The notes beneath the pieces are model-generated. The model ran no database searches, had not been told where the DNA came from, and saw nothing but the letters and a program-made list of their open reading frames with translations. From Nitrososphaeria archaeon (GTDB lineage Archaea > Thermoproteota > Nitrososphaeria > JACIWG01): a stretch of 64,000 nucleotides of DNA. Within the stretch, counting starts at the first letter, position 1. Every line of letters starts with the position of its first letter. Below, piece by piece: positions 1 through 64,000 of this stretch. The stretch covers positions 30,158 to 94,157 of the forward strand of contig JBEKIG010000008.1 of the NCBI GenBank assembly GCA_050011875.1. The letters are read 5' to 3'. Both the position numbers and the translations under genes were made by a program.

Positions 1-1457
1 TTACAATTACAAACGACGGGGCAACAATACTTAAAGAAATTGATGTGCAGCATCCTGCTGCTAAAGCGATGGTGGAAATTTCGAAGGCGACAGACAACGA
101 AGTCGGCGACGGAACAACTTCCGCAGTAGTTCTCGCAAGCGCCCTTCTAGATAAGGCGGAGGAACTAATAGACAAGGACGTTCATCCGATAGTCATAGTG
201 GATGGCTACAACAAAGCAGCTGAAAAAGCAAGGGAAATTCTTTCATCGATTTCAATAAAAGTAGATCCAAAAGATAAGCAATGGCTTACTAAAATAGGCA
301 CAACAAGCATGGCAACCAAACTTGTCTCATCTGAAGGCGAATTCTTATCCAAAATGATCGTCGACGCCATGCTTATGGTGACAGAAGAGCAAAATGGGAA
401 GCTAAAAGTCGACATCGACGACGTCAAGGTAGAAAAGAAAGCAGGTAGATCTCTTACCGACACAAAACTAATAAAAGGCATAATATTGGACAAAGAAGTT
501 GTTCACAACGGTATGCCGAAGAGGGTGACAAATGCAAGGATCGCGCTAATTAACTGTCCACTAGAAATTGAGAAAACAGAATTTGACGCAAAGATCAATA
601 TCAACAACCCTGAGCAGATTAAGATGTTCCTAGACGAAGAAAATAGCATGCTCAAATCGATGGTCGACAAGCTTGTAAACGTAAAAGCAAACGTCGTCGT
701 CTGCCAGAAGGGTATCGATGATATAGCTCAGCACTATCTGGCTAAGGCAGGAATACTTGCCGTAAGGAGAGCTAAACAATCTGACATAGATAAATTAGCG
801 AAAGCAACTGGGGGAAGAGTCATAACGAGCCTAGAAGATCTCAGCACGGACGATTTGGGTAAAGCAGAACTCGTTGAAGAAAGAAAAATTGAAGAAGACA
901 AATGGGTCTTTATCGAGGGATGCAAGAATCCAAAATCAGTGACACTATTCCTAAGAGGGGGAACACAGAGAATAGTCGAAGAAGCCGAAAGATCGGTGCA
1001 TGACGCACTTAGCGTCGTCAAAGACGTGATCCTTGAACCATACATTGTAGTAGGTGCAGGCGCACCAGAAGCAGAAATCGCTTCAAAGTTGTTCGATTGG
1101 GCTCAGACATTATCTGGTAGGGAACAGCTTGCAGTACAAAAGTTTGCTGAAGCAATGGAAGTAATACCTTTGGCTCTTGCAGAAAATGCTGGAATGGACC
1201 CAATAGATACTCTGGTAGAGCTAAGGGCAAGACATAGCAAGGGTGACAAGAACTTCGGTATTAACGCATTCGAAGGAAAGGTTCAAGATGCATCGAAATT
1301 CAGCGTTTATGAACCAAAGGCAGTGAAGGAACAGATACTTGCTGCTGCGACTGAAGCAGCGACCATGATTCTAAGAATAGACGATGTCATAGCATCGAGT
1401 AAGACCAGGGCTCCACCTCCATCACCAGGTGGCGGCGGCGGATACCCTGAAATGTAA
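1..1457 (+). CDS. Thermosome (group II chaperonin) subunit, 5'-truncated by the window edge
   Basis: Frame is open from position 3 ([18 protein letters not shown]); GDGTTS ATP motif; C-terminal LRIDD and Gly/Pro-rich tail. Confidence 0.97.
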
Positions 1458-1463
1458 TAAGCG

Positions 1464-1491
1464 TTTTCTTCCCTTCTCCTTTCTTTTTTTG
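1464..1491 (+). terminator. Archaeal oligo-T/pyrimidine-rich terminator after the thermosome gene
   Basis: ttttcttcccttctcctttcttttttt immediately follows the stop codons. Confidence 0.55.
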
Positions 1492-1544
1492 TTCTGCATT
1501 CATAAACAAATTCTTTTTAAACCGAAGCTCCTAAAGCATCATGT

Positions 1545-2897
1545 ATGACTGTAGATCGATTTGACGCTGTGGTAGTGGGTGCTGGAACAGGTGGAGCACT
1601 TACAGCCTTGACTCTAGCGGAAAAAAATGCTAAAGTCCTCCTTATTGACTCTAAAGAGGAGAAGCTGATCGGTAAGAAGGTCTGTGGAGATGCTCTTGGA
1701 ACCCATCATATAAAGAACGTAGGAATCCCTTTTCCTCCAAAAGAAACCTTCAAGGGTATGTTAGATACGATTAGGGTCTACTCTCCTTCCACAAAAAATT
1801 TTATGAATGTGGAAGGCAAAGGATTTGCATTAAACAGGTATAAATTTGGAAGATGGCTCTTAGACATGGCCCTTGATAAGGGTGCAGAGCTATTGCCTGC
1901 TACAAGAGCTGACGACATAGTTTTCGAAGACGGCAGAGCAGAACAGCTGAAGATTGTTGACACGAAGACCAAGGATTCTAAATACGTAAAGGCAAAATAT
2001 TTTGTTGATGCATCAGGTTTCATAGGCGCCTTGAGGAGACAGATACCGGATACTCTGGGAGTCGATAAAGAAATACGGATGTCGGATGTTGCCATTTTGT
2101 ACAGAGAAATAAGAAAGGTCGAAAAGGTTGAAGACCTAGGAATAGCAAAAATTTTCTTGGACCAAGGTACAGCCCCCGGAGGCTACTGGTGGTATTTTCC
2201 ACAAGATGAGCGCACACTAAATATTGGAGTAGGAATTCAAGGAGGAAAGAACATCAACCCAAAAGATGTGTTCACAGAAATAATAAGAGGAAGAACTGAT
2301 CTACAAAAGTCAGAAATTTTGGATGCAGGAGGAGGTGTAGTATCACTCAGAAGAAGTCTCTACACTTTAGTCGCCAACAATGTACTTTTCGTTGGCGATG
2401 CAGCTTGCACGGCGAATCCGATACACGGTGGAGGCATCGGCCCATCCATGCTAACCGGCAGAGCTTGTGGACAAGCCATAATCAACGCGCTAAATAATAC
2501 GGAAAAAGAGAAAGAGGAGCTTTGGGCGGCTAACGTAAACTTTGTAAAGATGTACGGGGCAAAGGCTGCTTCACTGGACGTTTTCAGAATCTTCCTTCAA
2601 GCTCTTACAAACGAAGAAATAGAGTTTGGAATGGCTAAGAAATTAGTTACAGATGAGGATGTCGCCGACCTCGGATACGGCACAGCAGATCTGTCGATAA
2701 AGGACAAAGCTCTAAAAATGCTACGCGGATTTTCCAAGCCTGGAGTACTAAAACACCTTGCAGAAACAGCGAAGTACATGAAATCTGTTAAACAAGAATA
2801 CAACAGGTACCCAGCCTACGAGAACTTCCCAGTGTGGGTTGCGACGGTCGAAAGGATGTTCAGAGAATATTCGAACAAATACCTGCCACACACCTAA
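1545..2897 (+). CDS. Digeranylgeranylglycerophospholipid reductase (geranylgeranyl reductase family)
   Basis: VVGAGTGG FAD motif, KVCGDA, PGGYWWYFP, GDAA..NPIHGGGI. Confidence 0.9.
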   Translation: MTVDRFDAVVVGAGTGGALTALTLAEKNAKVLLIDSKEEKLIGKKVCGDALGTHHIKNVGIPFPPKETFKGMLDTIRVYSPSTKNFMNVEGKGFALNRYKFGRWLLDMALDKGAELLPATRADDIVFEDGRAEQLKIVDTKTKDSKYVKAKYFVDASGFIGALRRQIPDTLGVDKEIRMSDVAILYREIRKVEKVEDLGIAKIFLDQGTAPGGYWWYFPQDERTLNIGVGIQGGKNINPKDVFTEIIRGRTDLQKSEILDAGGGVVSLRRSLYTLVANNVLFVGDAACTANPIHGGGIGPSMLTGRACGQAIINALNNTEKEKEELWAANVNFVKMYGAKAASLDVFRIFLQALTNEEIEFGMAKKLVTDEDVADLGYGTADLSIKDKALKMLRGFSKPGVLKHLAETAKYMKSVKQEYNRYPAYENFPVWVATVERMFREYSNKYLPHT

Positions 2898-3109
2898 TTT
2901 TTCCAGTTAATAGCAGGGTAAAATATTTAGTTGCTCAAATTTATAATGCTCTAATTCGACTTGGATCTATGTAAAGGGTCTAATAATTATTTGTAATAAT
3001 TAAATATCGATTTTAATTCCGTTGGAATATGTTTGGAACTTGAACATTCCTCCTTATGATATTATAAAGGTTTTATCACGTTATACTTAAAACTAAGTCG
3101 ATCAACTGC

Positions 3110-3670
3110 CTACGTCTTCTCAAGCATTTTTTCAAGTGTCCAAGTAACTAGATTCACTATCTCTTTTAAGCGAATCTTTGTTCGGTAATTCTTCACAGTA
3201 ATCTTTTTTATAAATCCACCGTCTTCCTCGACTGAAAAGGATAGTAGGTCTTCTTCACCTATAATTCCGCTCCTAGCCTGGTCCTTGTCGGCCTGAACCA
3301 TTTGAGGTAACTTTTTACCTATAAGATAGGAAGTGAATGGTGGCGTAGATGTTTTAAGCTTAACTGTTGAGGCAGGTACAACGGTAATTGTATTGGGTGC
3401 AAGGTAGGCTGTTGCCACTATTCTCCCATCTTTGATCTTGAGAGAAACAACTTCCTCTGCTACTTCCTCAGTTTTGGGGATTTCTTCCCTTACCTTTTCA
3501 ACAGCTTCAGTTTGAATTTCAGCAGCAGGTTTAAACCCCTTCTGCAGAAGGAAGCTGTCTAAAACAATTAGTGTCTCACGTAACGCGTCTATTTCCTTCT
3601 CGAGCGCCTTTATCCTTTCTTCGATCCACACCTTAGTTCCGGCTACCTTTTTAACGTCTTCTTCGCTCAA
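3110..3670 (-). CDS. Hypothetical protein with N-terminal coiled coil
   Basis: 186-aa ORF, upstream TATA-like element, no recognised motif. Confidence 0.75.
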   Translation of the reverse strand: MSEEDVKKVAGTKVWIEERIKALEKEIDALRETLIVLDSFLLQKGFKPAAEIQTEAVEKVREEIPKTEEVAEEVVSLKIKDGRIVATAYLAPNTITVVPASTVKLKTSTPPFTSYLIGKKLPQMVQADKDQARSGIIGEEDLLSFSVEEDGGFIKKITVKNYRTKIRLKEIVNLVTWTLEKMLEKT

Positions 3671-3718
3671 ATCTTCTCACATAAAATGAGCCTTGTTAAG
3701 TATATAACTTTTTTATAG

Positions 3719-4360
3719 TTAGGTTAAAAACGTTTTAACACGCTTTTCGATAGCGAGTATTACAAGTAGCGCACCGACAGAGGCAATTGTCCTTTCATAA
3801 ATAGTAAGTGGAAATATCACATACCACTCTCCAGAAGTTAATGAAAGCATAAATATCGAAAGGAAAGTGCCAGTCGCCTGCTGCGCAAAAGTTGAAGATA
3901 AAGTACTGAAGAATACGCTAAGACGGGAAGATTTTTTAAAGAAAAGGATTAGAACAGCGCAGCATGATGCGACGATATGAGGTAAAATATACCACCAAGC
4001 TGTAGGATATATTATGCAAAAAAAGAAAGAGAAAAACACCAGATATATTGCTGTTATGAAAGGAAATCCTCGTTTATTTAATCCTGCAAAAAAGGCACCT
4101 GACGTTGAAATTAAAACACTTAAAAACCCAAACGTAGCTGTCATAGAAATGAAATTGCCAGCTGCAAAACTGATGACCATTGAAAGGGCACCGTAATAAG
4201 GTCCAAGAATCCAACCGACAACAGGCGGAACAATTATGGCAAGACCAAATGAACTCGTACCTCCGATAACAGTTGTTCCTATAGGTACGAATGCAAGGAC
4301 TATATAAAGGGAGGCAAAGACTATGGCGGCAGAGAGCTTCCTGCTTGTAATTTTTGCCAT
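3719..4360 (-). CDS. Multi-pass membrane protein, ECF S-component-like
   Basis: About 6 hydrophobic helices; VGWILGPYYGAL resembles the S-component motif. Confidence 0.65.
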   Translation of the reverse strand: MAKITSRKLSAAIVFASLYIVLAFVPIGTTVIGGTSSFGLAIIVPPVVGWILGPYYGALSMVISFAAGNFISMTATFGFLSVLISTSGAFFAGLNKRGFPFITAIYLVFFSFFFCIIYPTAWWYILPHIVASCCAVLILFFKKSSRLSVFFSTLSSTFAQQATGTFLSIFMLSLTSGEWYVIFPLTIYERTIASVGALLVILAIEKRVKTFLT

Positions 4361-4513
4361 GAAAGTGAATTGCCAAAGCTACCTTATATAAATCTTATTC
4401 TGCTACAGATAGAATGATTTTGAGTTACATCGATAACTATTTTTTAGCCTTTTAACTAAGCTGGAAAGCTTATTATTCCTATTTATAAATTAGTGAACGT
4501 GTGTTGGTTGGCT

Positions 4514-5800
4514 ATGTCCAGGACATCACAATTTTCAGGGTTCTATAAATTGAGTCTAGAGGAGAAGTTGGAGATAGTGAAGGAGTTCTCAGGCCTGTCT
4601 GAAGATGAGGTTTTGCAGCTAAAGACGTCTTCGGCGTTAAAGATGGACAGTGCGGAAAGAATGATCGAAAATGTTATTGGAATAATGCCTGTTCCACTCG
4701 GCGTCGCCGTCAACTTCCTCATCAACGGCAGAGACTTCCTTGTACCTATGGCGATAGAGGAACCATCGGTGGTCGCGGCTGCCAGTAATGCGGCAAGAAT
4801 GGCAAGAATCAAAGGTGGCTTCTTAGCTTCCAGCACAGAGCCGATCATGATTTCACAGATACAGGTAATAAAAATAGAAGATCCCTTCCAAGGGAAGAAC
4901 GAAGTCTTTAACAGAAAGGCAGATATCATAAAACTGGCGAATGAGCAGGACCCTTTTCTTGTTTCAGTGGGCGGAGGAGTGAGAGACATTGGAGCGAAAG
5001 TTATAGACACCATCAGGGGGAAGATGCTTATCGTAGAACTGTACGTCGACTGCAAAGATGCTATGGGAGCGAATGTCGTTAACACGATGGCTGAGGCTGT
5101 GGCACCGCTGATAGAAGAAATAACTGGAGGAACCGTGCTCCTGCGTATTGTAAGCAACCTTGCAACCTTTAGATTAGCTCGGGCTTCTGCGACGTTCGAA
5201 AAAGATGTCTTAGGAGGCGAAGACGTTGTCGACGCCATTTTGGACGCGTACGCGTTTGCTGAAGCGGACCCGTACAGGTGCGCTACACACAACAAGGGAA
5301 TAATGAACGGTATCACCGCAGTCGTATTAGCAACCGGAAATGATACGAGAGCCATTGAGGCGGGAGCACACGCTTATGCGGCTAGGAATGGGGGATACGG
5401 TTCCCTAACGAAGTGGGAAAAGAATCGTTTGGGTGACCTTGTGGGCTTTATAGAACTCCCACTCGCAGTAGGCATTGTAGGCGGTGCAACGAAATCTAAC
5501 CCTATAGCGAAAATATGCACAAAAATACTTGGAATCAGGAGCGCAACCGAACTCGGAGAAGTTATCGCTTCTGTAGGATTAGCGCAGAACTTCGCAGCAT
5601 TAAGAGCCCTAGCTACCGAAGGAATACAGAAAGGGCACATGAAACTTCACGCGAGGAACATAGCTATTATGGCCGGAGCAACAGGCGAACTTGCCGATAA
5701 AATAGCAGAGAAGATGGTTCAAGAAGGTAAGGTTAGGATAGATAAGGCGAAAGAAATTCTCGAAAAGGTGAAAGAAAGTCAATCTTCAAAGACTGAGTGA
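4514..5800 (+). CDS. mvaA: Hydroxymethylglutaryl-CoA reductase, class II
   Basis: ENVIG, EEPSVVAAAS, DAMGAN, THNKGIMNG, EGIQKGHM; ATG at 4514 preferred. Confidence 0.93.
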   Translation: MSRTSQFSGFYKLSLEEKLEIVKEFSGLSEDEVLQLKTSSALKMDSAERMIENVIGIMPVPLGVAVNFLINGRDFLVPMAIEEPSVVAAASNAARMARIKGGFLASSTEPIMISQIQVIKIEDPFQGKNEVFNRKADIIKLANEQDPFLVSVGGGVRDIGAKVIDTIRGKMLIVELYVDCKDAMGANVVNTMAEAVAPLIEEITGGTVLLRIVSNLATFRLARASATFEKDVLGGEDVVDAILDAYAFAEADPYRCATHNKGIMNGITAVVLATGNDTRAIEAGAHAYAARNGGYGSLTKWEKNRLGDLVGFIELPLAVGIVGGATKSNPIAKICTKILGIRSATELGEVIASVGLAQNFAALRALATEGIQKGHMKLHARNIAIMAGATGELADKIAEKMVQEGKVRIDKAKEILEKVKESQSSKTE

Positions 5801-5911
5801 ATAAGGCTCGTTAGATGGCTGGCATACTGAATTCATCAAAAGCAAAATGAAAGAAAATAGTTTTTTTAAAAAGTTTTTTAAGATGTCTGATTGAGAAACC
5901 TGCGAACGGGA

Positions 5912-7363
5912 ATGTCACTTAAATCATTTTTTGAACCAGCTTCGATTGCGATTGTTGGCGCATCTCCAAACATAGACAAGGTGGGCGGTGTTGTCGCCAA
6001 TACGCTAATAACCAATATGAAAAGAGGTATTCTTAAAGCCAAGATCTACCCCGTGAATTCTAAATATGATAGCATATATGATGTACCATGTTATAAGTCG
6101 ATTAAGGATATTAAAGATAATATCGACCTTTTAATTGTAGCTATACCGGCTTCTGCGGTGCCAGAAATAATTAGAGAGGCAGGTGAATCAGGGGTAAAAT
6201 CGGCTATAATAATTACTTCAGGCTTCAAGGAGGTCGGCAATGTTCAACTGCAAGATGAAGTGGTAAATGTAGCTAAACAATATGGTATAAGAATTATGGG
6301 TCCAAATTGTCTTGGAGTCTATGACTCGCTCACTGGCGTGGACTCGCTCTTTCTACCCGAATTTAAACTATTATCTACAGGAAAAGAAGTGTTAGCTACA
6401 CCAAGACCGCGGCCGGGATCGATAGTTCTTATCAGCCAGAGTGGTGCGCTGGGCGCGGCCCTACTCGATTACATGGCGGGAATTAACCTCGGTCTAAGGT
6501 GCTTTGTAAGCTTTGGAAACAGAGCGGATGTAAATGAATCCGAACTTCTGGAATATTTCAAGGAGGATCGTCTAACAAAAGTCATACTGCTCTACCTCGA
6601 ATCCGTAAGCGATGGCAGACTGTTCCTTGAAGCAGCAAGGAAGACCTGCGAAAAAAAGCCTATTATCGCGCTCAAAGTGGGAAAATCTCGGTCTGGTGCA
6701 AGAGGGGCGGTTTCGCACACGGGTTCTCTTGCAGGGATGGATCAGATATATCAGGCCGCATTTGAAGAATGCGGAGTCATCAGAGCTAACACTATAGAAG
6801 ATCTCTTCGACATGGGTAGAGCGCTCCTTTATCAGCCTCCAGCGTTAGGCAAGAACGTCGCGGTTTTGACTAATGCGGGTGGGCCTGGAATAATCGCCGC
6901 TGACGCACTGGATGCTTCTGGATTGCAGGTTGTTGAACTATCAGAGGGGTCTAAGAAAATCTTCCAGGATAAAATAAAGGAAGGGGTATTCCCACCCTAT
7001 ATGTCGTATGCAAATCCCGTGGATCTCTCAGCCCAGGTAGGCAGCGACGCATTCAGAGAAGCCTTGAACATACTCTTGGACGATCCTGTTGTGAACGGAA
7101 TACTGGTCATAACACTGCATCACACGCCGTTTGTAATGGATGATGTCGTCGGAAAAATCGCCGGTCCGGCATTTGAAAAATCCAAGCCTGTTGTAGCAGT
7201 CGATATAGGTGCAACAGAAATGGCTCAAGAAATCAGGGCAAGATTTGAGAAGTTCAGGGTGCCAGCGTTTAATGCGCCTGAGCGGGCGGCTAGAGCGCTT
7301 TACGCGCTAGCCTATTATGGGACATTCCTCAAAGAAAAAATGATTGTGCAAGCTCCGCAATAG
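5912..7363 (+). CDS. acdA: ADP-forming acetyl/acyl-CoA synthetase alpha subunit
   Basis: IAIVGAS, GPNCLG, SQSGA, catalytic His in SHTGSLAG, NAGGPG, NPVDL. Confidence 0.9.
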   Translation: MSLKSFFEPASIAIVGASPNIDKVGGVVANTLITNMKRGILKAKIYPVNSKYDSIYDVPCYKSIKDIKDNIDLLIVAIPASAVPEIIREAGESGVKSAIIITSGFKEVGNVQLQDEVVNVAKQYGIRIMGPNCLGVYDSLTGVDSLFLPEFKLLSTGKEVLATPRPRPGSIVLISQSGALGAALLDYMAGINLGLRCFVSFGNRADVNESELLEYFKEDRLTKVILLYLESVSDGRLFLEAARKTCEKKPIIALKVGKSRSGARGAVSHTGSLAGMDQIYQAAFEECGVIRANTIEDLFDMGRALLYQPPALGKNVAVLTNAGGPGIIAADALDASGLQVVELSEGSKKIFQDKIKEGVFPPYMSYANPVDLSAQVGSDAFREALNILLDDPVVNGILVITLHHTPFVMDDVVGKIAGPAFEKSKPVVAVDIGATEMAQEIRARFEKFRVPAFNAPERAARALYALAYYGTFLKEKMIVQAPQ

Positions 7364-7376
7364 AGTGATTGAAAGG

Positions 7377-7907
7377 ATGCTGTCCTCAAGCGGGTCAACG
7401 GAAGAGTACAGCAAAAAAGTGACCCTGAAGGATGGCTCATCGGTTCTGCTCAGGAAAGTAAAGGAAGGTGACGAAAAAGCTCTTTTAAACATGTTTACCG
7501 GCCTTAAGCCTGAGACGGTATACAACAGATTCTTCAAACTTAGAAAACCTTTTTCAATCGAAGAAGTAACAAAGATGGTTCTGGTTAAACCGGATGAAGA
7601 ATTCGCGATAGTGGGGTCACCGTTGCAGCCTTCGGAACTTGACGTCATCGCGGATGCGAGATACTATGTTGAAGAGGACATGAACGCAGAGGTGTCTATT
7701 GTAGTGCAGGATAGGTGGCAACTTAAAGGATTGGGAACGGCTATGTTGAGCCATCTGATAGAAATTGGAAAAGAACATAAGATAAAGTTGTTCTTCGTCT
7801 ACGTCTTGAGCGATAACGCGGTTATGATTCACGTAGCCAAGAAGCTAGGCTTCAAACTTAAGTCTCAATCTTATGGTATAACACGGCTGGACCTTAAAGT
7901 TGAATAG
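7377..7907 (+). CDS. GNAT acetyltransferase resembling the Pat/YfiQ GNAT domain
   Basis: TLKDG...PETVYNRFF, AEVSIVVQDRWQLKGLG, N..M....KKLGF. Confidence 0.85.
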   Translation: MLSSSGSTEEYSKKVTLKDGSSVLLRKVKEGDEKALLNMFTGLKPETVYNRFFKLRKPFSIEEVTKMVLVKPDEEFAIVGSPLQPSELDVIADARYYVEEDMNAEVSIVVQDRWQLKGLGTAMLSHLIEIGKEHKIKLFFVYVLSDNAVMIHVAKKLGFKLKSQSYGITRLDLKVE

Positions 7908-7954
7908 AAAATGTCAGAGCACTTTTTTTGGTAAAATCTATCGTTGACATTCTT

Positions 7955-8659
7955 CTATGCTTTTAATATTATTCTTGCGTCAACGACAACTAGTCCTTTT
8001 TCATATACTATAACGGGGTTTAAGTCGACCTGATCTATGACTGGATTTTCAGTGGAGATCCTTGAAACATTGCATATAACGTCTGCGATTGCATCGACAT
8101 CGAGAGGTTTCGACCCTCTGAAACCCGAAAGAAGGGGGTAGCCTTTGACCTTCTTGATCATGTCGATAGCTTCCTCTTTGCTTACGGGAGTGATTCTGAA
8201 GATAACGTCCTTCATTATTTCTATTAGAACACCTCCTAAACCGAACATTACAGCAGGTCCGAATGTCGGGTCGCGCAACATTCCAACAACAACTTCAACA
8301 GATTTCGGAGCCATCTTTTCGACGAGAACGCCGACTATTCTTGCGCTAGGGGCTTTTTCCCTGACGTCATCCAAAAGAGAAGCGTAATCCTCCTTGAGCT
8401 GTTGTTCGTCTTTGATGCCTATTCTAACTCCTCCTATATCGCTCTTGTGGATTATGTCGGGTGAGACGATTTTAACGACAATCGGATATCCGATGCTGTT
8501 GGCAGCGGATTCGGCTTCCTCAATCGAATCGACCACTTTGTAGGGACAAATTGGGATACTGTAAGAAGATAAAATTTCATATGCTTCAGGTTCCAATAGA
8601 TTCTTTCTGCCTTCTGAGAGAGCGTGCTCAAGTAACTTTTGGGCTGCCATATCCACCAC
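7955..8659 (-). CDS. acdB: ADP-forming acyl-CoA synthetase beta subunit (ATP-grasp)
   Basis: KIVSPDIIHKSDIGGV, DPTFGP.VMFGLGG, DLNP, VDARI. Confidence 0.92.
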   Translation of the reverse strand: MVDMAAQKLLEHALSEGRKNLLEPEAYEILSSYSIPICPYKVVDSIEEAESAANSIGYPIVVKIVSPDIIHKSDIGGVRIGIKDEQQLKEDYASLLDDVREKAPSARIVGVLVEKMAPKSVEVVVGMLRDPTFGPAVMFGLGGVLIEIMKDVIFRITPVSKEEAIDMIKKVKGYPLLSGFRGSKPLDVDAIADVICNVSRISTENPVIDQVDLNPVIVYEKGLVVVDARIILKA

Positions 8660-8691
8660 ATTATCCCTTATTTCGATTGAATATTTAATCC

Positions 8692-10608
8692 TTAACCGTC
8701 ATAGTCAGGTGACCCTTTTCCAATTTCTTTGTCCCGCAGGAACCTTCTTAATATCTTGCCGCTTCTTGTCTTAGGAAGGTTGTTTATCGCTTCAATCTCT
8801 GATGGGACAGCTATTAAGCCAATGTATTCAGTGATTCTGCGCCGAATCTCTTCCATTAATTCGTCGTCGAGTGTCCATCCTTCCTTTAAAACAACGAAGA
8901 CTTTCACTGTTTCACCTCCTAAAGGAGATGGTTTTCCTATTGCAGCAGCGTCAATTATCGCAGGATGAGATAGTACAGCCTTCTCTATTTCAGCTGTTCC
9001 GATTCTGTACCCTGCTATCTTAATTACGTCATCAGACCTCCCCTTGATCCAAAAGTATCCATCAGCGTCTCTTGAAGCGATATCGCCTGTGATGTACCAT
9101 CCTTGAACGATATCCCAATAGTCTATATACTTCCTAGGATCTTGGAAAACCGTCTCCATCATACCAGGCCAGGGGCCACCGATCGCGAGCAGGCCTTCGT
9201 CCCCGTTCTTTAATACTTCACCCGTCGGGGATATCACAGCGGCTTTTATTGATGGAAAAGGTTTTCCAACGGAACCTGGTTTTAAGGGGATAGATGAGAA
9301 ACCTGTAATAAGTATTATACCTGTCTCAGTCTGCCACCATGTGTCAATGACGGGACAGCACTCTTTCCCGACAGCCCTATAGAACCATTTCCAAGTTGAA
9401 GAATCAATTGGTTCACCAACGGTTCCGAGTATTCGAAGAGACCGGAGAGAATATTTTTTTAGAGACGCTTCTTCGGAGATGAAACTCCTGATGTATGTCG
9501 GTATGGTGTAAAAGGCGTTGATACCATAATCGTCAATGATCTTAGCCCACCTTGTAGAGTTTGGATAGCCGAGGTCACCTTCATAGATGAATATGGTTGA
9601 ACCATTGATTAACGGGCCATAGACTACATAGGTATGCCCTGTAATCCAATCGGGTGAGGCCGTGCACCAATAGATGTCGTCGTCCCGAATATTAAAAACC
9701 CACTTTGTTGTTAAATAGGAGCTAACCATGTAACCTCCATGAGAGTGGATTATTCCTTTCGGCTTACCGGCGGTGCCTGAGGTGTAAATTATGAACAGTG
9801 GATCATAGGACTCCATTATCTCACATTCGGCGACATCGGGAGCTCCGTTAACAATTTCGTCCCAAAAGAGGTATACCGGTTCTTCTTTCAAAGGAGTAGG
9901 TCTGTACTGCTCTGTTATGATCGGTATGTCCACCCTTTTCTTTAATATTACGTACTTTAGCGAAGGACACTGTGATAGTTGAGCGATGGTGTTTGCAACT
10001 ACGGTCAGCTTTCCGCCATAATATGCCCCGTTGGAGGTGATCAGAACCTTGGAGGCGGTTTCCATAACGCGTTCCCTTAAGATCCTTCCACTATAACCGT
10101 AATATATTACATTATGAACTGCACCTATCTTGGCGCAGGCGAGCATAGCAATAATCTGTTCCGGGACTATTGGAAGAAAGATCGTTACAAAATCGCCTTT
10201 TCTGATTCCAAGCTTCTTCAGCGCGTTTGCGAGTTTGTTTACGTGCCTGTACAGTTCACCATATGTGATGGATCTCTTTTCCCCAGGCTCACCTTCCCAG
10301 TAAATGGCGACCTTATTTCTTCTCCATGTATTCGCATGCCTATCTAAAGCATTCTGTACAATATTGCATTTGGCGTCAACAAACCATCTTGCTCTAGGGT
10401 ACTGCCAATCTAAAACCTTGGTCCATGGGTTAAACCATTCAACTTCTTTAGCGGCGTCTCCCCAAAAGCCTTCAACGTCGTTTATCGACTTTTCGTAAAC
10501 TTCATCGTATCTTTTTAAATAAGCTGTTTCGACTACATCTTTTTGAGGGTAAACCATTTCTTTCCCAGAGTCCAGTGTATTCATGTTCACATTGGCAGGT
10601 ATTCCCAA
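8692..10608 (-). CDS. acs: AMP-forming acetyl-CoA synthetase
   Basis: YTSGTAGKPKG, WITGHTY, DTWWQTETG, PKTRSGKILRR; start may be the ATG near 10584. Confidence 0.92.
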   Translation of the reverse strand: MGIPANVNMNTLDSGKEMVYPQKDVVETAYLKRYDEVYEKSINDVEGFWGDAAKEVEWFNPWTKVLDWQYPRARWFVDAKCNIVQNALDRHANTWRRNKVAIYWEGEPGEKRSITYGELYRHVNKLANALKKLGIRKGDFVTIFLPIVPEQIIAMLACAKIGAVHNVIYYGYSGRILRERVMETASKVLITSNGAYYGGKLTVVANTIAQLSQCPSLKYVILKKRVDIPIITEQYRPTPLKEEPVYLFWDEIVNGAPDVAECEIMESYDPLFIIYTSGTAGKPKGIIHSHGGYMVSSYLTTKWVFNIRDDDIYWCTASPDWITGHTYVVYGPLINGSTIFIYEGDLGYPNSTRWAKIIDDYGINAFYTIPTYIRSFISEEASLKKYSLRSLRILGTVGEPIDSSTWKWFYRAVGKECCPVIDTWWQTETGIILITGFSSIPLKPGSVGKPFPSIKAAVISPTGEVLKNGDEGLLAIGGPWPGMMETVFQDPRKYIDYWDIVQGWYITGDIASRDADGYFWIKGRSDDVIKIAGYRIGTAEIEKAVLSHPAIIDAAAIGKPSPLGGETVKVFVVLKEGWTLDDELMEEIRRRITEYIGLIAVPSEIEAINNLPKTRSGKILRRFLRDKEIGKGSPDYDG

Positions 10609-10693
10609 GGCAGTTTAAAAATTGTTTCCAACTGTGATTAACATTTCAGACTTCGACCCAAGATTTATAAAGAAAAGTTTAAAATGATAGTTT

Positions 10694-11497
10694 ATGGAGC
10701 AATTTAGAATCGGTAAAGATGGGAAGATCGATGTTCTGGGGTTCGGAACATACCGCATAGGAGAAACAATAGGCCTCTCAAGTGATGAAAGCAACATCAA
10801 AGCTTTGAAGAAAGCATTCGAGCTGGGCTATAGACTGATTGATACCGCAGAAGAGTATGCTGCAGGGCATACAGAGGAGCTCATCGGAAAAGCGTTGAGG
10901 TATGTTGAAAGGGATAATTTTTTTATAACTTCAAAGGTTTGGACAAACCATCTGCACTACGGGGATGTGATTAAAGCGTGTGAAGGAAGTCTTAGGCGAC
11001 TTCAAGTGAAATGCATCGACCTCTACCTCATCCACTGGCCGAACTCTCAGGTTCCAATAAAGGAAACGGTCAGTGCTCTTGAAAAGCTTGTAGACGACGG
11101 GAAGATAAAGTACATAGGTGTAAGCAACTTTTCAGCGGAAGAGCTGAAGGAGGCGATGGAATGCACAAGCAAACATCAGATAGTCGCAAACCAAGTTCGC
11201 TACAGTCTTCTAGATAAGGAGCCAGAAGTAGACCTGTTGCCTTTCGCTAAGGAGAACAACGTTAGAATAATCGCTTATACGCCGCTGGAAAGAGGGCACA
11301 TCAGAATCCCCATGCTAAGAGAACTGTCCTCAAAGTATGTTAAAACGGAAAACCAGATCGCATTGAACTACCTCATATGTAAAGGATCTGTACCGATACC
11401 AAAAGCCGTTCATGAAGAACACATGATCGAAAACCTTGGAGCTGTCGGATGGAGACTGAGCGACGAAGATGTGGAGAAATTAAGTTCACTGAAATAA
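10694..11497 (+). CDS. Aldo/keto reductase
   Basis: IDTAEEY, TSKVW, DLYLIHWP, IGVSNF, AYTPL, PIPK. Confidence 0.93.
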   Translation: MEQFRIGKDGKIDVLGFGTYRIGETIGLSSDESNIKALKKAFELGYRLIDTAEEYAAGHTEELIGKALRYVERDNFFITSKVWTNHLHYGDVIKACEGSLRRLQVKCIDLYLIHWPNSQVPIKETVSALEKLVDDGKIKYIGVSNFSAEELKEAMECTSKHQIVANQVRYSLLDKEPEVDLLPFAKENNVRIIAYTPLERGHIRIPMLRELSSKYVKTENQIALNYLICKGSVPIPKAVHEEHMIENLGAVGWRLSDEDVEKLSSLK

Positions 11498-11661
11498 ATG
11501 GTGCACAAATTTCTTAAAAAAACCTCAAACTTTACATTCAACCTTCGAGCTTCTGGCCTAAAATGAGCTTGCTTTCGTAGATTATTATCATTTTCATAGT
11601 ATTAACTATTCTGACGCTGATAGTTATGTTTTTTGAGAAAAAATGATGTGAGGAGGAAGCT

Positions 11662-13524
11662 TTAAGCTTTTAGCTTCTCCTTCAATATTTTGTCGACATT
11701 ATCTAGCCCAAGTTGTTTAAGAGTTTCGGAGGTTGGGATGCCTTTACTGTCCCATCCCATTATTTGATAGTATTCATTTATCATCTTTTCAACTTCGTCC
11801 CTGTTCGTACTTTTACCTTTGTAGGGTCCTGAGGGTAGAGGCTCATAGAACCTTGAAGGATTTTCGTCGACTCCGGCCCAGCTCGCATCAGGTCCTCCTA
11901 CAAGAACCGCTGCCCTTTGAATCTGGAGAATTCTTTTGGCGATGTCGTTGTACCATTCATCAAAAGATATTCCGAATCCTGTAACCGCATTTATAAAGTC
12001 TATCTGGAATTGTGGAGTGACCTTGAATTGATTGAACATACAGAATACACCGGAATCCGATATGAGTGTTGTATGCTCACTGCTTCCATGCGTTATCGGT
12101 ATATAGGCTACTGAAGTGTGGTCACCTCCCTGCACCGAACAGGCATAGGATACAGGCTGTACAAAATCGAGGCCGCTTCTTATTCCGTGTGCTCCACAGG
12201 AAACTCCCTTGGATTGAATTGCATACTTTAGCAGATCTTTACCCTTAGTCTTACCTAGCTTCTGTGCCGCCCGATATGTGCCCTCAGCTAGCGTGTTGCC
12301 AATGCCTTTTCTAAAAGCGATCATTTCAGCAAGTTTTGCAAAGGCTTTAGCATCACCCCACTTTAGCTCTATTCCATCAAGATCTTCCTTGGTCAAAATG
12401 CCGCGTTGATATAATTCCCCTGCAAAGCCCATGACGTTTCCCCCTTGAATGCCACAGAAACCTAGGTCTTCAATCATGGAATTCAGATACACGTTAGCTT
12501 CTGGCGTGAAAACCCCCAGGTTTGGCCCAAAATATGCTTGAGTTTCATAGTCTGGATTGTCTGTTACAGCGCCCTTGAACTCGCCTACCCTTACAACCGA
12601 GAGTTTTTCGCATGCTGTTGGGCAGCCGAAGTCAGCCCAAAATCTTTTAACCCAAACCCTGCTCTCATACTGTTCAACACCAATGGATTTTTCATCATGC
12701 CACTCCTCTTGCCAGTTCCTAACAGGCTCTGAGCTTGAATCGTTGCCTACAGCGTAACCTAAATTACCTGTGCCCCATCTTCTAAAAGAGTCGTTTGTAT
12801 AACATGCTTTTCTGCATTCTTCAATAAGTTTTATTGTCCGATCCATGTCGTCAACAGCTGGCAGAGGTCCTGTGCCTCTAGCTAGAACAGCTTTAAGTTT
12901 CTTCGACCCCATTACGGAGCCGTAGCCGCCATATCCTGCTCCATGCGCCCACTTGCCCTGTACACCGGCTATTCTGCATCTATTCTCTCCCGCTGGACCT
13001 ATGTACACCATCGAAGGCTCTCTCCACTCACGTTCGGTGTACTTTTTGTTCCATTCGTCCCTCACATCTCTTGATAGCGTCAGCGAGGTTTTTTTACCGT
13101 CTTTACCCCAAACATAGCTGGCGTCTCTTACTTCAATTGTAGAATCTTTTACGAGTATGTAGGAAGGTTTCTCCGCTACGCCGGTAACGATTAATCCGTC
13201 CCAGCCTGCGCATCTTAGGTCAATTGCAAACTCACCCGCCATTGTGCTTCCGACGATGCCGTTGCTTTGAGGGGACTTCCCTGAAATACAGATTCTCCCG
13301 CCAGGATAATATCCCGTTAGCGGGCCAGTTAAAATTAGTAAAACATTTTCTGGGCCTAGTGGGTCAACTTCATCCCATTTGTCTCCAAGCCGATCCCATA
13401 ATATTTTTACGGATAAACCTCTTCCACCGATGTACGTTCTCAGTGTTTTATCATCAAACTTTACATCCTTTATTTTCCCACTGCTCAAGTCCACTTCAGC
13501 ATATTTTCCTGCATATCCTTTCAT
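11662..13524 (-). CDS. Tungsten aldehyde:ferredoxin oxidoreductase family large subunit, WOR5-like
   Basis: GGRGL, DPLGPEN, TGPLTGYYPG, AGYGGYGSVMGSKKLKA, C-terminal YY..MGWD..G.P. Confidence 0.9.
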   Translation of the reverse strand: MKGYAGKYAEVDLSSGKIKDVKFDDKTLRTYIGGRGLSVKILWDRLGDKWDEVDPLGPENVLLILTGPLTGYYPGGRICISGKSPQSNGIVGSTMAGEFAIDLRCAGWDGLIVTGVAEKPSYILVKDSTIEVRDASYVWGKDGKKTSLTLSRDVRDEWNKKYTEREWREPSMVYIGPAGENRCRIAGVQGKWAHGAGYGGYGSVMGSKKLKAVLARGTGPLPAVDDMDRTIKLIEECRKACYTNDSFRRWGTGNLGYAVGNDSSSEPVRNWQEEWHDEKSIGVEQYESRVWVKRFWADFGCPTACEKLSVVRVGEFKGAVTDNPDYETQAYFGPNLGVFTPEANVYLNSMIEDLGFCGIQGGNVMGFAGELYQRGILTKEDLDGIELKWGDAKAFAKLAEMIAFRKGIGNTLAEGTYRAAQKLGKTKGKDLLKYAIQSKGVSCGAHGIRSGLDFVQPVSYACSVQGGDHTSVAYIPITHGSSEHTTLISDSGVFCMFNQFKVTPQFQIDFINAVTGFGISFDEWYNDIAKRILQIQRAAVLVGGPDASWAGVDENPSRFYEPLPSGPYKGKSTNRDEVEKMINEYYQIMGWDSKGIPTSETLKQLGLDNVDKILKEKLKA

Positions 13525-13528
13525 ACCT

Positions 13529-14068
13529 TCACACCTCCAGTTTTTCTCCGTAAATCAGCTCAGATAACCCTTCCGTTATTAGCTTGGGAAGCTTAGAATA
13601 GAGCCTGTGATTAATATGTTCACCCTCCCCCTTAGTATAGTATTTTGTGCTCAGACAGTTGTACTGGGCTTCCTGACATATTTTTGAACATTGAGGTTCT
13701 CCGTTGCACAGGTCACAAATCGTTGCCTTGTTGTCTGCGGGGTGCAAAAATGGAACATGCCCGGGGCATGCTCGGATGCAATTCTTGCAACTTATGCAGA
13801 TTTTCCTATCAACTAAAACCGCACCAGTTTTCTCGTCGACTGAAAGCGCCTTTTTTGGTTTTGTTGGACAGGAAGCTACACATGGGTAATCATGACATTG
13901 AGCGCAAAGATGAGGAACTTCTAAACCGGGTGCAAGCATGAAGACGCGTACCATTGAAGCTTCAGGCCAGATCTTCTTTTCATGGTATAAGGAGCACGCG
14001 ATTTCACACATTCTACAGCCGGTGCATTTGGGGTAATCTCTCATTACCCAAACCCAATCCGATGACAT
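13529..14068 (-). CDS. Multi-[4Fe-4S] ferredoxin-like small subunit of the W-oxidoreductase
   Basis: CTGCRMCEIAC, CAQC..PCVASCP, CISCKNCIRACP, CDLC...P.C..IC; ends 4 bp before the large-subunit start. Confidence 0.92.
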   Translation of the reverse strand: MSSDWVWVMRDYPKCTGCRMCEIACSLYHEKKIWPEASMVRVFMLAPGLEVPHLCAQCHDYPCVASCPTKPKKALSVDEKTGAVLVDRKICISCKNCIRACPGHVPFLHPADNKATICDLCNGEPQCSKICQEAQYNCLSTKYYTKGEGEHINHRLYSKLPKLITEGLSELIYGEKLEV

Positions 14069-14190
14069 GGCAAACCATTTGGAAGCTTAACCTAATAAGT
14101 ATTTCCAAGTTTGGCTCTGGTGCGTCTTAGGGGCTTACCAATCGGAATATTAGGGTGGTGCATGTCGGGGCATGCAAAGTTCTTAAGACC

Positions 14191-14253
14191 TGCTTTTGAT
14201 GATTAGATCACGACTCTCCGCCACTTATTCTGTGTGACGTTCACCCCAGCCTT
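14191..14253 (-). pseudogene. Decayed C-terminal tail of an IS6-like transposase
   Basis: Translates KAGVNVTQNKWRRVVI*SSKA versus KCGIKIKGENKWITLIQNASKQ in the transposase at 47163-48278. Confidence 0.55.
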
Positions 14254-14313
14254 CTATTACTTTCAACCGATTATGGTTTAGAAAAAACTAATTATTACAT
14301 TGAGGATTTTAAA

Positions 14314-14432
14314 GATGTTGATGTTGTTGATGTTGTTGATGTTGTTAGAGTAGATATAGTAGATAAAGTAGATACTTGCCTATACTTGTATGGTGCATGC
14401 CTATACTTGCATGATGCTTATGCGTACGTACG
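14314..14432. repeat. Low-complexity tandem repeat block inside the MITE
   Basis: GATGTTGTT x3, GTAGATA x3 at 9-bp period, TGCCTATACTTG x2, CGTACGTACG. Confidence 0.85.
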
Positions 14433-14475
14433 TTGTTTATATACGGTGTTTTACTTTGTTTTACGGGGTTTTACT

Positions 14476-14670
14476 ATGTTTAATTCATATTATATTTTTC
14501 TTGTTATGCTTGGCTTCACATTTCTTGTTTTTTCACTCAACTTGTATATTGATTTAAACTACAATACTTTAGAAAAAAACTTAATACTGTGGTTGTACTT
14601 CCTCTTTGGTCTTTCAAGTGTTATTGTTGGCCATCTTATAAAAAGGGGTAAATTTTTTGCGCCACCATAA
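14476..14670 (+). CDS. Small two-TM passenger protein (64 aa) inside the MITE
   Basis: MFNSYYIFLVMLGFTFLVFSLNL...LILWLYFLFGLSSVIVGHLIKRGKFFAPP; TTTATATA about 40 bp upstream. Confidence 0.5.
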   Translation: MFNSYYIFLVMLGFTFLVFSLNLYIDLNYNTLEKNLILWLYFLFGLSSVIVGHLIKRGKFFAPP

Positions 14671-14970
14671 TGCAATGGAGAGATTGCACCTTTTTTTAAG
14701 ATAAAATGTTCTTTTCAATATCTAAAAGATAATGCAAAAAAGGGCTTTTCTGGATTATTATCTACTTTTTTCTCCTTACTTAGATTCGGTATTCTTCTGC
14801 TGGCACCATGCCCCGACTTGCACCACAAGACAATCCTAATTGACTAAGCCCCTAAGACGCACCAGAGCCCCAAGTTTCATCTAAAACTTATGTTAATGTT
14901 TAGAGGGTTGCGAAGTGTACGCTTTTAAAATCGTAACACTTAATAAAAAGAAAGGAGATAAGGTGATTGA

Positions 14971-15735
14971 GTGAATAAATTGACAGACACTGGAAAAATT
15001 TTGCGAATGGGTAATATAACAAAAAAGGATGGCAGAACATTAGTGATCGCCATGGACCATGGCGGTGGTGGAACAACTCTTGGAATAGAAGATATTGAAG
15101 ACGTTGTTGACAAAGTAATAGAAGGGGGGGCAGACTCGATACTTGCAAACCTGGGTTTCGCTAGGAGAATAGCGAAGACAATTAGAGGGAGAATTGGATT
15201 AGTATTGTCGATACCATACGATCCGGTCTACGTTAAACTAGCTGCTCAGATCGGTGCGGACATGGTGAAGACGACATACTTTGGCCCTGTACCTCTCAGC
15301 GAGGAAAAAATGAAGCAAATTGAAGAAATAACGTTAGCTTCAGAAGAATGGGGAATGCCCTCAATGGTTGAAGTTGTCCCGGTGGACAACCAAGGTAGGA
15401 CTATCTACGACTTGTCCGCAATAAAGCAGGCGGCAAGAATAGGGTCAGAGCTTGGAGGGGACATCATTAAAACAGCGTATGTAGGTAGCCCGCATGAATA
15501 CAGAGAAGTGACAAGAACCTGCCTTACGCCTATAGTCGTAATGGGCGGTCCAAAAATGGATAGCGCTTCGGATCTACTGAAGATGGTTAAAGACAGTGTT
15601 GAAGCTGGTGCCATCGGTGGTGCCATAGGAAGGAACATATGGCAGTACAAAGATCCTGTAAAGATTACGAGAGCAGCAATAAGTATCATTCACGAAAAAG
15701 CGAGCTTAGAAGAAGCTTTGAAGGTGCTCAAATAG
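14971..15735 (+). CDS. Class I DhnA-type aldolase (FBP/ADH-synthase family)
   Basis: AMDHG, ELGGDIIKTAY Schiff-base Lys, MGGPK, GRNIWQ. Confidence 0.88.
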   Translation: MNKLTDTGKILRMGNITKKDGRTLVIAMDHGGGGTTLGIEDIEDVVDKVIEGGADSILANLGFARRIAKTIRGRIGLVLSIPYDPVYVKLAAQIGADMVKTTYFGPVPLSEEKMKQIEEITLASEEWGMPSMVEVVPVDNQGRTIYDLSAIKQAARIGSELGGDIIKTAYVGSPHEYREVTRTCLTPIVVMGGPKMDSASDLLKMVKDSVEAGAIGGAIGRNIWQYKDPVKITRAAISIIHEKASLEEALKVLK

Positions 15736-15797
15736 AAACCGAAGATAAAATCTTTATTGTTTTATCCTTTTACTGCATCTTCCAAAACAACTGTTTA

Positions 15798-16076
15798 TCA
15801 ATATTCTATACCAAATGTTTGAAACTCCCCGCTATATGTATCTGATGTAACTTCAACCTTTTCGACCTCCGCACCAGGGGGGCCTGTCTTGCACCATTCG
15901 ATAAGCTTTCTGAGAGAAGCCTCTTCGCCCTCCAAAACCGCATATACGCGTCCGTCATCAAGGTTTCTGGCATAGCCTTTTACACCTAATTCCATAGCTT
16001 TATTTCTAATACTTCCTCTGAAGAAGACACCTTGAACTGAGCCAGAAATATATATGTGAACTCTTGTCTCCGCCAT
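15798..16076 (-). CDS. acyP: Acylphosphatase
   Basis: GSVQGVFFR, GYARNLDDGRV, GPPGA.V. Confidence 0.95.
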   Translation of the reverse strand: MAETRVHIYISGSVQGVFFRGSIRNKAMELGVKGYARNLDDGRVYAVLEGEEASLRKLIEWCKTGPPGAEVEKVEVTSDTYSGEFQTFGIEY

Positions 16077-16473
16077 ATCATCACAGTATTTTGGACTGAT
16101 ATTATTTAATATGTTTAAGATTGGCCAGTAATTCCAATATTCTTATTTCTATATCATCTATTTCAAGGTCTTCATCTAGATTTCTGACGCCTAAAAGGGG
16201 CTGTTAAATAATAAATGGGCCAATTCATGAATATGTTTTTGTTACTCTAACTCTAACAAAAGACCTTGGTCTCACACATGATTGAAGCAGTAGAACTTCC
16301 CCAGATGGTTTAAAAATCTAATGTAGCTTCCGTTGCCAAGACCTTATAGATGACAAGATAGATTCTATTAGTGTATTTACAGTAGGTCAGTTTACAAAAA
16401 CGTTCTTATTAATTCTAAGATAAGAGCCTATTTTTATTTTTCTTTAAAAAATAATAAAAAGGAATAAAAAGGA

Positions 16474-16782
16474 TCAGGTGAGGGAAACCCTAAGTTGGAC
16501 CTCTTCAGGCATCTTCAAACGCATGAACTGCCTTAGAGTACGTTCATCCTGATCAATTTCCACATACCTTCTGTGAATTCTCAGCTCCCATTTATTAAAA
16601 GTATTTGTGCCTTCACCACTCGGAGATTTCCTTACAGTGAGCTTTCTCTTCTTCGTTGGTAAAGGTACAGGCCCGCGCATCTTTACCCCAGTCTTTTCAG
16701 TAATAGCCTTTATCTGGTTGCAAACATCATCCAGTAGTTTGACGTTTGTACTCGTTAGTATTATTTTTGCTTTTCCTGGCAA
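16474..16782 (-). CDS. rps10: 30S ribosomal protein S10 (uS10)
   Basis: GPVPLPT, RKSPSGEG, WELRIHRR. Confidence 0.97.
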   Translation of the reverse strand: MPGKAKIILTSTNVKLLDDVCNQIKAITEKTGVKMRGPVPLPTKKRKLTVRKSPSGEGTNTFNKWELRIHRRYVEIDQDERTLRQFMRLKMPEEVQLRVSLT

Positions 16783-16819
16783 ACAGGCACACCACCAATG
16801 GGTAAAGGTCAGAAGGTTT

Positions 16820-18118
16820 TTAGCCTTTTATCGTAACTTCTTTCACAATACCTGCGCCTATAGTTGTGCCCATGTCACGTACCGCAAAGCGGCCCATTTG
16901 TGGTATCACGCTATACGGTTCAATCGCGAGAGGTCTTAATGGAGCGAGTCTCACTAGCGCGCTGTCTCCTGTTTTTATAGACTTAGGTTTATCTTCGACG
17001 ACTTGGCCACTTCTTGGGTCTATTCTAGCAATAATCTCCTTAAATGTCGTAGCCACTTGGGAAGTGTGCGCGTGCAATACAGGAGTGTATCCCGCTGATA
17101 TTGCAGAAGGATGGTATATTATAATCAGCTGAGCGATGAATTCCTTAGCTACCGTAGGTGGGTTATCTGCTAATCCAATTACAAAACCTCTTTTAATGTC
17201 CGTCTTAGAAACTCCCCTTAGGTTTACGCCTACATTATCTCCTGGAATAGCTTTTTCTATTGGAGTGTGATGCATTTCGATTGACTTGACTTCAGCTGCA
17301 AAGTTACCCGGATTGATTACTACTTTATCATTTGGTCTGAGAACACCTGTCTCTACTCGTCCGACTGGCACAGTGCCTACACCCGTAATGGAGTAAACAT
17401 CTTGAATCGGCATACGGAAAGGTTTGTCGATGGGCTTCGATGGCTCACTAATGTTGTCAAGCGCCTCCTGAATTGTGGGTCCCTTGTACCATGGCATGTT
17501 AGTTGATCTCTGAACAAGGTTTTCTCCAGTCCATCCTGAAACAGGAATGAACGGAATCTTTGATATGTCGAATCCTGTTGTCCTTAGCAATTTCTCGAAT
17601 TCTGGCTTAACAACATTATACCTTTCTTCAGCATATTTCACTGTGGCATCATCCATCTTGTTTATCAGTGCTATGATTTGTTGAACTCCCAAGGTTTTTA
17701 GTAAAAATGCATGCTCCCTTGTCTGTCCTCCAAAACCTAGTCCGACTTCAGTTTCTCCAGGTTTCCCTGAAAGGACGACTATTGCGACATCGGCTTGGCT
17801 GGCACCTGTGATCATATTCTTTATGAAATCTCTATGACCAGGTGCGTCTATTAGAGTATAGTAATATTTTTTTGTTTCAAATTTCTGAAATGCTAGATCG
17901 ATGGTAACACCACGTTCTCTTTCATCCTTCAATCTATCGAGAACCCAAGCATATTTGAAAGAATCTCCTACACCAAGTTTTTCAGATTCCTTGGCGTATT
18001 CTTCTATTGTCCTGGCATCGACTCCTCCCATTTCAACTAGGAAATGGCCCATAGTGGTTGACTTACCGTGGTCAACATGGCCTGTAACTACCAGGTTTAG
18101 ATGTGGTTTAGTAGACAT
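16820..18118 (-). CDS. tuf: Translation elongation factor 1-alpha
   Basis: GHVDHGKST, ERERGVTID, DAPGHRDF, NKMD. Confidence 0.98.
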   Translation of the reverse strand: MSTKPHLNLVVTGHVDHGKSTTMGHFLVEMGGVDARTIEEYAKESEKLGVGDSFKYAWVLDRLKDERERGVTIDLAFQKFETKKYYYTLIDAPGHRDFIKNMITGASQADVAIVVLSGKPGETEVGLGFGGQTREHAFLLKTLGVQQIIALINKMDDATVKYAEERYNVVKPEFEKLLRTTGFDISKIPFIPVSGWTGENLVQRSTNMPWYKGPTIQEALDNISEPSKPIDKPFRMPIQDVYSITGVGTVPVGRVETGVLRPNDKVVINPGNFAAEVKSIEMHHTPIEKAIPGDNVGVNLRGVSKTDIKRGFVIGLADNPPTVAKEFIAQLIIIYHPSAISAGYTPVLHAHTSQVATTFKEIIARIDPRSGQVVEDKPKSIKTGDSALVRLAPLRPLAIEPYSVIPQMGRFAVRDMGTTIGAGIVKEVTIKG

Positions 18119-18299
18119 TTTCTACACCTTTGCACCGATTTTGAACTTCAACCTTATTATATAAACTATATGGTTCAAGACATGTTTAGCAATCTTATCA
18201 TAATTTAATAATCGAATGGTATCGTCCTAGATTAAGATCTTCTCGAGTTTGAAGTAGGTTTCGTTACAAGCTGTTGTATTCGATTTATTCTCTATAGTT

Positions 18300-18908
18300 C
18301 TACCTGGATGACATAGCAATCCGTTCCTGCTCGTTCTTCTTCTTCACCGCATAACTGTTCTGATCGTTGTTGGAAGCTAAGATAAGTTCGTCTGATAGAG
18401 CTTCTTCAATCGATATCTCTCTGTTGAAGGTGGCTTCCCTCAAACCCTCCGATATAAATCTAAGCGCTAAGTCGATGCGTCTCTGTGGAGAAATGTCCAC
18501 TGCGACATGATATACTACACCGCCATACATCAGCCTTGTAGTGTCTTCGTTTGGGGAGGAATTTTCTATTGCTTTAACAAGAACCTGCAGAGGATTTGTT
18601 CCCGTCTTTAAGTTGATGATTTCTAAAGCCGATCTTACAGTTTTAAGTGAATTGTATTTCTTGCCTCCCATTCTACCAGTGTTCTTTGCATACTTCTTCC
18701 CAAAGTGCATAAGCACATTTGAGAGGCGTTCAGTTATGTTGGTTTTTGACTTTGCAAATTTCTGGTGAGCGTGTCTCCCGAAAGAATGCGGTAGAAACGT
18801 AGGTGTAAGGTCTATAACGTTCTTTAGTCCAATGTCTTCGACTTTCACGTCCTTGAAGCTCCATTTGCCGAAAAGCAGCATGTTTGAGGCGTCCGATTTT
18901 GATGACAA
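18300..18908 (-). CDS. rps7: 30S ribosomal protein S7 (uS7)
   Basis: LFGKW, AVDISPQRRID, ERIAMSSR. Confidence 0.96.
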   Translation of the reverse strand: MSSKSDASNMLLFGKWSFKDVKVEDIGLKNVIDLTPTFLPHSFGRHAHQKFAKSKTNITERLSNVLMHFGKKYAKNTGRMGGKKYNSLKTVRSALEIINLKTGTNPLQVLVKAIENSSPNEDTTRLMYGGVVYHVAVDISPQRRIDLALRFISEGLREATFNREISIEEALSDELILASNNDQNSYAVKKKNEQERIAMSSR

Positions 18909-18913
18909 ATCGT

Positions 18914-19357
18914 TTACCTCCTCGGCTTCTCCTTTCTGCCCAAGACGAGCATAGGTAGCGAAATGCCGTTTACTTTGAATACCTTATAGCGGACTCCTGG
19001 TATATCACCCATAGATCGTCCAAGAGTGCCACCGATACCTTCAATGTGAACTTCATCGTGCTCATCAATATAGTTCAGGGCACCGTCTCCCGGCAAAAAA
19101 GCTGTTACCTGCTTGTTGTTTTTTATAAGCTGAACGCGAACACATTTTCTAATGGCTGAGTTAGGCTGCTTTGACTCCACACCCACCTTCTCTAAAACGA
19201 TTCCTCTACCCTGCGGCGCGCCTTCAAGCGGGTCAAATCTTTCCTTAATCCTTAGAGCACGTTTAACATAGTGTTTACTTGACCACTTGAAATGCTTTCT
19301 TTTCTCGATCAGTATTCGAGCAGAAAATTCGCCCGTAGTCTTGGTGGACTTTCCCAT
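18914..19357 (-). CDS. rps12: 30S ribosomal protein S12 (uS12)
   Basis: [18 protein letters not shown]. Confidence 0.97.
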
Positions 19358-19414
19358 ATTATCAGCAGAAAGGCGGACCTATTACCGTTATTTAACCGTT
19401 TTCATTCTGCAACC

Positions 19415-19864
19415 TTAGGGCTGCACTACGATTCTCACGTCGGCTATGTCGAAATATCTCCTGATAAGAAGCCTTGCTCTCTCAGCGTTTTTCCCACCTA
19501 AGCCGACGACGGCGCCCTGAAATTTCGGGCTGCTCAACACCACAACAGCTATCTTACTGCCGTCCAGCCTCTCACTTAGCCTAACTTCGCTTATGTACTT
19601 CTTGTTCAGAGAATTCTTTATCAGCTGTATTGGGTCATCGGAATGTATGACTATTTCAACCGGTTTCTTGATCATGTTTTCGATGGTCTTCACGCATGAA
19701 CCATTCTTCCCTATAGCTAAACCTATCTCGTTTGGGGCGACTAAGAAGATAACTCTGTTCATCTTTTGATCAATGATGCAGTCCTTGGCTGTGGCTCCAC
19801 TTATCCTCTGGAAGAGTGACATCAATTCGAGCTCTTGTGAGGACCAATTTATCCTGCTTGGCAT
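19415..19864 (-). CDS. nusA: Archaeal NusA (KH domains)
   Basis: AIGKNG and VGLGGKN KH loops; canonical operon position. Confidence 0.92.
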   Translation of the reverse strand: MPSRINWSSQELELMSLFQRISGATAKDCIIDQKMNRVIFLVAPNEIGLAIGKNGSCVKTIENMIKKPVEIVIHSDDPIQLIKNSLNKKYISEVRLSERLDGSKIAVVVLSSPKFQGAVVGLGGKNAERARLLIRRYFDIADVRIVVQP

Positions 19865-19871
19865 CTAAAGG

Positions 19872-20186
19872 TCAGCTTTTTGTTTCCTCATGTAGGATTT
19901 CTTTAAGCTCGTATCCACCCGTAGCTTTGATCGAAAAAGTGGATATTCTAAAGTTCTTCCCGACAGCTTTTGCCAGCTCCATTGAGCTGCCTTCGTATTC
20001 TATGAAGGGTATAGAAAGCTTCTTACAGTCCCTCTGCAGCTTTTGCGATATTTTGTGTTCCAAATTCTCTGACACGATAACTGCTTTGGAACCCTTTAAT
20101 TCGTCGACGACCTCCTTTGTGCCGTAAACTATCTTTCCCTTCTTAGACACCTTTTTCAGATAGCTCTCAAGAATCTTCTTTTCCAA
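19872..20186 (-). CDS. rpl30e: 50S ribosomal protein L30e
   Basis: GKIVYGTKEV, GSSMELAKAVGK; lies between rpoA and nusA. Confidence 0.88.
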   Translation of the reverse strand: MEKKILESYLKKVSKKGKIVYGTKEVVDELKGSKAVIVSENLEHKISQKLQRDCKKLSIPFIEYEGSSMELAKAVGKNFRISTFSIKATGGYELKEILHEETKS

Positions 20187-23100
20187 CTTCCTTGCCTCCT
20201 TGCGTCATAAACAGGTCCACCATACCTGTTCCTACTGGGATAGGCAGCCCTACTATAACACTTTCGGTTACACCCTTCAAATGCTCGGTTTCACCTTTGA
20301 CAGAAGCTTCGGCCAGCGTGGGAACAGTTATTTCGAAGGCGGCTCTTGCTAGAACACTCGCTTTGCCTCCAACTACACCGTGGCGGCCTACCTGCTTAAG
20401 TGAGCCTGTAACAGTCATGAGGTCTGCGACAAGACATATGTGTCTTATATCCACTTCCAACCCCTGCTCCTCCATAGTGTCTCTTACTTCCCTTACCAGA
20501 GCAGATCTCGCAGCTTCGATGCCTAACGTTGACCATATTTCGTAGACGTCATTTGTAGTGGTTCTAGCTGGGTTGACGCCTTCGATCTTCATGACCTTTG
20601 CAAGGTTGGATCCCTTAGTCTGGATAACCCATTCCCCCCCTTCGTGAACCACTGTCGCATCGGTTATGCCCGGTATACCTTTTAGTCTGCTGTTCAAGAT
20701 TTTCGTCTTCATTCTCTGAAGAGATAGAGGATCCGCGCCTTCGGCCATTATTATTAAGGTGTCCTCGCCGACGATCTCAGGCTTCCTCTTGCTGGTCTCT
20801 ATCGCAGCCGCTACATCTTTAGCCTCGACGACGAGGTCGTTCATGGCTTTTACGTCGAGGACTATCGTAATCTGGCCGCTGGGGTCGATCTCACTGCTCT
20901 TTATAACATAGTCTATCTTTGAGAAACGTATCTCTGCGGCGATCCTTTTGGCCACATCCAAATCGTCAGCGAATTCGGATAGGAGGTAAATGTCCATAGT
21001 GGGGGTGGACGGTTGTCTTCTTGCATCAACCAGTTCTATGAGCCTTGGCAGACCCAACGTTATGTCCCTTTCTTTAACGCCGGCAAAGTGGAATGTTCTA
21101 AGCGTCATCTGCGTACTTGGCTCACCTATAGACTGTGCGGCGACGACGCCTACAGCTTCCCCCGGCTCTATCAGCGCTTGCTCAAAAAGCTCTGATGTAC
21201 GCGATATAACACGCTCTGCGCTCGCCTTCGGAAGTTTTGACTTAGATAATTCTGTCTTAAGTTCCTCGATTACTTTCGGATTAAGTGACTGGGCATATTT
21301 TTCGAGGTTTGCTTCAAGATCTTTTTCTTTTATTGCTGCCCCACCTGCTGTGAGCAGTTCTGCTTCAATAAGTCTTTTAACGTTTACGGCTTTGCTGTGG
21401 TCGCTCTTGGAGGGGTCAACGCCGTCTTCACTGTAGAGGAACTGGATTATCGCGCCTTCCGGATCCCTTACAGTTCGGTCGTATTCGACCCTGAGATGTT
21501 CCATTGCGTTGACGAGACGTCTTTGCATGTAACCGCTCTGCTGTGTTCTAACGGCTGTATCAACAAGCCCCTCTCTACCGCCCATTGCGTGGAAGAAGAA
21601 TTCAAGAGCGTTAAGGCCTTCCCTATAGTTTGCCTTAATGAACCCTTTTGCGTCGGGGTTTGTGTCATTTGATTCAAAGTGGCATAAAGTCCTGTATTCA
21701 TAGCCTCTCATAATTCGTTTGCCACGGATGGACTGTTGTCCAAGAGCGGCGGCCATGTGACCTATGTTCAAAGGCGACCCCCTCGCACCCGTCCTCGCCA
21801 TAATGATAGCGCTGTTTTCGTCTGAAAGGTTCTTGTCAGCGACCTTTCCAGCGGCGTCACGCGCTTTGGAAAGTTCGTTGACTATGTAAAGTTCGAGCGC
21901 TTCCTCAGAGGAAAGGCCTCTCATCAGAGTCAGAGTGCCTTCTCTATAACGTTTCTGAAGGTCGTCGATTCTTCCGTAAGCGTCTTTAATCGACTGTTTA
22001 ACGGAGTCCACAACGCTTGGAGGCAGCCAAAAATCGTCGTAACCGATCGTGAATCCTTTGAATGTTATGTAAGCCTTTATAACCCTAAGAATCGAATTAA
22101 GGAAATTTTTTGCCGTCTCACTACCATATTCTTTTACGATCCTATGGAGCACACTGTCCGGTCTTTCAGCACCGATAGAGGCTTTGTCGATAACACCGGA
22201 GACCAGTTCGCCGTCCCTTATAACCACCTGTTTACCGTACCAGCTCGACTTCAACACGTAGTTGAATCCTTCCGGTAGAAAGAGCGAGAACAGCTGTCTT
22301 CCATGATAAAGTTCTTCCGGTTCTTGCTTCGCCGGTTTAGGTATCTTTCCTACATATCCTCCGATTGTAGCGAGATTCACGAACTCCTCCTTTGTTAGGT
22401 ATGAGTCTTCTTTAGTCAGCAAATATGCTCCGGTGATGTAGTCTCTAATAGCGCCTATTATGGGTCCCCCGTATCTCGGAGACAGTATCTGATCCTGAAC
22501 ACGCATCAGCAACTCTGCTTCACATCTTGCTTCCTCTCCCTGTGGCACGTGAAGGTTCATTTCGTCTCCGTCGAAGTCGGCGTTGTATGGAGTGCAAACC
22601 GCTGGATGAAGTCTAAATGTTCTGCCCGGCAGAACCCTTGCGCTGTGCGCCATGATGGACATCCTGTGCAATGAAGGCTGTCTGTTGAAAAGGACGATGT
22701 CTCCGTCTACAAGATGTCTTTCGACAATATATCCTGGACCGAGCGCGGAGGCAACTGCTGCTCTATCCTGAACGTAATCCAGTCTTATTTTTACTCCGTC
22801 TGGGCGTATAATGTAGTTGGCGCCAGGATACTTGTCGCCGTTTGCGACGAGCTGCCTTAGGCGGTCGATGTTCCAGCCTGTAACCTTCTCCGGTATCGTA
22901 AGCTTCTTTGCTACTTCAGCCGGTATGCCCACTTCGTTTATGTCCATGTTTGGATCAGGTGAGATGACCGTACGGCTTGAGAAGTCAACACGTTTTCCTG
23001 AAAGGTTGCCTCTAAACCTTCCCTCCTTACCCTTAAGTCTCTGGCTCAGTGTTCTCAGAGGTCTGCCTGAGCGATGGTGGGCTTGAGGGATGCCGCTGAC

Positions 23101-23961
23101 TTCGTTGTCAAAGTAGGTTGTAACATGGTATTGAACTAGGTCAACGAGGTCTTGAACGATCAGCGGGGGTGAACCGGACTCCTTACTTTCTTTCACACGC
23201 TGATTCGTCCTAAGTATGTCCACAAGCTTGTGGGTTAAATCATCTTCGGACCGGATCCCTGTTTCAAGAATGATTGAAGGACGAACAGTAACAGGGGGAA
23301 CCGGAAGCACCTGAAGGACAAACCACTCCGGTCTAACCTTATCCAATTCGTAGCCCAAGAGAACAAGGTTTTTATCGTTTATTTCTTCAAGCCATGCACG
23401 TATCGAGCTCGCCAACAGTCTAGAAGGGCCTTCGTCTCTAATTTCATAGAACGTTGTTGGCTTCACCAACTGGATTTCGTACTTTACGCTTCCGCAATGA
23501 GGGCACTGTCTTGCCTTCTTTGCTTTTAGTCTGATCTCTCTAGAGATCTTCTCCAACACTTCAGAAGTGATGTACTTTCTGTCCTCGAGCCCTTTCTTGT
23601 ATTCGTTTATTATCTCGTCACTTAATATTACCTTGTGGCAGACACGGCAAGTTGTCTGAAGAATAATGTATATGTCGTCTACGAAGGCGACATGAATTAT
23701 CGGCTCAGCTAATTCGATGTGTCCGAAATGTCCAGGGCATTTTACTGAAGTGTTTCCGCATGTTGCACATTTCTGACCGGGTTCTAGCGTGCCCAGTCTT
23801 GGGTCCATTAAGCCTCCGGGAACAGGAAGTCCGTCCCTGTCGTATGTTTCCGGCGCCATTACTTCAACAACGCTGTACAATCTGACAATTTGAGGAGAAA
23901 ATATCGTAAACTTTATTCCACCAATATTCTTTTGAAGATCTTCGACTGACATTTCAACCAC
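20167..23961 (-). CDS. rpoA1: RNA polymerase largest subunit, fused Rpo1N+Rpo1C (A'A'')
   Basis: YNADFDGDEMN catalytic motif and the A'' motif AQSIGEPSTQMTLRTFH in one 1264-aa ORF. Confidence 0.97.
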   Translation of the reverse strand: MVEMSVEDLQKNIGGIKFTIFSPQIVRLYSVVEVMAPETYDRDGLPVPGGLMDPRLGTLEPGQKCATCGNTSVKCPGHFGHIELAEPIIHVAFVDDIYIILQTTCRVCHKVILSDEIINEYKKGLEDRKYITSEVLEKISREIRLKAKKARQCPHCGSVKYEIQLVKPTTFYEIRDEGPSRLLASSIRAWLEEINDKNLVLLGYELDKVRPEWFVLQVLPVPPVTVRPSIILETGIRSEDDLTHKLVDILRTNQRVKESKESGSPPLIVQDLVDLVQYHVTTYFDNEVSGIPQAHHRSGRPLRTLSQRLKGKEGRFRGNLSGKRVDFSSRTVISPDPNMDINEVGIPAEVAKKLTIPEKVTGWNIDRLRQLVANGDKYPGANYIIRPDGVKIRLDYVQDRAAVASALGPGYIVERHLVDGDIVLFNRQPSLHRMSIMAHSARVLPGRTFRLHPAVCTPYNADFDGDEMNLHVPQGEEARCEAELLMRVQDQILSPRYGGPIIGAIRDYITGAYLLTKEDSYLTKEEFVNLATIGGYVGKIPKPAKQEPEELYHGRQLFSLFLPEGFNYVLKSSWYGKQVVIRDGELVSGVIDKASIGAERPDSVLHRIVKEYGSETAKNFLNSILRVIKAYITFKGFTIGYDDFWLPPSVVDSVKQSIKDAYGRIDDLQKRYREGTLTLMRGLSSEEALELYIVNELSKARDAAGKVADKNLSDENSAIIMARTGARGSPLNIGHMAAALGQQSIRGKRIMRGYEYRTLCHFESNDTNPDAKGFIKANYREGLNALEFFFHAMGGREGLVDTAVRTQQSGYMQRRLVNAMEHLRVEYDRTVRDPEGAIIQFLYSEDGVDPSKSDHSKAVNVKRLIEAELLTAGGAAIKEKDLEANLEKYAQSLNPKVIEELKTELSKSKLPKASAERVISRTSELFEQALIEPGEAVGVVAAQSIGEPSTQMTLRTFHFAGVKERDITLGLPRLIELVDARRQPSTPTMDIYLLSEFADDLDVAKRIAAEIRFSKIDYVIKSSEIDPSGQITIVLDVKAMNDLVVEAKDVAAAIETSKRKPEIVGEDTLIIMAEGADPLSLQRMKTKILNSRLKGIPGITDATVVHEGGEWVIQTKGSNLAKVMKIEGVNPARTTTNDVYEIWSTLGIEAARSALVREVRDTMEEQGLEVDIRHICLVADLMTVTGSLKQVGRHGVVGGKASVLARAAFEITVPTLAEASVKGETEHLKGVTESVIVGLPIPVGTGMVDLFMTQGGKEVGKEDS

Positions 23962-26900
23962 CTAAATTTTATCTTTAAGAAGGACACGGGGTAGTATGTT
24001 AAGACTCATCATTTCCTGCACCAGCAATTTGAAAGCGTACGCCATGGACACTGTAGCTATTTTCGCGTTTGGACCACAGACTCTACAAATGTACTTCCTT
24101 GTCCTCGCATCGAAGTACGCTATTAGACCACAATTTTCACATATGAACACATCTGTCTTGTCTGATTCATCAAGAAGCCTATCCTTTAAAACCATCGACG
24201 TGCCATACGCTATAAGGCAATCACGTTCCATCTCTCCAAACCTTAGGCCTCCGCCTCTTGATCTTCCTTCGGTCGGCTGTTTTGTAAGCATCTGTACCTG
24301 ACCTCTTGCTCTGGCATGAATCTTATCCGCAACCATATGGTGCAGCTTCTGATAATAGACTACACCGACAAAGATTTCGGCCGGGTATTTTCTTCCGGTT
24401 CTCCCATCATACATAACCTCCTTGCCCGTATTCACGAATCCGAGTTCCTTCAGCTGGCCCTCTATCGAGTCCACCGTCTCGCCACAGAACGTTGAGCCGT
24501 CAACCTGCGCCCCTCTTAATGAGCCGGCCTTTCCTCCCATCGATTCAATGAACTGTCCCACGGTCATCCTTGAAGGGAATGCGTGGGGGTTGAGGATAAT
24601 GTCTGGAATAACCCCTTCTTCAGTGTAAGGTAGATCTTCTGGGTTCGCTAGAAGACCGAGGATACCCTTTTGACCGTGTCTGGACGCAAACTTGTCGCCT
24701 ATCTCAGGAACACGCATGTCTCTTACCTTAATCTTGAACATCTTTCCTCCTTCAACATTGACCGACATTATTATGGAGTCTACGATGCCCGTCTCCGAAG
24801 GCCTCACAGATACTGAGGTGTCTCTCATATACGGGCCGCTGACCTCTATCTCCCTATATTCTTCGGTAAAACGTGGCGGGCTTGTTCTTCCGATCAGAAC
24901 ATCGCCGCCTGAGACATTCGCTTCCGGGAAGAGGGCACCATCGGATTCCAGAAGACGATAGAACTTATCGCCGCGGTATCCCTTTATGTTGGCGTCAGGG
25001 TTTGGCACTTCAAATCGGTCCTTCATTCCTCCTAGGTAGAGCTGCGCCTCCGCATCATAGAGTCTGAAGAAGAATGTCCTTCCGAATCCTCTTTCCACAG
25101 AAGACTTGTTCATCACGATGGCGTCTTCGATGTTGTAACCTTCATAGGACATAACTGCGACCACAGCGTTTTGCCCTAGGGGCCTATCGTTCAAGTTCAG
25201 CATTTCGAATGAGCCTGTTGTCACCATAGGCTTTTGAGGGTAGACCAGAAGATGGGCTCTGACGTTCATCGTATTTTTATAAATCGGCGATGGGAAGCCA
25301 AGCGCCTGTTTTGCCATGGCGCTTTCATAAGTGTTTCTCGGCGATTGGTTGTGCTCTGCATATGGTATTATTGAGGCTACTGCGCCAAGCATGCCGGTCA
25401 TAGAGATCTCTAAATGACTGTGCTTAGAGTTAAGCTGGTCTGGTTTCGTCGCAATAAGGCAATTTTCTTCCTCGTTAGCGTCAATGAGTTCGAGTTCACC
25501 CTTCTTCAAGAGCTCTCTCCAAGATATTTTTTCTTTCAGAGCTTCTTCCAGGTCTTCCTTTTTTAAGAGAGGCGAACCGTTCTTAGTTACAATAAGCGGT
25601 CTCAAGACTCTGCCTGAATAGGCGTTGATGTAAATTCTTGTTTCCGCTTTCGGGTTTTGTGGAAACTTAAGGTATATGCTCACATCACTGTTGATCAACG
25701 CATTTCTCCTCATGTTCCTGAACTCGCTGCAGAATTCTTCAGGATTCATAACGTAGCCTGATAAGCTGCTGTCCAAGAACACCCTTGCGCCGGCCATTTT
25801 GACTTCATTGGAAGCATCTTTATATGATATGAGCCCTATCTGTGATATGACGTTGAAAATTTCTCTGGGATCCGCTGAAACAGATATTACCGCTGAAAGC
25901 GCGAGGTTCTTTACTAATCCACAGTTTGAGCCTTCAGGGGTCTCACACGGGCATATTCTCCCGAAATGTGTAGGATGAAGGTCTCTTGCCTCAAAGTTGG
26001 GCTGGCTTCTGGATAGAGGTGACTGAATTCTTCTTAGATGGCTGATTGTTGAAAGGTAGTTCGTCCTATCGAGCAGCTGGGTTATACCCACCTTGCCTCT
26101 TCCCCAGTTTCCTGTAGCTATCGCGTTCCTAAGCTTGTCAGTTATTATACCCGGCCTAATTGCTACGTTTACTACTCCGATCCCCCTTTTCTGTCCTGAA
26201 TGCTCTAGCTGGTATTTCATATCCTTTATCAGGTTTCTGAAGCACGTTCTGAACAGGTCGGCTAAAAGCTGACCCGAGAGACGGATAACTTTGTTACCGT
26301 AATGGTCCTTATCGTCTGAATTAATCCACCCAAGCTTGTATTCGAGAAGCTTGCAGACAGATTCACCTATGAAAAGAGCCTTGTCCAAACGGTTCTGTGT
26401 AGACTTCCCAAGGTGCGGTAGCAGCCCCCAATCGAGAACGTTTTCAGCCCGTTTAACCCGGTACTCCTCCTGTAATCCATGAGCAACTCTGTTCCCTAGG
26501 TATACGAGTGCATCGTTGATGGTGACAACTTCGCTACTTTTATCAAATGTGGGCCCTAGGAAGTCTTGGATCTCAGATTTTAGCGAAATCGACTCAACAA
26601 TTTCTTTATCCGATTCCACACCCAGCGCTCTCATCAGGACGACAACTGGAATGTCGGTGGGAACATTTGAGAATCTGGCGTAGATGACGCCGTCTTGATG
26701 CAGAGATATTTCCAGCTTTGACCTGTACCCTACGACAGACGAATAGACGGTTGCAGTGGATATATTAACTCCACCCTGCTTCTTTACGTCGACAAGAATC
26801 TTGTTAGGTGCAAGATCTTCAAGTCCTACAATAACACGTTCTGAACCATTGATTATGAAGTAACCTCCAGGGTCCAGATAATCTTCACCTTCTTCGATGA

Positions 26901-27345
26901 GCTCTTCGTAAGACTTCTTAGACAGCGTGCAGAGCTCCGATTTAACCATAACGGGGAGGTCGCCGATGTACAAATATTGAGAGTCCGTAACAATTCCATT
27001 CGACAGGATCTTCATCTCAAGCTCTATAGGCGACGAATATGTCAGGTTCCTCATTCGCGCCTCCATTGGCGATACAGAGGTTTTGGAAGCGTCGTGTTCG
27101 GTTACTCTTGGTAAACCGATGCGAACCTTTCCAAACTGCACAGTGTACGGGTTCGTCAACGTCTCAACATCTATTTTCGCTATTTCGTCAACGATCACCT
27201 GAACGCCATATCTTATGAATTCGTTGTATGAGTTTATGTGCTGTCTAGCGATACCTTCTTCTTCTACGACCTTCTTTAAGAGAGGCCATAAGTCTTGAGA
27301 TTTCTTTTCAACCAACCCTATCACTCTTTCAACCAATCCTATCAC
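23962..27345 (-). CDS. rpoB: RNA polymerase subunit B (Rpo2), unsplit
   Basis: GGYFIINGSERV, GDKFASRHGQKG, GLRFGEMERD. Confidence 0.98.
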   Translation of the reverse strand: MIGLVERVIGLVEKKSQDLWPLLKKVVEEEGIARQHINSYNEFIRYGVQVIVDEIAKIDVETLTNPYTVQFGKVRIGLPRVTEHDASKTSVSPMEARMRNLTYSSPIELEMKILSNGIVTDSQYLYIGDLPVMVKSELCTLSKKSYEELIEEGEDYLDPGGYFIINGSERVIVGLEDLAPNKILVDVKKQGGVNISTATVYSSVVGYRSKLEISLHQDGVIYARFSNVPTDIPVVVLMRALGVESDKEIVESISLKSEIQDFLGPTFDKSSEVVTINDALVYLGNRVAHGLQEEYRVKRAENVLDWGLLPHLGKSTQNRLDKALFIGESVCKLLEYKLGWINSDDKDHYGNKVIRLSGQLLADLFRTCFRNLIKDMKYQLEHSGQKRGIGVVNVAIRPGIITDKLRNAIATGNWGRGKVGITQLLDRTNYLSTISHLRRIQSPLSRSQPNFEARDLHPTHFGRICPCETPEGSNCGLVKNLALSAVISVSADPREIFNVISQIGLISYKDASNEVKMAGARVFLDSSLSGYVMNPEEFCSEFRNMRRNALINSDVSIYLKFPQNPKAETRIYINAYSGRVLRPLIVTKNGSPLLKKEDLEEALKEKISWRELLKKGELELIDANEEENCLIATKPDQLNSKHSHLEISMTGMLGAVASIIPYAEHNQSPRNTYESAMAKQALGFPSPIYKNTMNVRAHLLVYPQKPMVTTGSFEMLNLNDRPLGQNAVVAVMSYEGYNIEDAIVMNKSSVERGFGRTFFFRLYDAEAQLYLGGMKDRFEVPNPDANIKGYRGDKFYRLLESDGALFPEANVSGGDVLIGRTSPPRFTEEYREIEVSGPYMRDTSVSVRPSETGIVDSIIMSVNVEGGKMFKIKVRDMRVPEIGDKFASRHGQKGILGLLANPEDLPYTEEGVIPDIILNPHAFPSRMTVGQFIESMGGKAGSLRGAQVDGSTFCGETVDSIEGQLKELGFVNTGKEVMYDGRTGRKYPAEIFVGVVYYQKLHHMVADKIHARARGQVQMLTKQPTEGRSRGGGLRFGEMERDCLIAYGTSMVLKDRLLDESDKTDVFICENCGLIAYFDARTRKYICRVCGPNAKIATVSMAYAFKLLVQEMMSLNILPRVLLKDKI

Positions 27346-27596
27346 TCTATAACATACCTGTAGTAGGATACTACTCCGGAAACTTCACTTTTCCTAGTTA
27401 TCTTAATGATGTCTCCAGGCTTGACACCAAGTTCTCTTATCGCGGGATCTAATGAAAAAATGTATGGAAGCTGGTGGGGCTTGATGTGGAACGTATCCAG
27501 AATCTTCTGAGCTTCCTCAGCCGATAATATCTCGTGCTTTGGTACGAGAACGTGATCCGATATCAAAAAATCCTTCTTCTCTGTTTTTTTACTCAT
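27342..27596 (-). CDS. rpoH: RNA polymerase subunit H (Rpo5)
   Basis: HVLVPKHE, QLP.I...DP, YRYV. Confidence 0.96.
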   Translation of the reverse strand: MSKKTEKKDFLISDHVLVPKHEILSAEEAQKILDTFHIKPHQLPYIFSLDPAIRELGVKPGDIIKITRKSEVSGVVSYYRYVIE

Positions 27597-27709
27597 ATAT
27601 AAAAACCTCTATGTAGAGGAAAAGAATAAATTTCCATTTAAAAATACCTAAGGAACCCTTAGATGACGGTTATTTAAATGTTACCATATTCTGCTAAACG
27701 AAGGCAATG

Positions 27710-29989
27710 TTATGAACAGGCGCTGTAACCGCACGCTGGACAACTCAGGCATCCTTCGGAATATTGTACCGGCGCACCGCATTCAGGGCAGGTCGGTGGC
27801 ATACCGTTGAGAAAGTCTTTACGCTCTACGTTCGCATCATCGTTTGAATCCTTCTCCTCGCCCCTTGTTGATGAGGATCCGGAATATTTCAGCAGAGATT
27901 CCTGTTCTTTGAGTCGTCCGTCAAGACGCATTTCCATCGTCAACGATATCGCATGTGAACATGAAAGAATCTGAACGCCTTCGCTCCAAGTTGGGATAGG
28001 ACACCTTATGCCTTTAAGCTGTTCGACGATCGCTCGAGGGTCGACACCACTTCTTAAGGAAAGCGAGACGAGCCTGCTCAGGCCTTCCGCGAAACTGTTC
28101 ATACATCCACCAGACTTACCCATGGTCGTGAAGACTTCACATAAACCGTTTTCATCTTCGTTAATTGTGACATACAGGTTGCCGCAGCCTGTCCGAATCT
28201 TGTACGTGAATCCTCTTGTGATCGGGGGGCGATCCCTAGGCTTAGTCACAGTCTTCTCTTTCAATTCGCCGAGGCCGAAGCTTATTACCTGAGTATCCTT
28301 GCTTTTGTCTCGATAGATTGTTACACCCTTGCATCCCAGATCGTGCGCTAAAAGGTATATCCTTGCCACGTCTTCTTTGGTCGCATCGCTTTCAAGATTA
28401 ACCGTCTTGGACACCGCGTTATCTACATATTTCTGGAACGCGGCCTGTATTCTGACATGCGTCTCCGGAGCGATGTCATGAGCGCTCACAAAGATTTTTT
28501 GGACATCTTCAGGTATAGACTCCATCCCCCTTACAGAGCCTTTTTCAGCAACTTTCTTCATAACATCTTCGGTGTAGAAACCCTTTGCTCTAGCATATTT
28601 TTCAAAGTGCGGGTTGACTTCAACTAAATCAGCTCCATCGAGCACGTGCTTGACGTAGACGACAGAGAAGATGGGCTCGATGCCGCTTGAACAGCCTGCG
28701 ATCATGCTTATTGTACCGGTCGGAGCGATGGTAGTAATAGTAGCGTTCCTCAAATAGGGATACTTACCAAAAAATGTGCTCTTCTCAAAATTGGGAAAAC
28801 TCCCCTTCTCATTCCCCAAAGCCACCGAACAAGCTCTAGCCTCATCTGAAATAAATCTCATGACATCATCCGCTACTTTAAGAGCTTCATCGCTGTCGTA
28901 AGCGATCTCCAAAAGAATCAGCATATCAGCGAACCCCATCACACCTAAACCAATCTTCCTGTTTCCCTTAGTCATCCGCTCAATTTCCTCCAAAGGATAC
29001 TTGTTCACATCAATCACGTCATCGAGGAAGCGCACCGAAGACCAGACAACCCTCCTTAACCTATCAAAATCGATCACAAACCTGCCCTCCACTTCACTAG
29101 CCATCAAAGTAAGATTGATCGATCCCAAATTACATGACTCATAAGGCAAAAGTGGCTGTTCTCCACATGGGTTTGTGCTCTCTATCTGCTCTATGGACTG
29201 AAGGGAGTTTGCTTTGTTTATCTGGTCAATGAAAATTATCCCTGGGTCACCGGTGGCCCACGCTGTTTCTACTATTAAGTTAAAGACGTCCTTTGCTTTC
29301 TCATTCTTTACAGGCTGGTTTGTTCTCGGGTTTATTAGTTGATATTCTTCATCGGCTCTCATCTTCTTCATGAAGTCATCGGTGACCGATACTGAAATGT
29401 TAAAATTCGTGAACGACCTCTTATCAAGTTTGCATATAACAAAAGATCTTATGTCTGGATGGTCGATTCTGAGAACTCCCATATTTGCGCCTCTCCTTGT
29501 GCCACCTTGTTTTATTGCTTCAGTAGCGGAGTCAAACACCCTCATAAAAGAGACTGGGCCGCTTGATACCCCTCTTGTCGACTTGACGATGTCATTAGCA
29601 GGTCTAAGCCTTGAAAAAGAGAAACCTGTTCCGCCACCACTTTTATGGATGAGCGCCGCATTCTTTACTGCGTCAAAAATGCCTTCCATCGAGTCTTCCA
29701 CTGGAAGGACAAAGCATGCTGAGAGTTGTCCAAGCGGGCGCCCGGCGTTCATCAAAGTCGGGCTGTTAGGTAAAAATTCTAGATCAACCATCATCCTATA
29801 GAATTCATTCGCTATAAGGCCGATTTCTTCATCATTTTTTCCGTGTAATTTTTCAGCTGAAGCAACTGTCTTAGCTACACGTAAGAACATTTCTTCCGGA
29901 GTCTCGATAGTGTGCCCATTTTCATCCTTTGCCAAATATCTTTTCTCCAAAATGGTCAGCGAGTTATCGGAGAGTTTTATTTGTTCCAA
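27710..29989 (-). CDS. nrdJ: Class II (B12-dependent) ribonucleotide reductase with C-terminal TSCPD and zinc ribbon
   Basis: PNSPTLMNAG, LSACFV, TNPCGEQ, TIAPTGT, C-terminal CPEC...CLSCPACGYSAC. Confidence 0.95.
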   Translation of the reverse strand: MEQIKLSDNSLTILEKRYLAKDENGHTIETPEEMFLRVAKTVASAEKLHGKNDEEIGLIANEFYRMMVDLEFLPNSPTLMNAGRPLGQLSACFVLPVEDSMEGIFDAVKNAALIHKSGGGTGFSFSRLRPANDIVKSTRGVSSGPVSFMRVFDSATEAIKQGGTRRGANMGVLRIDHPDIRSFVICKLDKRSFTNFNISVSVTDDFMKKMRADEEYQLINPRTNQPVKNEKAKDVFNLIVETAWATGDPGIIFIDQINKANSLQSIEQIESTNPCGEQPLLPYESCNLGSINLTLMASEVEGRFVIDFDRLRRVVWSSVRFLDDVIDVNKYPLEEIERMTKGNRKIGLGVMGFADMLILLEIAYDSDEALKVADDVMRFISDEARACSVALGNEKGSFPNFEKSTFFGKYPYLRNATITTIAPTGTISMIAGCSSGIEPIFSVVYVKHVLDGADLVEVNPHFEKYARAKGFYTEDVMKKVAEKGSVRGMESIPEDVQKIFVSAHDIAPETHVRIQAAFQKYVDNAVSKTVNLESDATKEDVARIYLLAHDLGCKGVTIYRDKSKDTQVISFGLGELKEKTVTKPRDRPPITRGFTYKIRTGCGNLYVTINEDENGLCEVFTTMGKSGGCMNSFAEGLSRLVSLSLRSGVDPRAIVEQLKGIRCPIPTWSEGVQILSCSHAISLTMEMRLDGRLKEQESLLKYSGSSSTRGEEKDSNDDANVERKDFLNGMPPTCPECGAPVQYSEGCLSCPACGYSACS

Positions 29990-30271
29990 GCAAACCTAAA
30001 CGTCTGCTATGTTGCATAATTAACTTTTGTGTTCGAAATAATTGACTAAAATTACATCAGAACATTCTTGGTTGCTCTGGAGGGTAAAAAAGTTTTGATA
30101 AAAATTACTAATACTGGAAAGACATTTATATTTCAGAAAAATGTGATAAATTGCAATCACTTAATGAAATATGTATAGCATATTTGGTTACGTTGCATCT
30201 TTTGGAATTGACTGTTTTATGCTCGTACTATTTAACCTGAACACGTACGATCAAACTCTTTAAAGTTAAAC

Positions 30272-31331
30272 TTAAATTCTTGCCTTCTGAAATGCTAAAG
30301 CTACACCTTCATTTGTTAAAACTCCGATAACTTTGGTTTCATCAGATCTGTCAACTACGGGTACAAGATCTAGCTTTTCCTGTTGCATAACCTTATAGGC
30401 TTCCGTGACCGGCTCGTCACAGAAGACATATACTTTCTTTAACGGAAATTGGTTCAATCGAAATCCATTCCTCTCTTCAGGCTTTTTCTTAATTTCTTCC
30501 CAACTCACTACCCTCTGCATAATGTTATCCTTTATCACAATTATATCATGATATTTTGCTTTGAACATGATTTCTACAGCTTCCGCAAGTGTAGTTTCTG
30601 GGCTAGATGCGACCACTTCGGTGTACATAACGTCTATTACTCTTATATTCTTCATAGACGTAGATAGGATTGTCGATTCGGCTTCTTCTGCTGCACCTAC
30701 ATATACAAACAAACCGATGATAATCAACCAGAAATTTGTAAAGGCTCCAAGGAAAGCCATAGCTATGCCAAAAAATTTTCCGATAGTAGTCGCGTACCGT
30801 GTTGCGTCTGAAAAATCCATTCTTTCAGCCAGAATTGCTCTAAGCACCCTTCCGCCATCCATTGGGAATGCAGGAATTAGGTTAAATGCTGCTAAAACAA
30901 TGTTTATAGCCCCTAGGTCTAGAGGAAGATTTTTGGTGGGAGTTAAATTTAAGAGAGAAAAGGAAGGGAGTTTCCCACCAGATATAATCAGCCCGAGTGC
31001 TAGTAGTAGTAGACCCAAAATCAGGCTTGTTAAAGGTCCAGCGATAGCCATCCTCCATTCCACTCTAGGATTGTCTGGAATCTGATCTATTTGAGATGCC
31101 CCCCCCAATGGGATAAAGGATAATCTTTCTAACTCTTATACCATAATGTCTAGTAATCGTTGAATGAGATACTTCGTGTGCCACAACCGAAATAAAAAGA
31201 AATACTGTGAGGATGAAAAGGTAAAGGTCCGGATAGGAAAAAATAAGCACAAAAACCATTAACAATATAAATGTGATATGAAGTTCTATAGGAATACCCC
31301 AGATAGTAAGGACTCTAAATGAATACTTCAC
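30272..31331 (-). pseudogene. Site-2 (M50) membrane metalloprotease with CBS pair, frameshifted in a G8 tract
   Basis: HEVSH in 31065-31331; NLIPAFPMDGG plus CBS in 30272-31108; the halves join as PIGGASQI if one G of the 31099-31106 run is removed. Confidence 0.85.
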
Positions 31332-31459
31332 AAATAATAGAGGTCTAATAAATTTATAAGTCTTTTGAATCTTCAGAAGTTTTCCAGATTCAAAGCGATT
31401 TACATATATAAATTAAAATATATAACTTGTTTTCTCTTAATTAATTATCACTTTATATA

Positions 31460-31581
31460 TCATTTCCAGGATGATGCCTGCGACTATTCCAATTAAAATA
31501 GGGCCGATAATCGGCAACCAGCTGAGTATGACCATGAACATGAAGCCAGCGCTTATTCCGCCCTTAACAGTCAAACCTTTT
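31460..31581 (-). pseudogene. Fragment of a DUF5518-like small membrane protein
   Basis: GGISAGFMFMVILSWLPIIGPILIGIVAGII. Confidence 0.45.
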
Positions 31582-31590
31582 AATAATATT

Positions 31591-31749
31591 TCAATCCCTC
31601 ATCAGTGCAGACCTTGAAGCAATCAATGCAGCAGTAATTAAGAAGACAAGGCCGAAGACGTCGTTCAACATGTGCCATGCGTCAGTCGTCAGCGCTAAGC
31701 TGTCTGTGAGAATACCGCCCACAAGTACAAAGAAGACAACTGTGATGCT
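31591..31749 (-). pseudogene. N-terminal fragment of a CDF (CzcD-like) cation efflux transporter
   Basis: VGGILTDSLALTTDAWHMLNDVFGL is the CDF TM2 signature; no start codon, early stop. Confidence 0.7.
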
Positions 31750-31801
31750 CTTTAGATCTCAAAAACTTTTTTAAAGAAGTGAGCCCTCGAAATATTCTGC
31801 A

Positions 31802-32230
31802 ATGAGAAGGAAAACACCAAGCGTTTTCAAGAAAATACCTAAAAAGGAGAAAAGTGATCTTATTGCAGCAATAAAAGATAAGAAATATTGGAACGTTTCT
31901 GAAGAAGACAAGAACTACGTCTATGTAGTTGCACTATCGAGAGCTAGAGAGAAAGCTCCAGTCGGATATTATGCGAAGACTTCCGCTTTTGGGAAGGTTC
32001 AGGTGATTCCAGAAGCGGCAAAATATTGTAGGAAATATAGAATATTAATTTTAGACTTTAAGAATCGTGCTGCGTTTTCGGTATTGACTTGGATGGCATT
32101 CACAAGAATGATGAGAAGAAACGATGAGTTAGTTAAGACGCTAATTAAGAGCAGGCTGACTCCTCCATATATTAACAGGAAGGTTCTTAGGGAACTTTCT
32201 GAAAGTGTCCTAGGTAAAGGTAAAAAGTAA
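31802..32230 (+). CDS. Basic hypothetical protein
   Basis: 142-aa ORF; TTTTAAA about 30 bp upstream. Confidence 0.7.
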   Translation: MRRKTPSVFKKIPKKEKSDLIAAIKDKKYWNVSEEDKNYVYVVALSRAREKAPVGYYAKTSAFGKVQVIPEAAKYCRKYRILILDFKNRAAFSVLTWMAFTRMMRRNDELVKTLIKSRLTPPYINRKVLRELSESVLGKGKK

Positions 32231-32378
32231 AAAGGAATTAATATTATTCACACTCATTTAAAAGACTTTTTTCGTTAAATGTAAAACGATAATTTTTTAA
32301 ACTATTAAATTAATCAATATAAAAATATATTTTGTTTGAAAGGATAACTTTTTTAGTAAGGTTTCTAAAAATATACGG

Positions 32379-32942
32379 TTGGAGCTAAAATATGTTCTGG
32401 GTGAATCAAATAATATGGCTGAAAAAAGGGCTAGCAAAAAATCTGATAATATATGGAGCGATAAACCTTGGATATTGCCTTCTATCATAATTAGAGGAAT
32501 AGCATCAGTTATATTTGCACTTTTATTGGCTTGGCTTGAAGTCCAATTTAAAGTAGCTGCACAAATGGTTATAGGTATTAGACTCGACATTTGGACATAT
32601 TCTATCATATTTATAGTCTGGTTTGTCAGTGCATCTGGTTTCCTTTTGTTAAGAGCTTCGAACTTTTATATTCTTAGACAAAACAGCATTGAAATCATAT
32701 ATGGCGTTGTCAGCAAGAGGTCTTTCTTGATAGCTGCAACCGGATTCTCAGAGCTGGAAGTCGTGAGATCTGTTACAGACAGACTGCTGAACATGGGTCA
32801 GATAGTTGTTATATCCGACAGTGGACGAAAAGTCAAACTAAGAAATATCAGAAGCCCGATAGAAGTTTCCAACATGATTAGAGAAGCGATGACGAAACCT
32901 GTGGTAAGATTAGAGCATGAAGAAGCTTCTAACAAAAGTTAA
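32379..32942 (+). CDS. Membrane protein with bacterial PH (bPH_2-like) domain
   Basis: Two TM helices, then Y.L....I....GVV...V.RS..DRLL.MGQI...I..P pattern. Confidence 0.75.
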   Translation: MELKYVLGESNNMAEKRASKKSDNIWSDKPWILPSIIIRGIASVIFALLLAWLEVQFKVAAQMVIGIRLDIWTYSIIFIVWFVSASGFLLLRASNFYILRQNSIEIIYGVVSKRSFLIAATGFSELEVVRSVTDRLLNMGQIVVISDSGRKVKLRNIRSPIEVSNMIREAMTKPVVRLEHEEASNKS

Positions 32943-33036
32943 GCTCTTTTTACATAGTTAAATCTTAATGCTCAGTTTCTCACATAATCGTATCCATTAC
33001 AAAAAAAAGTTAACATATGCATTCATTTTTTACCAG

Positions 33037-33129
33037 ATAGTCACCGTGATTATTTTTGCGATTCTCAATGTACTTCTTGGTTAACTATTCGGTATTAATC
33101 TATCTGCCTCTTTCTTCCCTAGAATTTAG
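33037..33129 (+). pseudogene. Decayed 3' fragment paralogous to the membrane protein at 62721-63152
   Basis: IVTVIIFAILNVLLG*LFGINLSASFFPRI* versus ILAVVVFAVMSVILGSLFGIVLPASFFPHL*. Confidence 0.65.
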
Positions 33130-33296
33130 CGCACTTTGCTAGTGTTGAACTAAGTTTACCTAAGAATATGGCACATCATTTCTTTTTTTGTACACTGATG
33201 TAACATACATTTCTTGTGTTTCTTTGAAATTAAATCGGTCTCATATAGTATTGCACCTTCGTGAATTGAAAATATATATCCATTAAGAGTGCAAAC

Positions 33297-33878
33297 TTAT
33301 CGCAACATTTCTTTTAATTTGATGAAATCATTTTCTAAAATTTTTAAATTTTTTGGGTCATAAAGGGCCGCAGCTGGATGTATAGTTGGGAGAAGTGAAA
33401 GTTTCCTTGAATCGCTCTGGAATTCATAAATCTTTCCTCTCACAGATAAAATTCCTCCTGCGACGATTCCAACCTTTGACAAAAAATAAATAGTTGAATA
33501 TCTTCCCAAGCTTGAAACAATCTGCGGCTTAACTATGCTTAATTGCTTTTCCAAGTAAGGGGTGCAGGTTTTAATCTCCAATTGGAAAGGGCCTCTGTTT
33601 TCAGGTGGCCGACATTTAACAATATTCGTAATATAGACGTTTTCGCGCCTAATATCAAGCGTCTGTTCAATCATTTTAGTAAGAAGTTTTCCGGCAGCCC
33701 CCACAAAAGGTCTGCCCTCTAAATCTTCGTGATATCCAGGTGCCTCGCCAACAAACATCAATTTAGCGTTAGAATCTCCCTCTCCGGGAACGGCGACAGT
33801 TCGAGACATGTGAAGGGGGCATTTAATGCAGCCTCTTACTTCCTTTTCCAGTTGTCTTAACATATACCTATTAGACAA
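33297..33878 (-). CDS. udg: Family 4 uracil-DNA glycosylase ([4Fe-4S])
   Basis: CIKCPL, GEAPG, PFVGAAG, NIVKCRPPENR, HPAA. Confidence 0.95.
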   Translation of the reverse strand: MSNRYMLRQLEKEVRGCIKCPLHMSRTVAVPGEGDSNAKLMFVGEAPGYHEDLEGRPFVGAAGKLLTKMIEQTLDIRRENVYITNIVKCRPPENRGPFQLEIKTCTPYLEKQLSIVKPQIVSSLGRYSTIYFLSKVGIVAGGILSVRGKIYEFQSDSRKLSLLPTIHPAAALYDPKNLKILENDFIKLKEMLR

Positions 33879-34031
33879 TGTTTAATGCATGTTATAACCA
33901 TTCCCTCTGGGGAACCTTGATTATATTTAGTTTATAAAATTGATATTTTCACATTTTTGAAATTTTTAGATAAGGTTAGATAAATTTATAAAAGGTTAAA
34001 AGATAGAAATGCAAGGTGCTGTTTACCCTTT

Positions 34032-37007
34032 ATGGAAGAAGATAAGCCATTCAATGCTGGTAAAGGGGAAGCATCTGCCATATCTAAAGATAAGTCGATT
34101 GGGAGATCTAGCACAGATTTTGAACAAGGGTTATCCCAAAATGAGGCAGAAAAGAGACTTCAAGAATTTGGCTTAAACGTTGTCCCAAAAATAAGACCCA
34201 ACTTGTTAAGGTCATATGTCTCTCCCTTAATGAATTGGCTTATTAGTATCTATTTGATAATCAGTATAATCTTAGCCTTACTTGCTTTTTTTATACGACC
34301 TAGAATTTATGGCCAGGTGTTTCTATGGCTTGTAGTAATCGCGATCAACGCGGTCCTGATAATTGTACAGCATTTCAGAGCCCAGATCAATCTGGAGGCA
34401 CTCCAGAAACTTTCACCGTCGGAGAGTAAGGTGATTCGGGACGGAAAGATTGTCGTAATACCCTCCGAGCAGATTGTTCCAGGCGACATTATCATGCTTA
34501 GTGCAGGGGATAAAGTTCCAGCAGATGCTAGAATTATTTCTTCTTCATACCTTAAAGTAAACGAAGCAGCACTTACAGGCGAGTCTGAGGAAGTTGAGAA
34601 ATACGCTGACAACACTACGGAAGTTACACATATTACATCCAACTCATCGAATCTTATCTTCTTAGGAACTTGGGTGACCGCAGGCTCAGCACTAGTTGCT
34701 GTTTTAAAAACAGGCAAGGAAACTGAGCTTGCAAAAATTTCAAGAAATGTAGAAAAAAGGAATGTGATGCAAACAACTTTACAAACAAAAATAAATAAAA
34801 TAGCAAAATATTTGGGATTCGCGGTTCTCGCCTATCTAGCTATTGCATTTGCACATCAAGTAGTTCTCATATATCTAAACCACGTTCTCCATCAGAATAT
34901 CGTGTATAACGCTGACCTGATCGCAAGAACTGCAGAGAGAAATCTAACAACAGCGATGAGTATTATGCCAATTAATATTCCACTTCTGACTACAATTACA
35001 CTTCTATCAGGTGCATTAGCGATGGCCAAGCATAAGGTTATAATACAGGATTTGAATTCGATAGAGAGCCTTGGTAGAGTTTCCATAGTGTGCGCAGACA
35101 AAACAGGAACAATGACAAAAAATGAAATGACAGTAAAATGGATATGTTTTCCTTCTACCGAAAGCAACGATTTACTTTATGGTGTAACTGGGAGTGGATA
35201 TGAACCTGAAGGTAAAATTATAGAAATAAATGAAAGCATTGGATTAAAAGATATTGCAGCACAAACTCCTGAAACGGTAGGTGTAAATGTAGTGAGCTTA
35301 AATTCAGGAATGTTGCTTGAACATCTTCTTGTTTCAGGAATGCTCAACAATGATTCCACGTCTGTTATAAGCAGGTCGTCTGCTTCGGTAGCAGAAAAAG
35401 AAAAATCAGTTGTTAAGGTAATTGGTGATGCAACTGATTCTTCATTGTCGATCTTGTTTGACAAGTCAGGATTAAATTTGGAAGAGTATAAGTTACAGTT
35501 TAAAGAAATACTTTCTTTTCCGTTTGACTCAAACTTAAAGCGCATGAGCAAGGTTTTTGTGAATAAAGATGGTGGGTACGTTACTTTTACAAAAGGTGCT
35601 ACTGAGACCATTTTACCGATGTGCAATTTTATTGTTGAAGATGCAATAAATAATGTGCGAGAATTTAAAGGCAGAGATAAGGAGATAGTCTTTAAGAAAG
35701 CTAATATCCTTGCTTCTTTCGGATACAGGATCATCTCGTTTGCTTTTAGGAAATCTGGAACCCTAGAAACAATTCAAAGAGAAAGGAACTCGATAGAAAG
35801 GGATTTAACTTATTTGGGATTCGTAGCTATCTCAGATCCATTAAGGGAAGATGTCCGTGAATCTGTCGCTGAAGCGAAGGATGCAGGAATCAGGACGGTC
35901 ATGATAACCGGTGACAATCCAACAACGGCAAAGACAATAGCTGAACAAGCAGGAATATTTAACCAAAACGATTTGATTTCTGAAGGGCAAAGTTTAGAGT
36001 CACTTTCAGAAGATGAATTTATCAGAACTTCAGTATTTGCCAGAATCTCTCCTGAACACAAAAAGATAATTGTAGACCGCTATAAAAGACAAGGGTACGT
36101 TGTAGCCGTAACAGGTGACGGAGTAAACGATGCAATTGCACTTTCGGAAGCAGACGTCGGCGTCGCTATGGGAGTTACCGGAACAGATGTTGCTAAAGAA
36201 TCTGCTGATATGATCGTAGCCGACGATTCATTTAGCACCATTATCACAGGAATACGCGAAGGCAGAGGGCTGTTCGAAAAAATTCGTGCCATAATTTTCT
36301 TTTACATCGCCGTAAACCTTGCAGAAGCTTTAGTTTATTTTGGGGCTTCCTTTTTATCCGGTTTCTATCTACTAAACGCCTATCAACAGATATATATTTT
36401 TATGACCGCTCACGCCATCCCGCCTTTTGCGATATTAATAGAACAACTGAGCGGGGGGATCATGAAAGAGAAACCGAGGAATACGGAGGACATATTCACC
36501 AAGAGAATCATCATCGCTCTACTTCTCTTCTCCATTTCATTGGCGTTCATGCTTTTTGTTACATACTACACAACGATATCGGGTTTAATACCTGTTTTTG
36601 CAGAGAACAAGTTAGGATACGTCCCTAACTTTAGCGCATCCAATTTCTTGAATCCGATCGATTGGGCTCAGGCAAAAGCTCGAACAATGTTGCTTACTGT
36701 CGTACTTATCGCGGAATGCACGCTAGTTATTTCTTTAAGAAGAATAAACAAGTCAATATTTGAAATATTAAGGGAAAACAACTTTTGGGTTATTTGGCTT
36801 TTAATATTATCTGTTCCAATAGCCCACTTAACGCTGATGTATATACCATCTATTCAATCAATTTTGTTTAATTATTTTGGCATCAATTTAGAGATAATCC
36901 GTCTCTCATTTATTGACTGGATAATTGCCATCGTCTTGGGGTTGATGCCTGTGACTTTATTGGAAATCTATAAGATGAAGCTCAAAAGGCAGGGGCTTTT
37001 CTTTTAA
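34032..37007 (+). CDS. P2-like P-type ATPase with non-canonical ion-binding residues
   Basis: TGES, DKTGT, KGA, MITGD, GDGVND present; TM4 reads PINIP instead of PEGLP. Confidence 0.93.
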   Translation: MEEDKPFNAGKGEASAISKDKSIGRSSTDFEQGLSQNEAEKRLQEFGLNVVPKIRPNLLRSYVSPLMNWLISIYLIISIILALLAFFIRPRIYGQVFLWLVVIAINAVLIIVQHFRAQINLEALQKLSPSESKVIRDGKIVVIPSEQIVPGDIIMLSAGDKVPADARIISSSYLKVNEAALTGESEEVEKYADNTTEVTHITSNSSNLIFLGTWVTAGSALVAVLKTGKETELAKISRNVEKRNVMQTTLQTKINKIAKYLGFAVLAYLAIAFAHQVVLIYLNHVLHQNIVYNADLIARTAERNLTTAMSIMPINIPLLTTITLLSGALAMAKHKVIIQDLNSIESLGRVSIVCADKTGTMTKNEMTVKWICFPSTESNDLLYGVTGSGYEPEGKIIEINESIGLKDIAAQTPETVGVNVVSLNSGMLLEHLLVSGMLNNDSTSVISRSSASVAEKEKSVVKVIGDATDSSLSILFDKSGLNLEEYKLQFKEILSFPFDSNLKRMSKVFVNKDGGYVTFTKGATETILPMCNFIVEDAINNVREFKGRDKEIVFKKANILASFGYRIISFAFRKSGTLETIQRERNSIERDLTYLGFVAISDPLREDVRESVAEAKDAGIRTVMITGDNPTTAKTIAEQAGIFNQNDLISEGQSLESLSEDEFIRTSVFARISPEHKKIIVDRYKRQGYVVAVTGDGVNDAIALSEADVGVAMGVTGTDVAKESADMIVADDSFSTIITGIREGRGLFEKIRAIIFFYIAVNLAEALVYFGASFLSGFYLLNAYQQIYIFMTAHAIPPFAILIEQLSGGIMKEKPRNTEDIFTKRIIIALLLFSISLAFMLFVTYYTTISGLIPVFAENKLGYVPNFSASNFLNPIDWAQAKARTMLLTVVLIAECTLVISLRRINKSIFEILRENNFWVIWLLILSVPIAHLTLMYIPSIQSILFNYFGINLEIIRLSFIDWIIAIVLGLMPVTLLEIYKMKLKRQGLFF

Positions 37008-37225
37008 TATTTCCAAAAACATAAAGACAGCCTAAGAACCAAGAACATTGGGCTCTTGATCAAACTTTCTCCATCAGACTTGGGTGTGCTAACCCAAGAG
37101 ATGAATTCTAAGTTTAATGAATTCAATTCTTCTGGTTAATTTTAGAACATTAAAAGGTTCCGTAGACTATTGTGCATGAAGTTCTGGTATACTTTGAGGA
37201 AAGGCTTTTACCCTACTTTAGATTC

Positions 37226-38893
37226 TTAAATTTGGCTGTTTGCTAGGAACTTCTTAGCATTACGCAGAGCAATCTTATAGAATAAGAACGCTATCACAAA
37301 AGAAATAACCGCGCTCATCGTAACGGCTAAAGGAACATTAATTTTGGGCAAAAACTCTATAAAGGGTAAAGCAAGCAAACGGGCAGCATAATAAAGGAAA
37401 GGTAAAAGCACAATCACTGATACGACTACACTTATAATCGAGCCGACTAGCGAAGTCACTGGATTAACCATCCTAGGTCTGGGCGCTTCAGTGAATTGCG
37501 CGCCTTTTATTCCCGAACCAATAGAAACAGCAGCTATTGCAAAGATTAAAAGGAAAGATTCAATTATTGATACAACAATTAGGCTTATAGAAGGATGCGC
37601 AACTAAGATTCCTACAATATCACAAACAATTGAAACTAGGCAGGAGATGGATACAACGAAGGTATACTTGGATTTTATCAAGCTACTCGCACTAATAGGA
37701 GAAGAGTATATGAGCCAAATCGACAGGCCTTCTTCGCCAATTATAATAGTCCCGAGAGATGTAGACATAAGAGCACCTGGTAATAGGAGTATCCAAACAG
37801 AGAAGAAGGATGAAAACGATGATTGAATCTGACCAGCTGACCCTAGTATTGGCATCAGGACGATAATTAGAGGCAATATGAAAATATACATTAACTCTCT
37901 CCTTCTTGTGAAAGCCCTAAGGTCCTTTCTTATCAAAGTGACTTCTGATGTAGAGAAGCCAAATCTTTCCAAAAACGATGTCCTTGGAACATAAACTCCC
38001 TTCGATACTGTTATTGCCGGAGGTTCGTATAAACCGAACTTTACGTTTATTCTAACAGCCAGAAAAAAGAGGAGAAAGGTGAAAGCTACAGAAGCAATTA
38101 AGCATAGGAAGGTGTTCAGAATATTTTCACTGATGAAGGAAGCAAGTGCCAACCCTGGCCAGGCGTACGGAACATACCAAATAGAACCTTGGGCACTAGC
38201 TACGGTTTGAACTAGCTCTATCGCATTTGAGCCTGATGTAATAGTGAACCATAATACATAGAAAAAGATCAAAAAGAGGATGGAACCAACGAACCTCACC
38301 CAGACAGCAGCCTTACCCGATGACTTGTAGACTGCGCCTATGAACCGGGTCTGTAGAACCCTGAAGATGTCTGTTGTTGTGCTTGCCAAGAAAGCACTTA
38401 CAAGTAATGCAAACGTTGCAAAAAGTGCAAGAGTAAACAATTTAAGGAAGATGGATAATGTCAAAACAGCCAAACTGATCGCAATAATTGAGGCCAAGGG
38501 AAAACCTATCAGATGCGATATGACTGAAGCGAGGGTATGTTCTTCCCAAGTTATGGGTAACCAATATGGAACCTGGACAGATAACCTCATTCCTCCTTGC
38601 TGAATCTGGCTCATCATTGTAAATATAAAGCTGAAAAGAAGTATCAAGATCGGAAGTGAGAGAAAAACGTATAGAGCTCCCTGATAAATGAGGCCTTTGA
38701 ATTTAAGATCAAGAAGGCTGCTGTAGAAGAACCCAACAGATAGACCTACCAACAGCCCTATCGTTACTCCACCCCCATACAGTAGGTATTGAAGTGTCCT
38801 ATTTTCCCTGTATCTTCTGAGTTGACTGCCTCTAATTAACCTTCCAGACTTTATGTCCACATTAACAAGCCTGACCACGTTTCTCCAGTTCAC
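37226..38893 (-). CDS. ABC-2-type exporter permease (large, about 14 TM)
   Basis: Many TM helices; LIRKDLRAFTRR and EG.SIWLI.SSPIS...I.SK motifs; overlaps the ATPase stop. Confidence 0.8.
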   Translation of the reverse strand: MNWRNVVRLVNVDIKSGRLIRGSQLRRYRENRTLQYLLYGGGVTIGLLVGLSVGFFYSSLLDLKFKGLIYQGALYVFLSLPILILLFSFIFTMMSQIQQGGMRLSVQVPYWLPITWEEHTLASVISHLIGFPLASIIAISLAVLTLSIFLKLFTLALFATFALLVSAFLASTTTDIFRVLQTRFIGAVYKSSGKAAVWVRFVGSILFLIFFYVLWFTITSGSNAIELVQTVASAQGSIWYVPYAWPGLALASFISENILNTFLCLIASVAFTFLLFFLAVRINVKFGLYEPPAITVSKGVYVPRTSFLERFGFSTSEVTLIRKDLRAFTRRRELMYIFILPLIIVLMPILGSAGQIQSSFSSFFSVWILLLPGALMSTSLGTIIIGEEGLSIWLIYSSPISASSLIKSKYTFVVSISCLVSIVCDIVGILVAHPSISLIVVSIIESFLLIFAIAAVSIGSGIKGAQFTEAPRPRMVNPVTSLVGSIISVVVSVIVLLPFLYYAARLLALPFIEFLPKINVPLAVTMSAVISFVIAFLFYKIALRNAKKFLANSQI

Positions 38894-39669
38894 TGGAGAA
38901 GCGCCTCGACAACTTCCTTTATATCTTCTGTTCCTGTAAGTTTCAAAAAGATATCTTCAAGATCTGAACCAGGCATCCGAGCTTTCTCTCTAAGATCTTC
39001 CATATTTCCTAAAGCCTGCAGTCTCCCTTGGAACATTATAGCTATCCTATTAGCCATGGCCTGGGCGATTTCAAGAATATGAGTTGATACAACAGAAGTC
39101 ACCCCCTGCTCTGTCAGTTCTTTCAGAAGGTCTTTGACAATCCTAGCCGACTTTGGATCTAAACCGTTAAGGGGTTCATCCAAAATCAGCAGCTTCGGTT
39201 TATGAATTAAAGCTGAAATTAGAACGATCTTCTGTTTCATGCCTTGGGAGTAGCTATTTATTACGTCTCCTTCCCTCCCTTCTAGGCCAAGTGCTACCAT
39301 ATACTTCTCTATTCTCGCCTTCTTATCTGAAAGTGGGACCCCATAGATGTCCCCTACAAAGTCGAGGTACTCTAAACCTGTCAAGAATTCGTAAATTCGA
39401 GGGGTTTCGGGAACATAACCTATGAGCCTCTTTACCCCCACTGGATCTTCGACTACACTCTTTCCGAGCACTTTAACGACTCCTGAATCTGGTTTCACTA
39501 ATCCCAAAATCATCTTCAGCGTAGTAGATTTTCCAGAACCATTGGGTCCCAGGAGTCCAAGAATCTCCCCTTGCGGGACAGTAAGATCTAAACTGTCAAC
39601 TGCTACTATGTCTGAGTAACGCTTGACTACTCCCTTAAGTTCCACTGCATATTCTGGGGAGAAACCCAT
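38890..39669 (-). CDS. ABC transporter ATP-binding protein
   Basis: GPNGSGKST, YSQGMKQK, LILDEP, STH. Confidence 0.95.
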   Translation of the reverse strand: MGFSPEYAVELKGVVKRYSDIVAVDSLDLTVPQGEILGLLGPNGSGKSTTLKMILGLVKPDSGVVKVLGKSVVEDPVGVKRLIGYVPETPRIYEFLTGLEYLDFVGDIYGVPLSDKKARIEKYMVALGLEGREGDVINSYSQGMKQKIVLISALIHKPKLLILDEPLNGLDPKSARIVKDLLKELTEQGVTSVVSTHILEIAQAMANRIAIMFQGRLQALGNMEDLREKARMPGSDLEDIFLKLTGTEDIKEVVEALLQ

Positions 39670-39837
39670 ACACTAACGTCTCTAGATTTGCCCTAAAGGT
39701 GTATTATGTCTTTTGATGAACTTCCAGTTACCATTAAGCTTCATCATCTATCCTGAAGAAGGAACAAGAATCTACACGTAGAAACTAATTGATGAGCTCT
39801 ATAACCCAAATATTGCCCAAGTTCCTATAGGAGGTCC

Positions 39838-40242
39838 ATGGAGGCAGTGTCAAACGAAATCGATGTTACAGAATTAAAAAAGGCAGATCGTAAAAGAACG
39901 ATTATCTACGCGATAGGATTAATCCTTGTGGAGTTCTTCGTAATGCTTCTGGCTCTCATTCTATTTTCATATATTGGCCTAATAGTGCTTCTAGTATTTG
40001 TGTTCATATTCTTTCCATCACCCTATCATACTATGCCTCAAAAATACACGATTTCCAATGGATCTATAATGTTTGATGGAAAGAAAATAGTCAAGATCCC
40101 GTTGAACTTTAAAGTCAAAACCAATGCAGATAGAATGTTTGTCTCAATAAAGCATCCTAGAAGAGGAGAAGTGTTAAGACTATACAGTAGAGATCCAGTT
40201 GAACTATCAGAAATTCTAGAGAATATAAGAAAAAAAGAGTAG
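39838..40242 (+). CDS. Hypothetical membrane protein (2 TM plus small soluble domain)
   Basis: GGAGG RBS before ATG; hydrophobic pair. Confidence 0.75.
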   Translation: MEAVSNEIDVTELKKADRKRTIIYAIGLILVEFFVMLLALILFSYIGLIVLLVFVFIFFPSPYHTMPQKYTISNGSIMFDGKKIVKIPLNFKVKTNADRMFVSIKHPRRGEVLRLYSRDPVELSEILENIRKKE

Positions 40243-40526
40243 AGAAAAGATTTTGTTGGACTCGGTTAGATGAATAGATTTTTACCTGCACTCGAATCTC
40301 TTAAGAAAATAGTTCCTTCAGATTGATCTATCATGAAAATTATTCTTTGACTTGTTAAGGTTGTTTACCTAACCAAACTCCCTTTTCCCAGAGCAAAGTC
40401 CACACATAATGTTCTTCGATCTCTGATTCTATTATCTCTTTTAGAGACTGGAAGATTATGTTATATCTTGTCCCGTCTTCAACGGCCATATTTAATTCAA
40501 TAACTCCAGAACACTCTCTCAGTAAC

Positions 40527-41747
40527 TTAGATTCCAAGAAGTAGGCCAATAATGAATTCTACAAACAATGCTATAGCACTGGCAGTGGCGCTTTTAGCCC
40601 ATGAAAACCCGGTTGATAAACGAGTTGCTATCGCACAAAGTGCAGTTATCCACACGAGCGCAGTTACCTGTACATAACCGCTAATCGTGGAAAAAAGCGT
40701 GGCTTGGCTGTCTATCTTGGCTGTGGCGGCCGCCATTTCTGTCGGAGTCCCTCCAAGGTATTCGAGAGAGTAGTAAAGTTTTGGTAACGTCAATAGGACA
40801 AAAATTGTGTTTACTAGATACATTACACTAAAGATGATAAGAGAGAATCCAACTGAAATAAATATTGTTTTCCAAAGTGTTTTTGCTCCAAAAGTTTTAA
40901 CGAGTAAGAAGATTATACCAGCTATTAGAAGCCATCGAAAAAGAAATTGCAGTAAGCCAGATAGTAAATAATTTAAAAGATAGTCAGCGGCGTCAGTGTT
41001 AAGAGGGTTTTGAAAAACACCGCGAAAATATAGGCCGTCAAGGAGTATTGTGATGTTTGAATTTTCAGACCAACCAAACTGCAGCTTCATCCCTGTGATT
41101 CTTGTCCAGTCCACACTGTTGTTTGCCCAACCTTCAGTCGCAAGAGGAACCGTCAGGTTGTTCCAGACGCCTGCCGTACTATTTGAAAGGGTTTCAGTTA
41201 GGTCGTAAAAGGAATAATCTGAGTTATTCCCAGAGAACAGGTAGATGGACGCGTTTGAAGGAGCGGTTTTTGGGCTTATGATCTTCACCCTTAAAGACAG
41301 GTTTCGATAACCATCAGTAGCTGAGCAATTTACAGGTCCTATATCAATCAGGTTCATGAAAATTTGAGAACTGTTAGGCATTGAGAACGCGATGCTTCTG
41401 TTACCATAATAGCTACCATTTATGAAATCATTAAAGTCCTCTTTGATCGTTGCTCCTGGTGCGGAGGTCCACAAGGTCGCGTTTTCAGTCCATACGTCAA
41501 CCTGCCCGATTGATGGGTTAGAATTCGGAAGAGTGTATTCAAGGTAGCTTCTTGATAGGATAGCGGAACTGTACACCGTGCTCGCAGCCAGGAAAAGGAC
41601 CATTATCAGGATTGGCCCAATGTACTTGGGCTCTCCAACTATATCCTTAAATGCCCTTTGAGGTGCATAAAATATTTCGAGAATCTGATGAATTGTCGCA
41701 TTCTTCCGCCTCTTATGCGGTTCTTCCGTTGCGGTACTATTGCTCAT
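40527..41747 (-). CDS. Yip1-family membrane protein with inserted extracellular beta-rich domain
   Basis: IFYAPQRAFKDI Yip1 start, long N-X-S/T-rich insert, C-terminal TM bundle with FSWAKSA. Confidence 0.75.
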   Translation of the reverse strand: MSNSTATEEPHKRRKNATIHQILEIFYAPQRAFKDIVGEPKYIGPILIMVLFLAASTVYSSAILSRSYLEYTLPNSNPSIGQVDVWTENATLWTSAPGATIKEDFNDFINGSYYGNRSIAFSMPNSSQIFMNLIDIGPVNCSATDGYRNLSLRVKIISPKTAPSNASIYLFSGNNSDYSFYDLTETLSNSTAGVWNNLTVPLATEGWANNSVDWTRITGMKLQFGWSENSNITILLDGLYFRGVFQNPLNTDAADYLLNYLLSGLLQFLFRWLLIAGIIFLLVKTFGAKTLWKTIFISVGFSLIIFSVMYLVNTIFVLLTLPKLYYSLEYLGGTPTEMAAATAKIDSQATLFSTISGYVQVTALVWITALCAIATRLSTGFSWAKSATASAIALFVEFIIGLLLGI

Positions 41748-42073
41748 GTTCTCTATACGTCCTCACATCCCAAGTTTTAAACACATTCAGCTTTATATAC
41801 AATATGTTCTAATATTGAACTTTCAGATTGGTATTTAACTGTTAGTTTATAAGCTCTTAAAGAGAAATCATAATACAAAATCTACTTTATTTTAGCAAAT
41901 CTTCGATCAAAATCTTACACCGTTAATTTAAATAACAAATATAGCATGTTCTTAGAAACCAGTAAGAAAGAATCAAACTTCCGTTGTGGCATTTTCTTTC
42001 TAATCTGACAGAAAAATAAAAAGGGATTGGGGTCAATTCTATGCTTTAGAAGAAAGGATCTCATTTTTGATAA

Positions 42074-42457
42074 CTAAGTTTTTGTCACATCGAAGAGATC
42101 GAGCGCATCTTTACTTACAACCTCATCAGCTAAATGTTCAAGTTCGTTCCAGTATCTGTTGTAGTACTCTTGCAACAGTGCTGTTTTCAATGACATCCTC
42201 AGCTTTTGTGATCCATTGAAAAAGGTGAAAGAAAGCCCTTCTCCTTCCTCAACAGAAATATCACATTTTGAACAAGCCTTAACCCCATCTAATGCGCAAA
42301 GGTAGGGCTTTCTCACTATGGTTTCAGCAACACATTTCGAGACGTCTCCTAATACAGATTTAGCATACAAGCATGCTTTCACCCCTAACATCAGAGATGG
42401 GCCATAATGTCCGTGTAAAGTTACAGCTTTCTTAATATATTCTTTTTCAGAATCCAT
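42074..42457 (-). CDS. FmdE-family metal-binding protein
   Basis: LHGHYGP..MLG, C.LDGV...S.C. Confidence 0.85.
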   Translation of the reverse strand: MDSEKEYIKKAVTLHGHYGPSLMLGVKACLYAKSVLGDVSKCVAETIVRKPYLCALDGVKACSKCDISVEEGEGLSFTFFNGSQKLRMSLKTALLQEYYNRYWNELEHLADEVVSKDALDLFDVTKT

Positions 42458-42989
42458 AACTCTTTCTCACTCCTGTTCTTTCTAGTGCCGCTAGCAAAGG
42501 GTAGGATACTATCAGGCCAATGGCACCACCAAGAGTATGGAGAGGTGCCCAATATGTTAACGATAATGGAAAAGATCCACTTGTAATTAATAATCCTAAG
42601 ATGAACCCTCCTATAAAAAAAGAAAGAATCATTGACAGGGAAACAGCTAAGATATTACTCATTTTGAAAGTAACCCTATGCTCAACAACGAACAACAATA
42701 GGTCAAAGATAAACGCAGCTATCGCAAAACCGACAACAAAGAACAAGCTTGAATTTAGGAAAAGAACGATAAGGGTACTGATAATGCCGACACCTGTTGC
42801 GGCTCCAAATCTTCCTACTATCCAAACGGACAGTATGATGGGAAAGAAGACTATAAGGTCATGACCAAATGGTAGCCCTCCTAATATTGGGAATGTTATG
42901 GGTGCAACAAATACCTGCAAGGTTCCAGAGAATGCACTCAGCAAACTTACAAGCGCGATAAATTTTGATTTCGACATTGCGAGACTCAC
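42447..42989 (-). CDS. ECF-type transporter S component, probably NikR-regulated
   Basis: About 6 TM, VGRFGAAT..G, C-terminal ALERTGV; overlaps fmdE. Confidence 0.7.
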   Translation of the reverse strand: MSLAMSKSKFIALVSLLSAFSGTLQVFVAPITFPILGGLPFGHDLIVFFPIILSVWIVGRFGAATGVGIISTLIVLFLNSSLFFVVGFAIAAFIFDLLLFVVEHRVTFKMSNILAVSLSMILSFFIGGFILGLLITSGSFPLSLTYWAPLHTLGGAIGLIVSYPLLAALERTGVRKSYGF

Positions 42990-42994
42990 CTACC

Positions 42995-43022
42995 GTATTA
43001 CTATCGACATAAAAAGTAATAT
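42995..43022. promoter_or_regulatory. Putative NikR operator
   Basis: GTATTA-N16-TAATAT, same geometry as E. coli GTATGA-N16-TCATAC; between the minus-strand TATA (CTTAAATA, 43030-43023) and the start codon. Confidence 0.7.
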
Positions 43023-43062
43023 TATTTAAGGTTTATTCTTGAATTTTTATTGACCTCTACTG

Positions 43063-43473
43063 TTAATCTTGGTCGTTCTCTATTGAGCTGATGACCAGTT
43101 TGCCGTGCTTAACACCTTTCAAACTGATAAGCCTATCTGAGATCTGAATTAGATCGTGGGGTAGTCCTCTGATCGCAATGATTTCAACGCAATTATGTCT
43201 GTCTACGTGAACGTGCATTGTGGAGATTACGTTTTTGGACATGCCATGTTGAATGTCTATGAGTTTATCACTTATCCCTTTTGTGTCATGGTCGTAGAGG
43301 AGGGTTATGACACCTATTACTTCTGTAGTAAGACTTTCCCACTCTTCCTCTATCAGAAAGTTTGTAACCAGATCTCTGAAAGCCTTTGAGCGATTCTCAT
43401 ATCTTTTCTTCTTTATTGTTTGGTCGAATCTCTTAAGAAGGTCATTATCGATTGTGACACTGATCCTTTTCAT
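43063..43473 (-). CDS. nikR: Nickel-responsive regulator NikR
   Basis: RHH N-terminus (RISVT...NRSKAFRD); IQH, HVH and C Ni ligands. Confidence 0.95.
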   Translation of the reverse strand: MKRISVTIDNDLLKRFDQTIKKKRYENRSKAFRDLVTNFLIEEEWESLTTEVIGVITLLYDHDTKGISDKLIDIQHGMSKNVISTMHVHVDRHNCVEIIAIRGLPHDLIQISDRLISLKGVKHGKLVISSIENDQD

Positions 43474-43779
43474 ATGTCAGTTTCAATTGTGAGTATTATA
43501 GACTATTATAAATGCATTCTCTCTTAAAGGCCAGAATTAATTCCCAAGATCGCAAGACCTCGGATTTAAATTTCATTTAAAAAGCTTGGAGAATTTTATT
43601 GACGACATAAAATATATTCTATAACTATAACGTTATATAATAAATTCCCAATGTAAGACACAATTTATGCGAATCATTATCGGACGAAACATAGATAAAA
43701 GAGTTTAAATCTTTGGATAGACTTAACTTTACGGTGCACAAAGATTCTTGCGTTTAGTTCTCCTGATTTCCTCGTTTTC

Positions 43780-43962
43780 CTAGCGTTTTTTATTTGCCTC
43801 TGCATAGGCAACAGAACAGCTGTCGGAACAAAACTTAAGTGTTTTATTTCCTATCTTCTTTTCCACAGCCTTCCCATAGATTAAAACATTTTCTTTGCAG
43901 TTCGGGCATTCTTCTGGTGATATCTTCTTGTCGCCCTCTTTTTTTGGAGACATATTTTTCAA
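43780..43962 (-). CDS. Small TRASH/YHS-like metal-binding protein
   Basis: CPNC...FCSDSC. Confidence 0.7.
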   Translation of the reverse strand: MKNMSPKKEGDKKISPEECPNCKENVLIYGKAVEKKIGNKTLKFCSDSCSVAYAEANKKR

Positions 43963-44012
43963 CTTCTATAAGGCAACTATAAGATAGATATTTAAATATT
44001 TCCAGGATTTTT

Positions 44013-44765
44013 TTAAGTGGAATAAACATTCATATTTTTAAATGCTTGCTCCGGATCGCTTCTGGAGCCTATTATGTAATTTTTTGCCATCGCTATTACT
44101 ATTTCGTATTCATTATTTTCTAATCCCTTTGCTACAACTTCAGCCACTTCTGATGATGAAACATTCCATTCAGCTTTCTCTAACTCTTTCCCCTTTAATT
44201 CTGTGTCAAATACCGTTGGAGGTATTACCTCGAATACCCTTATCGGTGTTTCTCTAAGCTGATACCTTAACGTCATACTAAACGAGTGTATTGCTGCCTT
44301 TGTAGCACAATAAACTGGGAATCTTGCTAAAGGCACAAATCCTAGCCCAGATGATACATTAATAATTGCGGCATTCTTTTGCCTCAAAAACAGAGGTATA
44401 AAGTGTGCTGAAAGATATATCTGCGCTCTAAGGTTTATCTCAATCTCATCCTCATTCTTTAGCAGATCTTCTACACCTTTTCTAAAATCTATTGGTCTCT
44501 GTATTCCTGCGTTGTTCACTAACATATTTACGTCCTTGAAGTTAGAACTTACCCAATCATAAAGGGCTTCACGCTCGTCTTCCTTTGATATATCACACTT
44601 CTTTACGTGGATCGATGGTAGTTTAGTCTTTGCTTCATCCAATTTATACTCTCTTCTTCCACAGATAATGACTTCGTTACCCAGACCTACAAATTTTTGT
44701 GCTAGAGCGAAGCCTATTCCAGTTGCTCCGCCAGTTATAACTATTGTATTTCCATTGACTTCCAT
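44013..44765 (-). CDS. Short-chain dehydrogenase/reductase (DltE-like)
   Basis: TGGATGIG, NNAG, SSGL, YCATK; start taken at MEVNG. Confidence 0.92.
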   Translation of the reverse strand: MEVNGNTIVITGGATGIGFALAQKFVGLGNEVIICGRREYKLDEAKTKLPSIHVKKCDISKEDEREALYDWVSSNFKDVNMLVNNAGIQRPIDFRKGVEDLLKNEDEIEINLRAQIYLSAHFIPLFLRQKNAAIINVSSGLGFVPLARFPVYCATKAAIHSFSMTLRYQLRETPIRVFEVIPPTVFDTELKGKELEKAEWNVSSSEVAEVVAKGLENNEYEIVIAMAKNYIIGSRSDPEQAFKNMNVYST

Positions 44766-44943
44766 AATATTACTTAAAAAGAAGATATACACTTAAGTCT
44801 TTGTTCAATCTAAGGCACTCAAAAAAGTTATCTCTTCATCAAGTCCTAAAAAGGAATTGTAAAGAAAAATAATAACGCAGCTATATGTAGTTAACTAAGT
44901 CTATGACCCCGATAGTAGGTTTTTTTATTTTTAGTAACGTTTT

Positions 44944-46059
44944 TTAGAGGCGTTGCGCGAAATCCGCGAGAGATCTCGACCAAAAATTGTTGACGTGACC
45001 TGTATCAGCGGTGTAATAAACGTATTTGATTTCTAATTCTTCTAGTTTTCCTTTAATCGATTCGTTTTGTTTTAGCAGAGGATCTCGTTTTCCACAGGAA
45101 ATATAGATCAATTTATACTGTTTAATCTGTTGTTTGACCTTGGATAATCTGTTTAGTAGTCTGTCGTCGATCATTCCCGAGCTGAACATCCCTGCAGCAG
45201 AGAACATATCAGGATGCGTCGTTATTAAGTTGAAAGTTTGCCCGCCACCCATAGATAACCCCGCGATCGCCCTAGCTTCTTTCAGGACTCGATATCTCGA
45301 CTCAATGAAGGGTACAACATCCTTGATAAAGTAGTTTGTATGCTCCTCCAGTATTTTTCTCCTAGTCTCCTCGCTGTCTAAAGCCTTTGAAAAGGGGGCA
45401 ATGTCTATCAAAGCTCCTACGGTCCCCTTGTGGCCATCAGGCATAACCACTATCATTTCCTTTGCTTTTTTCTCAGATATCAGATTATCCATGATGTTGT
45501 CTGCGTACACGCTGAAAATCCAGGTTAAAGAATCGGCTCTTGCACCATGAAGGAGGTAGAGTATCGGATACCTTTTAGTCGGTTTATATCCAGGTGGAAG
45601 ATAGACCGAGCAGCCCTTTACCTGCTTAAATGTTCTGCTGCCAAATTTGTGAAGAACTACTTCTCCGTGTGCGATATCGCTGGAAAATTCCCATGGCATA
45701 GGTTCCTCGGCTGGGATATCGACCTTATTTATGCTGCCTCCAAACGGGGTAAGCGAATTAACTCGACGTATTAGCGGGTTAAGGGGATCCAACGTCAATA
45801 GGCCGTCTACCGAAAATGAATAGGCGTATCTGCCTGGCAGCATCGGGACTGATGTAATGGTCCATATATTTTTGGAGGTTTTTTTCATAGGTATGTGTCC
45901 TCCAAGCACTCCTTCAAGATTAGGTGTTGCACGTGTTGTCTCAAATACAAGCTCAGAGGTCACTTCAACAGCTTTGGCGTTTTCACTTTTAAGGTTCAAT
46001 GTCACCGAATTATCTTTATTAACAATTGGAGACCTTAACTCTGCATCAGATTTATTCAT
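44944..46059 (-). CDS. Esterase (CE1/Fes-like alpha/beta hydrolase) with N-terminal E-set domain
   Basis: Y.F.VDG...DPLNP, YLPPGY, YLLHG, GLSMGG, C-terminal GH. Confidence 0.88.
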   Translation of the reverse strand: MNKSDAELRSPIVNKDNSVTLNLKSENAKAVEVTSELVFETTRATPNLEGVLGGHIPMKKTSKNIWTITSVPMLPGRYAYSFSVDGLLTLDPLNPLIRRVNSLTPFGGSINKVDIPAEEPMPWEFSSDIAHGEVVLHKFGSRTFKQVKGCSVYLPPGYKPTKRYPILYLLHGARADSLTWIFSVYADNIMDNLISEKKAKEMIVVMPDGHKGTVGALIDIAPFSKALDSEETRRKILEEHTNYFIKDVVPFIESRYRVLKEARAIAGLSMGGGQTFNLITTHPDMFSAAGMFSSGMIDDRLLNRLSKVKQQIKQYKLIYISCGKRDPLLKQNESIKGKLEELEIKYVYYTADTGHVNNFWSRSLADFAQRL

Positions 46060-46121
46060 GACTTTATATTTTACAAAGGACTATATTAGACTTCCTCACC
46101 CTTGAGGATTTAAAGCGATTT

Positions 46122-46445
46122 CTAAACAACTGTACTCCATAAATTCGTTGAATATGTCGCAGGCTCTATAAGTGTATGAAATTTTTGGCTGATTTTCTTC
46201 ATTTCTTCCTCTTGAAATATTTTTGTCATAACTTTTTCGATATCTGCTATACTATCGAACTCCCACATTTCAATATATAGTTCAGATATTGCACCATATT
46301 CTTGTTGAAAGAGTTTCCAAGATTTCACTCCTTTAAAAATTTCTGGGTTTTCCTCTTTGTATTTTAAGAATCTTTGAAGAGCTGGCATGAACTCTTCCCT
46401 CTTCTCTGATTTTATTACATAGGTTTCGACCATAAAAACGCTCAT
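46122..46445 (-). CDS. Hypothetical protein, dimeric alpha+beta barrel/NIPSNAP-like
   Basis: 107 aa, YIEMWEFDS pattern. Confidence 0.65.
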   Translation of the reverse strand: MSVFMVETYVIKSEKREEFMPALQRFLKYKEENPEIFKGVKSWKLFQQEYGAISELYIEMWEFDSIADIEKVMTKIFQEEEMKKISQKFHTLIEPATYSTNLWSTVV

Positions 46446-46579
46446 TTTTCGACCACTCTTTTCTAAACATTAAGATATATTGATAGTTATATATCTTTTC
46501 TGAAAGGAAAAATATGAAAAAGTAAATCTAAAAGGGAAGAATCCCGCTCGTAAATATCCGCACTGCCTTAAACGGTTAT

Positions 46580-46632
46580 AGATGAGCCGACAGTTTACAG
46601 CCAGACAGATGAGCAGTTATCTTATCAGAACC
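46580..46632. repeat. Orphan IS6-like terminal repeat abutting the transposon TSD
   Basis: Reverse complement GGTTCTGATAAGATAACTGCTCATCTGTCTGGCTGTAAACTGTCGGCTCAT aligns without gaps to the ends at 52636 and 53954. Confidence 0.7.
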
Positions 46633-46758
46633 CAGAAAAGGGTTCTGTTAACTTAGTCTAACATGCTTTAACATAATTGTTGCTGTTAACTGGACTGACA
46701 TGGCTTGGAATTTACGGTTCTGTCAACTGTCGGGTGATGATTAAGATAATTCATCACA

Positions 46759-47118
46759 CTAAGAACGTTCTGACAGTATTGATATAATATAGCCCACGAC
46801 AGAGCCCATTAAGAAAGCAAATGTTTCGCCACTAAGTTTCCCACTTTGAGTTAAGAGATAAGCACCAATAACGATACCTGCTATCAAAACGTATGATAGT
46901 GCACTCATTATCATATTCTTTAATCCAAAATAGGACTTTAGAGCATTTAACCCTTTGTCTGCAAACTCGCCGAGCTTATCAATTTGATATTTCTGATTTT
47001 CTAAAGTTTTTAGCTGCACATCTAAGGCTTTCAGTTGCACTTCACCCCAAGTCTTATCTGTCACAGCAGGGGGAACAGTGTAAATCGGTTGAACTCCTTT
47101 ATTCTCTTGATTTGACAT
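46759..47118 (-). CDS. Cargo protein, coiled coil plus 2 C-terminal TM helices
   Basis: 119 aa; own TTTATAA promoter; directly downstream of the transposase. Confidence 0.75.
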   Translation of the reverse strand: MSNQENKGVQPIYTVPPAVTDKTWGEVQLKALDVQLKTLENQKYQIDKLGEFADKGLNALKSYFGLKNMIMSALSYVLIAGIVIGAYLLTQSGKLSGETFAFLMGSVVGYIISILSERS

Positions 47119-47162
47119 ATATCAAATAATCTTTTGTATGATTATAAACTTGTTGCTAATAA

Positions 47163-48278
47163 TTAGTTATCATGTTGTTTTGAGGCATTTTGTATCAGCG
47201 TTATCCACTTGTTTTCTCCCTTGATCTTTATTCCACACTTGTCTGCTGGAGTTTCTCCGTTTAACGCCTCATGTGGTCTAATATAATTGTGGAATATTTG
47301 ACATCCTTTCAGAATCGGCGTATCTGTTTTCTTTAGTCCTCTCATAACCTTCTCTCGGTCTCGGATTTCCCCATTCATCCTCTCCATCTTATTGTTGTGA
47401 ACTTCCCCACTCAAGCGAATATCTCTGATGTGCTTAGTTCTCGGATTATAGTTTGTCCAAAACTCTTTCGTGCATGCGTCTTGATATGCTCGTAATCCAT
47501 CGGTTATTATAGTTAGAGGCTTCTTTCCAGCTATTTCTTTTCCTTCTCTAAATAATCCCCTTGCGTCATGGGTGTATTTTGTGTCAGCAACTTCTTGAGC
47601 TATCCAGAACCTTGTGTCGTCGTCCATTAAGGCGAACAGATACTTCATATTTCCCTTGATCTTAACATAAAGTTCATCTGCTCTCCAAGTGTCTCCAACG
47701 TTGGGCTTTATTTGGTCGAGATATTTCTCCATTAAACCTACATACTTTCCTATCCACTTATAGACAGCTACATGGGATATGTTTACGCCTTGTAGTCTCA
47801 AAAACTTCTGCACACTTCTTAAACTTTCTCCCGTGAAATAGAGTTGCATTGCGGAGGTTATTATTTGAGGGGTGGCGTGCATCTTCTCGAATCCGAGGTT
47901 TACTACAAAAGTTCTGGCACAACTTTTGCATAGGAATTGCTGAATATCACCATAATCGTTGTGTCTTATTCCATGCTTCACAACTTTATCGGATTGGCAT
48001 GCTGGACAAAGTTGAGGGTTAACTGGGCTTATAATTGTCTGGCTGGAAACACTCTGCCTTAACGCTAAACTTATCTCAACACCCCAGATGTGTTTGCATT
48101 TTTCCCCTCGAAACTGGTGGTCGGGGCAGGAACAAATCCATCCTAACTCTGTGCTAAATACTTCATATACACCGTTACCAGACTGAGAATTAACTTTGTA
48201 TAAATGACCGTCAATCCTTTTAATTTGCCCTTCAAGATGGGCTATTTCCTTCCCTTTTTCTTCCCGAAGGTTCATCAT
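47163..48278 (-). CDS. IS6-family DDE transposase with N-terminal SWIM zinc finger and zinc ribbon
   Basis: CSCPDH...CKH (SWIM), CPAC...CKSC, HTH, WRADE, ITDG, NNKMER, RPHEAL.GETPA. Confidence 0.92.
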   Translation of the reverse strand: MMNLREEKGKEIAHLEGQIKRIDGHLYKVNSQSGNGVYEVFSTELGWICSCPDHQFRGEKCKHIWGVEISLALRQSVSSQTIISPVNPQLCPACQSDKVVKHGIRHNDYGDIQQFLCKSCARTFVVNLGFEKMHATPQIITSAMQLYFTGESLRSVQKFLRLQGVNISHVAVYKWIGKYVGLMEKYLDQIKPNVGDTWRADELYVKIKGNMKYLFALMDDDTRFWIAQEVADTKYTHDARGLFREGKEIAGKKPLTIITDGLRAYQDACTKEFWTNYNPRTKHIRDIRLSGEVHNNKMERMNGEIRDREKVMRGLKKTDTPILKGCQIFHNYIRPHEALNGETPADKCGIKIKGENKWITLIQNASKQHDN

Positions 48279-48294
48279 CTTTCTTCCCTATCAT

Positions 48295-48360
48295 TATCTA
48301 CGTAGATATGGTATATTAAGGTATCGGTATCTACGTAGATAAGTGTTATATACGTAGATA
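48295..48360. promoter_or_regulatory. Three palindromic operators in the divergent transposase/AbrB promoter
   Basis: TATCTACGTAGATA at 48295-48308 and 48328-48341; TATATACGTAGATA at 48347-48360. Confidence 0.8.
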
Positions 48361-48374
48361 GGCTATACTAAAGC

Positions 48375-48584
48375 GTGCCCAAATGGAAGAAGGACGAGAC
48401 GAAATTTACGGTTAGTGTTAATTATGAAGAGAAACGTGGAGCGCAAAGCTCCATACCAAAACCTATAGTTGATGCCCTTGGTAAGCCCACAAGAATTACA
48501 TTTCTGTTGAGGGGCAAGAAAGTTGAGGTTAAAGCTTCGGACAGTTCTGAAGTAGTTCAGGCACAAAAAGCTCATATAGCGTAA
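48375..48584 (+). CDS. Small AbrB/SpoVT-like DNA-binding protein
   Basis: SSIPKPIVDALG..TRITF...GKKVEV swapped-hairpin pattern; divergent from the transposase. Confidence 0.7.
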   Translation: MPKWKKDETKFTVSVNYEEKRGAQSSIPKPIVDALGKPTRITFLLRGKKVEVKASDSSEVVQAQKAHIA

Positions 48585-48644
48585 TGACGTAAGGGGTCTG
48601 TGCGCACATCTCGATTTTGCGCTGACGATTGGGAGGGTTCCTGA

Positions 48645-50420
48645 TTGGCTCGAAAAGGACGGAAAGGGATGAAGGAGAAGCCGACCGTTATCAAGAGGAT
48701 TGTTGACAAGTATCTGGTCAAGACCCTTGGCTATGACCTTCAAACTCAACTTTTCTTTGACGAGAATGTGCAGGGGATGGGAGGAAAAGTCTGGGGATTC
48801 ACTGACATCGAGATAAAACTGGACGGAGAGAATACAGATGTCATAATCGAAGCCAAGCGTAGCGGCTTGACTTTAGGGAAGAGCGAAAAGGAGGAGGCTA
48901 TTAAATACGGTAACTCGAAAAAGATTATATGTGTAGTTCTCACTAATGGGACAGACTACATCATTTACAACTCGAACACGAAGAACCAACTGATGCTTAA
49001 CGGGCATATGATGGATGATATTCCTCGTTGCACCGATCTCCCCCTTTTCCTAAGCCGACTCAAAAGAGATTCTGACGATGTGACTTTGACGACGAACGAT
49101 GTCCTTCCTCGAAAGCTTGACAGAATCCTTCAGCCAGCTCTTGAGGACATATTCAGGGCAGAAGCCACAAGGTCGATGGCTGACTTGGAACACATCTTTA
49201 AGCGTTGCCACGACATTCTACGCGACAGTGAACATAAGACCCCTGTAGAGTCCGTTGAGGAGTTCTCGAAGGTCTTATTCCTCAAGTTGTATTCGGAGAA
49301 ATTCTTCAGCGGCACTTTCAAGAACACGAAGCTGAAGCCTGAAGACATAACCTCATTCAACGAAATTGCGCAAGAGTCTAACCCTGCGACGGTGAAGAAA
49401 TTGGTGGTGGAGAATTTTAACGCCTTTATACAGGCTTACAGTGAAGTATTCGATAACAGTGATAGATTCAAGATAAAGAAACCTGAGACCTTCAAAGAGC
49501 TTGTCGATGTGCTTGCGCCAGTCAACTTCGATAGGGATTTTGATGCTGATATTAAGGGCAGGGCTTACGAGCACTTCCTTGCTACGGTTCTGAGAGGAAG
49601 TAAGCTGGGGCAGTTCTTCACCCCCCGTCCCATAGTGAAGATGATGGTCAGGCTTGTCAATCCAAAACCTGACGACATCGTCCTTGACCCAGCATGCGGC
49701 AGTGGAGGCTTCTTAATCAAAGCTATGCAAGTCGTTAATTGGCATATTGACCAGAACGAACACGAAGGGCAGGCAGTAAAAGATGGGAGGCATGAGCACC
49801 TTAGACTGCGTTGTCTTTATGGGGCTGATGCAGGGGTCGTAGCAAAGACAGCCAAGATGAATATGATTCTGGCAGGTGATGGGCATGTTAATATTATTCA
49901 TGAAAACTCACTCACCGAGGAAGTCGATTTTCTACATCTTGACCAAGAACCTCTCTTTGAATCCATTATGACAAACCCACCCTTCGGTCTGAACGAGAAG
50001 ATGAAGGAGAGCCAGCTCGACAAGTATGACGTCCCAATATCGAAGGCGCAATCGCTTTTTCTTCAACTCATGGTTCGAAAGGCTAAACCAAACGGTCTCA
50101 TCTGCTCGGTGGTCGATGAGGGTGTTCTAAACACTCCGACATATAAAGCACTCAGAAAGTATCTTTTCAGGAAGTGCTTCATTCTTGCGGTCTTCTCTCT
50201 TCCCGTCACAACGTTCAAACCTCACTACAGTGGAGTTAAGGCTTCAGTCCTCTTAATGAGAAGGAAGGAGAACGAGCTGGTTAAGCAGAGCTTTCCCGTC
50301 TTCGGCTACGACCTTCAATACGTAGGGTATGATAACACTGGACGAACGGTGGACGAAAACGACATTGAACCAGCCTTGGAGAGCTGGAACGCTCATGTAG
50401 CCAAACTTGTGGGTGCTTAA
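48645..50420 (+). CDS. Fused restriction endonuclease/N6-adenine methyltransferase (type IIB/IIG-like RM subunit)
   Basis: N-terminal D..IEAK nuclease and LTNG; GQFFTPR, DPACGSGGF, NPPF. Confidence 0.9.
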   Translation: MARKGRKGMKEKPTVIKRIVDKYLVKTLGYDLQTQLFFDENVQGMGGKVWGFTDIEIKLDGENTDVIIEAKRSGLTLGKSEKEEAIKYGNSKKIICVVLTNGTDYIIYNSNTKNQLMLNGHMMDDIPRCTDLPLFLSRLKRDSDDVTLTTNDVLPRKLDRILQPALEDIFRAEATRSMADLEHIFKRCHDILRDSEHKTPVESVEEFSKVLFLKLYSEKFFSGTFKNTKLKPEDITSFNEIAQESNPATVKKLVVENFNAFIQAYSEVFDNSDRFKIKKPETFKELVDVLAPVNFDRDFDADIKGRAYEHFLATVLRGSKLGQFFTPRPIVKMMVRLVNPKPDDIVLDPACGSGGFLIKAMQVVNWHIDQNEHEGQAVKDGRHEHLRLRCLYGADAGVVAKTAKMNMILAGDGHVNIIHENSLTEEVDFLHLDQEPLFESIMTNPPFGLNEKMKESQLDKYDVPISKAQSLFLQLMVRKAKPNGLICSVVDEGVLNTPTYKALRKYLFRKCFILAVFSLPVTTFKPHYSGVKASVLLMRRKENELVKQSFPVFGYDLQYVGYDNTGRTVDENDIEPALESWNAHVAKLVGA

Positions 50421-51876
50421 ATTGTCCAAGAACATAGAAATATCGTTAGATGAGATTGAGGAAGGTATCTACGACAGGACGGAGTATCGGCTTGATTTGA
50501 AGTTCTACTCTCCCGTTTTGAAGGACAGCTATGCGCAACTCTTCAAGGGGAAATATCCTATGAAGTTCGTAAAAGACTTAGCCGATTCCGTAGATTCAGG
50601 GGTTACCATCGAAAATAATCTTGAATACAAGTATCTACAGATAAGCGATATAGACGGTGAGCTTGGCGAAGTAGAGGACTATTCCGAGCTTCAGGGCATC
50701 GACCTGCCTTCTCGTGCAAAACTCACACTCATAAAGAATGACATTGTAATATCATCCGTTAGACCGCTCCTGCGTGAAATCGCAATAATCCCAGAAGAAC
50801 TCGATGGGCAGATTGGGACGAACGGATTCATTCAGCTAAGATGCAAAGAAAACGAAATTGAACCTGAGTATCTTTTACACATCTTACGATGTAGGCAGAT
50901 AACAGACGAACTCGACAGACGTTCGAGTGCACTAAACTACCCCGCTATAAGCGAACATGATGTGAAGTATCTCAAGATACCATGCCCACCTCGTGACGTG
51001 AGGCTCGAACTAATTAAGCGATTCTCGGATGCTACAGCCGAAGTTAAGAACATCAAGGATAAGGTCGATATACTTCAGACCGAGCGTAGCCAAATACTCC
51101 CAGCCAAGCTGAGAACTGGAAACATTAAATCCGTGCCAAAAGATGTCGAGTTCTCCTTCGATGAAGCCCAGTCTAACGAAAGCCGTCTTGATGTCAAGTT
51201 CTATAGATATTCGAGGAAGCATCCTTTCGAGCATCTCCCTCTAAAGCAGATATACCCTACCTTGGTCACATTCTCAACGGAAAGAATCAATTTAGACTCT
51301 CAGCCCGATGAGGAGTTTTTGCAGGTAACGGTTAGCAGGAAGAAAGGTGTAGTCTTCAGAGAAAAGAATCAAGGGAATGACATAGGAACCAAAGCGCAAA
51401 CCCTCATCCGCACATGTGATGTCATCGTATCTCGGATTGACCTTTACAATGGTTGCATTGGAATTGTACCCGAAGACCTTGATGGGGCAATTGTCACGAG
51501 AGACTTCATGGTGCTCAAGCTTCATAAGAAAGAAATCGACCCGATTTTCTTCCGAGAAGTGCTGAAGGACAAGGAGATGGCTGACTACTTCTATGCGTTC
51601 GCCGTCGGTGCCACTGGCAGGAAGAGGATCGACCAGAAAGTGTTCCAAGGTCTGAAGATACCTGTTTTGCCTCTTGATCAGCAGTTCAAGATTCGAGATT
51701 TGATTCAGGCGAAAGACAGAGCCATCGAGGAGCTCCAAGTCGAAGCCCGAAGAATTTACAGAGAGGCAGAAGCAGGATTCATGGATGCTCTCGGAGTTCC
51801 AAAGCCGAAGAAGAATCCTGATGACATATCAACTAATCCAGCTCATTCGCTAAAGAAGGCTATCTTCTCGTTATAA
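50407..51876 (+). CDS. HsdS-like specificity subunit with two TRDs
   Basis: Two repeats of RLD.KFY...IP.PP/IPVLP plus coiled-coil spacer; overlaps the RM gene. Confidence 0.88.
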   Translation: MWVLKLSKNIEISLDEIEEGIYDRTEYRLDLKFYSPVLKDSYAQLFKGKYPMKFVKDLADSVDSGVTIENNLEYKYLQISDIDGELGEVEDYSELQGIDLPSRAKLTLIKNDIVISSVRPLLREIAIIPEELDGQIGTNGFIQLRCKENEIEPEYLLHILRCRQITDELDRRSSALNYPAISEHDVKYLKIPCPPRDVRLELIKRFSDATAEVKNIKDKVDILQTERSQILPAKLRTGNIKSVPKDVEFSFDEAQSNESRLDVKFYRYSRKHPFEHLPLKQIYPTLVTFSTERINLDSQPDEEFLQVTVSRKKGVVFREKNQGNDIGTKAQTLIRTCDVIVSRIDLYNGCIGIVPEDLDGAIVTRDFMVLKLHKKEIDPIFFREVLKDKEMADYFYAFAVGATGRKRIDQKVFQGLKIPVLPLDQQFKIRDLIQAKDRAIEELQVEARRIYREAEAGFMDALGVPKPKKNPDDISTNPAHSLKKAIFSL

Positions 51877-52046
51877 TCATGCTCGCCGAACGAGGAATAG
51901 ACAAAACTGTCCTCCACAAGTTAATTGGCAGGGTATAACCCAACAGTTTACGGTCACAAAAAATTAGACGAGAACCAGACAACTTTACAAAGCCCACAAC
52001 TGCAATAGATTAAAGAAATATCAGATAATATGTAACTACAATTACG

Positions 52047-52493
52047 TCAACGAATTATCAGTTCATAATCTTTTTTCTTTACATATTCTCCTGATAAAGA
52101 TATAGTCTTATGATAGGTTTTGCCAGTTGGATACTTTTGAACTTTTGTTAAGGATAAAACAAGGAGAGGTTTCTTATAACTAAGCTGTGTTTGACTGGTA
52201 GTATAATAATCGTAAAATTCTTTCTCAGAGAGAACTAAACTTTCTTTATACTTTGCCAGAATTTCTTTGTAAGAAAGAAACTCTATGTTAGCTATTTCTG
52301 CTTCTCCTGCCAATGTTTTTCCAGAACCTGAAACATAAAGAAAAAGTTTCATCCCTTTTTTAAGACGATATTTCTTTAAATCTCTTGGAGTAAAATGAAT
52401 TTTTTTAACGAAAACCGTTTTCTGCCCATCCATTATTCTATGAACTTGTTGCGGTAGAATAGGAAACACAACACCTACAACTTCTTCCTTCAT
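52047..52493 (-). CDS. DUF365 family (PUA/ASCH-like) protein
   Basis: VGVVFPI...R...KTVFVK, GMKL.LY.S...GEAEI. Confidence 0.8.
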   Translation of the reverse strand: MKEEVVGVVFPILPQQVHRIMDGQKTVFVKKIHFTPRDLKKYRLKKGMKLFLYVSGSGKTLAGEAEIANIEFLSYKEILAKYKESLVLSEKEFYDYYTTSQTQLSYKKPLLVLSLTKVQKYPTGKTYHKTISLSGEYVKKKDYELIIR

Positions 52494-52530
52494 AAACTAT
52501 GTTAAAAATAACGACATTATTATGCTTTAA

Positions 52531-52636
52531 ATGATAAAGGTTGAAGGACAAAACAAATGGGTGACTTTAATCCAGAACGTAAGCTATCAACCGAAAGGTA
52601 AAACCAACATCAGTCAACCGCAGAGGTAACAGAACC
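52531..52636 (+). pseudogene. Transposase C-terminal relic (32-codon mini-ORF) running into an IS6-like IR end
   Basis: MIKVEGQNKWVTLIQNVSYQPKGKTNISQPQR* versus IKIKGENKWITLIQNAS; ends in GTAACAGAACC. Confidence 0.8.
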
Positions 52637-52671
52637 TTTATTTATAACAAGCATAAATATTATGTGATAAT

Positions 52672-53154
52672 ATGACCGAATTAACTGCAACAGAAGGAAA
52701 TGATATTAATTTAAAAAGAAGAGACTACTTATTAGCTCTCCTATCTTCTTTAGGTGATAAAAATACCGAAAATAATCCAATTGATGGAAGACTCCGTCTA
52801 ATGAAAGGGCTTTTTCTTATAGCTGAAGAGGTTGATAAAAGTTTATTGAATGAATTTGAACCGTGGACGTATGGTCCTATCAACTTTAAAGTTTATACTG
52901 ACCTTGAAGATTTACAGAAGGAAAAATTATTGATGGATGATAAAACCCAAAGGATAAGTATTGGTTATTATTATTTGACAAAAAAAGGAAAAGCTAAGGC
53001 AAAGAGAATAATTGAATCATTTAATGATGAGCAAATTGACAAAATTAGAGACATCAAGTCTACAATCACAAAGAACTCTCTGAGAGACCTTCTAAAACTT
53101 GTATATTCAAAATATCCTGAATACGCAACTAAGAGTGTAATTAATATCTCATAA
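52672..53154 (+). CDS. SocA/Panacea (DUF4065/YwgA-like) protein
   Basis: GRLRLMKGLFL, FEPWTYGP, Y.LT.KG, LLKLVYSKYPEY. Confidence 0.72.
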   Translation: MTELTATEGNDINLKRRDYLLALLSSLGDKNTENNPIDGRLRLMKGLFLIAEEVDKSLLNEFEPWTYGPINFKVYTDLEDLQKEKLLMDDKTQRISIGYYYLTKKGKAKAKRIIESFNDEQIDKIRDIKSTITKNSLRDLLKLVYSKYPEYATKSVINIS

Positions 53155-53166
53155 TGATGAACTGGA

Positions 53167-53919
53167 TTGACTCTCATCACAGCTCTTGTTTGTTGCGATG
53201 GCGTAGTGATGGCATCTGAAAGTCAAGCCACAACGAGTGCAACTGGTACCCCTGTTAAACAAAAGACCTCCAAGATTAAACAATGCTCTAACAGCCCTAT
53301 TATTTGGGGAGCAGCAGGTGATGTATCAGTTATTCAAAAAATAGAAAAGGAATTAGATAGACAAATATCTCAAATGTCAAATATCTCGACACAGTTAGTA
53401 GTTGATATTGTTAAGAACGCTATGGTGGGCATTAGACAGGAAACGATAAGCAGATACCGTGGTATATATGGTTCCCTGATTGGTGATAGAAAAGCCCCAG
53501 CAGCAGTTACAATGGTTGTTGGCTACGAACAAAGTTTACCTACTATAATCATAATCGATCAAGATGGCGAAGATGTTGATTGCCATGAATTTGGTTATGC
53601 AGCTATCGGTATTGGTGATATTTTTGCTCATTCTCTTCTCCACAACCACAAAATTGGCGATATTACTTGCCTCAGAGGTCAAGTTTTAGCATACAAGGTT
53701 ATTAAAGAAGCTATAGAAGTGGGAGCCTATGGTTTAGGCGAGCCAGTAGATGTTTGGGCTATCCAGTTTGCGGATAACAAGCCCAAGATTAATCATCTAT
53801 CACAAGAGCAAATTAACGCCCTTGAAGATACTCATGATGCACTGAAAAAACTTGAGATAAATCTCTTCAAAGAGCTACAGATGGGTGAGCCCAGCAATAC
53901 TTCATCACCCGACGGTTAA
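53167..53919 (+). CDS. Proteasome-beta-like Ntn hydrolase without propeptide
   Basis: M-TLITALVCCDGVVMASESQAT: Thr1, Glu17, Lys in SKI; WGAAG; AAIGIG; TTG start. Confidence 0.82.
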   Translation: MTLITALVCCDGVVMASESQATTSATGTPVKQKTSKIKQCSNSPIIWGAAGDVSVIQKIEKELDRQISQMSNISTQLVVDIVKNAMVGIRQETISRYRGIYGSLIGDRKAPAAVTMVVGYEQSLPTIIIIDQDGEDVDCHEFGYAAIGIGDIFAHSLLHNHKIGDITCLRGQVLAYKVIKEAIEVGAYGLGEPVDVWAIQFADNKPKINHLSQEQINALEDTHDALKKLEINLFKELQMGEPSNTSSPDG

Positions 53920-53961
53920 CAGGGAGAACAATCACCCGACATCTTAACAAAACCAGTCTAT

Positions 53962-54010
53962 CTAAATTTAGAAGGACAAAACAAGTGGATAACCTTAATA
54001 CGAAATGTCA
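53962..54010 (+). pseudogene. Second transposase C-terminal relic
   Basis: LNLEGQNKWITLIRNV; nucleotide match AAAACAAGTGGATAAC to the transposase 3' end. Confidence 0.8.
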
Positions 54011-54072
54011 ATTATTGTCACAATTGTTATAGAAAGGTTAAATATGCATCCAATTTACTGTATCCATAATAA

Positions 54073-54483
54073 GTGATCATTTTGCCGTTATCGGACGATG
54101 CTAAAGAATTTCTAAACAATTATTTTGAAAAAACAATTGGTCTTCCCATAAAGTTTGAATATGTATGGTTTTATCGCCCTGTTTTTCACGAACTTCCTTT
54201 TGAGAATATTGAACCAATAGAAGATATTAAAAGGGCAAGTGGCTGTGAAGCACTTTATGTCCTATTTAAAATGCGTTATCAAAATAGAGATTATGAATAT
54301 GAAGTAAGATTTAGTAATAATAATAGAGAGTTAATTTTGAAGAATTGCTTCCTCAAGTATTTTAGTATATTTGCTCATGAACAACCTGAAGATGTAGCTA
54401 AAGATATAAACAAAAAAATGGAAGGGACGGCTAAGCTCGTCTGCATGGTTATTGTGACAAGCTTGGAGAAGCTTAACTCTTAG
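54073..54483 (+). CDS. Hypothetical cargo protein
   Basis: 136-aa ORF with BRE/TATA-like GAAAGGTTAAATA upstream. Confidence 0.6.
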   Translation: MIILPLSDDAKEFLNNYFEKTIGLPIKFEYVWFYRPVFHELPFENIEPIEDIKRASGCEALYVLFKMRYQNRDYEYEVRFSNNNRELILKNCFLKYFSIFAHEQPEDVAKDINKKMEGTAKLVCMVIVTSLEKLNS

Positions 54484-54808
54484 TTTCGAGCAGCTTAATC
54501 AATTGTGGTCGTATTTTGTCGAATTTATCAGTAAGCTCGTAAAATCGCCCAGCTCTACCTGCTGGAGAATTTGGGCGTTCTATGAACTTAAATTGGCTTT
54601 TAACGAATCCATTCTCTTCTAAAGTCGACAAATGAAATGATACAAGCTGTCGGTCTGCTCCAATCTTTTCTGCTATTTGATCAATATAGCGGGGCTGTCC
54701 ATCTTCTTTTAGTGCATTTATGATTTTCCATCGCATCGGATGTAGCACTAACACGCCATCCTTTATTGTTTTTTCATTCTTAGGTTCCTGACTCATATAT
54801 CCTAACAC
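54473..54808 (-). CDS. ArsR-like winged-helix regulator
   Basis: LHPMRWKII..L, IAEKIG..RQLVSFHL..LE..G.V, FYELT. Confidence 0.85.
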   Translation of the reverse strand: MLGYMSQEPKNEKTIKDGVLVLHPMRWKIINALKEDGQPRYIDQIAEKIGADRQLVSFHLSTLEENGFVKSQFKFIERPNSPAGRAGRFYELTDKFDKIRPQLIKLLETKS

Positions 54809-54840
54809 CTATCATTATGCGTTATACACTCCTATATCAA

Positions 54841-54923
54841 GTTATTGTATTTGCACGTAAAAAAGATATTAGCATATGCTCAAGGTTATTGTATTTGCAC
54901 GTAAAAAAGATATTAGCATATGC
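54841..54923. repeat. Exact 39-bp direct repeat (44-bp period) in a divergent promoter region
   Basis: GTTATTGTATTTGCACGTAAAAAAGATATTAGCATATGC at 54841-54879 and 54885-54923. Confidence 0.92.
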
Positions 54924-54958
54924 AAATATAATTTTATATAGTACCATCATAATATCTA

Positions 54959-55156
54959 ATGTGCGATAAAATGTCAAAGGATAATGATTGGCTTAACATC
55001 GTCGGAGCCTTATTAGGTATCGTTGCGAGTTTAATGACAATAGGTGCTTATTTCAATAGAACTACCTGTCCATGTGATGGTACGAGACTCCCCCTCGTAG
55101 GCGACACCGAAATTTTTGGAAAACGTTACTGTGCAACATGCAAAGAATGGCATTAA
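54959..55156 (+). CDS. Small TM-anchored zinc-ribbon protein
   Basis: One TM helix then CPCD...CATC. Confidence 0.65.
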   Translation: MCDKMSKDNDWLNIVGALLGIVASLMTIGAYFNRTTCPCDGTRLPLVGDTEIFGKRYCATCKEWH

Positions 55157-55270
55157 TCACCAAATGGTGGAAAAGAGGGCACCGAGAACCTGATGCGTTT
55201 GTTTTTTGTTCAGCATAAATCAAACTATTTACTCTAAATCTTTTAAAGTCTCAAAATATAGATTGTTGGT

Positions 55271-55762
55271 ATGAAAACCGCCATCTTTTTGGTTGGAGAT
55301 TATAATAGTGGCAAATCATCCATAGTTAGAGCATTAACTGGTTGCTCCAGAGCACGTATTTGGAAGGTGATTAATGCATCAGGAAGAAAGATAAATGCTC
55401 TTGTCATATTATCTACATTCCAAGAAAACCCTATTAAAGCAATAATCCCACCAGAAGACTTACCAAATGAATTAGAGAGACAATATGGAGATTACGAATT
55501 GTTAATATGTCCGATTGAAATAAGCCACTCGGAAGATCATAAATCTGAGGAATATCTGAAGTCATTCATGTCTAAAAAATATGATGTGAAAATAACTCTT
55601 ATTGAAAAAGGATACGACGGCAGATCACCAGCCCCATCAGACCTTAGCCGAGTCAGAGACTTTGCTTCAACTAATGGAATTACCCTACTCCCCTTAGATA
55701 TATCGAATAGTGATGAACATACGGAATCCCGAAAAATAAGAGACAAACTTTACCCACCTTAA
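55271..55762 (+). CDS. Small P-loop NTPase of unknown family
   Basis: GDYNSGKS Walker A at the N-terminus; no clear DxxG or NKxD. Confidence 0.75.
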   Translation: MKTAIFLVGDYNSGKSSIVRALTGCSRARIWKVINASGRKINALVILSTFQENPIKAIIPPEDLPNELERQYGDYELLICPIEISHSEDHKSEEYLKSFMSKKYDVKITLIEKGYDGRSPAPSDLSRVRDFASTNGITLLPLDISNSDEHTESRKIRDKLYPP

Positions 55763-55888
55763 TAATTCTCCACGCCATGTTAGTCTGGTTAACAGCAACA
55801 AGAACGTTAGAGCATGTTTGATTAAGTTAACAGAACCCAGAAAAGGAATACTTAAATATATCCTAATTACAAATAATAATGAATACTT

Positions 55889-56404
55889 ATGTCCAAAGAG
55901 AAAAAGGGAGCACTTGTAGTTAAGAAGGCAAATAAGCCTGCGATTGTCGTTAAAAAACCTCAACCCAGTGAAATTCAAGAGTTCAACAAGTTGTTAGATA
56001 CGTTTCGGAGTGAGTTAATTTGGGATCCCTTCCGAGGATTCGAGTGGCCTATTGAATATGAACTCCCGACACGAATACCCTATGTTGATGTTATCGACTC
56101 TGGTAACGAGTATGAAGTAAGAGCAGAGCTTCCAGGGTTGAAAAAGGAAAACGTGAAGATTGAAGTTGGGACGAACGAGTTGTCGCTGACTGCTAAATCT
56201 GATGTTGAGAAGGAGGAAAAGGAGGGAAAAACCTATTTGCACAGGGAAAGAGCTTTCTCCGCATTCCGCAGATATATAGGATTCCCCGAAGGCGTAGATG
56301 TTGAAAAAGTATCAGCTAACATAGCTGAAGGTATCCTCGAAATAAAACTTCCCAAACTCGAGCACAAGCCTGAAACGAAAAGAAAACAGATAACAATCCA
56401 ATAA
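55889..56404 (+). CDS. Hsp20/alpha-crystallin small heat-shock protein
   Basis: VDV, AELPG, F.R.I.FP, A....GILEIKLPK, ITI. Confidence 0.95.
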   Translation: MSKEKKGALVVKKANKPAIVVKKPQPSEIQEFNKLLDTFRSELIWDPFRGFEWPIEYELPTRIPYVDVIDSGNEYEVRAELPGLKKENVKIEVGTNELSLTAKSDVEKEEKEGKTYLHRERAFSAFRRYIGFPEGVDVEKVSANIAEGILEIKLPKLEHKPETKRKQITIQ

Positions 56405-56658
56405 ACCTTTTTTTAACCATCCTTCGTATATGCCAGAATTGGGATTTACATGTGTATTTAGTTAATAACATCGTTAATTCATAGTATTTTCCAAGTCTAG
56501 GATTTATCCTGAACGTATCTGCAACTTATGGAGTATCTTAAGACCTAATCTGATTTGTGATATTTTCGTTTAACTTGTATCTCCCTTAACTATTAAGAAA
56601 CACCAGCGAGAACAGCACATTAACCAATAAATAATGAAGATTAAGGTCAACTGTAAAC

Positions 56659-56862
56659 TTACGGCTTTATGCCTTGATTATGAGGTTTCCAAAGTGTGAG
56701 ACTTAGCACTATAGCAACTAAGGCTGCCAAAACGCCACCTATGAAGGGTGCATAGGGTTCTAAGCCTAAAAAATGGGCAATAGTGAGTGTCACGAACGTC
56801 GCAGCAAAAACTATCAGAGCTGACAGTGCCAGTGTTGCCCTAGACGGTTTGTATGTGTTCAA
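56659..56862 (-). CDS. Small two-TM protein
   Basis: 67 aa, two hydrophobic helices. Confidence 0.55.
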   Translation of the reverse strand: MNTYKPSRATLALSALIVFAATFVTLTIAHFLGLEPYAPFIGGVLAALVAIVLSLTLWKPHNQGIKP

Positions 56863-57139
56863 TTAACTCTCAATACATATACTGATACAGCATTATATTA
56901 GGATTTTTTATCTACAATAAATCCTATTTTACCCTCAAAGATTGAATGTATTGAAGTCTATGATAGAACTGGAAAGTAAGTTAAAAGATTTGTAGCTGAA
57001 TCTTCCAGAGAATATTTGAAATACTACATATGGAGTGATATAGAATAAATCCGTCCATTAGGCTATACTCCCAATAATCAGACTACGAAAATAGTTCTTT
57101 CATAAAGGCTTAAATGAATTGATTTAGTCGTATCTAGTT

Positions 57140-57388
57140 ATGTTTAAGGAAAAGTGTCCTCAATGTGGACAAGGAGATCTTGTTGACGTTGAAAAAACGG
57201 AAAAAAGGAATGTTGAGGTAAGGAAATTTTCTTGTGGCCACAAAGTAATATCAGTAATCGCTGGTATAAGTTCTGAACTTGGAATTAAAAGTAGGATGGA
57301 ACGAGGCCCTGAACATAGTAAAGAAGTGGAAAAAAGAAGCAAGCGTTATCATGATAGTGGAAAGAGGAAGAAGGGCAAGGGGATTTAA
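57140..57388 (+). CDS. Small zinc-ribbon protein with basic tail
   Basis: CPQC...CGH; AAAGGCTTAAAT promoter-like element upstream. Confidence 0.55.
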   Translation: MFKEKCPQCGQGDLVDVEKTEKRNVEVRKFSCGHKVISVIAGISSELGIKSRMERGPEHSKEVEKRSKRYHDSGKRKKGKGI

Positions 57389-57838
57389 GTGAAAAAAGTT
57401 TTAGGAAGTCTCTTTACTTTGAACAGACAGATTTTATCATCACCATTCAATGTAAAAAGCCTATGAAGTGTGGATAACAGATGGTTATGCCAAACCGTTC
57501 ACAGGAATAGAAGAAGAATGGAACTAAAACACTACCCAAGTTTCAATTACAAAATAGTATCAAAAATATAGAATTGGGAAACCTCTATTTAATTGATGGA
57601 TAAGGGCTTCTTTAAATAGGAGGACCACTATCAAAAAACCGATAGATATGTGTCTTAACAGATTTTATACCGTTAAAGGAGGCTATTTCACTAAGAGCAT
57701 AAGCTATCAATGGCTTAGACAACTAAGAAGCTATAGAAACAGCTAACTAATCTTAGTTGTGGTCCACAATATTCAGGTAAGGTCAAGGTTAATAAGGCGT
57801 TGCATCTTGCTAATCTATTTTTAACGTAATTGTTATTA

Positions 57839-58000
57839 TTACTTCTTTTTACTTTTAGATTGGCTTATATTGATACCGTGGCCAGACTGTCTCATAGCTT
57901 TGTCAAGATGGTCCATTACTTTTCCGGACTCGTATGCTTGCCTATTTTTTGTATGTTTGGCTTTTCCAACTGTGTATTCCCTCTTCTTCTTTGCCGGCAT
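57839..58000 (-). CDS. Small basic protein (53 aa), not in the ORF track
   Basis: MPAKKKREYTVGKAKHTKNRQAYESGKVMDHLDKAMRQSGHGINISQSKSKKK*. Confidence 0.55.
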   Translation of the reverse strand: MPAKKKREYTVGKAKHTKNRQAYESGKVMDHLDKAMRQSGHGINISQSKSKKK

Positions 58001-58091
58001 TATCCATCGGAACAGCCTAGAACGTTCGAAGATTTAATCTTAAAATTGATTTCCTTTTTATTATCTCAAGGATCTTGTTGTATGAAAATTT

Positions 58092-58391
58092 TTAACCTTT
58101 CCACAGGCCAAGGATTAACCCTATTATGAAAAATATTGAAGCATATGGTAGCAGATTGATAAAGGGACTTGCTCCTGACCAAATTTGTGGTAGAAACTTT
58201 AGTGCCGAGTTTGCAATGTCTCTAAGAGATGGCAGCGCTAGTGTGTATCCTATAACAAACAATACAACTAAAAGTAGGATAATTGCTAAAATGAGCTTAA
58301 ACGCGACTTTAATAATTATACCCACGATCAATCCAAGGATTAAAGGTATTATTATGGGTAATATCCACGCCAAATCTGATGGAATGGTCAT
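58092..58391 (-). CDS. Small membrane protein, FUN14-like
   Basis: LILGLIVGIIIKVAFKL...F.IG..LG. Confidence 0.65.
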   Translation of the reverse strand: MTIPSDLAWILPIIIPLILGLIVGIIIKVAFKLILAIILLLVVLFVIGYTLALPSLRDIANSALKFLPQIWSGASPFINLLPYASIFFIIGLILGLWKG

Positions 58392-58780
58392 ACCTTAAGT
58401 TTAGCATCACTAGGATTTAAAAGTTTGTTAAAATGAAACCACTCCGCTTTCGAAGGCTTTAACACTAGGTTTCATATGGAACAATATAATCCTTTTCAGG
58501 TTACAGGTTACAAAATATATGTAGCCACCAAATGTAGCGTAGTTAGCAGGCCTGTGCGACTACCTCAGGATCTCTTGGCTCTATATCCCAAGCCACCAAT
58601 CCTACCTTCTTTTTGTATTTAGCTATTTGCGAAAATAACAGAAGATGGGCTGTCGATGCCAAAAGCAAAGTTCTTATGAGATACCTGAGGTTGCAGTAGC
58701 ATCTGTCAACAGCTTATTCAGAAGAGTTTGGTTTTCCCTCAAAATGAAGGGACAAACATTTTCTCTTTAATACTCTTCAT

Positions 58781-59266
58781 CTAGAAGTGATTCATGATAA
58801 AATCCCTAGCAGTTTTGTGTGTAGCCATAAGTCCAACGATCTTTTTTGTAAGTTCGGCTATTTGCGCGTCGAACAGTCTTGTTATAACCAGTGAAAACAT
58901 AAACCCAAAAATGCCGATGATAACTCCTTGGGCAAAGTCTATTTTGCCTAAGTACAAGATGAATATTAATGTAATGGCGGAACCTAGCTCCCCCATTATG
59001 AAGGCTCTTATGATAAAGTATAGTCGCTGTAACCATGTAGAAAGCAACAGTGCCTTGATCACTGCTCTTTTTCCGGTCTCACTTTCAGCTCCAGATGCAA
59101 CACTTCCTACCTGTTGTAGCATCATTTTTGTGTAATTCACGTCTGATAAACGTAGTATCTTTTTTGCATAAGTAGCGCTTGATAAATCCTTGGAAGTTGC
59201 GCTTTCAAGCTCTAACAAAACTCTTTGTGCTATGACGTCTATTTCGGCATCTACTTTAGTTGCCAT
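58781..59266 (-). CDS. Hypothetical membrane protein
   Basis: Start at MATKV after GGGTGG RBS; two C-terminal TM helices. Confidence 0.7.
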   Translation of the reverse strand: MATKVDAEIDVIAQRVLLELESATSKDLSSATYAKKILRLSDVNYTKMMLQQVGSVASGAESETGKRAVIKALLLSTWLQRLYFIIRAFIMGELGSAITLIFILYLGKIDFAQGVIIGIFGFMFSLVITRLFDAQIAELTKKIVGLMATHKTARDFIMNHF

Positions 59267-59530
59267 TATCCCACCCGAATGATTGACCAAAACTGCACTA
59301 AATGCTTTTTGTTTGCGTATGAACATGGTAACTGTTCTCGCCGTTGGGCATCCTAATTCAGGACCAAGAAATCTACAAAACCCTAATCCTGTAGATCCTT
59401 AGACTCATAAAATTAGGATTGAAAGACCTACAACCATTGACGTGGAAGCGCGTCAAATAATTTCGCGATAAGTTATTGTAAGTTAGATATCGTCATAAGG
59501 TTTATATGAGCCATTGTCAAGCCATAAATT

Positions 59531-59960
59531 ATGTCCGTAGAAAAGAAAGAAGTTGAAGAAATTGCGAACAAAGTTAGTTCGAAGATACAGGATTCGCTTG
59601 ATCAGGTAAATCGCGGTATACAAAAACTTAGAGAAGATGTAGAAGGAGGAGTTGACAAAGCGCAGACTCTAACTATTATTCGGCTCTGTTAAAGAGAAAG
59701 TCTTCAACTATCTTGAGAACTTGATATTAGGGGCTGTGAAGGAAAAGATAAACAAATTCATTCAAACTTTCTTTAGAATGTTGATCTTGTTGGCTGCAGC
59801 CCTTACATTTTTTTTAATCGGGTTTATTTATGTTACCTTTGGCATCATCAAGGCTCTGGCAATTGTAATACCAGAATGGGCTAGTTTGATCGTTGTTGGT
59901 TTGATAATACTGGTTCTTGGTTATATTGTATTCAGAGAATTTAGCAGAAAACTCAAGTGA
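59531..59960 (+). pseudogene. Frameshifted coiled-coil plus 2-TM (YqjE/holin-X-like) protein
   Basis: MSVEKKEVEE...DKAQTL (frame 2) continues as LLFGSVKEKVFNYLENLILGAVKEK... (frame 3) near 59670. Confidence 0.55.
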
Positions 59961-60162
59961 ATGAACACTTAAAAGACTCGAAATTAATTATTTAGAAACC
60001 TAAAATTATCCAGAATATAGCAAAAGTTAACGTAATTAATTCATGCTAAAAAAGAAAAATGGAGGATTGCGGATTTTGCCTCCACCTGTCGTGGGTTTAA
60101 ATCCCAGCTAACCAATGCTTCAAGTCGCAAGTGACCTTTGTTTTTATACTATTACCCTTGCA

Positions 60163-60321
60163 TTATCTCCCAGTTAAAACGTTCCTTCCTTTCCAGAGCC
60201 GATAGACAACTATGATTATGGCGATCACGATCAGTAGGTTTATCAATGAGCCGATGCCGGCAAAGAGTCCCAATATCCACAGTATCACGAGTATGACAAC
60301 GACTGTCAACAACAAATCCAT
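60163..60321 (-). CDS. lmo0937/DUF5670-like small membrane protein (52 aa), not in the ORF track
   Basis: MDLLLTVVVILVILWILGLFAGIGSLINLLIVIAIIIVVYRLWKGR; GGTGGGG RBS. Confidence 0.75.
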   Translation of the reverse strand: MDLLLTVVVILVILWILGLFAGIGSLINLLIVIAIIIVVYRLWKGRNVLTGR

Positions 60322-60693
60322 TTCTAATTATCCCCACCTTGTTAGGGACAATATGACTAATAAACTCGATGTTTACATGGCGCGTCATTTTAAAAAAATG
60401 TATTTTTTGTTACATTATGCCTGAACAATCTTTTTCTGCTGTACGTGCCGGTTTGCCAGGAACATCCAACCTCTATGGGTTTATGATTGTTGTCAGCCTT
60501 ATGATTATTATTTCTGGAGTTGAGTGATATTCAAGTAAAAGGGTCGGTTTAATTAAGAACAGCCTAGTCAGGTAATTTGGGATAAAATAATATAAAGGTA
60601 ATAGAAAATATATGGAGTGATCTAAGTGGTCCATATTAGATTGAACAAACTGGCAGAGAAATTCCTTGACGAATCCCAAGTAGGTGAATTCAC

Positions 60694-61626
60694 ATGAACC
60701 TTCCCACGCACATAATGTTCGGTGCGCTAATCGGAGCTCTTTTCTTTGGGAGGTGGGACATCATTTTGCTTGTTGCCATCGGGTCAGTCCTCCCTGACAT
60801 GGATAGGGAGTATGGCTTTTTCAGCAAAGATTACTTCCGCGACCATCAGCTCCATCGAGCGATATACCACAACTTCGTTTTCATTGGGATCGTTTTTCTG
60901 ATTAACCCTTACCTTGCACTGGGTGCTTTCTGTCATACCCTTCTTGATGCTGTCAACACAGCAAAAGATCGCGGGGTGGAGTGGCTTTATCCTTTCTCAA
61001 GGCTAGTGAAGAAAGCTAGGTATGATCACGAAGGTAAAAAAATTGCGTTCGATATCAAAACTAAGGTATATATGTATCAAAACGACCCAGTCGAGCTCAC
61101 CAGAAAAACCGCTGAGGATATGAAAGATTTTACTATCAGGCCCTGGCGAAGGATTTACGGTCCCTTCTATTCTGGCGGTATCTTGGATATAGGAATTTTT
61201 CTTGGCTCCACCGCAATCATCCTGTTTTTGGCTCTCCTGTCTGTGTTTGGGGTTAGGACTTTCATAGATTTTTACCATCCTCAATTCAGCTTAAGCTTTA
61301 TTGGTCCTTTATCTATCAGTTCTTTGGGCGTTTCTCTAGTTTTGGGCATAGGTGAAATGAAAAGGCACAGAGAGGCGAAAAAAGCTTCTCCGGCACCGCC
61401 GATGCTGTATAAGCTATCATTCTTTCTCTCGTTATTCTTAATCGCGTTTGGGGTTGGGCTTGGAGCCTATCTCAACCCGAGTTCATATAGTACATCCACA
61501 AGCAATCTTCCCTACTTGGCGGCAGGAATCTTAATTGTATTTTTAACTGCCTTCATTGTGCTTAAAATCTATTCTTCAAGGTCGATTGTGAGAATGAGAA
61601 ATGGCCAGGATCCATATGCAGTTTAA
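60694..61626 (+). CDS. Membrane-bound metal-dependent hydrolase (YdjM-like)
   Basis: TH, LPDMD, HRAIYHN, HTLLD, GV..LYPF. Confidence 0.85.
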   Translation: MNLPTHIMFGALIGALFFGRWDIILLVAIGSVLPDMDREYGFFSKDYFRDHQLHRAIYHNFVFIGIVFLINPYLALGAFCHTLLDAVNTAKDRGVEWLYPFSRLVKKARYDHEGKKIAFDIKTKVYMYQNDPVELTRKTAEDMKDFTIRPWRRIYGPFYSGGILDIGIFLGSTAIILFLALLSVFGVRTFIDFYHPQFSLSFIGPLSISSLGVSLVLGIGEMKRHREAKKASPAPPMLYKLSFFLSLFLIAFGVGLGAYLNPSSYSTSTSNLPYLAAGILIVFLTAFIVLKIYSSRSIVRMRNGQDPYAV

Positions 61627-61920
61627 TGCAGTGGTGTAATCTACAACAAAAAAGAATTACAGCACCATATACAATAGAAACATTTACAATAATTCCAGAG
61701 AACTTTGGTCCCAACTAGGTCTTATAGACGTTACATCCATAGAAGGTTAAGTGTTTAGTTAACACTTTTTAGTATGCAATGCTACAGATGGCATTATGCT
61801 CCAGAAATGGTTATCTGTGGGCTCTAAAAAGGAAATGAGATGTGATCTGTTTATGAAGTCCAAGGTTGCATGTTCGGTGAAGAGTATTTGTCCAAAGAAG
61901 AGCTGTAAGAGGGGTAATGT

Positions 61921-62070
61921 ATGATCTGGATAAAGGGAATAGGAGCTTTCATTGCAATAGAGGGAGCCGCAAACATCTGGTACTGGTGGGACGACAAACA
62001 TCCCTGGTACTTTCAAGTTGGAAGATTGCTGAGAACTGTCTTCGGTATTGTATTAGTTGTCTTGGGTTAA
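61921..62070 (+). CDS. Small two-TM protein (49 aa), not in the ORF track
   Basis: MIWIKGIGAFIAIEGAANIWYWWDDKHPWYFQVGRLLRTVFGIVLVVLG*; GAGGGG RBS. Confidence 0.6.
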   Translation: MIWIKGIGAFIAIEGAANIWYWWDDKHPWYFQVGRLLRTVFGIVLVVLG

Positions 62071-62720
62071 GCGAAAAACATATCGTCAGCGACGGCCCCT
62101 ATGATCTTTATAGCATCTTCCAGGCTGAGCAGTAGAAACCAACAGACAACCCTGGCCAGTTCTGGCGGTACAGGATTATCACTAGCGCAAAAGGAAATTT
62201 CAGTGGAGCGTTCTTACTTGAGAAAAAAAAGGTTCAACCCCGTGGTGCCCCCGAAACCTAGCTGGCGCAATACTCCCGCAAACGTGTACAGATGCCTCCT
62301 ACTTTTCCAATTCAGTAACATAAGCCAATGATCTGCATTAACGCGCCAAAGCTGCTAAGCCTAAATTACTCTTTATTGCAATGAAATGGGGATTGTCAGT
62401 CACATGGAAGTTGAAGTCGTTTCGAGTGACCATTACCATGTAGTGAAATCTAATGAAGCGCAGCGGAAGTGGTTCTCCGATCCTAAGAACTGGCTTGCAA
62501 CCGCTGAAGAGACTTGGAGAAGGAAGCGCTGGGAAAGGGCCGACAAGTTGGATGTCTATCAAAGACTTGATTATTCCCGAGGTCCCAGCAGTCAAAGTTC
62601 AAGAGCAAAGTACAAGGGTTCTCTACAATAAAGATGGAACATATCTCGTGGCCTGTGTGGTCGAGAATCGGGCATGTATCTTTGAAAGTAGACTCATCCT
62701 CGATTGCTTATCGTAGTTGT

Positions 62721-63152
62721 CTAGAGATGAGGGAAGAATGATGCGGGAAGCACTATGCCGAAGAGGGATCCTAGTATGACGCTCATCACGGCGAAGACGA
62801 CTACCGCGAGTATGGCTATTCCGATGCCGCCAAGCCAGCCTGTTCCGAAGCTTTCTTTATAGACCCATATCCAGGCTATGAAGGCTAAGAGCAGGGCGAT
62901 GATGTATGCCCCTGAGCCGATCACTGCTCCTAGAAAGTAATCCACTACGACCACGACCACAATGTAGACTATTGGGCCGAACAAGGTGGCAACCATGGCA
63001 TCGCCAAAGGTGGATTTTCCTCCAGTTATGGCCTTGCCCGCCAGCCACGCCGGTATTGAGACGACTATCCACAATATGATCAAGCCGATAACGGTCACAA
63101 TCAGGCTCGTCAAAGTCAGACTGCCAAGGTTGGGAAGAACTATATTGCTCAA
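62721..63152 (-). CDS. Four-TM hypothetical membrane protein
   Basis: 143 aa; WVYKESFGTGWLG motif; TTTATA upstream. Confidence 0.75.
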   Translation of the reverse strand: MSNIVLPNLGSLTLTSLIVTVIGLIILWIVVSIPAWLAGKAITGGKSTFGDAMVATLFGPIVYIVVVVVVDYFLGAVIGSGAYIIALLLAFIAWIWVYKESFGTGWLGGIGIAILAVVVFAVMSVILGSLFGIVLPASFFPHL

Positions 63153-63883
63153 AATCTCTACCGTTTTTGGATATGCATGTTCGTCAATATAAAGATTTAC
63201 TCCGCTTGAAGAGGCTATTTAACACCGTTTTAGTTGATTGGCTGATCCGTAAGGCGATATCTAGGCATCCGAGAAGCCCCTAATTGGCTGGAGAATCATC
63301 CCGTACCCTATTTGCGGACGGATTGAAAACAACTTAACTTTCCTATTAGGAAGGAAATTATCAGAATAATGGCTGTATAAAGGGAACACAGGAAGTAATC
63401 ATTCGAACAAATACGTTAGCCCAGACATGTCCAGATTTTAGGCTAAAAGGAGTGAATACTAATCGTCTTATCCTTAATAGACTTACTTAGGACCATCCGT
63501 CTCTTCTCTCAAGAATTCCAGCTGATAAAGGCATAGTCATAGATAGGATCAAATTCAATAGGGGAGTGGATGCTTTAGCTGTGATAACAAACATTTACAT
63601 CAAGAAACTTGGAAATAGTGCAATAACAGTAATATCTCTTTTAAACCTTTCTTCTCACTTTTATCTGTGATCTTGTAGAGTAGCTCTTTTTGATCATGAA
63701 ATAATAGAGGCCTTAACCTCTGTAGAAACATGTCATGGGATTGATCTAGGAATATCAGTCTTCTTTTCTAGACTGATGACTATTAACTCTCTCACTTCAT
63801 CTCATGTTGGGAAAATAGAAGGGAAGTAAAACTAAGCAAAACGTTTATAAGTTACTAAGAAATAATGGTTTATGGTGATATAT

Positions 63884-64000
63884 GTGAAAAGTAAGGAAGT
63901 TTTGGATAAAGATGTTTATACTGGAACCAACGAGAAAATAGGCACAATCAAAGAACTGGAAATAGACTGGAGAAATTGGCAAGTTACTGATCTTGAAGTC
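63884..64000 (+). CDS. PRC-barrel domain protein, 3'-truncated by the window edge
   Basis: GTG after GGTGA RBS; KEVLDKDVY....EKIG.IKELEID...WQVTDLEV. Confidence 0.75.
   Translation, partial: MKSKEVLDKDVYTGTNEKIGTIKELEIDWRNWQVTDLEV

What the first reader, a model, noticed from the sequence alone, without database searches (positions are those of the whole stretch)
14069..14112. Both IS6-like elements inserted in the same register directly upstream of a TATA box: possible promoter-targeted transposition
Seen: reading toward the neighbouring gene, the MITE flank is TSD AAACTTGG + AAATA + CTTATTAG (ferredoxin/WOR promoter, ATG 36 nt past the TSD). The transposon flank is TSD CAGAAAAG + GAATA + CTTAAATA (hsp20 promoter, 55838-55858). 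The TSDs are unrelated, yet both are followed by RAATACTTA with the TATA-like box exactly 5 nt away. An older IR end at 46632 abuts the same 8-bp site, implying two separate insertions there. Inference: these SWIM-domain transposases may be recruited by promoter-bound TBP/TFB, or read the BRE-TATA sequence, giving safe-haven insertion that leaves the core promoter intact, analogous to yeast Ty3 targeting by TFIIIB. I know of no such description for archaeal IS elements. The evidence is only two sites.
Basis: partly seen in the sequence, partly recalled or inferred. Interest (0 to 1): 0.85.

Follow-up and report, generated by a model that had tools for sequence, protein, structure and literature searches.

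The report
Archaeal transposons that land beside TATA boxes
Both mobile elements in this archaeal genome, and most of their relatives in other archaea, sit exactly five bases upstream of a gene's TATA box, so this transposon family appears to aim at promoters, which I did not find described for archaea.

Summary
The 757-bp MITE (14113-14869, TSD CCAAGTTT) and the 9.2-kb IS6-like transposon (46641-55837, TSD CAGAAAAG) each have one flank reading TSD + 5 nt + TATA-like octamer + start codon. In 120 related loci from Nitrososphaeria, Bathyarchaeia and Methanoregula, a preset TATA test (TTTAWATA, 6 or more of 8) is met exactly 5 nt past the TSD at 20 of 55 sites. A hold-out set gave 17 of 26. Any other offset gives about 1-2. 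After removing look-alike flanks the count is 30 of 74. The two positions matching the genome's BRE-like A-tract are A-rich, start codons lie mostly 30-40 nt further on, and either transposon end can face the promoter. Elements pile up in arrays that share one 8-bp duplication and end at a TATA box. A sister genome carries a different element in the same hsp20 site and has the MITE site empty. Hot promoters are often chaperone or repair genes (hsp20, thermosome, CDC48, RadA). Targeting is close to certain. Whether the transposase reads TBP/TFB-bound promoters or bare BRE/TATA DNA is open, and one SWIM-less relative shows a near-identical register. Five literature searches found no archaeal report. 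Earlier notes of this scan saw the same in DPANN and Asgard genomes.

The parts
14113..14869 (.). 757-bp non-autonomous element (MITE) with perfect 25-nt terminal inverted repeats (14113-14137 and 14845-14869)
   Evidence: Only copy in the genome. Absent from the sister genome G401, which has the empty site.
14105..14112 (.). Left copy of the MITE's 8-bp target duplication CCAAGTTT (right copy at 14870-14877)
   Evidence: A single copy stands at the empty site in L159 1501-1508.
14092..14104 (-). BRE-like AAATA plus TATA-like CTTATTAG of the ferredoxin/AFOR promoter, starting 5 nt after the TSD. The ATG lies 31 nt after the start of the TATA box.
   Evidence: The sister genome has TTTATTAG here. 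TATA-like boxes peak at -31 from ATGs genome-wide.
11662..14068 (-). 4Fe-4S ferredoxin (13529-14068) and aldehyde:ferredoxin oxidoreductase (11662-13524), read from that promoter
   Evidence: Pfam
46641..55837 (.). 9.2-kb IS6-like cargo transposon with 70-nt imperfect inverted repeats beginning GGTTCTGTTAACTTA
46633..46640 (.). Left copy of the 8-bp target duplication CAGAAAAG (right copy at 55838-55845)
46617..46632 (+). Relic of an older element end (...TTATCAGAACC) abutting the same 8-bp site
   Evidence: A comparable relic stands in the syntenic locus L077.
47163..48278 (-). Transposase, 371 aa: SWIM zinc finger, zinc ribbon, DDE_Tnp_IS240 catalytic domain
   Evidence: Pfam. The CxC...CxH and 2x CxxC motifs are invariant in 42 homologues.
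48645..55762 (.). Cargo: N6 DNA methylase with HsdR-N domain (48645-50420), type I specificity subunit (50407-51876), DUF365 (52047-52493), proteasome-like protein (53167-53919), ArsR-type HTH (54473-54808) and ORFs without a family
   Evidence: Pfam
52535..52636 (+). Internal relic: the end of a transposase gene plus an element end (...GGTAACAGAACC), about 89-90% like the inverted repeat of the element in L077
   Evidence: (D3, I2)
55846..55858 (+). BRE-like GAATA plus TATA box CTTAAATA of the hsp20 promoter, starting 5 nt after the TSD
   Evidence: The same promoter is in L077.
55889..56404 (+). hsp20 (small heat-shock protein). Its ATG lies 38 nt after the start of the TATA box.
   Evidence: Pfam

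Best explanation
Both elements belong to a large archaeal branch of IS6-like DDE transposons that choose their target by the promoter. Strand transfer takes place on an 8-bp stretch whose promoter-side edge lies 5 bp upstream of the TATA box, at the upstream edge of the BRE-like A-rich region. BRE, TATA box and gene stay intact, and everything further upstream is pushed away. The duplicated 8 bp next to the TATA box recreates the target, so later elements land in the same 8 bp and older copies are pushed outward into arrays.

Shown here: the fixed register, its independence of the TSD sequence and of element orientation, reuse of sites, and real promoters downstream.

Inferred: the transposase docks on the promoter as bound by TBP and TFB, as yeast Ty3 integrase docks on TFIIIB, rather than reading bare DNA. 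Stress promoters that hold these factors for long would then be hit most often.

My odds: aimed insertion at this register about 0.95, recognition through TBP/TFB about 0.5.
For: Register. Among 99 free flanks, 15 match TTTAWATA in 7 or more of 8 positions exactly 5 nt after the TSD. Seven do so at +3, and 0-2 at every other offset.

Per site. 20 of 55 sites in the first set and 17 of 26 in the hold-out set score 6 or more at +5. Other offsets average 1.65 and 1.29 sites. After collapsing look-alike flanks the count is 30 of 74 against 2.8, binomial about 2e-23.

BRE. Positions +1 and +2 were not part of the test, yet each is A in 34 of 51 flanks. This matches the genome's own promoters, which are 48-54% A at -4/-3 from the TATA box.

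Real promoters. A start codon follows 25-49 nt after the TATA start in 43 of 57 cases.

Orientation. The promoter lies at either transposon end (10 versus 6, p 0.45).

Site reuse. 23 of 26 abutted end pairs are exactly 8 bp apart. Arrays share one TSD and end at a TATA box; L057 has five identical spacers.

Independent hits. Sister-genome locus L077 has a different 4.9-kb element (transposase 71% identical in DNA, flanks 92-94%) in the same hsp20 site with the same TSD. Look-alike promoters in different genomes were hit with different TSDs.

The MITE's empty site stands in G401.

For the tether reading, suggestive only. Accepted TATA boxes are degenerate but functional-looking. Hot promoters are hsp20, thermosome, CDC48, HtpX-like peptidase, RadA, TBP and TFB genes.
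Against: Nothing here separates a TBP/TFB tether from direct reading of BRE/TATA DNA.

About a fifth to a quarter of sites show no TATA-like box at +5 or +3 (16 of 74 score below 5).

A minor second register at +3 exists.

Sites from related genomes are not fully independent, even after collapsing.

My TATA test is a consensus recalled from the literature, not a trained model.

No element was found with an exact 8-bp duplication in some of the 80 loci and in 14 of the 40 regions. Those were not analysed.
Confidence: 0.5

Rival explanations
1. Direct read-out. A DNA-binding part of the transposase (zinc ribbon, HTH or SWIM) itself recognises the A-rich BRE plus TATA sequence, or its shape, next to the integration site. 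No host factor is involved.
For: The flank motif has clear sequence content: A at +1/+2 and TTTAWATA at +5 to +12. The register is the same across three distant archaeal lineages. A SWIM-less transposase sits in a near-identical register.
Against: The motif is indistinguishable from the genome's general BRE/TATA promoter motif. Quite degenerate boxes are accepted (CTTATTAG, CTTAAGAA, TTTATCAG). Hits are nearly always in front of genes at promoter distance. Chaperone and repair promoters are over-represented. A pure sequence reader does not predict that, unless those promoters simply have the best consensus.
Confidence: 0.35
2. Targeting of element ends. The transposase aims at the 8 bp next to an existing end of a related element, as IS26 prefers a resident IS26. 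The nearness to TATA boxes would then be secondary.
For: 23 of 26 abutted ends are exactly 8 bp apart. The window's transposon abuts an older end relic.
Against: Most sites have no abutting end on either side yet still show the TATA box at +5. Of 124 flanks only 23 are abutted. The MITE site was a plain promoter. Where an array's end is visible it mostly stops at a TATA box: roughly 22 of about 27 by my reading. That is what repeated promoter targeting predicts.
Confidence: 0.05
3. Survivorship only. Insertion is random or merely AT-biased, and only copies just upstream of core promoters are harmless enough to persist.
For: Intergenic persistence of insertion sequences is common (general knowledge).
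Against: Selection cannot give a single-base register, with counts of 0-2 at offsets 12 and 14 against 15-20 at offset 13. It cannot explain identical TSDs within arrays. It cannot explain two different elements in exactly the same 8 bp in sister genomes.
Confidence: 0.03

Closest known systems
IS6/IS26 family insertion sequences (IS26, IS257, IS240, IS6100; review PMC7986276, passages seen)
   Same: Both have the DDE_Tnp_IS240 catalytic domain, 8-bp target duplications and inverted-repeat ends starting with GG. Some members have a zinc-finger N-terminal extension; the review describes this for its clade h from Clostridia.
   Different: Classical members are about 0.8 kb with one gene, and the review names a single passenger-carrying member. 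The elements here are 2-10 kb with cargo. In the passages I saw, the review's only mentions of target specificity were two titles in its reference list (IS26, IS911). It discusses hybrid bacterial promoters and targeted insertion next to a resident IS26, not promoter-register targeting.
TnGBS conjugative elements, the ISLre2 family and the ISKra4 group (prokaryotic Mutator-like transposases; PMC3942029, abstract and passages seen)
   Same: These are DDE transposons that insert at a fixed distance upstream of a core promoter element (15-17 bp upstream of the -35 box of sigma-A promoters) and leave the promoter intact. Elements with near-perfect inverted repeats insert in both orientations, as here.
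   Different: They are bacterial, target sigma-A promoters and belong to another transposase superfamily. No Mutator family was hit here. The distance and the landmark (BRE/TATA) differ. Most TnGBS-type elements insert in one orientation. That paper only speculates that archaeal ISH6, which duplicates an AT-rich target, might favour promoters.
Yeast Ty3 (integration at Pol III start sites through TFIIIB, which contains TBP and the TFB-like Brf1). Recalled; no paper read here.
   Same: Both show single-base precision relative to a TBP-containing initiation complex, and both use a safe-haven logic.
   Different: Ty3 is an LTR retrotransposon with a retroviral-type integrase. It lands at the transcription start, not upstream of the TATA box. 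Its tether is shown by experiment; here a tether is only inferred.

Membership tests
IS6/IS26 family | Transposase with the IS240-type DDE catalytic domain | tested here: met
   PF13610 at E 1.1e-15, residues 196-333. Catalytic-region residues are invariant in 42 homologues.
IS6/IS26 family | 8-bp target site duplication | tested here: met
   Window elements. 61 elements in the first set, 3 in the own genome and 26 in the second set have exact 8-bp duplications. The search required an exact 8-bp duplication, so other lengths were not sampled.
IS6/IS26 family | Short terminal inverted repeats beginning GG | tested here: met
   GGTTCTG.../GGCTCTG... ends. The family consensus I compare with is recalled; the review's logo figure was not visible.
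IS6/IS26 family | Small element (about 0.7-0.9 kb) with the transposase as its only gene | tested here: not met
   Elements with a transposase are about 2.0-9.2 kb in the first set (plus three short gene-less ones of 0.5-0.7 kb) and 2.3-6.6 kb in the second, and they carry cargo genes. This is therefore an IS6-like cargo-transposon branch, not a canonical IS.
IS6/IS26 family | Replicative cointegrate or targeted conservative mechanism | not testable with these tools
   Sequence alone cannot show the pathway.
MITE (non-autonomous derivative) | No transposase gene, terminal inverted repeats, target duplication, related autonomous element elsewhere | tested here: met
   757 bp with only a 94-aa ORF that matches no family. 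Perfect 25-nt inverted repeats and a TSD. Elements in L006 and L056 have ends of the same type, GGTTCTGGTGC.... No cognate transposase was found in this genome.
Promoter-targeting Mutator-like transposons (TnGBS/ISLre2/ISKra4) | Mutator-superfamily (p-MULT) transposase | tested here: not met
   Pfam gives IS240/rve-type DDE. Only the SWIM finger is shared with eukaryotic MULEs. This is a likeness of behaviour, not membership.
Promoter-targeting Mutator-like transposons (TnGBS/ISLre2/ISKra4) | Insertion at a fixed distance upstream of a core promoter element | tested here: met
   The landmark is an archaeal BRE/TATA at 5 bp, not a -35 box at 15-17 bp.

The most novel reading that the evidence does not exclude
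An archaeal DDE transposase is physically guided by the TBP-TFB-promoter complex. It would be a prokaryotic counterpart of Ty3 and TFIIIB that evolved independently. It would prefer promoters that hold these factors for a long time, such as repressed or poised heat-shock and DNA-damage genes. Transposon pile-ups would then be a natural record of promoter occupancy, and the enzyme could serve for promoter-adjacent integration in archaea.
Probability: 0.45. Interest if true: 0.92.

Novelty: new variant of a known kind. Interest (0 to 1): 0.85.

Why it matters
Promoter-aimed transposition is known from a few bacterial elements (TnGBS, ISLre2) and from yeast retrotransposons. I found no report for archaea, whose promoters work like eukaryotic ones.

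Here a widespread archaeal transposon family lands with single-base precision at the upstream edge of BRE/TATA. The family occurs in ammonia oxidisers, Bathyarchaeia and methanogens.

This explains several things: why these elements are tolerated, why they stack in arrays with one shared duplication, and how they come to sit in front of chaperone, repair and even TBP and TFB genes.

It offers a direct test of whether a transposase can read the archaeal pre-initiation complex. It gives a free marker for annotating promoters in uncultured archaea. It may also show how cargo genes are picked up.

Tried and rejected
1. Copies in the own genome. Each window element is single-copy in this 119-contig draft, so the test had to use relatives.

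2. Predicted complex of the transposase N-terminus (residues 1-130) with TBP and the TFB core, all given as alignments. The verdict was 'no answer' (score 0.02, mark 0.32). It says nothing either way.

3. A second end for the old relic left of the transposon. None was found. Homology with the sister genome stops near 46114 without an inverted repeat, so the relic is only a stump. It could even be native sequence that resembles an end.

4. SWIM-less relatives in G133 (L111, L112, L116). No clear ends were found, so the SWIM-less evidence rests on one element (C2:36712-41482).

5. Age order within arrays, using inverted-repeat identity (L047). This was not informative.

6. End-targeting and survivorship were considered and rejected as main causes (see the rival explanations).

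7. Rows dropped. Two composite pairs longer than 9 kb in L047 were removed. The GGTAACG-ended subfamily was excluded by the end filter and analysed separately. Loci without an exact 8-bp duplication were not analysed.

8. Literature. Searches found no archaeal report. Passages were read from PMC7986276, PMC13343696, PMC6640164, PMC3942029 and PMC6563490. Supplementary tables were closed. Those of PMC3942029 (insertion sites) and PMC6563490 (IS coordinates) might hold relevant sites.

Full report
**What is in the window**

The MITE spans 14113-14869. It has perfect 25-nt inverted repeats and the duplication CCAAGTTT. Read towards the ferredoxin/aldehyde:ferredoxin oxidoreductase operon (Pfam), its flank is AAACTTGG AAATA CTTATTAG. 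The ATG lies 36 nt past the duplication.

The transposon spans 46641-55837, with 70-nt inverted repeats and the duplication CAGAAAAG. Its right flank is CAGAAAAG GAATA CTTAAATA, and the hsp20 ATG stands at 55889.

Its transposase (371 aa) has a SWIM finger, a zinc ribbon and the IS240-type DDE domain. Its cargo includes a type I methylase and specificity subunit, a proteasome-like protein and an ArsR-type regulator. A stump resembling an element end (...TTATCAGAACC) abuts the left duplication copy.

The window is contig C8 of a 2.64-Mb, 119-contig genome with 40.8% G+C. Its closest named relatives are Nitrososphaeria MAGs.

**Is the insertion real and recent?**

The same-genus genome G401 has the MITE site empty. 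It carries one CCAAGTTT between the same flanks, with TTTATTAG as the TATA box. The TATA box is therefore host sequence, not part of the element.

**Relatives**

Each element is single-copy in this draft genome, so I collected relatives.

- Set 1: 80 loci encoding transposases 56-82% identical, from Bathyarchaeia, Nitrososphaeria and Methanoregula MAGs. These were the best 80 of 169 relatives.
They were found with a different query, the 301-aa SWIM-less transposase of contig C2.

A script looked for GG...CC inverted-repeat ends (12 or more of 16 bases) with an exact 8-bp duplication. It found 61 elements in set 1, 3 in the own genome and 26 in set 2.

**The test**

Before counting, I fixed a crude TATA score: the number of matches to TTTAWATA. 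That consensus is recalled.

- Among 99 free flanks, 15 score 7 or more of 8 exactly 5 nt after the duplication. Seven do so at +3. Every other offset from 0 to 51 has 0-2.
- Per site, taking the better of the two flanks at a score of 6 or more: 20 of 55 in set 1 and 17 of 26 in set 2. Offsets 25-55 average 1.65 and 1.29 sites, with maxima of 3 and 4.
- After collapsing flanks that are 70% or more alike, 84 sites become 74. Then 21, 30 and 52 sites score at least 7, 6 and 5. The null means are 0.35, 2.8 and 11. Binomial tails run from about 1e-16 for the sets taken alone to 2e-31, and about 2e-11 for a collapsed set 2. Related genomes are not fully independent, so these figures overstate.
- Positions +1 and +2 were not part of the score, yet each is A in 34 of 51 flanks.
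- In this genome's own upstream regions (1347 ORFs), TATA-like boxes peak at -31 and at -42 to -37 from the ATG. They are preceded by 48-54% A at -4/-3. The flank motif is therefore the ordinary BRE/TATA promoter motif. The ferredoxin (-31) and hsp20 (-38) spacings fall in the two usual classes.
- A start codon of an ORF of 50 aa or more follows 25-49 nt after the TATA start in 43 of 57 cases. For 27 of the 84 sites no such ORF was assigned.
- The promoter can lie at either transposon end (10 versus 6).

In the own genome, three further elements or ends fit: C2:72678-75277, C2:36712-41482 and a solo end on C20. One solo end on C1 is ambiguous.

**Reuse of sites**

Ends of two elements facing each other are exactly 8 bp apart in 23 of 26 cases.

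Arrays share one duplication, and where an end is visible they stop at a TATA box. L057 has five identical TTACGTAA spacers and then CAATA TTTATATG. L060, L046, L048, L047, L073 and others behave likewise. By my reading, about 22 of some 27 arrays with a visible end do so.

This follows from the model. The duplicated 8 bp next to the TATA box is again a perfect target, so newcomers push older copies outward. The window's stump at 46632 is the distal remainder of such a history.

In the syntenic locus of a sister genome (L077; flanks 92-94% identical) a different 4.9-kb element sits in the very same 8 bp with the same duplication. Its transposase is 71% identical in DNA and its inverted repeats differ after about 13 nt.

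Look-alike promoters in different genomes were hit with different duplications. The landmark is therefore the promoter, not the 8 bp.

**Which promoters**

Of 57 downstream ORFs scanned, 6 are RadA. These come from look-alike promoters in related ammonia-oxidiser-type genomes. Three are thermosome, 2 CDC48, 2 TBP, 2 TFB and 2 ribosomal P protein. Further scans gave hsp20 (three Bathyarchaeia loci, besides the window and L077), an HtpX-like M48 peptidase and one more thermosome.

Chaperone and repair genes are thus far more frequent than their share of a genome. I did not test this formally.

**Mechanism**

Shown: aimed insertion with the duplication ending 5 bp upstream of the TATA box, at the upstream edge of the BRE-like tract.

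Not shown: how the promoter is recognised.

I favour docking on TBP/TFB-bound promoters (about 0.5), for three reasons:
- the motif is exactly the host's promoter motif;
- degenerate but functional-looking boxes are accepted;
- stress promoters dominate.

Direct read-out of BRE/TATA DNA remains a serious rival (about 0.35).

The SWIM-less element in a near-identical register (9-bp duplication + 5 nt, or 8 + 6) suggests that the determinant, whatever it is, lies in the part shared by both transposase types. That is a single case.

**Known relatives and novelty**

The transposase domain, the 8-bp duplication and the GG ends place the elements with the IS6/IS26 family. Size and cargo do not fit the canonical form (membership table).

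In behaviour, the nearest described systems are TnGBS, ISLre2 and ISKra4. They insert 15-17 bp upstream of bacterial -35 boxes (PMC3942029). Yeast Ty3 is also close; this comparison is recalled.

Six full-text searches found no report of TATA-register targeting in archaea. Passages from the IS6 review, a 2026 archaeal IS survey, a Thaumarchaeota mobilome paper and a Pyrococcus re-annotation also contained none. Supplements could not be opened.

Earlier unchecked notes of this scan reported the same 5-nt register for IS6-like elements in DPANN archaea. They reported other fixed distances for other families in Asgard and DPANN genomes, and the 8-bp tip-to-tip habit. So the scan has met this before on other DNA. 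The present work extends it to Nitrososphaeria, Bathyarchaeia and Methanoregula, with a hold-out test.

Noticed in passing
L048 11620-11665, L057 13799-13845, L060 11766-11810, L075 4770-4815, L041, L038, L045, L051 flanks: Heat-shock-type promoters in Bathyarchaeia loci (hsp20, thermosome, HtpX-like peptidase) carry a palindrome GTTAC-N5/6-GTAAC just downstream of the TATA box. It is a candidate operator of a heat-shock regulator. These promoters hold the largest transposon pile-ups.
   Followed up: partly
L133, L138, L139, L142, L143, L145 (TATA flank): The radA promoter of ammonia-oxidiser-type genomes (CTTATAAA followed by the palindrome GTACTGGTACCGTACC) is occupied by different elements in six genomes. 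It is a conserved hot spot and possibly an operator.
   Followed up: partly
window 52535-52636 and 53963-54015: Inside the 9.2-kb transposon lie two relics of transposase gene ends. One has an element end about 89-90% like the inverted repeat of the L077 element, and it stands 35 nt before the ORF at 52672. This suggests cargo is gathered by nested or adjacent insertions followed by loss of an end.
   Followed up: partly
window 48645-51876: The transposon carries a type I methylase (with an HsdR N-terminal-like domain) and a specificity subunit, but I saw no separate restriction subunit in the element.
   Followed up: no
window 53167-53919 and 48375-48584: A proteasome-like protein and a small 69-aa ORF with no family hit ride on the transposon.
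   Followed up: no
window 14303-14350: The MITE contains a short tandem run of ATGTTG-type units and a 94-aa ORF (14386-14670) that matches no family.
   Followed up: no
L009, L032, L043, L059: These contigs are labelled as bacterial MAGs (Limnocylindrales, Williamwhitmania, 'bacterium') but carry this archaeal transposase family. In three of the four (L009, L043, L059) an archaeal-type TATA flank is seen. They are probably mis-binned archaeal contigs.
   Followed up: no
L014 14660-15214, L064 8218-8772 and two TFB genes in alignment A1: The genes for TBP and TFB themselves are among the promoters with an element 5 nt (L014) or 3 nt (L064) upstream of their TATA box.
   Followed up: partly

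Follow-up and report, generated by a model that had tools for sequence, protein, structure and literature searches.

The window, a stretch of 64,000 nucleotides from a Nitrososphaeria archaeon, contains a gene for an intact 371-residue DDE transposase (47163..48278, − strand), in which comparison with Pfam and NCBIfam models and an alignment of homologues identify a SWIM zinc finger, a zinc ribbon, and an IS6-type catalytic core. The protein matches Pfam DDE_Tnp_IS240 (E = 1.1e-15; 58.4 bits, cutoff 27) and an IS1/IS1595 zinc domain (37 bits, cutoff 28), and scores 120.5 bits against NCBIfam transpos_IS6, for which the cutoff is 125. Seven aligned homologues all retain D201, D260, and E299 together with the Cys/His ligands. 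A 119-residue ORF between this gene and the left end of the element (46759..47118, − strand) has no match in Pfam, NCBIfam, or PADLOC and no homologue among 80 loci encoding related transposases. On the other side, three copies of a palindromic repeat with the core TATCTACGTAGATA (48289..48373, direct-repeat family D1) probably constitute an operator or promoter region, and separate the transposase gene from orf69, a 69-residue ORF (48375..48584, + strand). In tblastn searches, orf69 has matches of 48–67% identity in four loci: L039, L043, and L025, where they adjoin the transposase gene, and L042.

The remaining genes are cargo. The restriction-modification genes (48645..51876, + strand) encode a 591-residue fusion of a nuclease-like N-terminus with an N6 methylase and a 489-residue specificity subunit (Pfam N6_Mtase, 7.9e-42, HSDR_N_2, and Methylase_S; PADLOC MTase_II, 6.2e-89, and Specificity_I, 3.5e-30). 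These are followed by a DUF365 protein (52047..52493, − strand; Pfam DUF365, 9.6e-13; PADLOC candidate PDC-M11B, 9.1e-8) and by a module made up of a SocA/Panacea-like gene and a proteasome/HslV-like peptidase gene (52672..53919, + strand; Pfam Proteasome, 2.8e-11, and SocA_Panacea, 0.0048, which is under the curated cutoff; PADLOC PDC-M19A, 4.4e-15). The last block (54073..55762) encodes a 136-residue hypothetical protein (+ strand), an ArsR-type regulator (− strand; Pfam HTH_5, 3.1e-9), a 65-residue Cys-rich membrane protein (+ strand), and a 163-residue P-loop protein (+ strand), and includes two perfect 39-nt direct repeats (D3, 54841–54923). The modules do not travel as one fixed block, as the SocA and peptidase pair occurs alone in the element at L040 (32% and 42% identity), methylase and specificity genes occur in the elements at L019 and L073, and methylase-like genes are found at L011, L015, and L021.

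The transposon family and its ends

The transposase belongs to a very large family, with 5,633 homologues at E ≤ 0.001, of which the 120 listed are 64–82% identical. The family is characterized by the tip GGTTCTGTTAAC and an 8-bp target duplication. Among 80 homologue loci that were fetched, a tip pair surrounds the transposase gene in 41, and the duplication is perfect in 33 of the 40 evaluable pairs and has one mismatch in two more. Pairs with near-identical ends (n = 26) span 1,970–7,477 bp. A terminal profile of 26 nt was built from the 50 ends of 25 such elements in other genomes. All 25 have a terminal and a subterminal site at both ends, and the box adjoining each core is common to both ends of one element and different between elements.

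Ends of this family attract insertions. Close tip pairs in the 80 loci (a − match followed by a + match, at most 40 nt apart) are separated by exactly 8 bp in all eight cases, and the two boxes differ; one element at L050 lies inside such a tip-to-tip junction, with AGAAATAG on both sides. In a census of CAGAACC-N(0-20)-GGTTCTG sites across 401 genomes of the class, the spacer is 8 nt in 29 of the 75 matches listed, 3 of these 29 coming from the unpublished genomes G131 and G326, while each of the 18 spacer lengths outside 7, 8, and 9 accounts on average for about two sites among the same matches.

Ends within the window

Five window positions score at least 14 against the terminal profile, all within 46632–55837: 46632 (−, 14.3), 46641 (+, 17.9), 52636 (−, 24.5), 53954 (−, 24.9), and 55837 (−, 15.8). 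Across the genome, 29 matches score at least 15, compared with 2, 2, and 4 in three block-shuffled genomes. A preliminary description of this DNA had placed co-oriented ends at 51976, 52636, 53954, 55190, and 55837 and had aligned that at 46632 with two of them. The profile bears out three of these five, as well as 46632. In the feature coordinates that follow, all ends are entered on the + strand.

The outermost pair delimits a 9.2-kb unit. The left inverted repeat (46641..46709), with a terminal and a subterminal site and the tip GGTTCTGTTAAC, and the right inverted repeat (55769..55837, tip at 55837) are of one type, designated A; the left end is 86% complementary to 55769–55838 over 70 nt, and the two share 44 of 52 positions. 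Direct reading identifies identical 8-bp copies of CAGAAAAG at 46633..46640 and 55838..55845, the target-site duplication. Immediately to the left lies a solo two-part end (46582..46632, tip pointing rightward) with a box of the CGGCTCAT type (D). This end was outside the element and present before the insertion. The same solo end is found at an unoccupied homologous site in a same-genus genome (L104, tip at 4978, profile score 23.6), where 4768–4988 corresponds to window 46424–46642 (93%) and is followed directly by 4968–5629, corresponding to window 55827–56492 (90%). L104 is a paralogous or recombinant locus of that genome rather than the syntenic site, which weakens the comparison. At the same target, the syntenic site of that genome (L103; esterase 95%, Hsp20 94%) carries another element, 4.9 kb long, whose ends are of the C type.

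A second left-pointing end is stacked behind the left outer repeat (46716..46740). It consists of a single collapsed site with the box CGGGTGAT (B), and 21 nt of it (46720–46740) are 90% complementary to 53902–53922; stacked ends of this kind are also present in L043 and L050. Its counterpart is the relic two-part end at 53904..53954, which points rightward and has the same box, with the tip altered to GGTTTTG by one base change at a position invariant across the 50 training ends. The peptidase stop codon (TAA, 53917–53919) lies inside the subterminal site of this end, as had been noticed earlier. The relic end at 52586..52636, also rightward, has the box CGGTTGA (C) and matches the ends of C-type elements from the above same-genus genome (L103, L105) at 89–95% identity.

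The ends at 46632, 52636, and 53954 have 28–35 of 52 positions in common without gaps, whereas window 52-mers ending in AACC share 16.4 ± 3.1 (maximum 30 in 20,000 pairs), and a shift of 27 nt gives the best self-match in each. The gap-free alignment of about 50 bp and the 27-bp internal repeat previously described are thus accurate, and reflect the usual architecture of ends in this large archaeal IS6-like family, in which a terminal site is accompanied by a subterminal one. The site at 51935..51976, pointing rightward, is probably a decayed end. Its terminal profile score is −3.8, but it retains a tip hexamer and a subterminal-type site (repeat D5) with 4 mismatches in 19 relative to that of 46632. 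This combination occurs at three places in the genome, the other two being profile-confirmed ends, and at none in five shuffled genomes. The candidate at 55190 (55152..55190) was rejected, with a profile score of −8.8, no subterminal site, and 12–24 of 52 positions shared with the other ends, which is in the null range. Consequently, the hypothetical, ArsR, and zinc/membrane genes, once set apart from the NTPase gene, form a single module with it. The genuine ends lie at seams between gene modules, and 46632 and all four right-hand ends are co-oriented; 46641 and 46716–46740 are the only left-pointing ends.

Two internal ends adjoin 3′ remnants of transposase genes. The first (52534..52629, + strand) runs from codon 350 until its frame ends inside the 52636 end, and 52534–52590 matches transposase residues 350–368 (tblastn, E = 2.8e-4). 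The second (53962..54024, + strand) begins 7–8 nt past the 53954 tip, matches residues 350–370 (E = 0.01), and forms the inverted-repeat pair I2 with the 3′ end of the resident transposase gene. Because these stubs adjoin the ends at 52636 and 53954, the ends are interpreted as relics of other family members and not as cassette sites. That both stubs start near codon 350 may reflect a hot spot, or may mark how far homology can be detected. The 80 loci contain 28 3′ stubs for one 5′ fragment, and only one of the 28 (at L017) has the tip of another element within 10 nt of its start, so tip-driven deletion falls short as a general account. Three different recognition boxes occur among the internal ends, which share 21–22 of 52 positions with the left end at 46641, near background.

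Assembly of the 9.2-kb unit

The reading we favor, and consider probable, is that 46641–55837 is a mosaic, cargo-carrying transposon of the archaeal IS6-like family, built from several related elements whose leftover ends mark the seams, and that it grew through insertions that the family directs at its own ends, with erosion afterwards. At least three other family lineages have left relic ends within it: 53954 paired with 46716 (B), 52636 (C), and probably 51976. Since the ends stem from different related elements, the cargo would have been assembled from several family members. To this extent, the earlier proposal of capture from related elements holds; no module is seen moving alone.

A mechanism can be suggested from the layout of the ends. 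The transposase is predicted to bind both parts of an end, the terminal site and, about 30 nt inward, the subterminal one, each composed of a conserved GGTTCTGTTAAC/TGTTAAC core and then an element-specific box of about 8 nt; it would cut at the GG tip and join the element into an 8-bp staggered target. Related elements would have inserted repeatedly beside or inside each other's ends, a habit of the family. The element bounded by the A-type ends landed exactly against the tip of the solo end already present at 46632. Later deletions, possibly mediated by a transposase, would have stripped away the left ends on the inside and the majority of the transposase genes while outward-pointing ends and adjoining cargo were kept, which is proposed as the reason that the surviving ends are co-oriented and lie at module seams. 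The resident transposase may recognize the A-type ends, and the unit may have moved as a whole. An A-like site inside the end of a 73%-identical copy (C2) hints at such recognition, but the closest relatives of the transposase (L011, 82%; L050, 65%) have D-type boxes, which counts against it.

Several observations weigh on this order of events. The C end at 52636 and the site at 51976 lack left partners, which counts against the mosaic reading. No 8-bp duplication surrounds any internal pair of ends (46716, for instance, is preceded by GAATTTAC, whereas AGTCTATC comes after 53954), and therefore each nesting requires an extra deletion. Every junction is bridged by contigs of two runs and an identical 14.5-kb metagenome contig exists; contigs of three runs, which drop rare variants, contain no alternative joints.

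The same features could have arisen in place, through an A-type element that entered the site upstream of hsp20 first and then received B-, C-, and D-like insertions without ever moving whole, in which case the target duplication and the unoccupied site would record the first event only. This is possible, though we consider it unlikely. The end order is mirrored as nesting predicts (A-B on the left at 46641 and 46716, B-A on the right at 53954 and 55837), the stub at 53962 is compatible with insertion into the transposase gene of the A element, and the composite was not encountered again in another context, which also counts against the mosaic reading. The missing inner duplications and left partners speak against in-place nesting too, the position of DUF365 is opposite to that expected of a simple nest, and the data fit in-place assembly and assembly before the last move alike. 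It is more doubtful still that the resident transposase paired its left end with ever more distant right-pointing family ends, found nearby because the family lands next to ends, so that a longer segment moved each time and the bypassed ends stayed inside. All internal ends are co-oriented with the outer right end, as this requires; solo ends are common (about 29 profile matches versus 3 full transposase genes in the source genome), in L063, one right end is accompanied by two near-identical left ends (7438, 8481), and a further co-oriented outer end is present in L015 and L057. Each element of the family has boxes of its own, however, and pairing of the left end with such dissimilar internal ends is therefore doubtful. 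The adjoining stubs indicate that 52636 and 53954 arrived within whole elements, and the stacked end at 46716 on the left arm is not predicted by one-sided growth.

The preliminary description had likened the locus to an integron, with each end a recombination site closing a cassette and modules captured or reshuffled singly. The position and orientation of the ends, the separate occurrence of modules in other elements, and the recruitment of new elements by solo ends are in keeping with such a platform, yet it is very improbable, and the unit is not an integron-like cassette array. None of 15 ORFs scanned matches a tyrosine or serine recombinase, and the sites correspond to the terminal inverted repeats of complete transposons, whose insertion generates 8-bp duplications. 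They are direct two-part repeats rather than attC-like palindromes, of which none were found, and their boxes differ from site to site. The tip at 53954 has a change where the family has an invariant base, the site at 51976 is decayed, the stubs are wreckage of once-autonomous elements, and insertion or excision of a single module is not seen. Chance matches to a short AT-rich word have next to no probability as an explanation. On its own, the 9-mer TAACAGAAC is hardly enriched (43 sites versus 30 expected) and 55190 is indeed a chance match, but for 46632, 46641, 52636, 53954, and 55837 chance is refuted by the profile counts in real and shuffled genomes, the clustering of all five window matches within 9.2 kb, and the common two-part layout, which matches the ends of intact elements elsewhere.

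Comparison with known mobile elements

Like integron gene cassettes, the modules are followed at their 3′ side by short co-oriented sites, on a platform able to collect genes. Unlike integrons, the unit has no integrase, its sites are direct two-part transposon ends rather than attC hairpins, and movement of a single cassette is not seen. Other parallels are the nested or clustered transposons of resistance islands and ISEcp1-type capture, which produce mosaic units with relic ends inside and cargo taken from neighbors. ISEcp1 uses weak surrogate ends, whereas the inner ends here are genuine ends of sister lineages, with no sign of use by the resident enzyme.

In IS30 and IS3/IS911, which belong to other transposase families, junction spacers are 2–4 bp, as long as the element's own duplication, and reactive junctions usually form between identical copies. 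These elements insert next to their own inverted repeats, according to a review (PMC7986276), and the present family is similar in that a resident end is the target and the products are end-spacer-end junctions. It differs in its 8-bp spacer and in the unlike partners.

With the IS6/IS26 group (IS26, IS257, IS6100), the present family shares a transposase that matches IS6 models and a target duplication of 8 bp. The tip GGTTCTGTT seen here is identical to the opening 9 nt of the bacterial family consensus, GGTTCTGTTGCAAA (PMC6807381). A tendency to act at existing copies and build cargo arrays is described for that group (PMC7986276), and is likewise evident here. Harmer and Hall argue against true membership of archaeal "IS6" elements in the family. 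The present transposase is longer at its N-terminus by about 190 residues, which include two zinc modules, and its ends, at about 55–70 nt, are two-part with element-specific boxes rather than repeats of about 14 nt. The elements are 2–9 kb in length with several cargo genes, whereas only one IS6 member, with a single passenger gene, is named in the corresponding passage of the review (PMC7986276). Finally, the conservative reaction of IS26 is described there as requiring two IS26 copies with an active transposase (PMC7986276), whereas the targeted events here occur between unlike elements and leave an 8-bp spacer and a duplication.

The element and its family

The element spans 46641-55837 in a 2.64-Mb genome (40.7% GC, 119 contigs), and the window stretch is present in three peat-metagenome runs. 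This 9,197-bp unit is bounded by 70-nt terminal inverted repeats (46640-46709 with 55769-55838) that are 86% complementary, carries the tip GGTTCTGTTAAC at both outer ends, and is flanked on both sides by the 8-bp direct repeat CAGAAAAG, read directly at 46633-46640 and 55838-55845. It contains one full transposase gene (47163-48278, minus strand), encoding a protein of 371 aa, and 11 other ORFs. The transposase matches the Pfam model DDE_Tnp_IS240 at 58.4 bits (cutoff 27) and the NCBIfam model transpos_IS6, the top of nine transposase models, at 120.5 bits, just under the cutoff of 125. The N-terminus possesses a SWIM finger and a zinc ribbon of the IS1/IS1595 type. Alignment with six homologues (seven sequences in total) indicates that D201, D260, E299 and the zinc ligands are invariant, and a PDB sequence search with the transposase as query returned no hits. 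A compound transposon would have a full IS copy at each boundary; here there is one full transposase gene, and the right arm contains only a 21-codon stub (the 3' remnant of such a gene) 1.8 kb from the end.

The remaining genes encode proteins of 119 and 69 aa (the latter orf69), a methylase with a nuclease-like N-terminus and a specificity (S) subunit, a DUF365 protein, a SocA-like protein and a proteasome/HslV-like peptidase, a hypothetical protein, an ArsR regulator, a small Cys-rich membrane protein and a P-loop protein. Several of these match PADLOC models (MTase_II at 6e-89, Specificity_I, PDC-M11B and PDC-M19A), and on these matches the cargo looks defence-related. The gap that separates the transposase gene from the divergently oriented orf69 contains a 33-nt unit in three copies (48289-48373); its core, TATCTACGTAGATA, is palindromic, and the arrangement looks like an operator. 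Elsewhere in the family orf69 adjoins the transposase gene in L039, L043 and L025, with a further occurrence in L042, and it may regulate the transposase genes beside which it recurs. Two perfect 39-nt direct repeats, 44 nt apart (54841-54923), lie between the genes for the ArsR regulator and the Cys-rich membrane protein, and short-read contigs from two runs break at these repeats.

To our knowledge, little has been written on mobile elements in archaea from soil and peat (Nitrososphaeria, Bathyarchaeia, Methanoregula). A homology search with the transposase returned 5,633 matches at E<=0.001, with 64-82% identity among the 120 matches listed, and 80 loci were fetched from genomes titled Nitrososphaeria, Bathyarchaeia, Methanoregula and others. 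Inverted-repeat pairs flank the transposase gene in 29 of these loci. Because a bare 9-mer is barely enriched in the genome (43 sites versus 30 expected), it was replaced by a 26-nt end profile built from 25 loci (50 training ends); L020, L040, L067 and L083 were excluded, as their repeat arms do not start at the GGTTCTG tip. A blastn-short search of the genome with 100-nt ends recovered only tips and was uninformative. All 50 training ends begin with GGTTCTG, the word on which they were registered, and the profile necessarily fits the loci on which it was trained; the remaining loci, the window and the window's genome are independent data.

Both ends of all 25 training elements share a two-part layout, in which a terminal site (GGTTCTGTTAAC, the profile consensus, then N4 and a box) is followed about 30 nt further in by a subterminal site (TGTTAAC-N3-box). 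The box is common to both sites and both ends within an element and differs among elements. The profile identifies a tip pair around the transposase gene in 41 of the 80 loci, and among the 40 evaluable pairs in other loci the 8-bp duplication is perfect in 33, has one mismatch in 2 and is lacking in 5. Tip pairs with near-identical ends (26) span 1,970-7,477 bp; cargo carriage is therefore normal in the family. Four family elements with 56-61% transposase identity (L019, L042, L053 and L069) come from contigs whose genomes bear bacterial titles (Limnocylindrales, Williamwhitmania, 'bacterium'), reflecting either binning error or cross-domain spread. The window's own genome also contains, at C2:36712-41482 (L002 3713-8483), an element of 4.77 kb that has the same tip and whose 22-nt inverted repeats are perfect; its transposase is only 31% identical to that of the window, and a direct repeat of 9 nt flanks it, or one of 8 nt with one tip a base longer.

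The preliminary description divided the cargo into modules, and these do not form one fixed block, as cargo genes occur separately in other family elements. The SocA-like and peptidase genes stand together in the 4-kb L040 element (32% and 42% identity), between the left end and the transposase gene, and a SocA-like gene is also found in L075. Upstream of and divergent from the transposase gene are methylase and S genes in L019 and L073, and methylase-like genes in L011, L015 and L021. Among the fetched loci there were no matches to the DUF365 protein, a 136-aa ORF, the Cys-rich protein or the P-loop protein. In a search of 301 genomes of the class, the peptidase was found in the window's own genome and in none of the 300 others, and one metagenome scan for its module returned only a copy identical to the window itself; the context of the peptidase module is therefore taken from L040. 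Thin sampling (41 relatives, the 301 class genomes for the peptidase only, one metagenome scan and the contigs of three runs) yielded no single-module copies, and the 41 relatives and the metagenome scan yielded no second copy of the 9.2-kb composite. Contigs of the three peat runs over the region, which miss rare variants, contain no alternative joints and no empty-site or sub-element forms; the third run gave only short identical pieces at low depth and is uninformative on context.

Origin of the internal ends

Across the 64-kb window, every profile match of at least 14 falls within 46632-55837, at 46632 (minus strand, 14.3), 46641 (plus, 17.9), 52636 (minus, 24.5), 53954 (minus, 24.9) and 55837 (minus, 15.8). 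The genome contains 29 matches of at least 15, versus 2, 2 and 4 in three shuffled genomes. Of the motifs that the preliminary description had read as co-oriented ends at 51976, 52636, 53954, 55190 and 55837, the profile confirms those at 52636, 53954 and 55837. The gap-free alignment it described for the ends at 46632, 52636 and 53954 is confirmed, with 28-35 of 52 positions in common (null 16.4 +/- 3.1, maximum 30 in 20,000 pairs). Each of the three has its best self-match at a 27-nt shift, and the reported 27-bp internal repeat therefore corresponds to the pair of terminal and subterminal sites. The peptidase stop codon (53917-53919) does lie inside the subterminal site of the 53954 end. 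The site at 55190 is not an end (profile -8.8, no match beyond GGTTCT). The site at 51976 failed the terminal profile (-3.8), yet it has a subterminal-type site and a tip hexamer, a combination found at three places in the genome, the other two being profile-confirmed ends, and at none in five shuffled genomes; it is probably a decayed end.

The ends differ in their boxes. Box A (CTAACATG / CTGACATG) is present at both outer ends, box B (CGGGTGAT) both at 53954 and at 46716-46740, a left-pointing single site that is stacked 75 nt inward of the left tip, box C (CGGTTGA) at 52636, and box D (CGGCTCAT) at the end at 46632 outside the element, while the subterminal site at 51976 is B/D-like. The C end shares 89-95% identity with those of C-type elements in a same-genus genome (L103, L105). 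The 53954 tip reads GGTTTTG, with an altered base at a position invariant in the 50 training ends. Two transposase stubs on the plus strand accompany these ends: that at 52534-52590 (residues 350-368, E=2.8e-4) has a frame that enters the C end and stops there, and that at 53962-54024 (residues 350-370, E=0.01) begins 7-8 nt past the B tip. The differing boxes, the stubs and the mutated 53954 tip argue that the internal ends are the remains of once-autonomous sister elements rather than dedicated recombination sites.

Both stubs start at about codon 350, and a cryptic end at that codon was considered as their cause; no tip-like sequence is present there. In the 80 loci, 3' stubs (5'-truncated genes, starting at residues 216-345) outnumber 3'-truncated genes by 28 to 1, some of the 28 being pieces of frameshifted genes (e.g., L087). 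These stubs lie in L017, L020, L023, L025-L027, L043, L048, L051, L056-L058, L062-L064, L067, L070, L076, L080, L085 and L089. Tip-driven deletion was rejected as a general cause, as the tip of another element lies within 10 nt of the start in 1 of 28 (L017).

Stacked co-oriented ends that resemble the 46641/46716 pair are present at L043 6997/7062, L050 5918/5993 and 9945/10045/10153, and C2:72678-72770 of the window's genome. In L043 and at L050 5918/5993 the second complete end starts 3-5 nt past the subterminal site of the outer end, and at L050 9945 more tips of the same orientation follow, 100 and 208 nt inward. L015, L057 and L063 have additional outer ends that are co-oriented. The window's genome has about 29 profile-positive ends versus only three full transposase genes and two fragments; most ends are solo. 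Three more A-like ends in this genome (C1:28736, C3:25961 and C11:73251) have no transposase gene nearby.

We propose, as the likeliest history, that related elements inserted beside or inside one another, aided by a family preference for ends, and that deletions would then have taken the inner left ends and transposase genes. The 9.2 kb may either have moved as one piece or have been assembled in place. The survivors would be a single working gene and outward-pointing ends with adjoining cargo. Since an element truncated from the left retains its right end, co-orientation needs no special process. The mirrored types (A, B on the left; B, A on the right) fit a B-type element nested in an A-type one, at the transposase gene; no duplications flank the inner end pairs, and the C end and 51976 are without left partners. 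The nearest relatives of the resident enzyme use D-type boxes, and an A-like site inside the end of a 73%-identical transposase copy on C2 is the one hint that the resident lineage may serve A-type ends.

Insertion at existing ends and the site upstream of hsp20

The 80 loci contain 144 profile matches of at least 15. In all eight cases in which a right tip is followed by a left tip within 40 nt, the two are exactly 8 bp apart and their boxes differ; the window junction (46632, CAGAAAAG, 46641) is a ninth tip-to-tip case. In L050, one element sits within an end-8bp-end junction, with AGAAATAG on both sides. A search for CAGAACC-N(0-20)-GGTTCTG in 401 genomes of the class identified at least 75 distinct sites. 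Among the 75 listed, the spacer is 8 nt in 29, 7 nt in 8 and 9 nt in 4, and the other 18 spacer lengths average about two sites each; three of the 29 come from the unpublished genomes G131 and G326, without which the count is 26 of 72, and these counts are not independent, as some sites are probably orthologous between related genomes.

Paired end-8bp-end junctions occur in three genomes, at G134:C1:782061 and 805702, G204:C134:2289 and 5332, and G240:C4:294169 and 296630. The partners are a few kb apart (24 kb in G134), and their spacers are identical in G240 and reverse complements in G134 and G204. Identical spacers are consistent with insertion into an existing junction, and reverse-complementary ones would fit replicative intramolecular inversion of the kind described for IS26. 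The G134 and G204 pairs are the only hint that the family may form replicative cointegrates, as IS6/IS26 elements do.

The site occupied by the element has also been compared among relatives. In the same-genus genome, L104 4768-4988 matches window 46424-46642 (93%) and continues directly with L104 4968-5629, which matches window 55827-56492 (90%); the solo D end is kept and the 9.2 kb is absent. L104 is not the syntenic locus but a paralogous or recombinant one; it illustrates an unoccupied site, not the exact ancestor. The locus syntenic on both sides is L103 (esterase 95%, Hsp20 94%), where the same place and target word are occupied by another element, 4.9 kb long, whose ends are C-type and whose cargo is unrelated; a short tip-like relic lies to its left. 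In a third genome, G003, a solo A-like end stands at the equivalent position ahead of hsp20, and this 22-nt tip match was the only one found when the A-type end was searched in 40 relatives. Comparison of window 46115-46621 with L103 4169-4378 indicates that the syntenic locus lacks both the NIPSNAP-like gene and the solo D end, and the D end with its 160-bp upstream flank matches the second hsp20 locus of that genome, L104; on this basis the left flank of the window looks like a recombinant of L103- and L104-type loci.

A family end precedes hsp20 at constant distance in three genomes of two genera (window 55838-56404; L103 9287-9855; L104 4978-5542; L107 6641-7200), and its type varies: A in the window, C or D in the same-genus genome and A-like in G003. 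Either an old solo end has seeded an insertion hot spot here, or the ends contribute to hsp20 expression. More generally, a tentative and somewhat doubtful reading is that any family end, even a dead solo one, may serve as a landing pad, at which incoming elements with unlike boxes would be joined exactly at the tip-flank bond, an 8-bp spacer being left between the ends. In that case relic ends would nucleate and feed defence-type gene arrays, and the window element would be one such array, now eroded. The site upstream of hsp20 would be a worked example: two relatives have a solo end there, one genome has the 4.9-kb element and another the 9.2-kb mosaic.

Comparison with known systems

Judged by its transposase, tip and duplication, the element is IS6-like in the broad sense: it has the DDE profile, a tip starting with GG and an 8-bp target-site duplication. 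The bacterial IS6/IS26 consensus GGTTCTGTTGCAAA starts with GG and has G at position 7, and the family tip equals its first 9 nt, to which the agreement is limited (PMC6807381, available text). The element fails the narrow IS6 definition in size, gene content and end structure, and it scores marginally below the NCBI equivalog cutoff; under that definition IS6/IS26 elements are about 0.8 kb with the transposase as the only gene, whereas this one has 9,197 bp and 11 other ORFs. In the part of their text available, Harmer and Hall argue for placing archaeal 'IS6' elements outside the family. The aloposons of Asgard archaea, also considered, are unrelated; they are described as integrating at tRNA genes and carrying giant genes (PMC8813620, in part). 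The available portions of the literature, including PMC6563490, PMC7986276, PMC6807381 and PMC11529989, give no account of the family's cargo, two-part ends or end-targeting, and supplementary IS lists (e.g., of PMC6563490) may include the family.

The targeting of ends is similar to the way in which IS30 and IS3 family elements insert into terminal repeats, and to the targeted reaction of IS26; unlike in these events, as far as the available text of PMC7986276 describes them, the family leaves an 8-bp spacer and acts between unlike elements. This exact abutment is a biochemically checkable rule of target choice, and the element-specific boxes beside a common tip are a natural experiment in transposase-DNA specificity. 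If restriction-modification and candidate defence genes are regular cargo of these elements, and each other's ends their preferred landing sites, the elements would be a main route of defence-island assembly and exchange in these archaea.

The preliminary description also likened the array to an integron. Its observation is largely right, and the idea of serial accretion from related elements is a fair summary. The cassette mechanism itself is not supported: there is no IntI-type recombinase among the 15 ORFs from 44944 to 56404 or the element's 12 ORFs, no attC-like site by sequence, and no single-cassette movement was seen. The co-oriented sites of the window are what nested and adjacent insertions have left behind and do not form a new cassette system; the value of the window finding is mostly corrective, and most of the interest comes from the family-wide rule of end-targeting, less from a single mosaic. 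attC sites are imperfect palindromes that fold as single strands, whereas the family sites are direct repeats 27 nt apart that match transposon terminal repeats. Should the landing-pad reading hold, such ends would be a transposon-based functional counterpart of the integron attachment site.
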